NCBI GenBank assembly: GCA_028826165.1
Contig: JAPDFW010000136.1
Coordinates: 620,001-684,000 of the forward strand
Direction of reading: 5' to 3'
Origin: Anaeramoeba ignava BMAN
Lineage: Eukaryota > Protista > Anaeramoebae
Length of the DNA: 64,000 bases
Part shown: piece after piece, positions 1 to 64,000 of the stretch
Numbering within the stretch: the stretch's first letter is position 1
How the letters are laid out: every line of letters begins with the position of its first letter
Translations under genes and position numbers: made by a program
Notes under the pieces: model-generated
Database searches by the model: none
Seen by the model: the letters and a program-made list of their open reading frames with translations, nothing else
What the model was told of the DNA's origin: nothing

Positions 1-21
1 TAATTCACTTTTTTATTTAGA

Positions 22-1172
22 ATGCTTGAATGGGAACAAATAGAACCAACAGGAGACATTCCGCCAAACACATGTAAATGCGGATTTCTTACATTAAACG
101 AAGAACAAATCATAGTATTTGGGGGCTCATCCGGATTTGGGTACAACAACGATATATGGATACTCGATGTCAAAAAGAAGGAATGGAGTCTTATAGAAAC
201 AACGGGAGAGAAGCCTAGTCCACGTTCAGGCGTTACAGCAGTGATCTATAAGGATTCGTTATTTGTATTTGGCGGCTTTGATAGACGCAAATATTACGGT
301 AATTTTTCTCAAAATACTCGTTTTTTTCACAGAAGAAGAGGATCATTTTAGACATAAAAATCATCTTCTTTTTTCTCGCAAACCCAGATTATCACGACTA
401 ATTGTTGGAAAAACTAAATCGTAATGATTATTTCCAAAAAAAATTTACAGGTGATTTTTACAAATTGGATCTGAACACTTGGACATGGAAAGAACTACCA
501 CAAGGCCCTTCAGGTCGCCACTCGCACGTAGGGAATTTGTACGGAGATGACAAGTACATATTTGGCGGGCGGTTGAATACAGAAGGAAAGCGAGCAAACG
601 ATCTGTGGAAATATTCTATAAAATCGGAAAAATGGGAAGAAATGAAGCCATTTGGACATATTCCAAGTGCAAGATCTTCTTTAGTCAGTGCTGTTTTCGA
701 AGATTTGATGTTTATTTTTGGCGGAATTGATGACCAAGAAGAAGGACTGAATGATCTATATTCGTACTCATTTTCAAACAACACTTGGTCACTTATACAC
801 ACACAAGGCGAAGTGGAACCGCCTCTATGCGTTTCTCCCTCGGCGGTTCTCAGCGGCTCGTACCTGCTAGTTATCGGTGGTCAAAATAGAATTAATCATG
901 AAAGATTCGACTTCGATCATGTTTATGCGTTTGATATTCTTCGATCTGAATGGGAAAAATGGGATCCTGCTATTACTAAAAATCAAATGTCAAAGAGAAG
1001 CTGCCACGTTTCTGCAATGGTTGGCTCTAAAGTCGTTGTTTTTGGTGGCGAAGTTCTTGTTCCTGTCTCTTATTATAAACATATGAATGAAGTTTGGATT
1101 TTGCATCTTTTATCTGATCTTGTTAATGATTTGTCTCATTTTCAAAAGGAATTGATTTTTTGTGATGTTTAA
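22..1172 (+). CDS. Kelch-repeat beta-propeller protein; exons 22-298 and 451-1172 (possible further intron 1167-1274, see findings; the 5' end may lie upstream of the window)
   Basis: Six Kelch motifs (hydrophobic-FGG ... ND(L/I)W ... W). A phase-1 intron 299-450 (GTAATT...TTACAG) joins YYG|DFYK in frame. The ATG is preceded by TTTAG, so an upstream exon is possible. Confidence 0.88.
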
Positions 1173-1462
1173 AATTGAGATCTTTTTTTAGTCCTCAATT
1201 TATTCTTAAAATTAAAATAAAAATTCAAATTCAACTTAAAAATTAAAATTTAAAATTTAAAATTTAAAATTTAGAAAAGTGGAATAAAAAATTTTTTATT
1301 GAAATTTCAAGAAAATAAAATATTTTTTCATTTGACTTTTTGATAAGAATGTGAATTATTGATCCTTTTTCATTTAATTTTTCATTTAATTTTTCATTTA
1401 ATTTTTCATTTAATTTTTCATTTAATTTTTATTCAAATTAACTAAATTAATAATGTATAATA

Positions 1463-3403
1463 TTATTGTTTTTTTGGTTTTGATTTTTTGCAAGTTGGAA
1501 ATAAAGAAAATATAAATTGAAATAAAGAAAGTATAAATTGTAATAAAGTGAGCCAAAAAGTTAGGAAGAACATTAAATTTTTAGATAAGCATAAAAACGG
1601 TTTCATAAAGCAACTGGATTGATTTCTTATTTTTATTTTTAAATTGTTTTGAATATTTTTAATATTTATTTTGAATAATATTTATTTTATTATTTATTTG
1701 GAATAATATTTATTTTTAATATATATTTTGGATATTTATTTTGGATAATATTTATTTTGAATATTATTTATTTTGAATAATATTTATTTTAATATTTATT
1801 TTGGATAATATTTATTTTGGATATTATTTATTTTGGATAATATTTATTTTGAATAATATTTATTTTTAATAATTTATTTTTATTTTTAATGAATAATATT
1901 TATTTTGAATAAATTTATTTTTGAATAATATTATTTATTTTTGAATAATTTTTATTTTATTTATAATATTTATTTTGGAATAATATTTATTTTTGATTTT
2001 TAATATTTATTTTGGAATAATATTTATTTTGAATAATATTTATTTTTGAATAATATTTATTTTGAATTATTTTTATTTTGAATAATATTTATTTTTAATA
2101 TGTTTATTTTTTGAATAATATTTATTTTTGAATAATATTTTTATTTTGAATAATTTTTGAATTTATTTTTGAATAATATTTATTTTTGAATAATATTATT
2201 TATTTTAATATTTATTTTGAATAATATTTATTTTGATATATTTATTTTTGAATATTTATTTTGAATATTTATTTTGGATAATATTTATTTTGGATAATAT
2301 TTTATTTTGAATAATTTTTTTTATTTATTTTGGATAATATTTATTTTGAATAATATTTATTTTGAATAATTTATTTTATTTTGAATAATATTTATTTTGA
2401 ATAATAGTTGTTATTTACTTGAATAATATTTATTTTGAATAATATTTATTTTGGAATATTTTTATTTTGGATAATATTTATTTTATTTTGGAATAATATT
2501 TATTTTGGAATAATATTTATTTTGAATAATATTTATTTTGGAATAATATTTATTTTGGAATAATATTAATATTTATTTTGAATATTTATTTTGAATAATA
2601 TTTATTTTGAATAATATTTATTTTGATTAATATTTATTTTTAATAATATTTATTTTGAATAATATTTATTTTATTATTTATTTTTTGAATATTTTTAATA
2701 TTTATTTTGATTAATATTTATTTTGGATATTATTTATTTTGAATAATATTTATTTTATTATTTATTTTGAATATTATTTATTTTATTATTTATTTTGAAT
2801 ATTATTTATTTTGAATAATATTTATTTTGGATAATATTTATTTTGAATATTTATTTGGAATAATATTTATTTTGAATATTTATTTGGAATAATATTTATT
2901 TTGGAATAATATTTATTTTAGATAATATTTATTTTGAATATTTGTACTTTTGTAATTCACTATCACTTATATCAAGGTTATCCATATCATTTTGACTCAG
3001 AATTTCATCTGTATCACTTGAATCATCCTCTACATCAATTTTTGGTTCTTCTAAATCTTTATCTATTTTAAAAGATTTAGAATCTTTTTTTACTTCAAAA
3101 TCTCTTTGAATTAGAAAATTTTGTCCAATCCAATTTCTCACTTCGGCTTTAATATTATGCTTTCCAATTTTTAAATTAACTACTTTTGGTTTAGTTCTGC
3201 CATTTTCTGTTGGCAATTCCTCTTTTGGCTATTTTTGAATTTTTTAATTTTTTAATTTTTAAATTTTTTAATTTTTAAATTTTTTAATTTTTAAATTTTT
3301 TAATTTTTTAATTTTTAATTTAAACCATCTCATCAATTTGAATTATAACTGTTTGTGCAAATTTTCCATATTTAATTCTAATAGGAATTGTTTCTTCATT
3401 CAT
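1463..3403 (-). CDS. Paralog A of an unknown tail-anchored family (173 aa); exons 3403-3326, 3228-2948, 1625-1463
   Basis: MNEETIPIRIKYGKFAQTVIIQIDEM|PKEELPTENG...LKIGKHNIKAEV... The first intron is GTTTAA..AATAG (phase 0). The second, GTACAA..ATAAG (phase 2), spans the 1.3-kb repeat and joins in frame to a hydrophobic last exon ...CFMKPFLCLSKNLMFFLTFWLTLLQFILSLFQFIFSLFPTCKKSKPKKQ*. Confidence 0.75.
1640..2940. repeat. Degenerate ~16-nt tandem repeat (GAATAATATTTATTTT) filling intron 2 of paralog A
   Basis: Seen directly. G occurs on the + strand and C is almost absent, so the gene's sense strand is nearly G-free. Confidence 0.92.
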
Positions 3404-3610
3404 TTTTTTGAAAAAGGAAAAAAGGAAAAAAAGGAAAAAATGAAAAATTAAAAATGAAAAAATTGTTTCAATTTTCTTTTTGTTTTTAATTAATCAGAAA
3501 TAGATTTTTTTTCTTTTTTTTTTGAAAGGAAAAAGAAAAATTTGGAAAGAAAAATTGGAAAAAGAAAAATTTGAGAATTTTTGATTTGAATCAATTATTT
3601 TCCAAAAAAT

Positions 3611-5459
3611 TCAAAAATAGAAGTGATTCAACTTATTTTTGTTGATTAAATATTTCTTTTTTAAGAAATTCAACGAACTGAACGAAAGATATACGAAAAG
3701 AATCATTAATAATAGCATTCCTATAGGTTTGAAAAATTCCAGAAATATATGAGATATACTTTTTAATTTTTGATTTTGTTGTGGTTCTTCTTGTGGTTTA
3801 ACTTTTTTTGGTTTTTCATAAGTTTTTGGTTTAATTTTTGGTTTTATATGAGGTCTTTTTGGTTTGTTCTCATTTCTTTGTTCAGGTTTTTTTTTTCTAA
3901 AAAATGAAAAAAAAAACTCAAAAATCTTAAATAAAAACAATATTGCTAATATATCTTTGCAAGATTTTTTAATATAATACCCTGAATCGATTCTTTCCTG
4001 CATTTCATCAATCTCATCAATATCATCATTTTCAATTTTAATCTCATTTTGATTTTCATTTTCATTTTGATTTTGATTTTCAATTTTGATTTTGATTTTG
4101 ATTTTGATTTTCATTTTCATTTTCATTTTGATTTTCATTTTGATTTTGATTTTCGTTTTGATTTTCGTTTTGATTTTCATTTTGATTTTCATTTTGATTT
4201 TGATTTTCGTTTTGATTTTCATTTTGATTTTCAATTTCATTTTCATTTTGATTTTCATTTTCGTTTTGATTTTCATTTTGGTTTTGATTTTCATTTTGAT
4301 TTTGATTTTGGTTTTCATTTTGATTTTCATTTTGATTTTCATTTTGATTTTCATTTTGATTTTCATTTTGATTTTCGTTTTGATTTTCAATTTCATTTTG
4401 ATTTTCGTTTTGATTTTCAATTTGGTTTTGATTTTGATTTTCGTTTTGATTTTCATTTTCAATTTGATTTTGATTTTGATTTTCATTTTGATTTTCATTT
4501 TCAATTTCATTTTGATTTTCATTTTCAATTTCATTTTGATTTTCGTTTTGATTTTCATTTTGATTTTCATTTTGATTTTCGTTTTGATTTTCATTTTGAT
4601 TTTGATTTTCATTTTGATTTTCATTTTGATTTTGATTTTCGTTTTGATTTTCGTTTTGATTTTCATTTTGATTTTTGATTTTGATTTTGGTTTTGATTTT
4701 CATTTTGATTTTGATTTTCGATTTTGATTTTCGTTTTGATTTTCATTTTGATTTTGATTTTGATTTTCGTTTTGATTTTGATTTTGATTTTGATTTTGAT
4801 TTTTGATTTTGATTTTGATTTTGATTTTGATTTTGATTTTGATTTTGATTTTGATTTTGATTTTCATTTTTAATTTCGTTTTCAATTTGATTTTGATTTT
4901 GATTTTGATTTTGATTTTGATTTTGATTTTGATTTTGATTTTGATTTTCATTTTTAATTTCGTTTTCAATTTGATTTTGGTTTTGATTTTGGTTTTGATT
5001 TTGATTATCATCTGAATCACCTAAATCATCTGAAACATCTGAATCATCTTCATCTGAATCATCTTGTTTTTCATCTTCATTTTCATAATATCCATCTCCA
5101 TTTTCATAATCTCCATCTTCATTAAAACTAATTGTTGTTGCTTTTGTTATATTAATATTTTTATCAATAGTATTATCTCTATCACTTTTTGACCATTCTT
5201 CCAATAATAGTATAATATGATGTTTCCCTTTTTTTAAATGAAATGTTTTTCTAAAATAAGGGCTTTCGTGATTTAATGCTTCTTTTGGCTAATTTTTTTT
5301 ATTGTTAAATTTTTTGAATGCGAATTTTTTTTATAAATTAAAAAATAAAAAGAAAAATTATAAATTAAAATAAATTCAAACCAAATCATCGATTTTAATT
5401 GAGACTCCTTTTAATTGTTTTCTAATTTGAATTTGAACTGAAACTTCGTCTTCATCCAT
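3611..5459 (-). CDS. Paralog B of the unknown family (~585 aa): head, acidic patch, long N/Q/E stalk and two C-terminal hydrophobic segments; exons 5459-5382 and 5288-3611, with several apparent indels in the repeat
   Basis: MDEDEVSVQIQIRKQLKGVSIKIDDL|PKEALNHESPYFRKTFHLKKGKHHIILLLEEW... The intron is GTTTGA..TTAG (phase 0). The NQ/EN reading hops between track ORFs 4743-5204, 4700-5020, 4080-4703 and 3611-4666. Confidence 0.75.
4030..5010 (-). repeat. Coding hexamer microsatellite (AATCAA/AATGAA/AACGAA) encoding (NQ/NE)n
   Basis: Seen directly as TTTTGA/TTTTCA/TTTTCG units on the + strand. Confidence 0.92.
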
Positions 5460-5702
5460 TTTCTTTTTTTTTTATTATTTAAAAAGGAAAAAAAAAAGGA
5501 AAAATGAAAAAAATGAAAAAAATGATTTTTTAATTTTTTTTTTAACGAAACTTTCTTAAAAATTAAAAATAAAATTAAAAATTAAAATTAAAAATTAAAA
5601 TTAAAATTAAAATAAAAACTTTTGTTTGTTTGTTTGTTTTTGTTTTTGTTTGTTTTTTGAAAAGAAGAAATAAAAAAAAGAAGAATTTTGAGATTTTTTG
5701 AA

Positions 5703-8700
5703 TTAAAGAAACTTTTTCAAAATTTCAAAAAAAGAATTAATCAAATCAACAAAATTATGAATTTTATTTAGCTTGCGATTTTCATAATTTGTAAAACTTC
5801 TGTAAATATTGAATATGAAGAGAATTATCAAGAGAATCATTAGAATACTTAATAGAATTTCTAAAGAGAAGTTGGTAACCTTTTTAGCTACAATTTCAGT
5901 TTTTGTTTCTGGAATTGTTTCTATTTCTTTACCGTGTGAAGTAATATCTGTTTTTGTTGGTTTTGTTATTGGTTTTGTTATTGGTTTTGTTATTGGTTTT
6001 GTTATTGGTTTTGTTATTGGTTTTGTTATTGGTTTTTTATTATATTCTTTTTGTTTTTCTTGTTCTTCTGATTTAATATCTGTTGTTATTGGTTTTGTTA
6101 TTGGTTTTTTATTATCTTCTTTTTGTTTTTCTTCTTCTTGTGATTTAATATCTGTTGTTATTGATTTTGTTATTGGTTTTGTTATTGGTTTATCTTTATC
6201 TTCTTTTTGTTTTTCTTGTTCTTGTGATTTAATATCTGTTGTTGATTTTGTTATTGGTTTTTGATTATCTTTATCTTTATCTTCTTCTTGTGATTTAATA
6301 TCTGTTGTTATTGATTTTGTTATTGGTTTTGTTATTGGTTTATCTTTATCTTCTTTTTGTTTTTCTTGTTCTTGTGAATTAATATCTGTTGTTATTGGTT
6401 TTGTTATTGGTTTTTGATTATCTTGATCTTGTTTTTCTTGTTCTTGTGATTTAATATCTGTTGTTATTGATGTTGTTATTGGTTTTTGATTATCTTGATC
6501 TTGTTTTTCTTGTTCTTGTGAATTAATATCTTGATTTGTTTTTTGTTCTTTTTCTTGTGAATTAAGATTTTGATTTGTTTTTTGTTCTTTTTCTTTTTCT
6601 TTATCTTCATCTTTTTCTTGTGAATTAAGATCTTGATTTGTTTCTGTTTCTTTATCTTGTGAATTAAGATTTTGATTTTTTTCTGTTTCTTTATCTTGTG
6701 AATTAAGATTTTGATTTTGATTTTTTTCTTTTTGTTTTTTTGTGAATTATCTTGATCTTGTTCTTTTTCTTTTTCTTTATCTTTTTCTTGTGAATTAAGA
6801 TTTTGATTTGTTTCTGTTTCTTTATCTTGTGAATTAAGATTTTGATTTGTTTTTTGTTCTTTTTGTTCTTTTTTTTGATTATCTTGATCTTGTTCTTTTT
6901 GTTTTTCTTTTTCTTGTGAATTAAGATCTTGATTTGTTTCTGTTTCTTTATCTTGTGAATTAAGATCTTGATTTGTTTTTTGTTCTTTATCTTGTGAATT
7001 AAGATCTTGATTTGTTTTTTGTTCTTTTTCTTGTGAATTAAGATTTTGATTTGTTTTTTGTTCTTTTTCTTTTCTTTATCTTTTTCTTGTGAATTAAGAT
7101 CTTGATTTGTTTCTGTTTCTTTATCTTGTGAATTAAGATTTTGATTTGTTTTTTGTTCTTTTTGTTCTTTTTTTTGATTATCTTGATCTTGATCTTTTTT
7201 TTGTTTTTCTTTTTCTTGTGAATTAAGATTTTGATTTTTTCTGTTTCTTTTTCTTGTGAATTAAGATCTTGATTTGTTTTTTGTTCTTTTTCTTGTGAAT
7301 TAAGATTTTGATTTGTTTTTTGTTCTTTTTCTTGTGAATTAAGATCTTGATTTGTTTCTGTTTCTTTTTCTTGTGAATTAAGATTTTGATTTGTTTTTTG
7401 TTCTTTTTTTTTCTTGTGAATTAAAATTTTGATTTGTTTCTGTTTCTTTATCTTGTGAATTAAGATTTTGATTTGTTTTTTGTTCTTTTTCTTGTGAATT
7501 AAGATTTTGATTTGTTTTTTGTTCTTTTTGTTCTTTTTTTTGATTATCTTGATCTTGTTCTTTTTTTTGTTTTTCTTTTTCTTGTGAATTAAGATTTTGA
7601 TTTGTTTCTGTTTCTTTATCTTGTGAATTAAGATTTTGATTTGTTTTTTGTTCTTTTTGTTCTTTTTTTTGATTATCTTGTTCTTTTTGTTTCTTGTTCT
7701 TGTGAACGTTTCTTGTGAATTAAGATTTTGATTTGTTTTTGTTCTTTTTGTTCTTTTTGAATTAAGATCATTTGATTTGTTTTTTGTTCTTTTTCTTGTG
7801 AATTAAGATTTTGATTTGTTTCTGTTTCTTTTTCTTGTGAATTAAGATTTTGATTTTTGTTCTTTTGTTCTTTTTGATTTGTTTGTTCTTTTTCTTGTGA
7901 ATTAAGATTTTGATTTGTTTCTGTTTCTTTTTATCTTGTGAATTAAGATTTTGATTTGTTTTTGTTCTTTTTCTTGTGAATTAAGATTTTGATTTGTTTT
8001 TTGTTCTTTTTGTTCTTTTTTTTGATTATCTTGATCTTGTTCTTTTTTTTGTTTTTCTTTTTCTTGTGAATTAAGATCTTGATTTGTTTCTGTTTCTTTA
8101 TCTTGTGAATTAAGATTTTGATTTGTTTTTTGTTCTTTTTGTTCTTTTTCTTGTGGATTAAAATTTTGATTTGTTTCTGTTTCTTTATCTTGTGAATTAA
8201 GATTTTGATTTTTTTTTTGTTCTTTTTGTTCTTTTTTTTGATTATCTTGATCTTGTTCTTTTTTTTGTTTTTCTTTTTCTTGTGGATTAAGATTTTGATT
8301 TGTTTCTGTTTCTTTATCTTGTGAATTAAAATTTTGTGGAGTTTTTTTGAGATTTTGAGATAAAGAAAATATCTTTCTAGCTGAATCTTGAAATGATAAC
8401 TTTTTTATTAATGGAGGATGTTTTTCTGTTTCTAGTTTTCTATTTTTTGAAGGGCTAGTTGGATTTGTTGGAAGTTCAAGAGATTGAGTTAGTCTTTCTT
8501 TTCTAATTTCACGTTTGGAAGATGATTTTCGGTTTAGAGTTTGATTTTGATTATCATTTTGATTATCATTTTGATTATCATTATTATCATTTTCATTTTG
8601 AATTTCATTTTTATTTTGAATTTCATTTTTAATTTCATTTGAATCACCTAAATCATTTGAATCACCTAAATCATTTGAATCACCTAAATCATCTGAATCA

Positions 8701-9140
8701 CCTAAATCATCTGAAACACCTGAATCTTCATCTTCATCTGAATCAACTCGTCTTTCATCTATTAAGAAATTTTTGGAATCTTTATTTACTTCAATTTCTT
8801 TTTGATAAAAAGATGTTTCTCCAACTTTAGGAGTTCGCCATATTTTAACAATATGTTTTCCAGGTCTTAAATTAAACATTTTAATATGAGATAAATTATT
8901 GCTTTTTTTTTGGAGATTTTCTTTTGGCTAAATAAATAAAGTTGTTTTATTTTTATTTTTTTATTATTTTTTTATTATTGGTTCGTTAAAATTTTTGTTT
9001 TTTTGTTTTTTGTTTTTTGTTTTTTGTTTTTGTTGTTTGTGTAAAATGCAAACCATTTCTCCAATTTGAATTGTAACTTTATTATCGTTTCCATGAGTTT
9101 CAAGTGAGATAGGAATTGTTTTTTCTTCTTCTTGACTCAT
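5703..9140 (-). CDS. Paralog C of the unknown family (~1100 aa): head, acidic repeats, very long repetitive stalk and a C-terminal TM helix; exons 9140-9054 and 8927-5703, with multiple indels in the repeat
   Basis: MSQEEEKTIPISLETHGNDNKVTIQIGEM|PKENLQKKSNNLSHIKMFNLRPGKHIVKIW... The intron is GTTTGC..TTTAG (phase 0). The C-terminus reads ...[60 protein letters not shown]. Confidence 0.72.
5950..8340 (-). repeat. Coding minisatellite of paralog C: NLNSQDKETETNQ / NLNSQEKEQKTNQ units, then DIKSQEQEKQ...KPIT units and a 12-nt KPIT array
   Basis: Recurrent TCTTGTGAATTAAGATTTTGATTTG and TTTTGTTATTGG on the + strand. Confidence 0.9.
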
Positions 9141-9243
9141 TATTTCTTAATTTAAAAAAAAAATGGAAAAAAAAAATGATTTTGCTTTTCTTTCTTTTTA
9201 TTTTAAAAAAAAAAAATAATTAATTAATTAATGAATGAATTAA

Positions 9244-12200
9244 TTAAAAAAAAGAATTGATTCGACGAATTTGATGGAAATCAAAAGACTCAAGTTTTTG
9301 TTTGTATTTTTTATCTTTTGATGCTTTTAAGAAAATATCTGATTTCAAAAAAGAGGAATAAGCATTAGAAACAGTTGGAATAATTTCAAAAACGGCTTTT
9401 TGGAAAAGATCTGAATCAGGAATTTCATCAGCAAAATTAATCTCAATTTCATTTCTTGTAATATCGGAAAGAGGAAGAGCTTCTATTGAGTCTTGGGCGA
9501 TGAACCGGTTAAATATGATTTGGGCAAGTTCTTTTTTTTCTTTGCTTCTTTTATCAAGCAAAATATATTGAACAACAAGTTCATAAAAATCAAAAGCAAT
9601 TTGGATATATTCTGACTCTGTATTTGTGAGCCAATCAACAAAATCAGCGCGTAAGTTGAAATCAACAAATAAACGTTGAAGTTTTTGCATGTCGTTTTGA
9701 TCATCAACAACTGCTTCTTTTTCAAACATTTTTAAAACTTCTTCGTCAATTTGATCTGGTTTTTCTGTTTCCAAATTTGCGTTTTGTGAATCAAGAACAA
9801 TTTCCGTTTTTTCATCATCTTCAACATCTGTTTGAGAAAGGGATTCAGTTGATGACATTAGTTTTTCCTCATCCAATTGCATTTTTTCAATTTCTGCCAT
9901 TTCTTGCTCGAAATCTTGAAGCATTTTCAGTGTGGAATCATATTTTGTTAATGGTGCAAATGATTTCCGTAGTTTGAGTGCTTGATTTGATTCTGGAATT
10001 GTGATTTCATTTGCTACTTTTTCATATGATTCAAATCGTGATATTGGTTTTAAATTTGATGTTCTTATTGATTTTGCAATAGGAGATAGTATATTTGCTC
10101 CAAGCATATCTCCTTTGTTTATTTGGTTGACATCAATTTGAAGAGAAGTTGTTTCTTTTTCTTTTTCTTTTTCTTTTTTTGGATCTTTTGAAATTATGTT
10201 TGTTAATCTTGATGATCCTCTTCTATTTTTATCAAGGTGTTTTTGCGGAATATTCGCAATATTATCGAGATCGATATCAATGCTATCAATATCATTATCG
10301 ATTTTGAATTCATTTTCGAATTCATTTTCGAATTCGTTTTCATTTTTATTTATATTTTCATTTTGATTTTCATTTTGATTTTCATTTTGATTTTCATTTT
10401 CATTTTGATTTTCATTTTGATTTTCATTTTGATTTTGATTTTGATTTTCATTTTGTTTTTCACTTTGATTTTGATTTTCACTTTGTTTTTCACTTTGATT
10501 TTTCACTTTGATTTTCGCTTTCAGTCTGTGAATCTTGCTCAAATTGACTCTCAACATCGGAAAATGAATAGAAAAATATCAAAGAAGAAAAAGTAAGAAG
10601 AATTTCGTCAAAACAAAGAGTAATTGAATCATCAAAAGGATTCTTAGCATTCAAAGAAGAATGTTCGACAAAGTTTTGGAAATCAGTATCAAGTGTTGCG
10701 ACAGACAATATTTTGGACGCAAAAGGCTGGAATTCAGTCTCGAGATGGGACTTTGCGGTATCGACGATTTTGGAGAAAAGAGGAATAAGACTGGGGGATT
10801 TTCTTGATTCTTGGAGGAAAATAAGACAGACCTCAAATAAATACTTCATGAATTTAGCAGGAGCATTTGCAATCATTAGCGAGAGAATCTCGATCAGATA
10901 GGAAGCATGCTTTGCGAAGAAGACACGATAGAGCTCGTGGCAGACTTGATAAAGAAAACGGTTTGTGGTTTCGAGGGATAAATCAAGCTGAGGAAAGAAC
11001 CGCTCTTTGAACAAAGAAGACAATCCACGAAGATCCTTTTGGATGATTCGAGTGGCAATGAATTGGGAAAGTGAGATTGCCTCGAGAAGCTCTTGATCAA
11101 TCTCCTTAGCCACAACGCCGAAGAATTTAGACTCAAAAAGATGCATGAACCAAACAAGAAGCGAAATTATTGAAACAAACACGTGGCGTTGGGAAAAATC
11201 AGCGATATTTTCGTGATTGATTGAGATCAATTTAGCTGTCATTTTGAGAGTCTTTTCAAAGGTGGAATAGTAGGAGAAACCGTTGACTAGAAGAGGAAGA
11301 AGACCGTGGAAATATGAGGGCCAAAGACCAGGCATTTCGAAGGGGTTGAGGATGTTGGCGTTGAATTTGACGCCAGTTTGAGAGATGAATTCGACTTGCG
11401 GGAGAAAGTATGTCGATGGCAGCCTCAAATATATTTGAAAAGGGAGAGTCCTTGAGATTCATGAGAAGCACAGAGACCCAAAATAGGTGTGGAAAACGGA
11501 GATGTTTTGTTTGGCGGAGGTCTTGGTCAAGAAGATCCTTGATAACACGGACTAAGCTCGAAAACCGGGTCTGATAGAGAAGCTGATTGCCGCTGTTGTG
11601 TTCGATAGACATGATTTTGTCATTCGATTTCTTGCGCTCGGAAAAGCGTTTGACAAGCATTGTCTTTGTTTTTGTGCGATAGTCGTTATTGCATCTGAGA
11701 AGGAAAAAAATGTTGATCATCATAGTTTTCACGAAATTGATTTCCAGGGAAGATCTAAGCACCGCAAGCACTTGCATTGCGCAGATTGCAAGAAGTGAAT
11801 CAACGCAATATAAACTCCATTTCTGCGCCTCACGTCCCCATTTTTGGAGGACAGATTGCAAAAGATTTGTCTCAAGTGCGCGACGCAACGCAGAGATAAA
11901 ACTATCATAACCAAAGCCCTTGCCATGTGTGGAGCGTAGATCCTCGGGTAGCTCCTCCTGTGGCTGATGCTTCCCAAGATCGACCCAAAATAGAACTGTT
12001 GAGTATCCGGATAATTGCTTGAGAAATCGGACTGTTTTGGAAAGCCGTTCAATTTCTTCTTTTTGATCTGGATCATTTACTTGAACGTGTTCCAGAAGAA
12101 AACCAAAGATTTCCGCAACAAACAATATCGTGTCGGAAAGCTCCTGATCGAATATTCTGCGCTGGCACTTGACACCGATACGCAGAATTGCATAATTAAG

Positions 12201-15200
12201 AGGAAAATGTATTTTTTCAATCAAGACAGATTTTTTATCAAAAATCAATAATTTTCTGATAATTGAAAAAATAGCTCGATAGAAAGATGTGGATTCCTTT
12301 TCTGCCAAGTAGGAGTTCATTGCAAGAGAAAAGTCTTCTGCTTGGTGATGCAACTTCTCCTGTTTTCTCTCGTCGGAATCCTCCTCCGCAAAGAGGATAT
12401 TCTCGACATGTTCCGGATCGACGAATCCAAAGTATCCGGTCTTGAGATCCTCAACAAAGTCGGTCAAAACAACTTCGTTTGATTTGTTCCAAATTTTGAG
12501 CGAGAGTTTATCGATGAAGAATTGTGCAGTTTCTTCAGGAAACTTGAGGAAAACATTGATGAAAAGCTCGCCGATGACGGAAGACGAACTCTCTGCATAT
12601 TTGACGAAAAGAAACTGAAGAAGATGGTGCAAGTTGCTTGTGGGATGATTTGGGGATTTTTTGTTTTCGTGAGAGGGTATTTGCGGTTTTGACAACGTGC
12701 TAAATAACTTGAGGCCAGAATGTGGAATAACAAGACTGTCAAAAGAAGTGGACTGAAAAAATTTCCACATATTATCAAGGAAGTTCTCGCGAGAAAGATT
12801 GCGTCGTTGAATCGTCTCGAGAATGCCCTTTTGGTTGTAATACGAAACATAGAAATCGGTGTTATTGTCAAGAATGACGACAGAACACCAGGGAATAAGA
12901 ATATTGAGCAGAGTCTCGTTGTCAATGTTCGGAGACTTGGAAAGCTTGAAAGCGCTGGTGAAAACGCTGGGTGTTTTATCGCGAAGGAAACGGCACGCAA
13001 GACGGGAGATTTCGATGCCGATCTTGCGGAGTTTCTGAAGGGTAGAAGGCATGCAAATTTTTTCGAAAAGCGATTTTATTTCTGCATGAAACGAAATTTG
13101 CGCATCTTTATTATCAACAAGACAAGAGTCTGCGACACGAGAAAAAAGCGAGCATGCTCTTTGGCGTGTTTCCATGAGTGGAGAGGTTATTTTGGCAAGC
13201 GCAAGAAGAAGCAGATACGTGCTGAATTTGTCGAGATTTGTATCAGGATATTTTTCGAATTGGAAACAAATGGCGTAGAAATATTTCTCGGCGGTGTGAG
13301 ACACAAGCCGCGCATTGGGAAGCATGAGAGAATATGCAACAAAGTCTTTCATCAGCAAGGGGAGCTGGTTGTGCAAGAGGAAGCCGAGAACAGGCGATCC
13401 GCAATCCTCCAACTTGAGAAGAAATGGAAAGGGGATCGTGGATTTGTCTTGAAAACAACTGTTGATGGATAGCAATTCAGCGAAGCATTTGCGCGTGACT
13501 TTGTGCAGCGTATCAAGATACTTCGAAATTTGCATCTCTTGCGGGATTGCTTGGTTTGTTGAGACTGATTTTATGCCTGTGGAAATATGGGAAATTCTGT
13601 CGGGTATAGTTTGTTTTGTCAGCGAATAGCAAATGCGCAGGAAGTGGAACAACTCCTGTCGATCCCGTAGCTGGATCCGTGGAGAAAAGTTCTCGACGTG
13701 ATTCTTTTGAAGATTCATGCGAGTGAATATATTTGTTATTAAGAGAACAATATCGATCAAGTGGCTCAAGATCTTCACGGAATGCAAACCTCGAGGAGAG
13801 GAATCCATGCAACTGGCATGAATTCGATGGAAAAGCTGGGTAACACTTTCAGTAGACTGGAAGCGTGCAAACTCAGTATCAAGAACAAGCGGGTCGCTTG
13901 GGGAATAGCTTGTCATATTGACAGTAGGAAAGGGTATTTTTTCTGGATGTTCGGAATTTGCCAATAGGAAAAGGAATTTAAGATGAGCAAACAAAAAGAA
14001 GGATAAAAGATCCAAGAGGGTTTGGGTGGTATCAGCAATGCAGCTGGGCATGATGTTCTGGGCAACAATACGCGCGAAGCTAGAGGATTCTGGGACAAAT
14101 ATCCATGGGGATTTTGCAAGATGATTTCTGTAGACAAAGTCCATCAACGCGCGCATTAAGATGTATATCCCTCTGTAGTGCAGAGAATACCCTGCCAGGA
14201 AAGGAAAGCTTGCTCTGCGGTTTTCGTCCGAAATGAGGAAGTTACTCCACCAATGAAGACCGAGATCGTAGACAGAATTGTCGCTGGGAAGATCGAGATA
14301 ACCTCCGTCGTTCCGGCCTATTTTTTGCTCAGAAAAAAAGCTTCGAGGACATTTGAGCGTCTGGTCAAACCGATCGAGATCAACACGAGAAAGCAGCGAC
14401 CGCATGGGAGGGGATATGTGGATGAGCTCTGCTTTTGTGCCGAGAATGGAAAAATAAAGCGAATATAAATGCGACCAATTGTGATACATCATAGTCGACA
14501 TTTCTTCAGGAACAAAGTCTCGGAATAGCTCCAAGCGGCGGTGGGTCATATTGCGCACGAGATTGCATACATCGAACCATTTGCTCTGAGACACAAAATG
14601 TCCGATTTCGCTGATAAAAAGACTCCACAGTTTCTGTTGATTACTTAGCGCCGCTTTTTCAATTGAAATCAATGGCAAAATTCGACTAAATCCGCTCTTC
14701 ACTTCCCCTCCGTTTCCAAGCTCCAGTATGGCCTTATAACGGACGTTTTGAGAAATCGCGTAGTTGTATTCCTCGAGCAAATCCCCCAAACAAGGAACCT
14801 TTGTTGTTTGTCTCTTAAGAAATGAACTTTTATAACTGACGTTAAGTGACATTTTTTTCGGTTTTTTTTCGTCTGTTTTGGAATTGTCTTTTTCGTTTTC
14901 ATTCTCGTTCACAATTGCGAACGGTGCGTTTTCATTAACATCCAAAACTTCGCGATCCAATTCGTAACTAGACTGGATCACTTGCTGAATGCGTTTGATT
15001 GTTTTCACAATATAAAGGCATTTGTGGCGTATTTCGGGGAAGTATGAACACAAATAAACAAGAGAAATGGCGTCTGCATTTGTGAATATTTTTTTCGACT
15101 GCAGATACGAGTTGATGAGTTCGAATCTGCAGTTCAATTGAAGACACTGTTGGTATATTTCCAGCAACCCGCATAATTGCGAAAACAGTGTATAATTTGC

Positions 15201-18200
15201 TTGCACAACTTGATAGTTTGCCTTGACAATCAGGATCAAAAACTGGTTCAAAATCTCGCAGCTTACTGAAGGTGTGTTTATTGTTTGAACCAAGATTTGC
15301 TGCAGAGAATGCGAGCATTTGATTGCAATTCGTCGGTTCGAATGCAGAACGTTTTTGCCGATAAACTCTGGCACGCTAAGTAGTTTGGATATATTTGATT
15401 CAGGAAGAAGAGGCAGAACATCAAAAATTTCTTGCAATATTTGATTCCAAATCAATTGCGATCGATTCGGGAATTTTGAGTTCTGATCCATCGATATTTT
15501 CTCCAAAGAACGTGTTTTTCTGGTTATTCCAATTTGGGTAAATGAATCAATCGTTTTGAAACTCTCCTCATCCGCAACTCCCCACCACATAGGCACCCTG
15601 CATTGGTCTTGCAACTGTGACCACTCGTTCATCACTTGATAGATTTCTTCTTCGATTTTTTTGCGCAATTTCTCGTTTTCTTGTGTTTTCATCTGCAACT
15701 TTGTTGGCGCTTCAATTTGCTTAGATTTTTCAGGAATAACTGAAAGAAATGAGCTATTTGATATTGTTTCAGTCCATGATCTCGAAAACGAATAAATCTC
15801 ATACTTGTCAAAATATGAAGTGAATTCGTAAATTTTGTTGATATTTGCTGATGTTTCAATTCCTGCGTTTTTTTCGGTAAGAATTAACAAGTCTTTCTTC
15901 AGTGATTTAAACACAATTTCATCCATTTCAGAATATGCTTGCGATAGAAATTGGTATTCGAATGATGAATTCATGTATTTCAAAATGATATCTGTTTTGA
16001 GTATTTTGTAAGCGATTAATCCGACTAAATAGAGTTCTGGTTTTTTCGAAACGTTGAATATTTGGTTGAATATTTCTGGTCCCATTTGGTAGTTGTTTGT
16101 GATAATGAGAACGATGATGTAGGATATTTTTGAGATAACTTGTGGTAATTGAGGTGTATCAAACATTGTTGGGCTGAATAGAGCGATTTGTATTTTTTTG
16201 AGATATTGGTCCATATTTGGGATATCAGCTCTTTTTTGTGGGATGCAAATATCTATATTTTTGAATTGAATTTAAATTGAATTTTAATTGAATTTTTTTG
16301 ATATTTATTTTAAATTAATTTTGAATTGAATTAAATTAAATTGAATTGAATTAAATTGAATTAAATTGAATTAAATTGAATTAAATTGAATTAAATTGAA
16401 TATTAAATTGAATATTGAATCGAATTGGATTGAATATTTTAAATTGAATTGAATTGAATTGAGTTGAATTAAATTGAATTGAATTAAATTGAATTGAATA
16501 TTTTTGATATTTTCATTCATTTTAATTGAAATATTTTAAATTGAATCGAATTGAATTGAATTGAATTGAATTGAATTGAATTTAAATTGAATTTAAATTG
16601 AATTTTAATTGAATTTTTTTGATATTTATTTTAAATTGAATTGAATTGAATTAAATTGAATATATTTGATATTTTGAATTGAATTGAATTAAATTTTAAT
16701 TGAATTGAATATTGAATTGAATTGAATTGAATTGAATTGAATTGAATTGAATTGAATTGAATTGAATTGAATTGAATTGAATTGAATTGAATTGAATTAA
16801 ATTGAATTGAATTGAATTGAATTGAATTGAATTGAATTGAATTGAATTGAATTGAATATTTTTGATATTTTTGATATATTTGATATATTTGAATTGAATT
16901 GAATTGAATTGAATTGAATTGAATTGAATTGAATTGAATTGAATATTTTTGATATTTTCATTCATTTTAATTGAAATATTTTTGATTTTGAATATGCACA
17001 TTCGTTAACTTGTCCAATAAATTCCTTATCTTCTTCCTTTTCTTCTTTTTCTACTTCACTTTCTCTTTCTAACTCTATTTCTACTTCTCCATTTTTTTCC
17101 TCATTTTTTCTCTTAACAATAACTGTAGAAACTCCTCTTAAAAATCTAATTATAGAAGAAAGCATAGCTTTTTTCAAAGGTTCAGCTGTTAAATTTTTGA
17201 GTAATATTCCATCAATAAATTTCCCAACTTTTGAATAGAAAAATTCTGGGAGAGAATGTATTAAGATTGTAGTTAATAATTTATAACAAGAAGTCATAAG
17301 ATCTTTTTTCTTTTTCTTTTTAGTCAGATTAAGTATCATTTTATAAATATTTTTCACAATTTTGAATAAAGTTTGATGAGTATTATTTGAAAAATTAATT
17401 TGTGAAATGACAGATTCAAGTAGTTTAATAATTGATTTCCGAATTGCTGATTTTTTAAAAGAAAAAAGTAATTCTTCATATTTAATAAGAATTGTTGAAA
17501 GATTTGAATCTGAAGCTTGCTAAAATTTATTAAATAAAAAAAAATGGAAAAATATTTAATATTATTATTAATATTAAAAATGGATTTTTTTTTGAAATAA
17601 AATTTATACTTTAAAATTTATATATTGAGCTGCTTTTAAAAAATTTAAAATTTTTTGAGTTGGAAGTTGTTTTTGTTCTTGAATAAATTTAATAAATTTA
17701 TCAGAAATTTGAAGAAATTGAAAAACAGAAATATTATGAATAATAAAGCACCAATTAGAAATTATTTTATTTTCAAAATGCACTCTAAGATCTTCAGGCA
17801 AGTTTCTATTAAATTTTTAATTTTAATTTTAATTTTAATTTTAAATTTGATTTTATAATTTAATTTTTATTTTATAATTTGATTTTAATTTTTATTTTAT
17901 AGTTTGATTTTAATTTTAATTTTGATTTTGAATTTAATTTTAATTTTAATTTTATAATTTGATTTTGATTTTAATTTTGATTTTGAATTTAATTTTAATT
18001 TTAATTTTGATTTAATTTTATAATTTTTATTTGATTTTAATTTTGATTTTAATTTTGATTTTAATTTTGATTTTAATTTTAATTTTAATTTTGATTTTAA
18101 TTTTAATTTTAATTTTGATTTGATTTTATAAATTTGATTTTAATTTATATATTAAGTTGCTTTGTTTAAAAATACACACTTGAAAAGTGATTGCTTAAGA

Positions 18201-18691
18201 AAAAAAATTGATAAATTAATTAATAATTCTCCTGTTTCATTATCTATATTAATTTGATTCTTTTTCACTGTTTGAGTTAATTGGAGTGTAATATCAGAAA
18301 AAATTAAATGAACCAAACAAGTTAACAAATCAACTTGTTTATTAGAAAGATTATCAATCCAAATTTTTTCAAGAAAAGATGTAAAACCATAAGAAAGGAG
18401 CTCTTCTTTTTGTGAAAATGTTGGAACAAAATCACTAATTGTTGAAATTGCAACTGAAAAATTGTTTTTTCCTGTTTCAACAAAACTTTTCGAAAATATT
18501 TTATAAAGAGGTAAATTGTTTGGAAAGTTGAACCAAGTTTTTGATTTAATTTGATCATCATTTTTTTTGCTTTTTTTTTTCTTTTTAGGGGGTTCTTTTA
18601 GTTTTAATTCACAAATTTTTGCTAAATGTGTTTGGAATTGAAGTAACATAGATGATAAAATTGTTTTTATATTAATTGATTTTTTATCCAT
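9244..18691 (-). CDS. FRY: Furry/MOR2/Tao3-like HEAT scaffold with a C-terminal RGS domain (~2740 aa); exons 18691-18180, 17805-17610, 17519-17000, 16252-9244, with two +1 indels (~11403, ~10500)
   Basis: Furry-like motifs (ELYLVGLIAY; ADAISLVYLCS..PEIRHKCL; LFWVSVLLM...FEAAIDIL; WPSYFHGLLPLLVNG). Three GT-AG introns have consistent phases (2, 0, 1). The RGS signature is F..WL..E....F.FY....Y....AQIIFNRFI....ALPLS..R..I....DLFQKA...Y.SFLKS. Confidence 0.82.
16253..16999 (-). repeat. Pentamer (AATTC)n-filled intron 3 of the Furry-like gene
   Basis: (TTGAA)n on the + strand, bounded by donor GTGCAT and acceptor ATATAG. Confidence 0.88.
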
Positions 18692-18819
18692 TTTGATTTT
18701 TGGATTTTTATTTTAAATTTAATTTGCAAAATAAAAATAATAATAAAATAATAAATTTAAAAAAAAAAGAAATAAAAAAAATGAAAAAAAAAAAAATGAG
18801 AAAAATATTTTTTTAATTA

Positions 18820-20650
18820 AAAATTTATTTTAAATTATTTTGATTAAATTTATTTTAGATATTTTGATTATTTTAATTAAATTTATTTTAATTATTTTGA
18901 TTAAATTTATTTTAATTATTTTGATTAAATTTATTTTAATTATTTTGATTAAATTTATTTTGGATATTTTAATTAAATTTATTTTATTTATTTTGATTAA
19001 ATTTATTTTATTTTGGATATTTTAATTAAATTTATTTTAAATATTTTAATTATTTTGATTAAATTTATTTTAAATTATTTTAATTAAATTTATTTTAATT
19101 ATTTTGATTAAATTTATTTTGGATATTTTGATTAGATTTATTTTAAATATTTTGATTAAATTTATTTTAATTATTTTGATTAAATTTATTTTAAATATTT
19201 TGATTAAATTTATTTTGGATATTTTAATTAAATTTATTTTGGATATTTTAATTAAATTTATTTTTGGATATTTTAATTAAATTTATTTTTGGATATTTTT
19301 GATTAAATTTATTTTAATTATTTTGATTAAATTTATTTTAATTATTTTGATTAAATTTATTTTAATTATTTTGATTAAATTTATTTTAATTATTTTGATT
19401 AAATTTATTTTTAATTATTTTTGATTAAATTTATTTTAATTATTTTGATTAAATTTATTTTTGGATATTTTAATTAAATTTATTTTAATTATTTTGATTA
19501 AATTTATTTTAAATTATTTTGATTAAATTTATTTTGGATATTTTAATTAAATTTATTTTTAATTATTTTAATTAAATTTATTTTGGATATTTTGATTAAA
19601 TTTATTTTGGATATTTTGATTAAATTTATTTTGGATATTTTGATTAAATTTATTTTGATTATTTTAATTAAATTTATTTTAATTATTTTGATTAAAAATT
19701 TATTTTAATAATTTGATTAAATTTATTTTGGATATTTTAATTAAATTTATTTTGGATATTTTGATTAGATTTATTTTGGATATTTTGATTAAATTTATTT
19801 TTAAATATTTTTAATTATTTTGATTAGATTTATTTTAATTATTTTGATTAAATTTATTTAAATTATTTTAATTAAATTTATTTTAATTATTTTAATTAAA
19901 TTTATTTTAATTATTTTAATTAAATTTATTTTAATTATTTTAATTAAAATTATTTTAATTATTTTAATTAAAATTATTTTAATTATTTTGATTAAATTTA
20001 TTTTAAATATTTTGATTATTTTGATTAGATTTATTTTAATTATTTTAATTAAATTTATTTTGGATATTTTAATTAGATTTATTTTTGGATATTTTGATTA
20101 AATTTATTTTAATTATTTTGATTAAATTTATTTTAAATATTTTGATTAAATTTATTTTGGATATTTTGATTAAATTTATTTTATTTATTTTATTTATTTT
20201 ATTTAAATTTATTTTGGATATTTTGATTAAATTTATTTTAAATATTTTAATTATTTTGATTAGATTTATTTTGGATATTTTAATTAAATTTATTTTGGAT
20301 ATTTTGATTAAATTTATTTTAATTATTTTAATTAAATTTATTTTAATTATTTTGATTATTTTAATTAAATTTATTTTAATTATTTTAATTAAATTTTTTT
20401 TGATTATTTTAATTATTTTGATTAAATTTATTTTGAATATTTTAATTAAATTTATTTTAAATATTTTAATTAGATTTATTTTAATTATTTTGATTAAATT
20501 TATTTTAATTATTTTGATTATTTTGATTAAATTTATTTTAATTATTTTAATTAGATTTATTTTAAATATTTTGATTAAATTTATTTTAATTATTTTGATT
20601 ATTTTAATTATTTTGATTAAATTTTTAATTAAATTTTTGATTAAATTTTA
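18820..20650. repeat. 1.8-kb degenerate ~24-nt tandem repeat (GATTAAATTTATTTTAATTATTTT) between the divergent Furry-like and HYOU1 genes
   Basis: Seen directly. The ORFs 18840-19025 and 20085-20651 are artefacts of this repeat. Confidence 0.92.
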
Positions 20651-20695
20651 AACAATGACATAATTATTTTTTTTATTGTTTGAAAAAAAAATTTT

Positions 20696-20733
20696 TTTTT
20701 CATTTTTCATTTTTCATTTTTCATTTTTCATTA
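20696..20733 (+). promoter_or_regulatory. Tandem TTTTTCA(T) initiator-like array just upstream of the HYOU1 ATG
   Basis: Five copies of TCATT in T runs, ending about 10 nt before ATG 20744. The same motif precedes most genes in the window. Confidence 0.6.
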
Positions 20734-20743
20734 TTTTTCAAAA

Positions 20744-23700
20744 ATGAAAACTCAAATTTTTATCCTTTTTATCACACTTTATACTTTTATTCCATTAGTC
20801 CAAAGTGCGTTATTAGGAATCGATTTGGGAACAGAATCAATTAAAGTTTCAATTGTTGATTATGGAAGACAAATTGATATTCTTTTGAACGAAAATGCAA
20901 AACGAAAAACATTCAACTCACTTTCCTTCCACAATGGAGAACGAATTATCGGAGATCAAGCACACAAACTAGAATCAAGATTTCCCAAAGAAACCATTCA
21001 CAACTATAAACAATTAATTGGAGTTGAATTTGACGAGAAAACAGCAAATCAAGACCAAAACATGTTCCAGAAAACTGTTGAAGATTTAAGACGCGGAACA
21101 GTTCTATTTGTCCTTTCAGAAACAGGATTTGGATCAGCAATTCACAACAGCACTTTCTATAAATACACAATTGACGAACTAGGATTTTCTTCTGATCACA
21201 TGATCTTTTCCGGCGAGGAAATTTTATCAATGATTTTGAAGCACATTAAAATAAAAGCAGAAGAAATTTATCATCAAAGATTCCGTGATTGTGTCATTTC
21301 AATACCAGCAAATTTTTCACCTTTTCAACGGAAAGCAATACTTGATTCAGCAGATATTGCCGGATTTTCCGTTATTGGATTAATTCCGGATCATCTTGCG
21401 ACATCATTCCATTATCTCTCTGATAAACTCACGCAAATCGACAAATACACAGATTACAACATCGTGTTTCTTGATATCGGCTCAGGCATTTTTTCCGCTT
21501 CAATTGCAACTGTCCGCGCAGAAAGTGTTCCTACTATGATCCAAAATCGCAACAGAACAGTCGGCAAAATCAGAACACGAGGATTTGTTTATTCAAACGA
21601 AGTTAACGGTCGTCTTTTTGACTCTGCAGTCGTTGATTTTCTTGCGACTGAGTTCGATTCACGCCACTTTCAAAAATTGCAAAAATCAATCCGTTCTTCT
21701 CCAAAAGCAATGGCAAAACTTATGGAGAAAGCAAATTACAACAAGCATATTCTTACTGTGAATAATGAAGTCCGTTTTTTCTTTGAAAATTTATTTGAAG
21801 GTCTTGATTTTTCAATCTCAATCACAAGAGAGCAATTTGAATCCATTTGCGCTCCTTTATTCGAGAAAATTTCACCAATTTTGGACCAACTTTTCACAAA
21901 CTCCAAAATGACTATTGAAGATGTTCATTCTATTGAACTTCTTGGCGGAAGTACTCGTTTATTGAAAATACAACAAATATTTGAGTCCTATTTCAAGAAA
22001 ACACCCAGTTTTACTATGAATTCTGATGAATCAATTGCTCTCGGTGCTGGTTTCTATGCCGCCTCAATGAGCTCTCAGTTTCTCACAAAAGAAATCAATG
22101 CTTCAGATCTTGTTCCTTATAATGTTTCCGTTACTTTGATTACCAAAGAGCAAATATATTCTGATTCCCCCCAAGATTACAAGGAAAAATCCCTCTATTC
22201 GACTGATCAATTCCTTTCTGTTCCTCGGAAAATCACTTTGTTGAGAGATGATGATTTTGATCTCGTTTTATCTTATTTTGATCAATCCAAAAATGAAGAT
22301 GTTAAGTATCAAAGAATTTCATTCAGGAATATTCCGGAATTACTTCGAAATGCAAGTTATGATCCCGAGAATACAAGTTCATCAATAATTTTGAATTTTC
22401 AATATAATAAGAATGGGATTGTTAATTTAGAAAATGCAGTTGTTACATTTCCATATATTTTAGAAGTAAAACAAGAAGAATCAAATGAATTAAAAGAAGA
22501 ATCAAATGAATCAAATGAATTAAATGAAGAATCAAAAGAAGAATTAAAAGAAGAATCAAATGAAGAATCAAATAATGAATCAAATGAAGAATTAAATGAA
22601 GAATTAAATGAAATCAATGAAAAAATTGAACAAGAAAAAAAAGAAAGAGAAAAATTCTTCGCAAAATTTAATATAATAGACTACAACGAAACTCGTATTG
22701 TATCTTTAATGCCAATTGCTTCTTTTGAAGAGCTCGGAATCCCAAAAGTTAATGAAAAAGAAAAAAAAGGAATGTTGAATAGAGTCAAGCTTTTTGAAAC
22801 AAGAGAAAAAGAAGAAAGAAAAAGAAACGAAGCAAAAAACAATCTTGAAACTGAAATTTATTCATTAAGAGAAAAAATCGAATATGATTTCAAAGAGGAA
22901 TTTGAGAAATTTTCAACACAAAAAGAAAGAAACAGTTTATCAAAAATAATGGAAGAAGTATCAAATTGGCTTGAAAATGAAGGAATGAATCCAGAAACAC
23001 AAACAAAAGAATACATTTCACATCTTGAAAAAATCCAAGAACCAAGTCGAGAAATATTTGACCGAATTGAAGAATATAAGAAAAGACCAGAAGCAATAGC
23101 TTTACTTAAAAACACAATTGAAAAAATAAGAACAGGAATTCAAAATATCGAAAAAGAAAAGGAATGGATCACAAAATCGGAACGAGATCAAGTTTTGGAG
23201 AAATCCAATAAAGTTGAAAAATGGCTTGAAAAAAATATCAAAAAGCAAAATTCTAAAAAATTATATGAAAATCCAGCAGTTTTAGTGAGTAAAATTGAGA
23301 GAAAAGAACGTGAAATTCTCTATTCTTTTGACTTTCTAATGAGAAAACCAAAACCAAGACCAACTCCAACAATGAAACCTTCACCAAAACCAGATTTGAA
23401 TAAATATTTGAATGATCTTATGGGAAATGATTCAAGAAATTTTACAGATGAAGAATTAAGGCAATTTTTCAAAGATTATTCCAAAAATGATTTACAAGAT
23501 ATTTTAAAAGAATATATAAAAGAACAAGAATTAAAGAATGAAACAAAAGATTCAAATTCTAATTCAAATTCAAATGATTCAAATTCAAATTCAAATTCAA
23601 ATTCAGATTCTAATGATAATTCAAATTCAAACGATAATTCTAATGATGATTTAGATTCTAATTCAGATTCAAATTCAAATTCAAATGATAATTCAAATTC

Positions 23701-23849
23701 AAATTCAAATGATAATTCAAATTCTAATGATAATTCTAATTCAAATGATAATTCAAATTCAAATGATAATTCAAATTCAAATTCAAATTCAAATTCTAAA
23801 ATGATCAAATTCAAATGATCCAAAAAATCAAGACATAAAAGAACTTTAA
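20744..23849 (+). CDS. HYOU1: ER Hsp70-family nucleotide exchange factor HYOU1/Grp170/Lhs1, intronless; the true end is probably ...DIKEL* at 23849 via an indel near 23800
   Basis: Signal peptide; LGIDLGTESIKV; IELLGGSTR; MNSDESIALGA; EAKNNLETEIY. An xxEL terminus lies in the +1 frame. Confidence 0.92.
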
Positions 23850-24118
23850 ATTCCTTTTTCCTTCAATTTTTTTTTGAAAACAAAAACAAAAACAAGTAGA
23901 TTTTCTTTTTTGATTAAGTTTTCATTACTTCTTCTTTTTTTTTTTTTCTTTTTCAGAAAGAAAAACTAAAATCGGAAAAAATGAACTTCTTTTCAAAAAA
24001 AAACCAAAAAAATAATTTTTTTATTTCTTTAATTTTTAATTCTTTTTTTTTCTTTTAATAAAAAAAAAAGAAGATCAAAAAAGATCAAAAAAAAAGAAAA
24101 ATAACAAATCAAAAATGT

Positions 24119-24691
24119 TCACAAAATTAAACATCTTTTCTTCTTTTTTTTTTTAATATTTTTAGAATCACTAAATTCAGGAAATTTTTGATTTCGAATC
24201 ATTCTAGCGATAGAAAAAAAGATTTCATCAACATTATAACGAGTTTTAGCAGAAGTTTCAAAGAAAGGAGTTTGAAAACTTTTTGCCAAATCTTGAGCTT
24301 CTGAAAGATGAACTTTGCGTTGTTTTTCCAAATCGGATTTATTACCGACAATAACAATAGGAACATTAGAAGTTTCTTCTTTTATCATAAGAATTTTACT
24401 ACGAATTTTAGGAATTTCAGAGAAAGAAGCGAAATCAATAATAGAATAAATAAGTAAAAAGCCATCTCCTTTTCTTAAATGAGTATCGTTGACGATAGAA
24501 AACTCTTCCTGACCGGCTGTATCAAGAATGTGAAGCATCCACACTTTCTCATCAATTTTTACTTGTCTTCTAAATGAATCTTCTATTGTTGGTTCATAAT
24601 CAGCTAGAAATTTGGAATGCACAAATTGTACTGTTAATGCTGATTTTCCAACTCCTCCTCCTCCTACTACAGCTATTTTAAGATCGCTCAT
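24119..24691 (-). CDS. Ras-family small GTPase, intronless
   Basis: GGGGVGKS, YEPTIEDSF, DTAGQEE, NKSD, ETSAK, a polybasic tract and CaaX CLIL. The start is ATG 24691 (MSDLK). Confidence 0.95.
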   Translation of the reverse strand: MSDLKIAVVGGGGVGKSALTVQFVHSKFLADYEPTIEDSFRRQVKIDEKVWMLHILDTAGQEEFSIVNDTHLRKGDGFLLIYSIIDFASFSEIPKIRSKILMIKEETSNVPIVIVGNKSDLEKQRKVHLSEAQDLAKSFQTPFFETSAKTRYNVDEIFFSIARMIRNQKFPEFSDSKNIKKKKKKRCLIL

Positions 24692-24869
24692 TTTTTTTTT
24701 TATTCTTCTTATTTGCAAAAATGATAAAAAAAATGAAATTTTTTAAATTGAAAAAAAAATAATTTTGTTTATTTTTTTTTGTGTTCTCAATTTTTTAAAA
24801 ATTAATCTAAATAAACTAATAAACAAATAAATCAACAAATATTAATTAATCTAAATAAAATAAATCAAA

Positions 24870-25910
24870 TAAAAAATGGAATAAATATTAATTAATCTAA
24901 ATAAAAAAATGGAATAAATATTAATTAATTAAATTAAAAATGGAATAAATATTAATTAAATAAAAAATGGAATAAATATTAATTAAATAAAATAAAAAAA
25001 TGGAATAAATATTAATTAAATAAATAAAAATGGAATAAATATTAATCAAATAAATAAAATAAATAAAAATGGAATAAATATTAATCAAATAAATAAAATA
25101 AATAAAAATGGAATAAATATTAATCAATCTAAATAAAAATGGAATAAATATTAATCCAAATAAAAATGGAATAAATATTAATTAAATAAAAATGGAATAA
25201 ATATTAATTAAATAAAAAATGGAATAAATATTAATTAAATAAAAAAATGGAATAAATATTAATCAAATAAAAAAATGGAATAAATATTAATTAAATAAAA
25301 AAATGGAATAAATATTAATCAAATAAAAATGGAATAAATATTAATCCAAATAAAAATGGAATAAATATTAATTAATTAAATAAAAATGGAATAAATATTA
25401 ATTAAATAAAAATGGAATAAATATTAATAAAAATAAAAATAGAATAAATATTAATTAAATAAAAATGGAATAAATATTAATTAATTGAATAAAAATGGAA
25501 TAAATATTAATTAAATAAAAAATGGAATAAATATTAATCTAAATAAAAAAATGGAATAAATATTAATGTTTTTAAAAATGGAATAAATATTAATCAAATT
25601 AAATAAAAATGGAATAAATATCAAATAAAAATGGAATAAATATTAATTAATTAAATAAAAAATGGAATAAATATTAATCCAAATAAAAAATGGAATAAAT
25701 ATTAATTAAATAAAAAATGGAATAAATATTAATCAAATAAAAAAATGGAATAAATATTAATCAAATAAAAAAATGGAATAAATATTAATTAATTAAATAA
25801 AAAATGGAATAAATATTAATCAAATAAAAAAATGGAATAAATATTAATTAAATAAAAAAATGGAATAAATATTAATTAAATAAATAAAAAATGGAATAAA
25901 TATTAATTAG
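24870..25910. repeat. ~26-nt tandem repeat (AAAAATGGAATAAATATTAATTAAAT) between the divergent Ras and PAS genes
   Basis: Seen directly, several dozen copies. Confidence 0.92.
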
Positions 25911-26084
25911 ATAAAGATTAATTTAATAAAATCAAGAAAAGAAAAAATGATCAAAATTGTTTTTTTTTGTGAATTTTTTTTTCATTTTTTTTTTTTCATT
26001 TTTTTTTTCACATTCTTTTATTCAAATTTCTAAATTCTTTACTTAAATAATTTAACTTAAAAATTTGATTTTGTTTTTTAATAA

Positions 26085-28680
26085 ATGGGAAATCTTGAAA
26101 CAATTCAAACAGTTATACCAAAAAAAAAGAAAAAACAATTTTTAAAAATTCTTTCACATTTTCAAGATCCAGCAATATTATTTAACGAAAAAGAAAACTT
26201 TTTACAAATTAATCAACTTGCGGTTGAATTTTTTGGTGCAAAGAAAATGTCAGAAATTAAGAAAATTGGACTTGCAGGTTTGTTTCCTCTTGTTCAACCT
26301 CATTTAAAAGTTACTACAAGAGATGCTATTACAGCTTCAATCAAAAAAACAATAAAGTAAAAATTTTCTTATTGAGAAAAGAATTTTTAAATTTATTTTC
26401 TATTAAATTAGGGGGTTAAAAAAAATTTTAATAAACAAAAAAAAAACAACAAATTAAAATCAAATAAAAATTAAAATCAATTTAATATTCAATATCCAAT
26501 TCAATTTAATATTCAATTTAATATTCAATTTAATATTCAATATTCAATTCAATTCAATATTAAATTCAATTCAATATTCAATTCAATATTGAATTCAATT
26601 CAATATTCAATTCAATATTCAATTAAATATTCAATTCAATTCAATATTCAATTCAATATTCAATTCAATATTTAATTCAATTCAATTCAATTAAAATTTA
26701 ATTCAATTCAATTTAATTTAATTCAATTCAATTCAATTTAATATTCAATTTAATTCAATTCAATATTCAATTCAATATTCAATATTCAATTCAATTCAAA
26801 ATTTAATATTCAATATTCAATTCAATATTCAATTCAATATTCAATATTCAATTCAATATTCAATTCAATATTCAATTCAATATTCAATTTAATATTCAAT
26901 TCAATTCAATATTCAAAATTCAATTCAATATTCAAAATTCAATTTAATATTCAATTTAATATTCAATTCAATTCAATTCAATATTCAATTCAATATTCAA
27001 TTCAATTCAATATTCAATTCAATATTATTCAATCCATTATTCAATATTCCAATATTCAATATTCAATTCAATATTCAATTTAATATTCAATATTCAATTC
27101 AATATTCAATTCAATATTCAATTCAATTCAATTCAATTCAATATTCAATTCAATATTCAATTCAATATTCAATTCAATATTCAATTCAATATTCAATTCA
27201 ATATTCAATTCAATATTCAATTCAATATTCAATTCAATATTCAATATTTAATTCAATTCAAAATCAAAAATAAAATTCAATATTCAATTCAATATTCAAT
27301 TCAATTCAATATTTAATTCAATATTCAATATTCAATTCAATATTCAATTCAATTCAATTCAATATTCAATATTCAATTCAATTCAATTCAATATTCAATT
27401 CAATATTCAATATTCAATTTAATTCAATATTCAATTCAATATTCAATTCAATATTCAATTCAATTCAATTCAATTCAATATTCAATATTCAATTCAATTC
27501 AATATTCAATTCAATTCAATATTTAATTCAATTCAATATTTAATATTTAATATTCAATTCAATTTAATATTCAATATTCAATTCAATTTAATATTCAATA
27601 TTCAATTCAAATCAATTTAAAATTAAAATCAATTCAATATTCAATTCAATATTCAATTTAATATTCAATATTCAATATTCAATATTCAATTCAATTCAAT
27701 ATTCAATTCAATTCAATATTCAATTTAATTCAATATTCAATTCAATATTCAATTCAATTCAATTCAATTCAATTCAATTCAATTCAATTCAATATTTAAT
27801 TCAATTCAAAATCAAAAATAAAATTCAAAATCAAAAATAAAATTCAAAATCAAAAATAATATTCATTTTAAAATATTGAAAATCTTTTAAAAATTATAGT
27901 AAACAAGAAAAAGAAATCAATTTCGAATGTGAATGCCAAAAAACAAACGGAGACCTATTTTGGGGATACATTTGGATCACACCAATCAATTTAGCAGATA
28001 CATTTGCAATTCAAATGATATTCAAATTGAAAACAGAAACAACAGAAATTAAAGAAGCACCCAGAATAGTTGTATCAGATATAGAATCAGAAAAAGGAGA
28101 TGAGAAGTCAAAAACACAAACAGACACAGAAGACCAAAAAAACCCACTTGAAGAACTTTCATCGCAAGAATCAGATTTATCGGATTTTTATGATAAATAC
28201 GAAAACACAAATGTCAACAGAAAAAATACAGTTATTCCAATAACAAATTTTGACTTGGAAACTGATTCTCAAGACAAATTGAAGAAATTGGTTGAAACAG
28301 TTAAGTTTCAAGTTCGTGAAGCTGAAAATCCAACAGTTGAATTGGATGTGATCCAAAATCTAAATCGTATTTATCAACTATTTTTGAGTGCAATCAATGA
28401 AAGAGATCAAAATATCCAAAAAATTATGGAAAAATTAAAAAGTGAAAGAAAAAATTTCGAGAAAAAATATGATGAACTTGAAGAACATTTGCAAAGAAGA
28501 TTGGCAGGAATTCAAACAGAAAAACAAGTTAAAATGTCAGTTTCTGATACAAATCTGAAAATGAAAAAGGGTTTGGAATTAATTGCTCAGAATATCATTT
28601 CTCAAAAACAAAACCAAAAAAAACTACTTGAACAAATTCAATCTTTGGAAGGAGAACTTACTACTTTATCTGATAAATGA
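26085..28680 (+). CDS. PAS-domain plus coiled-coil protein with a probable N-myristoylation site; exons 26085-26356 and 27900-28680
   Basis: MGN start; DPAILFNEKENFLQINQLAVEFFG...LFPLVQP, then FECECQKTNGDLFWGYIWITPI (PAS/PAC). The phase-2 intron is GTAAAA..TATAG. Confidence 0.8.
26480..27810 (+). repeat. (AATTC/AATATTC)n-filled 1.5-kb intron of the PAS gene
   Basis: Seen directly; essentially G-free on the sense strand. Confidence 0.9.
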
Positions 28681-28820
28681 AAATGAAGAAAAAAGACACT
28701 TTTTTTTTCCCATATTTTTTAATTAAAAAAATTTTCATTTCAAATCAATTCAAATCAATTCAAATCAATTTAATAAAAAAAATTTTTCAATTTCAATTTC
28801 AATTCCAATTTCAATTCTTT

Positions 28821-31800
28821 TTACTTCTTTTCTTCTTTATCACAAGATAATAAAAGATGAAGATGAAGAATAGCAAGATTTCCATTTTCAAGTCCAACAA
28901 AAATCAATCTTTCGAATTCCAAAAAATATAAAGAAGTGATAGGACTATGAAGTTCAATATATTTTACTGTTGAAAAGTTATAAGTGCGGATCATTCTTAT
29001 AAAACCTTTTTGGGTTCCAACAATAAGAAAGTTTCCATCTTGCGAACAAGACAAACAGTTGATATTATCCGATAATTTTTTAGAATTCAACATTTTCGCA
29101 TTAATAGTAAAAAGTGACAATTTTTTGGATTGTTCAGAATATATCACAATATGACTATTTGGTAAAATCTTGAGTAATTTAACTGGGGAAGAATTGGGCT
29201 CAATTATTGAACGAATATATTTTGCTTTTTGCAATGTGTGAATAATACATGTTCCGTCTTTTGAACCTGAAACAATAATATCCAAATCAATTCTCATGTC
29301 AATACAAGTCACTTCATCGTCATGTCCATACAAAACATTTCGGGGTATTTTGCTTACTTTGTATGTTGTTTTATCGAAATCCCATATCATAATTGTTGTA
29401 TCTTTTGATCCTGTCAGTAAAATTCCTGAAGAATATTTAACACATGTTACAGTGTCATTGTGATGAATTATACTTTGTATTAGTCGATAATTTGAGATGT
29501 CAATGATTTTGAAACTATCATCCCAATATCCACATGTGAATAAAACTTGTAAATTTTCTGAAAGGGTAAAACAATTTGAGAGTGTTGTAATGTCTGGTAC
29601 AAAAGAATATCCAATTTGTTTTTGTGGATTTGTTTCAGATTTAACAAAAGTAAAGGGCAGATTAACTTGTATTTGTTTGTGCTTTTCATTTTTATTTTTT
29701 TCATTTTCATTTTTTTCATTTTGATTTTCATTTTCATTTTGATTTTCATTTTTATTTTCATTTTGATTTTCATTTTCATTTTTTTCATTTTCATTTTGAT
29801 TTTGATTTTCATTTTCATTATCATTTTGATTTTGATTTTGATTTTGATTTTGATTTTGATTTTCATTTTGATTTTGATTTTGATTTTCGTTTTGATTTTC
29901 ATTTTCATTTTCGTTTTGATTTTGATTTTCATTTTCATTTTGATTTTCATTTTGATTTTCATTTTCATTTTGATTTTTTTCATTTTCATTTTCATTTTCA
30001 TTTTGATTTTGATTTTGATTTTGATTTTCATTTTGATTTTGATTTTCATTTTCATTTTCATTTTGATTTTGATTTTGATTTTGATTTTGATTTTGATTTT
30101 GATTTTGATTTTGATTTTGATTTTGATTTTCGTTTTCATTATCATTTTGATTTTCGTTTTCATTTTCGTTTTCATTTTCATTTTGATTTTCATTTTGATT
30201 TTCATTTTCATTATCATTTTGATTTTCGTTTTCATTTTCGTTTTCATTTAGATTTTCATTTTCATCTTCATTTTCATTTAGATTTTGTAAAAATTCAATC
30301 CCATCAAGAGAAATTTTTGTATTAAAGAAAAAAGAATGACAATTCAAAATTCGATCACGATCTAAAGTAATAACTTGGTCATAAACTCCCATAAAGGAAA
30401 ACAAATAATTAGTTTTTAAAAAATTAATATAAATGATTGGAGATTCACCCAAATTAACTGTATAAGCTTGAATTGCTTGAATATCATTCATTCTCCAATA
30501 TAAGGATTTTTCACTTTCCAAATAAATAGCCTCATTACAAGAAAGTCTTTTAGGATGAGGAGATATTAATAATTGAGAAGGAGTTTGTCCAAAATATTCA
30601 ATTTGAGTTTCAAAAGATTGTTTTTGACCTGAAATTGCGAGTTTTTCAAAATCAATACGGTTTTCATAAGTCAAATAATAAAAAACATTAAAAGAATCAA
30701 TTGCTGCTTGTCCACTTTGTTTGTATCCAAATATCAAATCAATCCATTGATGTAAATGTTGAGAAACATATTCACTTTCCAAAGCTTCTCTATTAATTCG
30801 GACAAAATCTTCTGGATTTTTTGCCCAAGGTGGCATTTTGCAATCCTCAATTCTCTCCATTGATTGTTTTTTACCCAAATCAAATTTATTTGAATTATAG
30901 AAAAACTCTGGGAGATAAAAAAATTCTGGTATTAATTCCTTGACATCAGAAGTTGAATGCAACGAATTTCTCCAACTTTCGGCAACTGAATTGAATCCAC
31001 GATCAGCTTGGTCGAACTTGCCTCCTTGGAGTTGAATAGACATTGTTGTAAATGGTTCAAGACGAACTAAATAATAGAGTACGGTTCCTGGTGTGGAATA
31101 ATGTGATCCATAGTGAAAAGGTGGTATTCCGTCGGGTAAATTCAAGAAGTCTTTGTATCTTTTTTCAAAAATCTTTAGTCTTTTACTGTTTAATGCTCCG
31201 ATTGGTTTTGATAAATCTCGATAATTCTTCAGATCGGAAAGATCCAGTGTTTCGCTTTCGTAGTTTGAGATAATCCATGGGAAAACAGGATATTGCGAAA
31301 TATCATTGTATGAACGACCCGATATTGAATTTAATTGCATTAAATATTCAAAATTGCTGATTTGTCTTTTTTGCCATTTTACTGTTTGATTTGATTGTTT
31401 GAGCCACTTTATTGGATTATCGGTGTCGTTTTCAATAAGCAAATTGATTGGTTTCAAATCAATAATCTTGTCATAAACAGTGTTTCTTGTTTCTTGATTT
31501 TCGAAACTGAGGAAAAAGTTTTTTCTGTTAACCAAAAAGAATTCAAGCGCAATTTTCTGGAGTAAATGTCTGCGCTTATAGATTGAGATAAATTGACTCA
31601 TCGGCCAAACTTTGTTCTTGCCTTTTCTGTTCTTAATTTCGCTCATTTCATCCTCGCTTACCATCTCAGCATCGGTCACACTTTCTGAACTTATTCCCTT
31701 CTTACTATTTTCGTCATATAAAAAAAACTGAAGCGAATTTTGCTTTATTATTAGTTTCCCCGGTATTTTCGTCAATGAATGAATCATGTTGCATTTTGTT

Positions 31801-34800
31801 GAATATATCGGTGTTTCTTGTTTGATTTCCTGTGATTTGTCTTTGGATTGTTGTGATTTTTCCTGGTCTTGAGTATCAAAAATTCTGATCGAGATGTTTT
31901 TCTTAAAATTAGTACTCATATCTTGCTCGCTTTGCTCATCCGATGATTGTATTTCCGAATCGCTTAATTGCTGTCCAAAATCATTTTCAAATGTGTCTAA
32001 ACTCTTGGCAATTTTCTCATGATCTTCGGGAATCATTGCAAATTCATGTGATATTTCTTTCTGTTGTTCGAGTTTCATTTGAGTATAATGTCTCTCGATA
32101 ATTTTTTCTTGATTCCCAAGAATTCCTTCGTCTCTTTTGACTGATGCGAGAAAATGTGAATCGAAATGATAATTTTTCCTCATTTTTCTTCTGCATCTTT
32201 CTGAATCCTCAACTCGACTCAATTTCCAATGATCATTTGATTTTCCTGTTTTTTCGGAATCTTTTCTTTTTTTCTCAACTCCTGTTCCCCACGGCCCTCG
32301 TTCGTTAGTTAAACTTCTTAGCAAGCTTCTCCAATGCTTTGCAATGTAAGTTTTCTTTTGGCGATATTGTGTTTCTTGCAATGATTGATTTTGGTTCTCA
32401 ATCATTATTAAATGAACAATTTCATCCTTCATTTTATTTTGTGTTTCATTTGCAGTTTTGTATAATTGATTCGTTTCATTTGAAAAGATATTGCGAAACT
32501 TAACAAATGTTTTTTTGATTTTATCTGCGAAAAATAGGTTTTTGGTAATAAGATCGTGCAAAAATAACGCATTTTTCATATTGATGTTATTTTTAATGCA
32601 ATATTTCCATTGTTCTTGCTCAAAAATGGAGAAAATATCAATGGATCGATGCGTGATGATCCCGGAATCTTCCATAACTAAAGGCAGAATATGATTTGAT
32701 TCTTGATCCACAAAACTAGCCTTGAATATTTCGTAATATTCACGGATAAATGCCTGAATGTGGACAATAATAATTTCTCTTTTTGTATAATTTATATTGA
32801 CATCCATATCAATATCGTCATTGCTGATATTTTGGTTTTGTTCGTCATTTTCTTTATTATTTGAATTATTCTTATTTTCTTCTTTTTGTTCGTTCTCAAT
32901 TATTTTAACTGAAATTTCCTCACTCCAATTTCCATATAGTGTTTTGTATCTTTTTATATCATACAATGCTCTAAAAAGAAACGATAAAATGATAAAGACA
33001 TCGTTTTCACGATATTTGATAAAGTTTCTCTCGCTATTTGGCCAATGGCGCGAAGGAACATACATGATCTGAAGTGTATCCAATAATTTCCCACAAACAC
33101 TTACAGAAGTGCTTTCTTGAATCGAAATCAATACCAGAAATAAAATGTGATTAAAAAAGGCTTGATTTTTTGAATTCTTTTTGAAGTTGACCATATTTTC
33201 GGGAATTTTAGAGCTTTTTTGCGAATTGTATTCAGAGAAAAACCTGCATTTCTTAAGAAATTCTAGAAGATCTATTATAAACTCAACATCAACCCAGCAT
33301 TTCTTTTCTTGTTCTTCTTCAGATACAATCGAAGAATCATGGGATTCACTAATTTCATCTGTATCTATTTGAGGTTTCTCGATTGTATCTTGTAATTTTT
33401 CTTTTGGATCTTCATTGATTACAAAATGAATAACGAACCGAAGAAAATCGGAAATGTTTTCATAAATTTTGATTAAGCTTTTTTTCTCTTTTGGCTTTTC
33501 TCCTGTATTTTCATTAGAAAATATAGTGTCTATTACTTGAAGAAAAGCTAGCATATATCTAGAATAAATTAGTCTTAATAAATCATGGAATTTTTGTTTA
33601 GAAAGATCTTTTTCTTCTGCGATTATTTGAAGTATAAAATGTGTTTGTTCGAGAAAGTTTCTAATTTCATAGAAATGAAGAAAGGTTTTTTTGACAAGTT
33701 CCTGAAAAATCGAGAGGAAAATATTATTGATTTTGATTTTAATTTGATTTTCATTTTCATTTTCATTTTGATTTTCATTTTCATTTTGATTTTGATTTTG
33801 ATTTTGATTTTGATTTTCATCTTGATTTTCATTTTCATTTTCATTTTCATCTTGTTTTAAGCAATTAAGAATAAAATCAAAATATAGTTCAGAAAGAATC
33901 CAATATTGCCAATTTTGTTCCTTCAAAATAATTTCACAATTTTTTTGATTTTCTTGAATTTTTTTAAATATTTTTTTCATAGATAAAAGTGCAATTTCAT
34001 TTTTTGAATCATGACACAAATGAAATATAGTTTTTAAAAGGAAAACATTTTTCATTCCAAGATCTTCCTGTTTTTCATCTTCATCAATAATTGGTTGATT
34101 TTTAGCAAATAAAAGATGGCGCAATTGCTTTGAGAAGTGTTGTGTGAGGGAGAATCTGATGAGAATATTATGAAACATTTCTGCACCAGTTGGAGATTCC
34201 AATCTACTTGTTAATTTTTTAGATGGTTTAATTATATTTTCAAGACTTTTTAAATAAGTTAATTTTTTTTCATTTAGGTTATTTGAAGCCTGAATGAACC
34301 CATGCAAATAAGAAATTAAGTCGAGACAAGCACATCTTACATCCTCATTTGTGGTCGAGCATAATGTTATAAACCAATCTATCAAATTTGTTTCTTCGAG
34401 AGCTTGTCGAACAATGACAGGATTTTGTTGTAAAATTCTTTGGATTAAATGAAGAATAACAAGAGAAAATGAGATATCATCTTTTGTAAAGCAAACAATA
34501 ACCAAAGAAGTGATATCACCTGAGTTATATCTCTGTTTAATTACAGATTCAATTAAATTAAGCATTTTCTCTTGAAGAATTTTGTTTTCTTCTTGATTTG
34601 GTAATCTTCCAATAGAAAATCGAGTTTTGGGTTGAATTTTCTCAATTTCCCGTTTTTGATGATTTGGTTGGTCTGGACTATTGACCCAGTAATAAGAGTA
34701 GTAAATATCAAGAAGATGTGAGACAGGAACCCCCACATAACGATCTTCGTCTTTTTCTTGTTGATTTTGTGCAAAGAAATAAATCAATTCGATAACTAAG

Positions 34801-37800
34801 GTTTGGATTTCCAAAGTGCAATAAATCCAAAGATCAAAATCCAAAATCAAATCCATGAGCAAACTTCTGAGAAATTGTTTGTTTTGACACTCTCCAATAA
34901 CAAAACGAATGTTATCGATTGTTTCTTTTTTGATGTGTTGAGCCCGAATATGTTGATACAGATAACTGAGGATCTTGAATCCATCACAACGAATCATATC
35001 CTCTTGATTTGATGAGCTATGTCTGAGAATATCGAATATGATTTCAAATATTTTTAAAGAAGAAGAATCATCAGCAGTGTTATCAACTGTTTCTTGTGGT
35101 TTTTTTTCTTCATGAATTTTGATATTTTCAAGTGTTCCAAGTGGTTGATCAACTTGGATGATTAGCGGGAAAAATGTTTTGATTCCGCCAAGACGATAAA
35201 CAATATCATGAATGTTACTTGAAATGCATTGCGATGTTGCAATCATTTTCGAGTATATTGCAGGACTGGAGGAATTTTGAGCTGTGCTTTGATCGGGACA
35301 AATTGTTCCTAAACATGATTTTGCGTTGAAATGAAGAAATATCTTCGAACTCAGTTGCTCATTCAAAATTGATGATTGTTCAAGTTGACTCTGAAGATTT
35401 ACAGACCATTCACAATTGAAAAAACTGGAGAAATAATTTGGAGATAAATCATAAATTCCTTGAATTTGTTTAACCGATAAAGGATCGTTGAAAAAATAAA
35501 TTGTTCCCATCTGTCCTACAAAGCTATTCTTTCCAAAAACATCAGATCCTATTCTATTTTTGGTAAATCGTCCAAATTTCGGATATTTGAAATCCTGTTC
35601 TGAATAAATTTTGATGTGATTTAAATAGAATCCTAAATCCCCTGAATTCGACCATCTGCCACAAGAATGAGAAAGAGCAATAAAATACCACTTGCAAAGT
35701 TGAATATCAAAAGGTATAATTGCAGTTTTACTTTGGTTGGGACCAGTGTATACACAAACATGCATATTGATTGACCAAATTTGAATTTCATTTTCATTTA
35801 TGAGATTGATTTCATTTTGATTTACAATTCGGAAATTATCTTGATCTTGATTATTATTATTATTATTATTATTTTCATTATTTTCATTATTTTCATTATC
35901 ATCATTATTATCATTCATGATTTTAACATCTTGATTGGAATCTTTTTTATTTTTTTTCATTTTAATATCAGTATTAATTGCAACAAAATCACTATTACTT
36001 TCTGATTTGGTCACAACTTGATATATTGGATTCTTTTCGAAATAGACTTCAATTCCTTGTGAGTTTTCATTAAAAAAACTAAATAATCTTGGTGTATATT
36101 TCCGTGATTTATCAACGGGATCATCAAAACGTTCAAATCGAATCCAAGTTGTGAAACAATATCCTTTACTTGATCCCCATTTTTCGATTGGCTGTATTTT
36201 AAGACTTGCATTTACTCCCATAAAATCAAAAAAAGCATCAGGACCCGCTCCAGCTTTTGCTGATATCTCCTTCATTGCTGATAAAAACAAAGGAGATGTT
36301 GGAGGTCTGAATTGTCCTTGAATGCTCTTCAAAGCAAAGAAAAAAAGCTTGAGTTCTTTGACTGTGATTCTGTGAGAACCAAGAATTTTAATCAATGCGA
36401 TGATTTTATTCTTGAGATCGAGATGAAGATCCTCCTCAGAAACAAGCCTTATTAGATACGGAATTAGCCCCACTTTGCAGCAGCAGGAGCAATTATGAAT
36501 GGATTTGATGCAAATTGAAGTGAAATAATCAAGTGTTCTGTGGAAAAGTGATAATCTTTCTTTTTTCTTGGATTTCACGCAATAAAGATTGAAAATAAGC
36601 ATAACCACATCTTCGTTTCTGATCAAGAATTTGAGTTGCAAATGGAACAAACCATTATTAACAAGCAAATTGAAAAGAAGCATAAATATTGAGTTGTTTA
36701 TTCGCTCAATTTTATCTTTTGAGATGAGCTCTTTGATTTTTTGGTATCCTGATTTCTGTCTGAATGCCTTCATATTTTTCCTATTATTGTAAAGTAGATC
36801 CTTCAGAATTTGCATGAAATCGGAAAGAAAAAGCAAGCCCAAATTGGGTATCTCGAATAATTTCAAAAAAACATCAGTTGCATTTGCTCTGAAAAACAAA
36901 ATTTGCAAAGGTTTTCTATTTCTTTGCAGGCCTTGTATCATGATATGAAGAACCTCTTTGGCAAGCAAAAGATGCATATTATCCATCGAGATATTTTCCA
37001 CTTTGCTCATTGAACGGACTAACTCAGTGATTAATTCCGTTACAGAAAAAACAAAAAGATAAAATTGGTCCAAGTTTTTTTCATCAATAAGATTCATAAG
37101 GTTTTCAATATGTCTGACAGCAAAGCTCTTTGTATTTAAATCCAGGAATAGTTTGCAAATCACTTTGACAAACAAAGGATCATTGATGATCAAGTTTTTC
37201 AACTCTTTTGGCTTTTTTTCAGCCTCTTGAAGCATATCAGGAACAAAATTCAGTAATTCTTCAAATATCTGATAAATCACAAACATCATTTTGTTGAATA
37301 CTGGCAATTCCTTTTCGGATATACTTTCTTGAACAATTTCATCAGTGCTTTCCGTGTTTTTCTGAAATAACAAAAGAAATTCAGAAATTGTGAAGAATTT
37401 GTCGTTTTGTGAAAGTTCGATAATTGTATCTTTTTTGCGTGATTTTATAATTTGCAAAAAAGTTGAGAAAATATTCAATAAAAATGCGAAATTTGTTTGA
37501 TTTGAAAAAGAAGTTGATAATAAAAAAGTGATCAAATTGATATTTGAAGTATTTTTGTTGATCGAAACCAAATATAGCAAGTTATGGAGATATTTCGAAG
37601 TGTAAACTAAATTGAGATTTATTTGATTGCCAGTATTATTGTTTTGGATATCAATTTTTTGGATAATATTCTTCTCTTGATCATCTTTGTTTTCAATCTC
37701 CTTTTTGTCCTGAGAATTAAAAAAGGCATAAAGTATATATATTTATATATTTATAAAGAAAAATAATAATAATAATAATAAAAATAAAAATACGGAAATC

Positions 37801-40286
37801 AATCTATAATCAAGATAAATGCAAAAAAGTTGTTTCCAAAATTTTGGATCATAGAATATTTCATGAATAAATGATTTATATATTGTGTGCATAAATTGTA
37901 GGACATATAATTGAAGAAGGGAATTTGAAGAAAATAACTGGAGTCTTGCTTGTTTGTTTTGCAACGAATCTTTCAAGTCATCATTAAACAAATTTGTCAA
38001 TATTTCGATCACTCTTTCTGTTAAAGAACGGACATGGATTTCCGAAGCTGTTTGCACTTGTATTTGCTCCAAATCAAGTTTTTTAGATTGAGGGAAATTT
38101 TGGTAATTGGATGATTCAGGAAGTTGACAAATTTCAGTCAATATTTGAAACATCAAATCAAATTCAGAATTAACAAGAAGTGTGTGATTTAAATCAGGAA
38201 GAGGATATTTGCATTCCGGAAGACCAAAATTTTGCTCCATTTTAACAAAATCATCCCTTTCAAATGGGAGAACAAGTTGGAGTGGCAACTCTTGATAAAT
38301 TATATTTTATAAAAAAAAATAGATAAAAATACCAAAAATGAATAAATTGGATCAAATGAATAATTTTCTTTTTTCTACCTTCTTTTTGATTTTCATTCTC
38401 TCTATTTATGTTTTGCATCTTTTGTTGTGAAAAATTTGTTTTTTTGGAAGGAAATGTTGACGAAATCCAAAGAATAAAATCAATCAAATTATCAAGTTTG
38501 CTACTTGAATAAATAATTTCTGCAATTTTTGGATGAGTTGGAATAGATTCACGTAAAAATCTCAAAATGGAAATTCGGAAATGAAATTGTAAAGTATTTT
38601 CAATTTCTACAGAATGTTCTTGAATAACAAATGAATTGTCAAAATCAAATGGATTTTCTATTTTTTCTTTAAAATCCATAAGGTTTTGAAGTCCTGGATT
38701 TGGAGGTGATAAATCATCAAGAAGTATTTGAATAATATTCGAAATGTGATCTAAATTTAGCATTGAATGTTGATTAAAAAGACTGAAAATTGTAAGAAAT
38801 TTCAATTTGGAATTATATTGTTCAGCTGTAAGTGTAAATTTTCTTGAAAGATCAGATTGAATTTGGAATATTTCTACAAAACAAAACAAAACAAAACATA
38901 AAAATTATAATAATAAATTCTTTTTCTTATATTTTGTTTGTTTTGTTTTTTTTACGAATAAGTTTTTGGATTACTCGATCCATTTTTTCAATTGCGAAAA
39001 GATTTTGTTGATTTTGAAATTCTAAATCCATAAATAAAGATAATATTTCAAGACAATTAAGCACAACAAATTCAATTAAAAATATTTTTTGAGCTAAAAT
39101 TTGAGCTGAGAAAATATTCTGAATTATATATATTTTGTTTGTTTTTGTTTGTTTTTGATGAGAAAAAAACAGAGAATTGCATTGAATTTGTTTATTTTAA
39201 GATTTTTATACTGATTGAGAAATTGATGGGAATAAAATGATTGCTTGTTCCAAAATATCCAAAATAGTATCTATTAATCCAAATGAAATTAATATTTGTC
39301 TGTTATAAAAAGATTTTGCAAGACAAATGATAACTTTTAAAGAAATTGCTGTGTTGATATTTCCTTCTAATTTGATTTCTTGAAAATTTAATAAATTTAT
39401 GTCTTCTTTTGTATTTGATATTTGATAACTAAAATTGTATTCCTCTAAAACATATATGGAAAAAATGATATGATTAAAAATTAATCTTATTCAAATGCTC
39501 TTATATTTTTTTTACCGGAAATCCATTTATTGAATATTTTGAGAATTGTAACTGTTTGATAAATAAATTCTGGAGGATGAATTTGATCATTTTTAATCAA
39601 TTCAGAAACGTCTTTGAGACTTTTTATATCCATTGTGACATTTGAATTATTTTTATTTTTTTGAGATTTTTTAACTTGAATTCTTTTTTTTTCATGTAAA
39701 GAATGAGGAAGCCAATTGTTATATGAACGAATAAATAATTGAGCGAAACTGAAATACCAGTCAAATTTTTGAGACTACAAATATATTTATTTAGAAATTT
39801 ATTTATAATTTATTTAGAAATTTATAAATTAATTTATTTATAATTTTATAAATTAATTTATAATTTAATTTATAATTTTATTTATAATTTATTTATAATT
39901 TAATTTATAATTTTATTTATAATTTAATTTATAATTTTAATTATATTTTAATTTATAATTTAATTTATAATTTAATTTAGTGGTAATTTTGTTTTAGAAT
40001 TTAATTTAATGGAAATTTTTTTCGTTAAATTAATGTAAAAAAGAGTTCAAATTTGTCTTTAAATTTTTCCATTTTTGAAATAATTTTGATGATAAATTGT
40101 TTTTTTAAATATGGTTTTTCTATAAACCTTTTTCTTCCAAAGAGAAACTAATTCTTGTGAATTTTTTATTGCATTTCGAAAAAAAAGATCCTTTTCTTTT
40201 GAAGAAAGTTCAAATCCAAAAATAGAATTAAGAGGATCTAAAATTTGCTTTTTTTTATTAGAACTAAATTTTTTAAAAAAAGACAT
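28821..40286 (-). CDS. BEACH-domain protein (neurobeachin/LvsC-like; ARM, ConA-like, PH, BEACH, WD40), 3564 aa; exons 40286-40128, 39774-39516, 39444-39212, 39118-38956, 38873-38379, 38290-37794, 37709-28821
   Basis: WQKRQISNFEYLMQLN..SGRSYND.SQYPVFPW; HYGSHYS; DVKELIPEFF; FGQTPSQL; WD40 GHDDEV. All six GT-AG introns are phase-consistent. Confidence 0.93.
29690..30285 (-). repeat. In-frame (NQ/NE)n insertion of ~200 aa between the BEACH and WD40 regions
   Basis: Hexamer repeat inside ORF 28821-37580. Confidence 0.9.
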
Positions 40287-40361
40287 AAAACAAAAATAAG
40301 AAAAAAATGAAAAAAATGAAAAATGAAAAAATGAAAAAATGAAAAAGTTTATTTTTAAAAT

Positions 40362-40847
40362 TTAATTGGAATTTTTTTTCCTTTTTTTCTCTTCTTGTTT
40401 TGGATCTAAATTTGATTGGTTTTTTTCCTCTATTTTTTGTTTATTTTTTTCATTTATTAATTTTCGTAATAAATGATTGATTTCTTTTTTTTTATTTGAT
40501 GAATTTTTTTGAGAAGTTAATAAATAATAAGATAAATTATTTTGAAGAATTTGATTTTGTTTTTTTTCTCTTTTTTTTGGGTTTTTCTAAAGAAATTATT
40601 TATAAAAACAAAAAGAAGAAGAAAATTTAAAAAGTTTCATAATTTAATTTAAATTAATTTAATTGGATTTCATTGAATTTAATTTACCAACAATATTTTT
40701 AATTTTTCCTTTTTTTATTTTTTCATTTTGTTTTTTCATTTTGTTTTTCTTTATTTTCTTAAGGTTTTTTTGAGTATTTTTCATATTTTTTTGTAAGTGT
40801 TCTTTTTGATGTAATTTTAACTGTTTATTTAATAAATTTAAAGACAT
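40362..40847 (-). CDS. Small basic protein, possibly AROS/RPS19BP1-like (~128 aa); exons 40847-40688 and 40586-40362, with one indel in an A run
   Basis: An Inr-like array lies upstream. The protein starts MSLNLLNKQL, the intron is GTAAAT..CTTTAG, and exon 2 contains NQILQNNLSYYL. Confidence 0.5.
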
Positions 40848-41242
40848 TTCAAAAATGAAAAAAAATGAAAAAAAAATTTTACAAATTTAAAAAAAAAATT
40901 AAAACAAATTTGATAATAATTTATTAAGGATTTATTAATAATTTTTTTTATTCCAATCATTTTAAAATTGAAAATAATTTTAATTATTATTTTTTTCATT
41001 TGAAATTATTGAAATAAAATTAATAAATATTTTGAATTAATTTTTTTTTAATTTTTAGAATAATTTTAATTTAATAATAATAAGGATTTCTTAATTAAAA
41101 ATGAAATTAAAGAAATTTCCTTTTTTTTTTTATTATTTTATTTTAATTTAATTTTTTTTTTTTTTTGATTTTCATTTTTTTATTTTTTATTTTTAATTAA
41201 AAAAAAATTTTTTTTTTAAATTATTTTATATTATTTTTTTTT

Positions 41243-41314
41243 GTGAGATGAAGAAAACTTTATCTTTTTAAACAAATGATAATACTATGAGTACAGACTA
41301 GAGTCTCTGATCAC
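41243..41314 (+). ncRNA. Box C/D snoRNA, probable snR78/SNORD52 counterpart guiding LSU rRNA 2'-O-methylation
   Basis: Box C ATGAAGA 41248-41254; C'-like ATGATAA 41276-41282; box D CTGA 41307-41310; terminal stem TTGTGA/TCACAA. The guide CAGACTAGAGTC is complementary to conserved LSU GACUCUAGU(CUG). Confidence 0.85.
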
Positions 41315-41468
41315 AAAAAAATTAATATAAAATAATTTATAAATAAAAAAAAATTAAATAAACAAAAAAAAAAAAGCAAAAAAAAAAAAATAAAAGAAAA
41401 AAATTATTTTAAATTTTCTTTTTTTTCATTTTTTTCATTTCAATCAAAATTAAAACAATATAAAAACA

Positions 41469-43619
41469 ATGGCAAAAAAAGAAACTGTTGATCCAGCATT
41501 TGTTGGTCTTGGAAAAGAAACTGGTCTTTGGAAATGGAGAGTTGAAAAATTTAAAATTGTTACTTGGCCAAAAGAACAAATGGATCTTTTTATGTCAGGG
41601 GATTCATTTATTATTCTTAATGTAAAAAATAAAAAATAAATTAAAATAAATTAAAATAAATCAAAATAAATTATTTTCTTAGTCATTTTTTTTCATTTTA
41701 ATTTTGCTTTTTATTTATTTAAAAAAAAATTTTTTTTTGCTTTTTTTTTTTTGTTTATTAAAAGTCTTATCAAGTTCCAAAGATTTCCACAATTTATCAT
41801 GACATCTTTTTCTGGCTTGGAAAAGATACAACTCAAGATGAAGCTGGTACTGCAGCTTATAAAACAGTTGAACTTGATGATTATTTAGGGGGAGCTCCAG
41901 TTCAACGTATGAAAAAATAAATAATTATAAATAAAATTATAAATTAAATTATAAATAAAATTATAAATTAAATTATAAATAAAATTATAAATAAAATTAT
42001 AAATTAAAATATAAATTAAATTATAAATAAATTATAAATTAAATTATAAATAAAATTAAAAATAAATAATAAATAAAATAATAAATAAAATTATGAATTA
42101 AATAATAAATAAAATTATAAATTAAATTATAAATAAAAATATAAATTAAATAATAAATTAAATATATAAATAAAATTATAAATTAAATAATAAATTAAAT
42201 ATATAAATAAAATTATAAATTAAATTATAAATTAAATTATAAATTAAATTATAAATAAAATTATAAATAAAATTATAAATAAAATTATTAATAAAATTAT
42301 AAATTAAAATTATAAATTAAATTATAAATTAAATAATAAATTAAATAATAAATTAAATAATAAACAAATTATAAATAAAATTATAAATTAAATTATAAAT
42401 AAAAATTATAAATAAATTATAAATTAAATTATAAATAAAATTAAATAAATTATAAATTAAATTATAAATTAAATTATAAATTAAATTATAAATAAAAATT
42501 ATAAATAAATTATAAATTAAATTATAAATAAAATTATAAATAAATTATAAATTAAATTATAAATTAAATTATAAATAAAATTATAAATTAAATTATAAAT
42601 TAAATTATAAATTAAATTATAAATTAAATTATAAATTAAATTATAAATAAAATTATAAATTAAATTATAAATTAAATTATAAATTAAATTATAAATTAAA
42701 TTATAAATTAAATTATAAATAAAATTATAAATTAAATTATAAATAAAATTATAAATTAAATTATAAATTAAATTATAAATTAAATTATAAATTAAATTAT
42801 AAATTAAATTATAAATAAAATTATAAATTAAATTATAAATAAATTAAATATATAAATTAAATTAAAATATATAAAACAGACAGAGAAGTCGAAGGACATG
42901 AAAGTCAACAATTCCTTCAATTATTCAAACACATCCGATATGAAAGCGGTGGAATTGACACAGGATTCAAACACGTTGGACCTAAAGAATACAAACCAAG
43001 ACTTTTCCACATCAAAGGAAGAAGAAGTGTAAGAGTAGCCCAAGTAAAACTTGCATGCGAAAGCTTGAACGAAGGAGATGTTTTCATTCTTGATGCAGGA
43101 CTTACACTTTATCAATGGCATGGATCCAAATGCAATCCAAATGAAAAACGCAAAGGAAGCGAAGTTGCTAATGCAATTAAACATGAAAGAGGCGGAAAAC
43201 CAGTGATCAAAATTGTCGAACAAGCAGAAACACCAAAAGAATTCTGGGATCTTCTTGGCGGACAAGGAAAAATCAAATCAGCAGAAGAAGCTGGTGATGA
43301 TATTGAATATGAAAAAGCAAAAATTGCAGAAAAGAAATTATTCCGTTTATCTGATGAAAGTGGAAAACTTGAATTCAAATTGGAAGCCCAAGGAAAAGAT
43401 GTTAATAAATCACTTCTTGATACAAATGATGTTTTTATTCTTGATAACGGATCGGAACTTTTTGTTTGGATCGGCAAAAAAGCTACTAAACAAGAAAAGG
43501 CTTCAGGAATGAAATACGCAACTGAATACTTGGCTAAATTCAACAGACCTGTTTACACTCCAATCTCTCGTTTCTTGGAAGGTGGTGAAACCGATTTATT
43601 CACACAAGCTTTCAACTAA
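41469..43619 (+). CDS. Three-domain gelsolin/severin-family actin-severing protein; exons 41469-41621, 41765-41906, 42880-43619
   Basis: WRVEKF; [32 protein letters not shown]|HREVEGHES; [10 protein letters not shown]; [10 protein letters not shown]; FVWIGK. Confidence 0.95.
41915..42870 (+). repeat. (AAATTATAAATT)n-filled intron 2 of gelsolin
   Basis: Seen directly; almost pure A/T. Confidence 0.9.
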
Positions 43620-43865
43620 ATCAATTTCACTTTCTTTTTTTTCCTCAATTTTTCCTAAAACAAAAAAAAACGGAAATTGATTTTTTTTTTCAAATTCTCA
43701 TTCCTTTTCATTTTAATTCAAATTTTTAATTCCAATTTTTAATTCCAATTTTAAATTCCAATTTTAATTCCAATTCATTTTTCTTTCAACAAAAAAAAAA
43801 AAAACAAAACCAAAAAAAAATTTTTTTCATTTTTTAATTTTTCATTTTTTTTCATTCATTTTAAA

Positions 43866-46260
43866 ATGAAAATCTCTTTTAATTTTTTAATTGTTTTATT
43901 TCTAATTTTTTCAATTTCTTTTTTTTTAACAAAAGCAAATAATTTTGCAAGTACAAATCGTTTTAAAAGAAAAAGAATTGAAAGAAATAGAAAAAATAAC
44001 AAAAAAAGCATTTAAAGAAAAAGATATTGAAAAATTCACACCTCAAAATCTATTCTATTCAATTTTAACCTTCAAAACACTTTCCAAAATTTCAACCGAA
44101 AACAAACCATTTGAAACAAAAAATTTCCCAAAAAATTTACCAATTTCTAAAGAAAAAATATGCAAATTTGTTATTGAAAAAGTAGTTTCTGATTATAATT
44201 TTGAAAATGTCGACAAATCAATTATGGAGTTGAAATTTTTAACAGAAATTTATTCAGAAATGGATTGCAAAGCTGAGAAAAATGCGAATTTAGTGATTCC
44301 CAAAAGAACAATTTCGAAATTGCGAGCAAAATTAAATTCAAGAAATTCTGAAGTAATTTCTAATTCAGGAATAACTTTAATTAATTTTATCAAATTTTTT
44401 GATGTCGAAAAATCACGTGAAGAAATCATCCCCAAAATCATGACAAAACTTGATTCTCTGTTGGATTCACTTGAAGAATATGATGAAAATGAAGAAGATA
44501 ATGATGACGATTATTCTTCTTATGAAAAACATTCTTATCAAACAAAAGATTCAGAAAAACTCGCAACTGTTCTTGAATTATTCAGTAAAATCAATAGTGA
44601 TTTATTGAAAAAAGAAAATGAGGAAAAGAATCCAGAATCGTTTGAATTACTCAAGCAAAGACTAAAAGGTGTTATTGAGGATATTTCGGATTATATTGTT
44701 TATATTGAAGAAGAAATTGAAGACGAAGATTTAAGTGAATTGCTCATCAAAACAAGCCTCCAAAACTCCGCAAGTTTCCACAATCGCAAGGACAATCCCG
44801 ACCCCAAAATAACATCAACCATTTTAAATGCACTTTGTGTTATCAAAGATGTTCTTGAAATTGATATTGAACCTCGTATTTTTTCTGACAGTTTTTCCAA
44901 TGAAATTGCAAATTTTTTCCTCAGTTTTAAAACTTCAAAGGAAATATCTCTCATCTCTCAAATGCTTTCATCTCTTGCTCTGATTAACTCAAGAAGCGAT
45001 ATCTACATCAAGCCTGTGGCTGTTACTGTTGTTGATGGAGATAAAATCACACTTGCTTCTTCTCAAGCAAAAGGATCCAAAATTGATTTTTTTGTTTCGG
45101 ATTTATTTGCTAATGAAATTGAAGGAATTTCCGAAGTTTTTGTTAATAAAATTGTTCGGATTGGTGAGCACAAATCACAAGTGTTGTCGAATTTAAAATT
45201 GGAAAGCGCGAAAAAGAATATTTTTGAGTTTGATTTTTTGTCTTCAAAACCTATGGTTGGAATTTATAAAACTGACTTAAAAATTGAACATATTCTGGAA
45301 GACAAAAGCAAAGAAAACGAAGAAAAAGAATCAAGAACAATTTACTCCTCAATATTGCTTAAGGTTGTTGGACCAATCACTGTTTCAGATATTGAAATTT
45401 CTGTTTCAGATAAAATCACAACAAGAACAACTAAATTCCGTTCAGTTTTTCCAGAACCAATTTCAGGTCTTTATGAGATTGATTCATCAAAACAAACAGA
45501 GATTTCCTTGAAAATTTACAATTTACTCACAACCCAATACGAATTTCCTCACCAAGTCATGCTGAGATTAACAAAAATTCAAGAGCAAAGTGATTCAAAT
45601 GAAGCGGAAAAAAATCATAAATTTTCACAAAAAGAAAATCCAACTTATTATTTAACAATGAAACCAATTGCAGATATTTTAAGAACAGAAATCAAGAAGA
45701 AATCCAAATTCAATTACGTTTCACAATTTAGTTTCCAAGAAATCGCATCTCAATTTTTAATGGAATCAGGAAAATACTCAATGGAATTAATTGTTGGTGA
45801 TTTTTTTACTGAAAAACCGATCACTTGGTTTTTATCGGAAATCTATTTGAATTTTGAAAATGTTTCAATCACAAGTGAAGAATACTCAAAATCAAAAGAA
45901 TTCTTATTTTCTGCTAAACCAGAAATATGGGCAAAAACACCAGAAGAAAAAGTTTGCAAAGAACGTTTCATTTCAAAAATTTTTGCAATTATTGTTTTAA
46001 TTCCATCTCTCTTTTTGATTGTGTTTTTGTTCAAAATTGGAATCAATTTCGGAAACTTCCCTTCTTTATTAAAAGATGGTTTAATTCCTTTCGTTCTTAA
46101 CAATTTATTTGTGATTGGTTTGTTTTTGGTTGGTTATGTTCTTGTTATGCTTTGGATTCAATTCGATATTTTTCAAACAACTTTATATCTTTTTTTCTTA
46201 ACACTTCTTCTTGGATTTACTGGAATTTTTGGTTTTCAAAAGAAACAAAAAGTTGATTAA
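43866..46260 (+). CDS. RPN2: Oligosaccharyltransferase subunit ribophorin II (RPN2/Swp1)-like; the signal-peptide start at 43866 is joined to the long ORF by a +1 shift
   Basis: Signal peptide MKISFNFLIVLFLIFSISFFLTKA; PHQVMLRL; SGKYSMELIVGD; KPEIW; three C-terminal TM helices. Confidence 0.8.
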
Positions 46261-46504
46261 TTTTTTTTTTTTACCAATTCAAAACAAAAAAAAAAATTTT
46301 TTTTCTTTAGGGAAAATTAATCAAAAATCAAAAATCAAAAAAAAAAAAAGGAATAGATAACTTAAAAAACAAAAGAAATTTAATAAAATAAAATCATTTT
46401 CAAAGTTTTTTGTTTTATGATTGGTTTAAAAAAAAAAGAATAAAAAAAAGTTTATTTAATTGTTTTTTTTTTTAAATTTTTTTTGATTTTAATAAATGAA
46501 TCAA

Positions 46505-48603
46505 TTAACAACATCCTTTTTTTGTTTTTGCAACATCTGTTGTTGGTCTTAAAACATAATTTGGATCTTCTGCTTGAATTTTTTTGAAACTACTTTTTAA
46601 AATCCAAAAAAAAAAAAAACAAACAAATTTTTCAATCAATATAAAAACAATAAATTATTAAATGAAATCAATACTTTTCAAGAGCATCAGCAACTAAAGT
46701 TTTAAAAGCTTCATCTAAATTTTCACCATTTTTTGCGCTTACTTCAAAATATTTACAATTATGTTCATCTGCTATTTTCTAAAAAGAAGAAACAAAAAAG
46801 CAATTTAAATAAAAAAGAATTTTTTTTTCTTTCAAAAGAAAATCTACTTTTGCTTCTTCATATGAAACAGTTCTTTCATCTGTTAAATCACTTTTGTTTG
46901 CAATTAAAATAATATTAGTATGTTTTGGAGCATATGATGAAATTTCTGAAAACCATTGTGAAACTTGTTTAAAAGTAGATGTATTTGTTAAATCAAAAAC
47001 AACCATAATTCCATCAGCATTTCTATAATAAGTTCTTGTAATTGAACGAAATCTTTCTTGTCCTTAATTTGAATTTAATTTTGAATTTAATTTTGATTTT
47101 GATTTTAGATTTTGATTTTGAATTTAATTTTGATTTTGATTTTGATTTTTGATTTTTGATTTTGATTTTGAATTTTGATTTTGATTTGAATTTTAATTTT
47201 AATTTTAATTTTGAATTTGAATTTAATTTTAATTTTAATTTTAATTTTAATTTTAATTTTGATTTTGATTTTAGATTTTGATTTTGATTTTGATTTTGAT
47301 TTTAATTTTAATTTGAATTTGAATTTGATTTTGAATTTGATTTTGAATTTTAATTTTAATTTTGAATTTTAATTTGAATTTGAATTTGAATTTGAATTTG
47401 AATTTTGATTTTGAATTTAAATTTGAATTTTAATTTGAATTTAATTGTGAATTTGATATTGATTTTAATTTTAATTTTGAATTTGAATTTGAATTTGATT
47501 TTGAATTTTAATTTTAATTTTAATTTGAATTTTGATTTTAATTTTGAATTTTAATTTGAATTTTAAATTTGAATTTAATTGTGAATTTGATATTGATTTT
47601 AATTTTAATTTTGAATTTGAATTTGAATTTGATTTTGAATTTTAATTTTAATTTTAATTTGAATTTTAATTTTAATTTTAATTTTAATTTGAATTTGAAT
47701 TTGAGTTTTAACTTTAATTTTGAATTGTGAATTTTAATTTTAATTTTAATTTTAATTTTAATTTGAATTGTGAATTTGAATTTAAATTTGAAATTGAATT
47801 TTAATTTTGATTTTGAATTTGATTTTAATTTTGATTTTAATTTGAATTTAAATTTGATATTGATTTGATTTTAATTTTAAAATGAATTTTTATTTTGATT
47901 TGATTTTAATTTTAAAATGAATTTTTATTTTGATTTTGAATTTGATTTTAATTTTGATTTGATTTTAATTTTGATTTTAATTTTAATTTTGATTTGATTT
48001 TGATTTGATTTTAATTTGAATTTGATATTAATTTTTATTTTGAATTTTAATTGTGAATTTTAATTTGAATTGTGAATTTGATTTTAATTTGAATTTAAAT
48101 TTGAATTTGAATTTGAATTTTAATTGTGAATTTTAATTGTGAATTTTAATTTTAATTTGAATTTTAATTTTAATTTTGAATTTGATTTTGAATTTGATAT
48201 TGATTTTCATTTTGATTTTGAATTTGAATTGTGAATTTTAATTTGAATTTTAATTTGAATGAGTTAAAAGAAGAAGAATAATTAAGAGATAAAAAGAGAG
48301 AAAAATTTATAAAAACTAAATAAGGAAAATTACCAGCAGAATCCCACTAAATTAAAAAATTAAAATAAAAAATTAATAAAAAAATTAATAAAAAAATTAA
48401 ACGAATAAAATACAATTTGAAGTTTAATTGGAGTTTTTTCAACATCTAATGAAGTGAAATCTGAAATCAACGCCTATTGTTGCTCTATGATCTGGAGAAA
48501 AATCACCGTCGCAAAATTTTAAAAGTAAACAGCTTTTACCTACAAGTGAATCTCCAACAAGTAATAGTTTCATTACTTTTGGTTGTGAAAATTTTGGGTT
48601 CAT
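46505..48603 (-). CDS. Rab GTPase (Rab1-like); exons 48603-48414 (one extra base), 48346-48334, 47062-46848, 46778-46675, 46592-46505
   Basis: GDSLVGKS; TIGVDF; KLQI|WDSAG|QERFRSIT.TYYR; NKSDL; EVSAK; C-terminal GCC. Confidence 0.9.
47065..48260 (-). repeat. Hexamer-mix (AAAATT/AAAATC/AAATTC)n-filled intron 2 of the Rab gene
   Basis: Seen directly. Confidence 0.9.
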
Positions 48604-48872
48604 TAATTCTCCTCAAAATAAAATGATCAAATAATAAAAAAAATAATTCAAAAAAAAAGTTGAAAAAAAAAATGAAAAAAAATGAATTTTTTCAAATGAT
48701 TTTTTTTTTGCTTTTTTTTTTATTTTTATTTTATTTGGTTTTGTTTTTTTATTCTCTTATTCTTTTATAAAAAAAAGTTTTATTTTATCTTCTATTTTTT
48801 TTTAAATAAAATTCTGTTTAAAATCCTGTCAAAAAAGAAAAGAGAAATTTTTGTTTTTAATCTTTTTTTTTT

Positions 48873-49977
48873 TTAATAATGATAATCAATCCATTTTATA
48901 TCTCCAACAATTACAATTTTGCCTGGAAGAGTAACTGAAGAAGGAGAAAGATATGATAATTTTTGTTTTTGGGTATCTACTTGTGATCTAATTTAAAAAA
49001 TAGATTTAAAATTTAGATTTAAAATTAGATTTAAAATATTAAAAATTTGGATTTAAAAATTTAGATTTAAAAATAGATTTAAAATTAGATTTAAAATAGA
49101 TTTAAATTAGATTTAAAATAGATTTAAAATTAGATTTAAAAATAGATTTAAAAATAGATTTAAAATAGATTTAAAATTAGATTTAAATTTAGATTTAAAA
49201 TAGATTTAAATTAGATTTAAAAATAGATTTAAAATAGATTTAAAAATAGATTTAAAAATTTGGATTTAAAATAGATTTAAAAATAGATTTAAATTAGATT
49301 TAAAAATAGATTTAAAAATTTGGATTTAAAATTTGGATTAAAAATAGATTTAAAAATTTGGATTTAATTTAGATTTAAAAATTTAGATTTAAAAATTTAG
49401 ATTTAAAAATTTGGATTTAAAAATTTGGATTTAAAATTGAAATAAATTATTTACATAAAAATAAATCCTGCAATATTAGAATATTTTATATCAGAACTAG
49501 TTAATTCTCCACCATCTATATTTGCAAATGAAACTGCCACTATTGAAGATTGAAAACTTTCATTTGGATCTGTTCGATTTACTCTAACAGGATCTAAAGT
49601 TGATCTCCTACCAATTGGAAGTGCAGATTTTGGAACAATAACTATAAATTGTTTTTGATTTGAAATTGAGTATTTTAAATGAAATTTTTGAATTTCAGAT
49701 TTAAATTTGATAAAATACAATCAGAAATTGTATAAAATTTAAGTTCAAGAAATGAAATTTCAAAGGAATAAGGATTTAATTTTTGATCAGTTCCATAAAA
49801 ATAATCTCTAATTTTTTGAAATCTATATTTTTTTCGAAATTGTTTTGATTGAAATTTAACACCACCCGATTTTAAAAGATGAATAACATCAACTTTTTTT
49901 TGAGTTTTAACTTGAGAATCATCTTTTTTCAAAGATTCAATGTTTTCTAAATTGGTTTGATTTAAATCATTCAATGA

Positions 49978-50015
<38 letters not shown>

Positions 50016-51424
50016 CATTATCACTATTTTTATCTTTTTCTTGATTATTTTTTATCTTTTTATTATTTATATCTAAATCTATTTTAAGATCATTATATAA
50101 AGTTTCATCTCCAAGAACAATAACAATATCAATTTCAAATATTCTTATTAAATCTAAAAGAAGTAAATATTCATTATTATCTTCACATCCAAATGACATT
50201 GTGTTGACAATTATTCCTGATGATTTGAGTAGTGAAACTTTGTTAATTTTTTCATTAATAGTTTTTGAAAGTTGAGTAGATAATTCACGAAAGAAATTTC
50301 GATTTTTTTTGATTGTTAGATATCCAAAAAAATAAACAATTGAAGAAGATATTGAAATTCCTTCCTTTTTAATTTTAATTTTAATTTTAATTTTAGTTTT
50401 AATTTTAATTTTAATTTTAATTTTAATTTTAATTTTAGTTTTAGTTTTAATTTTAATTTTAATTTTAATTTTAATTTTAATTTTAATTTTAATTTTAATT
50501 TTAATTTTAATTTTAATTTTAATTTTAATTTTAATTTTAATTTTAATTTTAATTTTAATTTTAATATTTTAATTTTAATTTTAATTTTAATTTTAATTTT
50601 AATTTTAATTTTAATTTTAATTTTAATTTTAATTTTAATTTTAATTTTAATTTTAATTTTAATTTTAATTTTAAAATGAATTTTAATATTAATTTTAATT
50701 TTAAATTTTAATTTTAAATTTAATTTTGATTTTAAATTTAATTTTGAAATTCACTTCAATATCAATAGGTCTAACTAAAGTTTGTGCTGAAATTGCTCCA
50801 GGAATTGAAGATTCACCATTTCCTATATCAAGATCTACATAACAAGGAGAACTTTCTTCACGAAGAGAATAATTTAACAATATTTTAGAAACAGAACTCT
50901 TTCCAGAATCAGGAGGACCTGTTACTAAAACACGAGGACCTCCAATATTTGGATTTTCTCTTGCATTTTTTCTCATTTTTCTAAAATTGAGTGCATATTT
51001 AAATAACTTTTCATTGGAGTATCTTCTCCTACATAACCTTTACCTTCTCCTTCAGTCTATAATTGTTATATTATTTGATTATTATGTTAATCAATTTATT
51101 TTTTTTATTCAATTTAATATTTCATTCATTCTTATTGTTTTCTTGTTAAATTTTTCTTTTTGTTTTCTTGTTAAAAATTTGAATTAAAAAATGATTGAAT
51201 TTCAAAATTTTTCTTTTTTCTTTATTTTCTATATTAACTTCTAAAACGCATCCATCCCAAGTAAAAACATGCCTTTTTGTTCCTGAAAATTTATATTTTC
51301 TATTTAAAGCCATTTCTGTTCCAAAAATTTCTCCTGTTCCTTTTCTAAGTGTAATATAAAAATTTTTCTTAAAATCAACTTCAAATCTAAATTCTTGTTC
51401 TGGTTTTAAAACAATTTCTTCCAT
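48873..51424 (-). CDS. CLP1: Polyribonucleotide 5'-kinase CLP1; exons 51424-51239, 51056-50755 (one A missing at ~50978), 50364-49719, 49641-49455, 48987-48873
   Basis: EFRFEV; EIFGTEM; TPMKSYLN; GPRVLVTGPPDSGKSS; YVDLDIG; KSGGV; IRDYFYG; SALPIG; AGFI. Confidence 0.93.
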
Positions 51425-51437
51425 TTTATAATTTTAA

Positions 51438-51520
51438 AAAAATGAAAAATGAAAAATGAAAAATGAAAATGAAAAATGAAAAATTAAAAATTAAAAATTA
51501 ATTTTTTTTCATTTTTTTCT
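51438..51520. promoter_or_regulatory. Compact bidirectional promoter between CLP1 and the RRM gene, with opposed TCATTTT motifs
   Basis: There are 105 nt between the two ATGs. Six AATGAAAA copies (TTTTCATT on -) face CLP1, and TTTTCATTTT on + faces the RRM gene. Confidence 0.6.
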
Positions 51521-51529
51521 TTTTTTAAA

Positions 51530-53490
51530 ATGGAATCACAAAAAATATTTGTTGGAAATATTCCACCAGATATAAGTAAAACAGAATTACATCATTATTT
51601 CCAACGATTTGGAAATGTGTACAAATTCAAATTTAATTCAAATTCAATTCAATTTAATTCAAATTTAATTCAAATTTAATTCAAATTTAATTCAAATTTA
51701 ATTCAAATTTAATTCAAATCTAATTTAAATTTAATTCAAATCTAATTTAAATTTAATTCAAATCTAATTCAAATCCATTTAATTCAATTTAATTCAAATT
51801 TAATTTAATTCAAATCAATTTAATTCAAATTTAATTCAAATTCAAATCAATTCAAATTTAATTCAAATTTAATTCAAATTTAATTCAAATTTAATTCAAA
51901 TTTAATTCAAATTTAATTCAAATTTAATTCAAATTTAATTCAAATTTAATTCAAATTTAATTCAAATTAATTCAATTCAAATTTAATTCAAATTCAAATT
52001 TAATTCAAATTTAATTTAAATTTAATTCAAATTTAATTCAAATTTAATTTAAAAATATTGGAACAGAGAATTTTCTCATCTTGTTTATCGAAGAAATTTA
52101 CCTAAATTTGCTTTTGTTAAAATGAAAAGTGTTGAAGATATGAATAAAGTTCTTGGTATGAAAAATCCAGTTCTTAGAGGTTATGCTTTAAAAATTTCAT
52201 TTGCAAAACCACGAGCAACAAAAGAATCAACTTGTATATTTCCTATATATATGAATAGATGGAAAATTGCAGCTCCTTTACAAGAACCAAGCAAAAAATC
52301 TGTTATTGTTTCAAATGTTTCAAATTCAGTTAATGAAGAAGAATTAATTAGATATTTTTCAAGTATTATTTTAACTATAAAATTATTTTCAAGATTATTT
52401 ATAAAATAATCTGTTTGATTTTTATTTTGTTAAATCAGGAGAATTAAGAACATCAAATATTTATTGTTCTCTTAAAAAAGAAAAATTTCGATCTTTTGCA
52501 TATGTCACTTTTGAATCTGAAAATATTCAAAAAAGAGCTTTAGAAATGAAACATCCATTTCTTCAAGGTCGAAAAATGAGAATCAGAATTAAATATGATG
52601 TGATTAATTTATTAAAAATATATAAATATTAAATATTAAATTTTTGAATTAATTTGGATTTTAATTTCCATTTTTTAAAAAAAAAAGAATATTGTTGATG
52701 ATTCTCAAGAAAATGAAAATCAAAATCAAAATCAAAATCAAAATCAAAATCAAAATCAAATTCAAAATGAAAATCAAAATGAAAATCAAAATCAAAATCA
52801 AAATCAAAATCAAAATCAAAATAAAAATGAAAATCAAATTCAAAATCAAAATGAAAATCAAAATCAAAATCAAAATCAAAATCAAAATCAAAATGAAAAT
52901 CAAAATGAAAATAAAAATGAAAATCAAAATCAAAATCAAAATCAAAATCAAAATCAAAATCAAAATCAAAATCAAAATCAAAATCAAAATCAAAATCAAA
53001 ATCAAAATCAAAATCAAAATGAAAATCAAATTCAAAATCAAATTCAAAATCAAAATCAAAATGAAAATCAAAATGAAAATCAAAATCAAAATCAAAATGA
53101 AAATAATGAAAATAATCAAAATCAAAATGAAAATCAAATTCAAAATCAAAATCAAAATGAAAATCATAATCAAAATGAAAATCAAAATCAAAATCAAAAT
53201 GAAAATCAAAATCAAAATGAAAATCAAATTCAAAATCAAAATGAAAATCAAAATCCAAATCCAAATATAAATCAAAATCAAAATCAAAATCAAAATCAAA
53301 ATCAAAATCAAAATCAAAATCAAAATCAAAATCAAATTCAAAATCAAAATCAAAATCAAAATCAAAATCAAATCAAAATCAAAATCAAAATCAAAATCAA
53401 AATCAAAATCAAAATAAAAATAAAAATCAAAAATTCGAATATAAAAGTATTTTTGATTCTGATAATGAAGATGATGAAGATTCAAATTAG
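51530..53490 (+). CDS. Two-RRM RNA-binding protein with an N/Q-rich tail; exons 51530-51618, 52067-52362, 52439-52599, 52688-53490 (indel in the repeat)
   Basis: RNP2 IFVGNI and VIVSNV; RNP1-like FAFVKM and FAYVTF. The intron phases are consistent. Confidence 0.8.
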
Positions 53491-53648
53491 TTTCTTTTTT
53501 GTTTTCTTTTCTTTTTTTAACAAAAAACAAATTTTTATTATTGAAACAAATTTCATGTTTCAAAAATAAAATTATTTTCTAAAAATAATTTTTTCATTTT
53601 TTCATTTTTTATTTTTCATTTCAAAATTATTTTTTTGTTTTAAATAAT

Positions 53649-56600
53649 ATGAATCATTTTGCAATTAGAACAACTTTAAAATTTGATCCATTTCAAGAAA
53701 TATTAGATTCAGGAAAAATAAGAGCACTTGTTGCACCAATTGGAGAAATTTCTGAACAAACATTTAATTATTATTTCAATTTAATACAATCAGTGAGAAA
53801 AATACCATTTGAATCATTAACACCAAGTTTAATTATTGATCCACACAAAACTAGTAAAAACAATTTTAAAATTAAAATTCATTTTAAAATTAAAATCAAA
53901 ATCCATTTTAAAATTAAAATCAAAATTAAAATTTAAAATCAAAATCAAAATTAAAATTAAAATTCATTTTAAAATTAAAATTCAAATTCATTTTAAAATC
54001 AAAATCAAAATTAAAATCAAAATCAAAATCAAAATTAAAATCAAAATTCAAAATTAAAATCAAAACTCATTTTAAAAATTAAAATTAAAATTAAAATTAA
54101 AATTCATTTTAAAATCAAAATTCAAATTCATTTTAAAATTAAAATTCATTTTAAAATTAAAATTCATTTTAAAATCAAAATTAAAATTAAAATCAAAATT
54201 CATTTTAAAATTAAAATTAAAATTAAATTGAAAATTAAAATTAAAATTGAAATTCATTTTAAAATCAAAATTAAAATTCATTTTAAAAATTAAAATTAAA
54301 ATTCATTTTAAAATCAAAATCAAAATTCATTTTAAAATTAAAATTAAAATTTGTTTTAAAATTCGTTTTGAATTTAAAAATTAAAAGATAATCATGTCTC
54401 TCATGGTTGGAAAGAAGGAAACGTCTTCTTCGAATTTTTTGATCATTATTATGAAAAAAGTATGTGGGAAGGATTCCAACCTTATAAAAAAATATTTGCT
54501 TTTATTGGAGTGGTTCATTGTCAAAAAGCAAAAAATTTTGAAGATTTAAATAATCAATTTAAAAAATTACAAGAAGAATACAAATCAAAACCTTTTATTG
54601 CAAGATGCTTTGCATTTGATCCAAGAGAAAATCAAGACGATCCAATGCTTGATAATTTTTATATGATTCCAAATACAGAAAATCAACAGCATCTTTGCTT
54701 TTATTTAAATACATTGATGACTGACATGGCAAACAGTATTTTAAATCAATTTAACACCATGATGATTGATTATCACCAAATTTTTGGCACTCCTTCAACT
54801 CCAGACGAATATCAAAAGACAATTGACCCTCATAATTTGAGGAAATTGAAAAAATCAAGACAATTGAAATTATTGGGCGATTATTGCCTACTTTCAGGCT
54901 CTTCTTTAGATGCCAAAAATATTTATTTATCTGCCTTGGAACAAAGCAAATTATTGAACGATTTTGTTTGGATTGCGGGTTGTTTGGAAGGGTTTTGTTG
55001 CTCAATTATTTTAGAGAATTATCACAAACCAATGTTTATAAAAGTATAGATTATATTTATTATTTATATTCCCAAGTTAAAATATCCTTTTGGTTTGTTT
55101 TTTTTTGTTTGTTTTGTTGGAGTAGGATGAAAAAATTGTTGATGAAATTTCTCATAATTTAACTGATTCTATCAATTTTTATAGCAAAAAAAAATTAATT
55201 CCTCTTCAAGTTGAAGCAATTTTCAAATTATCAAGATTTCTTGTTAATGTTTCCTCTAATTCCAATCGAAAGATACAAATATTGCAACTTCTTTCAGACG
55301 CGTATTCATTTATTGGTGAATTTACTCCCAAAGAAAAGGTTGAATAATTTTAAATTTAAACTTTAGAAAAATTTTTGAAGAATTTTAAAAAAATGTTTTT
55401 TTTCACATATAAAAATTGTTTTAATAATGATATAAACACAGATATTATTCACAACTTCTTTATCGTCGATTTACGAGCAAATTGGATGCTGGAGAAAATT
55501 TGGATTCTCGCTTTATGAAACTGGATTATATTACCGAACACTCAGAAACTGGAAATTATCGCTTCACTTCTTTTTACTTTCCGCACCTTTTCTTCAATTA
55601 CCTTCTTTATTGCAAATTGGCTCAAAAGCACAAGAGAAATATCTTCAGATGCTGAATTCAGGAATAGAATATTCAGAAAGTGTTGATGAGAAAAGAAAAT
55701 ATCTCACAAAAAGCATATTTGAAAATAGCAGACACAAAATAACAAAGATGATCAAAATGCAAATGAATTTGATCTCCGATTTGATTGAGAATTCAAATCT
55801 TTTAAAGGATTCAGACAAAATAGTTCAATATAGTATTTTTGATCTGAAGACTTTTTACCAATATTTGGACTCCAACATGCAAAAACAAATTGTGTTTAAT
55901 TTAATGTCTTCAGCAAAAAGCACATCGCAAAACTCGCTGTTTGATCTGCGAGATTTCCCGCCAATAATCTCAGTCAAAATTGATGCGCTTTCAGAGTATT
56001 TGAAACCAAGAGAAAAAATCAACAAAGAAGAACCCGAAAAGAAATTGTTCCTTTTTAATCCGTTCGAAAACAAAAACAAGAAGGAGGACTCGGAAATTTT
56101 CTGGGTTCAGAATGAGATGGGGAAGGTTTCTGTTGTGATTTCCAATCCCTTTGATTTCGAGTTGATCATTCATAGCGCATCTCTCGAGTAAAATCGCAAA
56201 ATGCTTTTTCTTCTATTTATTATTTTTTCACGAACAAAAAGCAAAAAAAAAATTCAACTATTTATAGAAATACTAATAATTTTATAATAAAACACATTTT
56301 ATTTTTGGTTCACGAATCCATTACGATCCAGAACAAGCGGCGTTGGATTCGACTCTTTTCCAATTTCACTTGCCGTTGCTCCGCGAACATTTAACAAAGA
56401 AATATTTCTTCATGGAAAACCAAATGAGCCAGGAGAACTTTCAATCTGCGGGCTTAATCTTAATATATTTAACATTGGATATTACCACAAAATCGAACCA
56501 ATCCAAAAAATTCGGGTTGTCCCTCCTCTTCCTTTGCTTTTTGTTGAGGGAAACTTCTCCCAAAAGATCCAGCTTTGTTCAGGAGAAACCCGAGATTTTA

Positions 56601-57922
56601 CTTTAAATTTCCAAAATTCTGGAGCAATTCCCATTGACAAACTCAATATTAATTTTACAGAGAAACTCAAACAGGGAATCACTCCAAATGACGACCCTTT
56701 TATTAAGTACTATTCTTTCCCGCTTTTCTCGTGGGACAAAAACATCATCCTCAAAAATCTGCCTTTGGCTCCTTCCTGCTCTTTTTGTCTTCCAATTCGG
56801 CTTGTCGCCAAGAGCGGGATTGTCAAATCAAAGATAGAAATCGATTACGAAGCAAACAGCGAAAAGCAAATTTCCGAAACAATTCATTTGATTCCAAATT
56901 CGGAAAATCAAACAAAGCAAAATGATCAGGAAATCCAACCCAAAAATGATGTTTCTTATTATCGCAAATTCCATATACAATTTGATTTCAACATCATCGA
57001 CCAAGTTTCAATCACAAGATTCGATTTGGTTCCGATGATCCAATTCATTGAAACCGATTACAAAACAATAAGCAAAAGCATCTTGTGCTATTTACTTCTT
57101 TTTGAGTTGAAAAACTCGAGCCAACAAACTTTCCACATTTTCTGGGATAAAAATCTAGAGCAAATCGAGCAACAATTTCATCCCCAAAATCCAATAACAG
57201 TATCGCCTTTTGAACCAAAACCATCAAACGCTTTTGGAGCGAAAAATCAAGCTTTCCCTTTGGTTCTTGAACCCAATTCGGAAAAAAGAGTCATTTTCTT
57301 CTCAACAACTTTGGCTCAAGAAATGCTTCGCAAAGTAAATTATTCGGAACGCAATATCGAATCTTTTGTTCCGTATGAAGAAGTCGTCAACAACTTTGTT
57401 TTTAATAACCATCGCCAACCCGATAAAAATGAAGACAAGTTTCTGCAGAATTTATGCAACTTCAAATCGGCCGTTATCGAAAATATCTCTTTTCATTGGA
57501 TTTCAAATCTTGAAACTCATGGTATATTGACCGGAAGTCATCTTTCTTTCACAAAATCAAGCGTAGATTTGGTTTTTTCTAACTCCAATTTTTTCCTTGA
57601 TTTTATCATTGAAAATCAACCCAAAATTTCTCAAGTTTTTCCTATTCAAATTTCATTGATAAATCGTGTTGATTTCCCTATTTTTCTTGATTTTTCATTG
57701 AAATTTTATTTTGATGATTTTCCTATTGAAAACCAAAAGAATTGTTTCTTATTAAAATCTGGAATTATTGATCAAAAAAATATCAAAATTGAAGGAAATG
57801 CAAACAATCTTTTAAAAATTCATCTTTTTTTCTTGAAATCAGGAACATATCAAATTAAAGCAACTTGCAAAATTAATCAGTTTGATCATCTTGTTGAAAA
57901 ATCATTGATTATTAGAGTGTAG
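53649..57922 (+). CDS. TRAPPC9: TRAPPII subunit TRAPPC9/Trs120; exons 53649-53853, 54388-55043, 55126-55338, 55442-56187, 56332-57922
   Basis: IRALVAPIG; WEGFQPYKKI; RCFAFDP; KLLGDYCLLSGS; DFVWIAGCLEG; FLFNPF; V.ISNPFDFEL; VVPPLPLL. All splice phases were checked. Confidence 0.9.
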
Positions 57923-57996
57923 TTTCTTTTTCAAAAAAAACAAAAAGAAAATAATTTTTTTATATTCAATTTATTTCTTTTTTTTTTTAAAAGAAT

Positions 57997-59187
57997 TTAA
58001 TTTTTTTCAGTTTCCATTTCAATATTTTTCAAAGAATTTGATTTTATAAAATCTTCAAAATTTTTCAATGAATTTGATTTTATAAAATCTTCAATATTTT
58101 TCAATGAATTTGATTTTATAAAATCTTCAAAAGGTCGAAAAAATTGTTTTAAAACTCCAAAATGATTTGAAAATTTCAATTCTTTGTAAATTAATGAAAG
58201 TTGATCCAAAAAATAATCAATAATTTCTTTTTGAGAATTTTGGAGTAAATCAAGAAATAATTTTTGGATTTGTTTTAATTTTTTTGAAGGAATTTCAATA
58301 TCGTTTTTATAAAAGTTAATATTTTCATTTTGATTTCTTTTAAGTTTAACAATTATATGTTCTATTTTATGATTCCAAATTGAAATTAATTGATTTTTTA
58401 ATCTTTCAATAAATAGTTTGGAAAATTTTTCAAAATTTAAACTAATTTTAAATAATAAATCTGGATTAAGATTCCAAATAATAGAATTTTGATCTAGAGA
58501 TGCTTGTTTATAAAAAATATCGAAAATTTGAGAGATTTCTTTTTGAGAAGATTTTTCAAAACAAAGAATAAAAGCAATTGATTCACAAAAACTTTCATCA
58601 AAACAAATTGCTTCTTGAATTGTGGAAAAGAATTCTTCTCTTTTTTTTGTGTCTGTTTCTTCAATTGAGATGATTTTTTTGAGAATTAGTTTTGAAATTG
58701 CTTTTTTTTCAATATTTTCTAAATAAGTATCAATTGGATCATTTTTTTGATTTAAAATCAAAGTTGATAATTTTAAAAATGCTTGTTTTTCAACTTTTTC
58801 AGTAATAAATTCTGATAAATTTAAATTATGAATTTGATTTAATTTTGATAAAATTTGTGCAAAAATTTCTTTTGAAATGAATTGATTTTCCGATAAAAAT
58901 TGTAAATAAATTTGATCAGCATTTTCTAAAGAAAGTAAAGAAGAAGAATAAGAAGAATTTTGAGAAAAAATTGAGTTTATTTCATTTTGATTTGATTTTG
59001 ATAATAATTTGAAGCAGTTTTTCATTTCTAAAGACCATAAAAAACCGTTTTGGAAATCTTCTTCTTTCCAAAAAGAAATTGCAAAAGAATTTTTAGCTTG
59101 ATGAAGAATTGAAAGAAAATGAGGAAGTAAATCATTAATTTTTTTATAATAAAAAGAATTTTTTTGGTTTGAAGATGATTTTTTCAT
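57997..59187 (-). CDS. Helical protein with a FANCF-like N-terminus; three tandem EDFIKSNSLKN repeats at the C-terminus
   Basis: F.SIL..A.....SFW....FQNGFLWS resembles the FANCF motif (W....V.RAL.WA), and L.NA...L..L.EN follows. Recognised from memory only. Confidence 0.5.
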   Translation of the reverse strand: MKKSSSNQKNSFYYKKINDLLPHFLSILHQAKNSFAISFWKEEDFQNGFLWSLEMKNCFKLLSKSNQNEINSIFSQNSSYSSSLLSLENADQIYLQFLSENQFISKEIFAQILSKLNQIHNLNLSEFITEKVEKQAFLKLSTLILNQKNDPIDTYLENIEKKAISKLILKKIISIEETDTKKREEFFSTIQEAICFDESFCESIAFILCFEKSSQKEISQIFDIFYKQASLDQNSIIWNLNPDLLFKISLNFEKFSKLFIERLKNQLISIWNHKIEHIIVKLKRNQNENINFYKNDIEIPSKKLKQIQKLFLDLLQNSQKEIIDYFLDQLSLIYKELKFSNHFGVLKQFFRPFEDFIKSNSLKNIEDFIKSNSLKNFEDFIKSNSLKNIEMETEKN

Positions 59188-59214
59188 TTTTAAATCAAGA
59201 AAAAAATGAAAAAA

Positions 59215-60205
59215 AAGTTTATCCGATTTTTTATTAAATTAATAAAAATTTATTTAATAAACTTTTAAATTTAATTTTTATTATTATTTAAATTAATTTA
59301 ATTTTTAAATAATAAAATAAAATGAATAATAAATTTATCCGATTTTTTATTAAATTTAATTTTTATTATTATTTAAATTAATTTAATATTTAAATAATAA
59401 AATAAAATGAATAATAAATTTATCTAATAAACTTTTAAATTTAATTTTTATTATTATTTAAATTAATTTAATTTTTAAATAATAAAATGAAATGAATAAT
59501 AAATTTATCCGATTTTTATTAAATTTAATTTTTAAAATAATTAATTTATTTAAATTAATTTAATATTTAAATAATTAAATAAATTAATAAAAAAATTTTA
59601 TCTAATAAACTTTTAAATTTAATTTCTTTATTATTATTTTAAATTAATTTAATTTTTAAATAATTAAATAAAATGAATAATAAATTTATCCGATTTTTAT
59701 TAAAAATTTAATTTTTATCATTATTTAAATTAATTTAATTTTTATTATTTTTTAAATAATTAAATAAATTGAATAATAAATTTTATCTAATAAACTTTTT
59801 AAATTTAATTTTTATTATTATTTAAATTAATTTCATATTTAAATAATAAAATAAAATGAATAATAAATTTTATCCGATTTTTTATTAAATTTAATTTTTA
59901 TTATTATTTAAATTAATTTAATTTTAAAAATAATAAAATAATAAAAAAATGAATAATAAATTTATCCGATTTTTATTAAATTTAATTTTTATTATTATTT
60001 AAATTAATTTCATTTTTAAATAATAAAATAAAATAAATAATAAATTTATCTAATAAACTTTTAAATTTAATTTTTATTATTATTTAAATTAATTTAATTT
60101 TTAAATAATAAAATAAAATGAATAAAAAATTTATCCGATTTTTTATTAAATTTAATTTTTATCATTATTTAATTTAATTCAATTTTTAAATAATAAAATG
60201 AATAT
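59215..60205. repeat. AT-rich ~85-bp minisatellite with alternating A/B monomers
   Basis: ATCCGA markers at 59337, 59507, 59688, 59872, 59964 and 60133, mostly alternating with ATCTAATAAAC. Confidence 0.85.
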
Positions 60206-60253
60206 TTTTGAGATTTTTTTATAAATTTTTATTATTTAAATCAATAAAAAAAA

Positions 60254-61715
60254 TTATCCAGCAAACTTGCAAATTTGATTTTTATGAACATTTAAAACAA
60301 TTCCATTCTCTTGTTCAACTTTTGCATTTTCTCTTCCTAAAGAAATAAGTTTTCCTTTTTGTCCCTTTTGAATTCCATGAATAAACAAAACAAGTTCACC
60401 AAGTTTAGGTAGAATTGGTTCCAATTCAGCTTGGTCAATCTGAATAATAGCTTTATTTTCAATAACACTAATTTCTGCAATATATTTTTCAATAACATTT
60501 TGAATAATGCCAGTTTTATTATAAAATTCACCATTTTGAACATCATTGTTTTTGATGCGAACAATAATGTTTTCCAAAATCCAAGGTTGCTCATCATCCT
60601 CATAAACATCCTCTTGTTCTTTTTCTCTGTCTTCTTTCTGTTCTTCTTGATCATCCATTGTCAATAAATTTAATAATTCTCGATCATTTGGATCGAGTTC
60701 TTTTTCATCAAATTTAACTTGTTTTTCTTCAGAAAATTCATTTGTTTCTTTTGCTGTTTTTTTGCTGCGAAGTTCTTCTTCTTGTTTTTCTTTCTCTTGA
60801 TTATTCTCTTTTTTCTCTGTTTTGTTTTTTGCAAGCGGTTCGTTTTGGATCGCTTTTTTTTTCTTTTTTATATTGAGTTTAATTTTCCCATCAAATTTAC
60901 TAATTTTTTCCTTTTTTTTCTGCTTGAGAAATTGAGGTTTGTTTAACCCCTGTTTTTCTAGTTCTTTTTCTTGCGAAATTCTTTTTTTAATCAGTTTCAA
61001 ATTTCTTTCTTCATCATTCAAATCATTTTCTATTTTCCTCTTATTTTTTTCCAATTTTTTTGATTCTTCAGAATCAGTATTAACATACATTATATATAAA
61101 CCCTTTTTAGGAGGAATCCAAATAAAAGATAATAACGATAAATAAGCATTATAAAGAGGGTTATTAAAAGAAGAAAAAAAGAATAATTAAAAAAATCAAA
61201 AACTTACATCTTTTTCATCTTCAACTTTAATTTTTCCTGTTTTTCCAAGATATCTTATAAAGCCTGTCAATGTAGTCCATCTTGTTGAGTTCATGTGAGT
61301 ATGTCTACGATCTCGGATGTGCTCCATATAGACATGATTCGCGAGAACTTTTCTGTTGCGAAATCTTGTTTTCAATAAACTCATAAAAGTTTTTTCAAAA
61401 ATTCTTGAATTTTCTGCTATAATTTTATCGGGATTTTCTGATGCAAGTGACATCATTCTTCTATGTCCTTCGGAATTGCAATGGCATTTGAAACCGTTAG
61501 CATCTCTACATTGTTTTTGACACATTTCACAATAAAATTTTAATTTTTGAAGTCCTTTTGCTTTTATTTGTTTTGAAATTTGCTTTTTATTTTTGAAATG
61601 ATTAAAAAAAAAATTAATTTAAATTACAAAATTATAAAATAAAATTATAAATTTATAAAATTATGTAAGATTAAAATTATTTTACTTTTGGAGTTAATTC
61701 TTTATGTTTTGACAT
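60254..61715 (-). CDS. KIN17: DNA/RNA-binding protein KIN17; exons 61715-61686, 61582-61208, 61102-60254
   Basis: KAKGLQKLKFYCEMCQKQCRDANGFKCH; HMNSTRWTTLTGF; C-terminal KOW/SH3-like PWI.ENIIVRI...DQAELE..LP. Confidence 0.95.
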
Positions 61716-61789
61716 AATAATAATAAGAAAAAATAAAAAAATGAAAAAAATGAAAAAATTATTTTTTGGAATAATTTTATTCTTAATTA

Positions 61790-63413
61790 TTAATTATCAG
61801 AATCAGTAAATTTTCCATTTAATTCATCTTCGAATTCATTTTTAATTTCATTTGATTTACTTTTTTCTTCTTTTTCTTCAAAATTCTTTTGTTTTTTTCT
61901 TTTGGGAATTTTAAGTTTCAAATGTTTTTGATTATTTTGATTATTTTGATTTAATGAATTAAAAGGAAATTTGAATTTGGGATTTTCAATGAAAATTTGG
62001 TTAGGCATTGTTGAAAGAAGTGATTTCGATTCAGGATCTGAAGTGTCAACATCATCCATTTCAATTTCTCCAATAAATTCAGGATATTTTTTATGAATCA
62101 AATCATTTGGTTGATTAATTTCTAAATATCTTAAATTTTGAATCAATTCTGCTATCAATTCTGCATTTTTTAAAAATGAGAATTTAGGTCTTTGAATGTC
62201 ATCATAAAGTTTCATTTTCAATATTTGATTATCATTTTTACTAAAAATTTCTAGTGAAGATATTGTTGATATTTTCCAATGTGAAATTGTTTTTGTTCCT
62301 GTTATAAATATTCTTAGATTTGATATTGCATATATTACATTTTTTTTTCTTGTAATATTTTTCCAAACTTTGAAAATACATCCTGAAAGGATCATATAAA
62401 TAACTGCACCAATATAAAAAGAGAATGATTTTGGAACTTTTGTTTTATTTTTTAATTTGGATTTTTGATTTTTGATTTTGATTTTAATTTTAATTTAAAT
62501 TTTGATTTTAATTTTAATTTTGATTTTGGTTTTAATTTTGATTTTAATTTTGATTTTAATTTTGATTTTAATTTTGATTTTAATTTTGATTTTGATTTTG
62601 ATTTTGATTTTGATTTTGATTTTGATTTAAATTTTAATTTTAATTTTAATTTTAATTTTGATTTTAATTTTTAATTTAATTTTTATTTTGATTTTGATTT
62701 TGATTTTGATTTTAATTTTGATTTGATTTTGGATTTTAATTTTGATTTTGATTTTAATTTTGAATTTTTATTTTGATTTTGATTTTGATTTTGTTTTATT
62801 TTGATTTTGTTTTATTTTGATTTTGGTTTTGGTTTTGGTTTTGGTTTTGATTTTAATTTTGAATTTAATTTTGATTTTGATTTTAATTTTGATTTTAATT
62901 TTGATTTTAATTTTGATTTAAATTTTAATTTTGATTTTAATTTTAATTTTAATTTTGAATTTAATTTTAATTTTAATTTTAATTTTAATTTTAATTTTAA
63001 TTTTAATTTTGGATTTTGATTTATATTTTGATTTTAATTTAATTTTGGATTTTGATTTTGAATTTGATTTAAAAGAATTTACAAAATATTATTTCCAAAA
63101 TCAAAGGAATAATAGCAATTAAAGAATAGACATGTCTTAAAACATTTTCAATATGTAAATAAGAAGAACTAGAAGGCAAACCAATCCAAAGTAAAATTTC
63201 ATTTTGAGAATCTTTAGGAATTTGAGATTGTAATAAAGACATGATATTTTTTGGAATTTCATCTAATCTTTCTTCAAGACTCTTTGCTGTTGATATTCGT
63301 TTTTGGATTTTTTTAATTGAAGTTAAATTTGTTATTGAAAGATAAAGAAAAATAAGAAAAATAATTAAAGTAACACAAAATAATGCGAATCCAATAAAAA
63401 AAGCAGAATCCAT
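61790..63413 (-). CDS. Membrane protein with a bacterial-type PH (bPH/YdbS-like) module; exons 63413-63083 and 62436-61790
   Basis: N-terminal TM helix; EILLWIGLP; two further TM segments; YAISNLRIFI. The phase-1 intron GTAAAT..CAAAAG is filled with hexamer repeat. Confidence 0.6.
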
Positions 63414-63566
63414 TATTACTAAAAATAATAAATAAATTATTATAAAAATACTCAAAAAGAAATAAAAAAATGAAAAACGATTCAAATTTTTTTTTTCATT
63501 TCAAAATAATTCCAAAAAATAAAAATCAAACAAAGAAAAATAAAAACCAAACAAAGAAAAATAAAA

Positions 63567-64000
63567 TTAATCTGAAGTTGAAGTTGAATCTGAATCTGAA
63601 TTAAGACTTTCAATTTTTGGAATATTTTTTGGAATATTTTTTGGAATTAAAGGAATTTCATCATTTTCATTTTGATTTAAATTTTGATTTTGATTTTGAT
63701 TTTGATTTTGATTTAAATTTTGATTTTGATTTAAATTTTGATTTTGATTTTGATTTTGATTTTGATTTAATTTTGGATTTTGATTTTGATTTTGATTTTG
63801 ATTTTGATTTTGATTTTGATTTTGATTTAAATTTTGATTTAAATTTTGATTTTGATATTGATTTTGATTTGGATTTAAATTTTGATTTTGATTTAATTTT
63901 GGATTTTGATTTGGATATTGATTTGGATATTGATTTGGATATTGTTGATATTGATATTGTTGGTATTGTTGATAAATCTGTTGTTGTTGAGTAAGTGGAT
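63567..64000 (-). CDS. 3' end of a gene running off the window (Q/Y/P/N-rich tail ...IPKIESLNSDSDSTSTSD*)
   Basis: The open minus frame reads PLTQQQQIYQQYQQYQYQQYPNQYPNQ..., with the stop at 63567. Confidence 0.6.
   Translation of the reverse strand, partial: PLTQQQQIYQQYQQYQYQQYPNQYPNQYPNQNPKLNQNQNLNPNQNQYQNQNLNQNLNQNQNQNQNQNQNQNQNPKLNQNQNQNQNQNLNQNQNLNQNQNQNQNQNLNQNENDEIPLIPKNIPKNIPKIESLNSDSDSTSTSD

Follow-up and report, generated by a model that had tools for sequence, protein, structure and literature searches.

Several described systems resemble, in part, the proteins encoded by the locus reported here. Proteins of the VAP/MOSPD kind have a small cytosolic beta-sandwich at the N-terminus, followed by a spacer and a single C-terminal anchor, and are made without a signal peptide. 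The PEGA/carboxypeptidase-regulatory domains and the bacterial Ig-like domains of the PKD, CE2_N and Y_Y_Y types are sandwiches of ~85 aa with the strand-loop-hairpin pattern v.I.i ... f.L.pGkH.I.v that is also seen in the head of the present proteins. The CBM20-CBM48 modules of STBD1 and AMPK-beta are its best structural matches, and STBD1 likewise links its module to a membrane anchor. Finally, A+T-rich protists such as Plasmodium and Dictyostelium encode proteins with N/Q/E/K spacers that derive from micro-/minisatellites and vary between paralogues.

The Anaeramoeba ignava proteins depart from each of these. In their heads the MSP domain of VAP/MOSPD is not found (no Pfam match to PF00635 and no MSP structure among the matches listed); their spacer is a low-complexity repeat rather than a coiled coil, and no FFAT-type partner is known for them. 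Whereas the PEGA, PKD and Ig-like domains of bacteria are usually secreted or surface-exposed, the A. ignava head comes without a signal peptide and is predicted to face the cytosol. The anchor of STBD1 is N-terminal, and the A. ignava heads have neither sequence similarity to its module nor the conserved sugar-binding aromatics. Unlike the low-complexity proteins of Plasmodium and Dictyostelium, the expansions in A. ignava lie at one fixed site, flanked by the folded head and the anchor, and in one gene the array at that site is intronic.

On balance we favour the explanation that this is a four-member A. ignava family (A, B and C in tandem and a dispersed B2) of probably tail-anchored orphan proteins with putatively cytosolic heads. 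Each protein would consist of an N-terminal beta-sandwich of ~82 aa, a conserved acidic Ser-rich patch, a low-complexity spacer, a hydrophobic anchor and a short basic tail. The anchor would be inserted after translation, leaving the head, the acidic patch and the spacer in the cytosol, where the head, carried on a flexible tether, may serve for binding. The work adds three genes that lacked annotation and a new sequence family whose members are small, putatively cytosolic beta-sandwiches; on present evidence it is an orphan family. Anaeramoeba is a model for the compartment in which a free-living anaerobe keeps sulfate-reducing symbionts beside its hydrogenosomes, and lineage-specific membrane-anchored cytosolic adaptors are plausible parts of such a cell architecture.

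Gene models and the paralogous family

The window analysed is a 64,000-nt stretch of A. ignava DNA, in which the three genes lie in tandem on the minus strand. Gene A (3403-1463) has three exons and encodes 173 aa. Its exon 1 (3326..3403; 26 codons) encodes head strands 1-2, is identical to residues 1-26 of KAJ5066911.1, and is followed by a phase-0 intron of 97 nt (3229..3325; GTTTAA...ATAG) that consists of an 8-nt microsatellite and is removed in the public model. Exon 2 (2948..3228) supplies the PKE...GKH core of the head, with AF2 strands up to residue 81, and then the acidic Ser-rich patch. The second intron (1626..2947; 1322 nt, GTACAA...ATAAG), also spliced out in the public model, contains a 16-nt minisatellite of 79 copies (1660-2940), and exon 3 (1463..1625) encodes the membrane anchor (hydrophobic at ~1490-1576), the basic tail KKSKPKKQ and the stop. 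Gene B (5459-3611) has two exons, of which the first (5382..5459) comprises 26 codons; beyond a phase-0 intron of 93 nt (5289..5381; GTTTGA...TTAG), exon 2 (3611..5288) encodes the head core (5106-5288), the acidic patch (~5010-5105), an N/Q/E stalk (4046-5006), a first hydrophobic segment (3896-3964), a basic Pro/Lys linker, the anchor (3671-3748) and the stop (3611-3613). Gene C (9140-5703) is built similarly from a first exon of 29 codons (9054..9140), a phase-0 intron of 126 nt (8928..9053; GTTTGC...TTAG) and a second exon (5703..8927) with the head core (8745-8927), acidic DLGDS repeats (8635-8744), a unique basic region, a 39-nt (13-aa) minisatellite (6504-8320), 72-nt KPIT repeats (5901-6531), the anchor (5802-5858) and the stop (5703-5705).

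The four junctions proposed in an earlier sequence-only reading (3326/3228, 2948/1625, 5382/5288 and 9054/8927) were all correct when recomputed. Gene A is already in GenBank (KAJ5066911.1, M0811_03255, 173 aa), with a sequence equal to the three-exon model of that reading, down to the anchor exon and the 1.3-kb intron with its minisatellite. Genes B, C and B2 are absent from the public annotation and protein sets searched, and the tail of B had no match among annotated proteins of 199-633 aa. An exact look-up of contigs encoding the gene A protein returned none on record; the supplements of the genome paper (PMC11550330) do not mention M0811_03255 or its neighbours, nor was the method of eukaryotic gene prediction behind the public gene A model found described in the material of that paper. 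The predicted splicing of B, of C and of the 1.3-kb intron of A is based on homology and one public annotation. B, C and B2 were searched exon by exon, and gene A alone was used in spliced form, as the public database protein.

The head of ~82-85 aa, encoded by two exons, is common to A, B and C. Its exon 2 portions align significantly (A-C, 40% identity, E=2e-9; A-B, E=5e-4; B-C, E=0.002) with PKE, L..GKH, a Phe and an Asp invariant, and V.I.I is shared by the first exons. The first introns lie at the same codon, are all of phase 0, start with GTTT(G/A) and end in TAG followed by CCAAAAGA. Thus, the shared head posited from these very features is borne out, as is the occurrence of the acidic patch DS.VSDDLGDSDD in both B and C. 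A six-frame profile search of the A. ignava genome recovered exactly four loci (E 1e-38 to 1e-31); the fourth, B2 on contig C129, is a recent duplicate of B that the earlier reading had missed. In an exhaustive profile search of 1.84 billion representatives, the sole true member was the gene A protein, with no relative outside A. ignava and none in A. flamelloides, in keeping with the proposal of a lineage-specific set. The paralogous family, with its shared head, conserved intron and C-terminal anchors, is confirmed as real.

Satellite-built stalks and their frame breaks

The spacers measure ~45 aa in A, ~460 aa in B and ~990 aa in C, and, as had been suggested, were built independently from different repeats: a hexamer array of 160 copies (4046-5006) makes up the stalk of B, and the 39-nt and 72-nt arrays (5901-8320) that of C. 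Intron 2 of gene A occupies the position of these coding stalks, so that the family is a clean example of satellite-built coding stalks that apparently turned intronic in one paralogue. The spacers are of low complexity and probably disordered, making for a flexible tether. They would have grown by micro-/minisatellite slippage, which is probably rampant in this genome of 81% A+T. An unrelated neighbouring gene (9244-10557) bears the same NQNE-type repeat.

In the present assembly neither the stalk of B nor that of C forms a continuous ORF, a point that had escaped the sequence-only reading. The stalk of B has four frame breaks (near 4812, 4722, 4682 and 4086), all of them +1; since their net effect is +1, the head and anchor of B are out of frame as assembled. 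In C there are at least eight (near 7963, 7932, 7790, 7712, 7412, 7245, 7078 and 6752), and the eight counted, seven of -1 and one of +1, sum to 0 mod 3, so that head and anchor are in frame with each other. B2 has one break, in the acidic patch, and an uninterrupted 367-aa ORF that begins in this patch and runs across the stalk into the anchor.

These breaks give some weight to an alternative in which gene A is the only functional member, with B, C and B2 being decaying duplicates whose stalk frameshifts are real. It could draw on the absence of all three from the public annotation, on a near-neutral pattern of substitution between B and B2 (15 nonsynonymous to 4 synonymous) and on the nature of the B2 break, which is a C lost between T and A and not a homopolymer miscount. 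However, against at least 12 indels there is not one in-frame nonsense codon in ~1,620 codons, half of which are a single substitution from a stop. Moreover, start codons, splice sites and anchors are all intact, and the eight counted breaks of C leave its head and anchor in one frame. Hence, we consider wholesale decay unlikely, and the breaks in B and C probably represent uncorrected indel errors of the long-read assembly: nonsense codons are lacking, the breaks run in both directions, the window also holds long ORFs of unique sequence (2,919 and 1,652 aa) that are intact, and the assembly was made from Nanopore data with 2017-era polishing and two rounds of Pilon (PMC11550330). At least one of the B/B2 pair may nevertheless be decaying, judging from their substitutions; their introns are identical in substitutions. 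In practical terms, the family provides candidates for localisation work and a warning that indels break repeat-rich genes in this assembly.

Anchors, topology and reach

Kyte-Doolittle windows identified a C-terminal hydrophobic segment in all three genes, as claimed at the outset, with 8-12 residues left after it in gene A, against 15-22 for B and 26-32 for C, as expected of tail-anchored proteins with their single TM segment within ~30-40 residues of the C-terminus. In single-sequence AF2 the anchor helix of the gene A protein (residues 129-161 of 173) reached pLDDT >90; this model was poor for the head (pLDDT ~50-64) and was used for the anchor helix alone. There appears to be no room for a signal peptide, consistent with the original description, as the N-terminus of A and C is the first beta-strand. 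The proposal of tail anchoring fits A and C, which lack an upstream TM segment, but applies less well to B, which has two hydrophobic segments and is hence not a strict tail-anchored protein: B and B2 both have an extra segment ~50-70 aa upstream of the anchor, that of B having been overlooked. By the rule quoted in PMC7446849, long and very hydrophobic tail anchors are of the ER rather than the mitochondrial type. Because the A. ignava anchors are long and very hydrophobic, they would suggest residence in the ER or in an endomembrane derived from it, rather than in a mitochondrial or hydrogenosomal membrane.

The anchor of gene A depends on splicing of the 1322-nt intron, which the sequence-only reading did not remark upon. 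Left unspliced, the ORF stops at 2929-2931, and gene A could accordingly yield a soluble protein of 125 aa, with the anchor exon being an annotation artefact. The length of this intron, far above the genome's mode of 76 nt, and its donor GTACAA, unlike the GTTT donors of the family, speak for such a product. Nevertheless, we regard it as improbable: exon 3 is part of the public model, and in its product an F.KP motif precedes a hydrophobic helix, as in the anchor of B; an in-frame 21-nt tandem duplication (1498-1548) within this exon keeps the frame; and by our own estimate fewer than 1% of cases would yield an open frame of 54 codons by chance in DNA of such A+T content.

It had further been proposed that the family could be a ruler that presents one head at varying distances from a membrane, such as at contacts of organelles or symbiont compartments; graded tethers would then fix three distances, for instance between hydrogenosome and symbiosome. 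The same head does stand on spacers of ~45, 460 and 990 aa; the acidic patch beside it is the best-conserved DNA (B vs C, ~94% identity over ~85 nt); and in Anaeramoeba the hydrogenosomes and symbiont compartments are near neighbours without touching (PMC11550330). However, compared with B, its recent duplicate B2 has a stalk that differs in length by ~70 aa and a 22-aa linker indel, and such a difference even between near-identical paralogues is better explained by repeat slippage than by calibration. Furthermore, flexible low-complexity spacers set no fixed distance, the anchors look ER-type, and no relative was recovered elsewhere, including in A. flamelloides, for which a three-dimensional reconstruction of the symbiosome has been described (PMC11550330). 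A calibrated ruler is thus very improbable, and under the tail-anchored interpretation that we favour the spacer lengths would largely be a by-product of slippage. More speculatively still, and with little expectation that it will hold, a lineage-specific tethering system could extend a cytosolic head, with its conserved phosphorylatable acidic patch, from an endomembrane to a short, a medium or a long reach and thereby help to place hydrogenosomes, storage granules or the membranes of symbiosomes; gene A may then gain its short stalk by splicing out the minisatellite.

Fold of the head

An AF2 model of the head from a small family alignment (pLDDT 84.8, pTM 0.71) has 6-7 strands, and all its matches in structure searches are small beta-sandwiches with Z <=8. 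The suggestion of a PEGA-type head stands in part. This model lends mild support to a sandwich of the PEGA/Ig-like kind, as do hhalign against a bacterial Ig-like repeat with the same L.pGkH.I.v hairpin (91.7% probability); the language-model neighbours, the nearest of which are PEGA clusters, albeit with a feature score of just 0.82; and the transthyretin-like domain of carboxypeptidase D (Z 7.0-7.2, level with CBM20 and Ig-like folds). PEGA-bearing Atlas clusters matched at TM 0.65. Membership of PEGA fails by sequence: hmmscan found no match to PF08308 at E<=10 with any of the three heads or with residues 1-95 of the gene A protein. No Pfam model reached E=0.01 on the heads (the best being BBS2_pf at 0.06 and Y_Y_Y at 0.07), and these Pfam scans and a sequence profile search of PDB gave matches at chance level alone (RFC4, BF1531). 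The predicted fold class of the head is accordingly a small beta-sandwich that passes no family test.

A glycan-binding role for the head as a CBM20/CBM48-like module, with the proteins attaching glycogen to a membrane in the manner of STBD1, is highly improbable, for although starch/glycogen-binding folds top the structural matches (TM up to 0.64, Z 7.5-7.9; beta-amylase SBD, TM 0.64, Foldseek E 3e-3; AMPK beta GBD; STBD1 CBM20, Z 7.4), these scores are at background for small sandwiches, Pfam finds no CBM family in the heads, and A, B and C share no invariant aromatic pair, the sole invariant aromatic being one Phe and the Trp being out of register in C. Three further matches from the exhaustive profile search, bacterial multi-Ig proteins with many weak stretches of <=7 bits each, were rejected as family members and kept solely as a clue to the fold of the head.

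Gene models of the tandem family

All exon coordinates of the three tandem minus-strand genes A, B and C (3403-1463, 5459-3611 and 9140-5703, respectively) were recomputed from the sequence. Gene A comprises exon 1 at 3403-3326, exon 2 at 3228-2948 and an anchor exon at 1625-1463, which is also present in the public model; gene B has exon 1 at 5459-5382 and exon 2 from 5288, and gene C exon 1 at 9140-9054 and exon 2 from 8927. The first introns (97, 93 and 126 nt in A, B and C) are in phase 0 in all three genes, start with GTTT(G/A) and end with TAG directly 5' of CCAAAAGA. With gene A exon 2 as a query, we recovered GenBank KAJ5066911.1, "hypothetical protein M0811_03255 [Anaeramoeba ignava]"; this public protein (P0001, 173 aa) is identical letter for letter to the three-exon model proposed for gene A in the sequence-only reading, and its gene model has the 1322-nt intron as well as the anchor exon. 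The public model is supporting evidence, not proof, for this 1.3-kb intron. With the coordinates re-derived, the heads aligned and P0001 identical, neither the heads nor the junctions nor the tandem arrangement can be put down to chance; all three are real.

The 42.8-Mb assembly containing the window (G000:C126:620001-684000) is made up of 147 contigs. The A+T content of A. ignava BMAN is 80.65% for the genome and 91.9% for introns, whose lengths have a mode of 76 nt and a maximum of 4,168 nt (PMC11550330). An 8-nt microsatellite (ATTTTTTA, 11.5 copies; 3231-3321) makes up nearly all of intron 1 of gene A. Convergent with this gene, and just downstream of it, is a plus-strand Kelch-repeat ORF (KLHDC2/KLHL20-type, E 1e-51; 402-1172). 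Between 35 and 75 nt 5' of the ATG, all family members display T/C tracts and TCATTTTT-type elements (minus strand; 3410-3470, 5470-5545 and 9150-9200 in the window), conceivably representing a parabasalid-type initiator-like promoter element. The small-subunit rRNA gene of this genome (L005, G000:C26:17366-19631) is strongly expanded, at 2,266 nt against a model of 1,831 positions.

The head domain and the extent of the family

The exon 1 peptides of the three genes have M.E...V.I.I in common, and PKE, L..GKH, F and D are invariant in the alignment of the exon 2 heads, which are related by BLASTP at E=2e-9 (A-C, 40% identity), E=5e-4 (A-B) and E=0.002 (B-C). Pfam searches with the heads yielded no family (best matches E 0.06-0.07), and a PDB sequence search gave chance matches only. 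An AlphaFold2 model of the head, built on the small family alignment, is confident (pLDDT 84.8, pTM 0.71) and displays 6-7 strands. Structure searches with the head retrieved solely small beta-sandwiches, all with scores at background level, among them CBM20/CBM48 starch-/glycogen-binding modules (TM 0.64, Foldseek E 3e-3, Z 7.4-7.9) and the carboxypeptidase D transthyretin-like domain (Z 7.2). NOMO and DUF6672 were also retrieved, as were Ig-like/PEGA-bearing Atlas clusters (TM 0.65-0.72). The language-model neighbours of the head are PEGA clusters (0.82), which we treat as a lead only.

When 1.84 billion representative proteins were searched exhaustively in HMMER with the family profile (A4, composed of exon-wise rows plus P0001), P0001 was the sole true member recovered; thus, the heads of B, C and the additional copy described below are absent from public protein sets, and no relatives outside A. 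ignava were detected in this search. B, C and the additional copy were searched exon by exon rather than as joined spliced proteins. The tail of gene B as a protein query matched nothing. Three further HMMER matches were rejected as family members: these are bacterial multi-Ig proteins with CE2_N, PKD, Big_3_5 and Y_Y_Y domains, whose matches rest on numerous weak occurrences of a pattern in which v.I.i is followed, after a loop of ~15 residues, by f.L.pGkH.I.v. Compared profile to profile, the head and nine repeats of one such protein gave 91.7% probability over 51 columns. The PEGA-like assignment made earlier therefore stands in part: the head is predicted to be an Ig-like/PEGA-like beta-sandwich by its shape and one super-secondary motif, but it belongs to no described family.

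The genome-wide profile search proposed earlier, run in six frames, identified four loci (E 1.5e-38 to 1.1e-31), namely A, B, C and one further member, B2, on contig C129 (minus strand, 1923-404 of L004, G000:C129:66868-70116). A recent duplication, at the DNA level, of the entire B transcription unit, including the intron, gave rise to B2, which is flanked on both sides by unrelated genes. The B and B2 heads differ in 7 of 87 residues, with seven nonsynonymous and no synonymous changes; the 93-nt intron has none, and the tails differ by eight nonsynonymous and four synonymous changes, that of B2 being shorter. Overall, these substitutions appear near neutral, the selection tests being weak. 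Together, A, B, C and B2 constitute a new orphan family, in which a common fold is set in a familiar head-spacer-anchor layout.

Stalks and frame breaks

The regions between head and anchor are built from distinct repeats. In gene A, a 16-nt minisatellite (79 copies, 1660-2940) lies between the acidic patch and the anchor; it is packed with stop codons and is spliced out in the public model. The gene B stalk is a hexamer array (160 copies) coding for ~320 aa of N/Q/E. In that of gene C, DLGDS repeats and a unique basic region are combined with 13-aa units (~42 copies) and 24-aa KPIT units (~8 copies). As assembled, gene B has four frame breaks, all +1 (near 4812, 4722, 4682 and 4086), and gene C has at least eight (near 7963, 7932, 7790, 7712, 7412, 7245, 7078 and 6752), of which seven are -1 and one is +1; as the eight breaks of gene C sum to zero, its head and anchor are in one frame.

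Such breaks could represent either real decay or assembly error. About half of the ~1,620 codons obtained by following the frame are one substitution away from a stop, and none is an in-frame nonsense codon, the lone stop in this translation being at a hand-set segment boundary. Elsewhere in the window, long unique ORFs (2,919 and 1,652 aa) are intact, and the polishing history of the assembly is weak: it was built on Nanopore data, with Racon and Nanopolish correction followed by two Pilon rounds (PMC11550330). For these reasons, we estimate assembly error to be considerably more probable than decay for the breaks in B and C, which may be part of a general indel problem of the assembly. B2 has a single frame break, in the acidic patch (L004:1504), after which an ORF of 367 aa continues without interruption across the stalk and as far as the anchor; this ORF offers the best in-sequence evidence for head, stalk and anchor in one gene.

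Anchors, acidic patch and function

Scored in hydrophobicity windows, the anchors of A, B and C have 19-residue peaks of 2.13, 2.23 and 2.96, followed by 8-12, 15-22 and 26-32 residues, respectively. All three proteins end in basic tails. B and B2 have a second hydrophobic, partly charged segment upstream of the anchor, with a very basic Pro/Lys linker after it, and are thus not strict tail-anchored proteins. In gene A, residues 129-161 are predicted to form a helix (pLDDT >90). In its anchor exon, 21 nt are tandemly duplicated in frame (2.4 copies, 1498-1548), which adds 7 residues to the hydrophobic helix. As a general rule, long, very hydrophobic segments direct proteins to the ER, and short, moderately hydrophobic ones with basic flanks to mitochondria-type organelles (quoted in PMC7446849); the anchors, that of C above all, look ER-type. 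The A. ignava BMAN cell keeps its Desulfobacteraceae symbionts in a membrane network near the hydrogenosomes (PMC11550330).

The head-stalk-anchor architecture is established, and beyond it we infer that the proteins would be inserted into a membrane post-translationally, leaving the head in the cytosol on a flexible spacer, and that the head may have a binding role. The proposal that the set acts as a membrane-distance "ruler" is unsupported: B and B2 have nearly alike heads yet stalks differing by ~70 aa, plus a 22-aa linker indel. Moreover, an unrelated minus-strand neighbour (9244-10557) starts with an NQNE/NQSEKQ hexamer-encoded repeat like that of B, and low-complexity chains do not fix a distance. 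NQNE-type arrays are a feature of the genome rather than of the family. Taken as a whole, the sequence-only reading was borne out in its observations and partly in its structural interpretation, but not in its functional one; the fourth copy, the frame breaks, the second hydrophobic segment of B and the conserved acidic patch are additions to it.

The acidic patch lies directly 3' of the head, and its DNA is ~94% identical between B (5000-5105) and C (8680-8765) over ~85 nt, against only ~40% protein identity in the adjoining heads. The patch core, D-[ED]-D-S-x-x-[ST]-D-[DE]-[LI], is also present in gene A. This likeness between B and C might stem from a tract of gene conversion or from constraint on a linear motif, which in the latter case would probably be phosphorylated.
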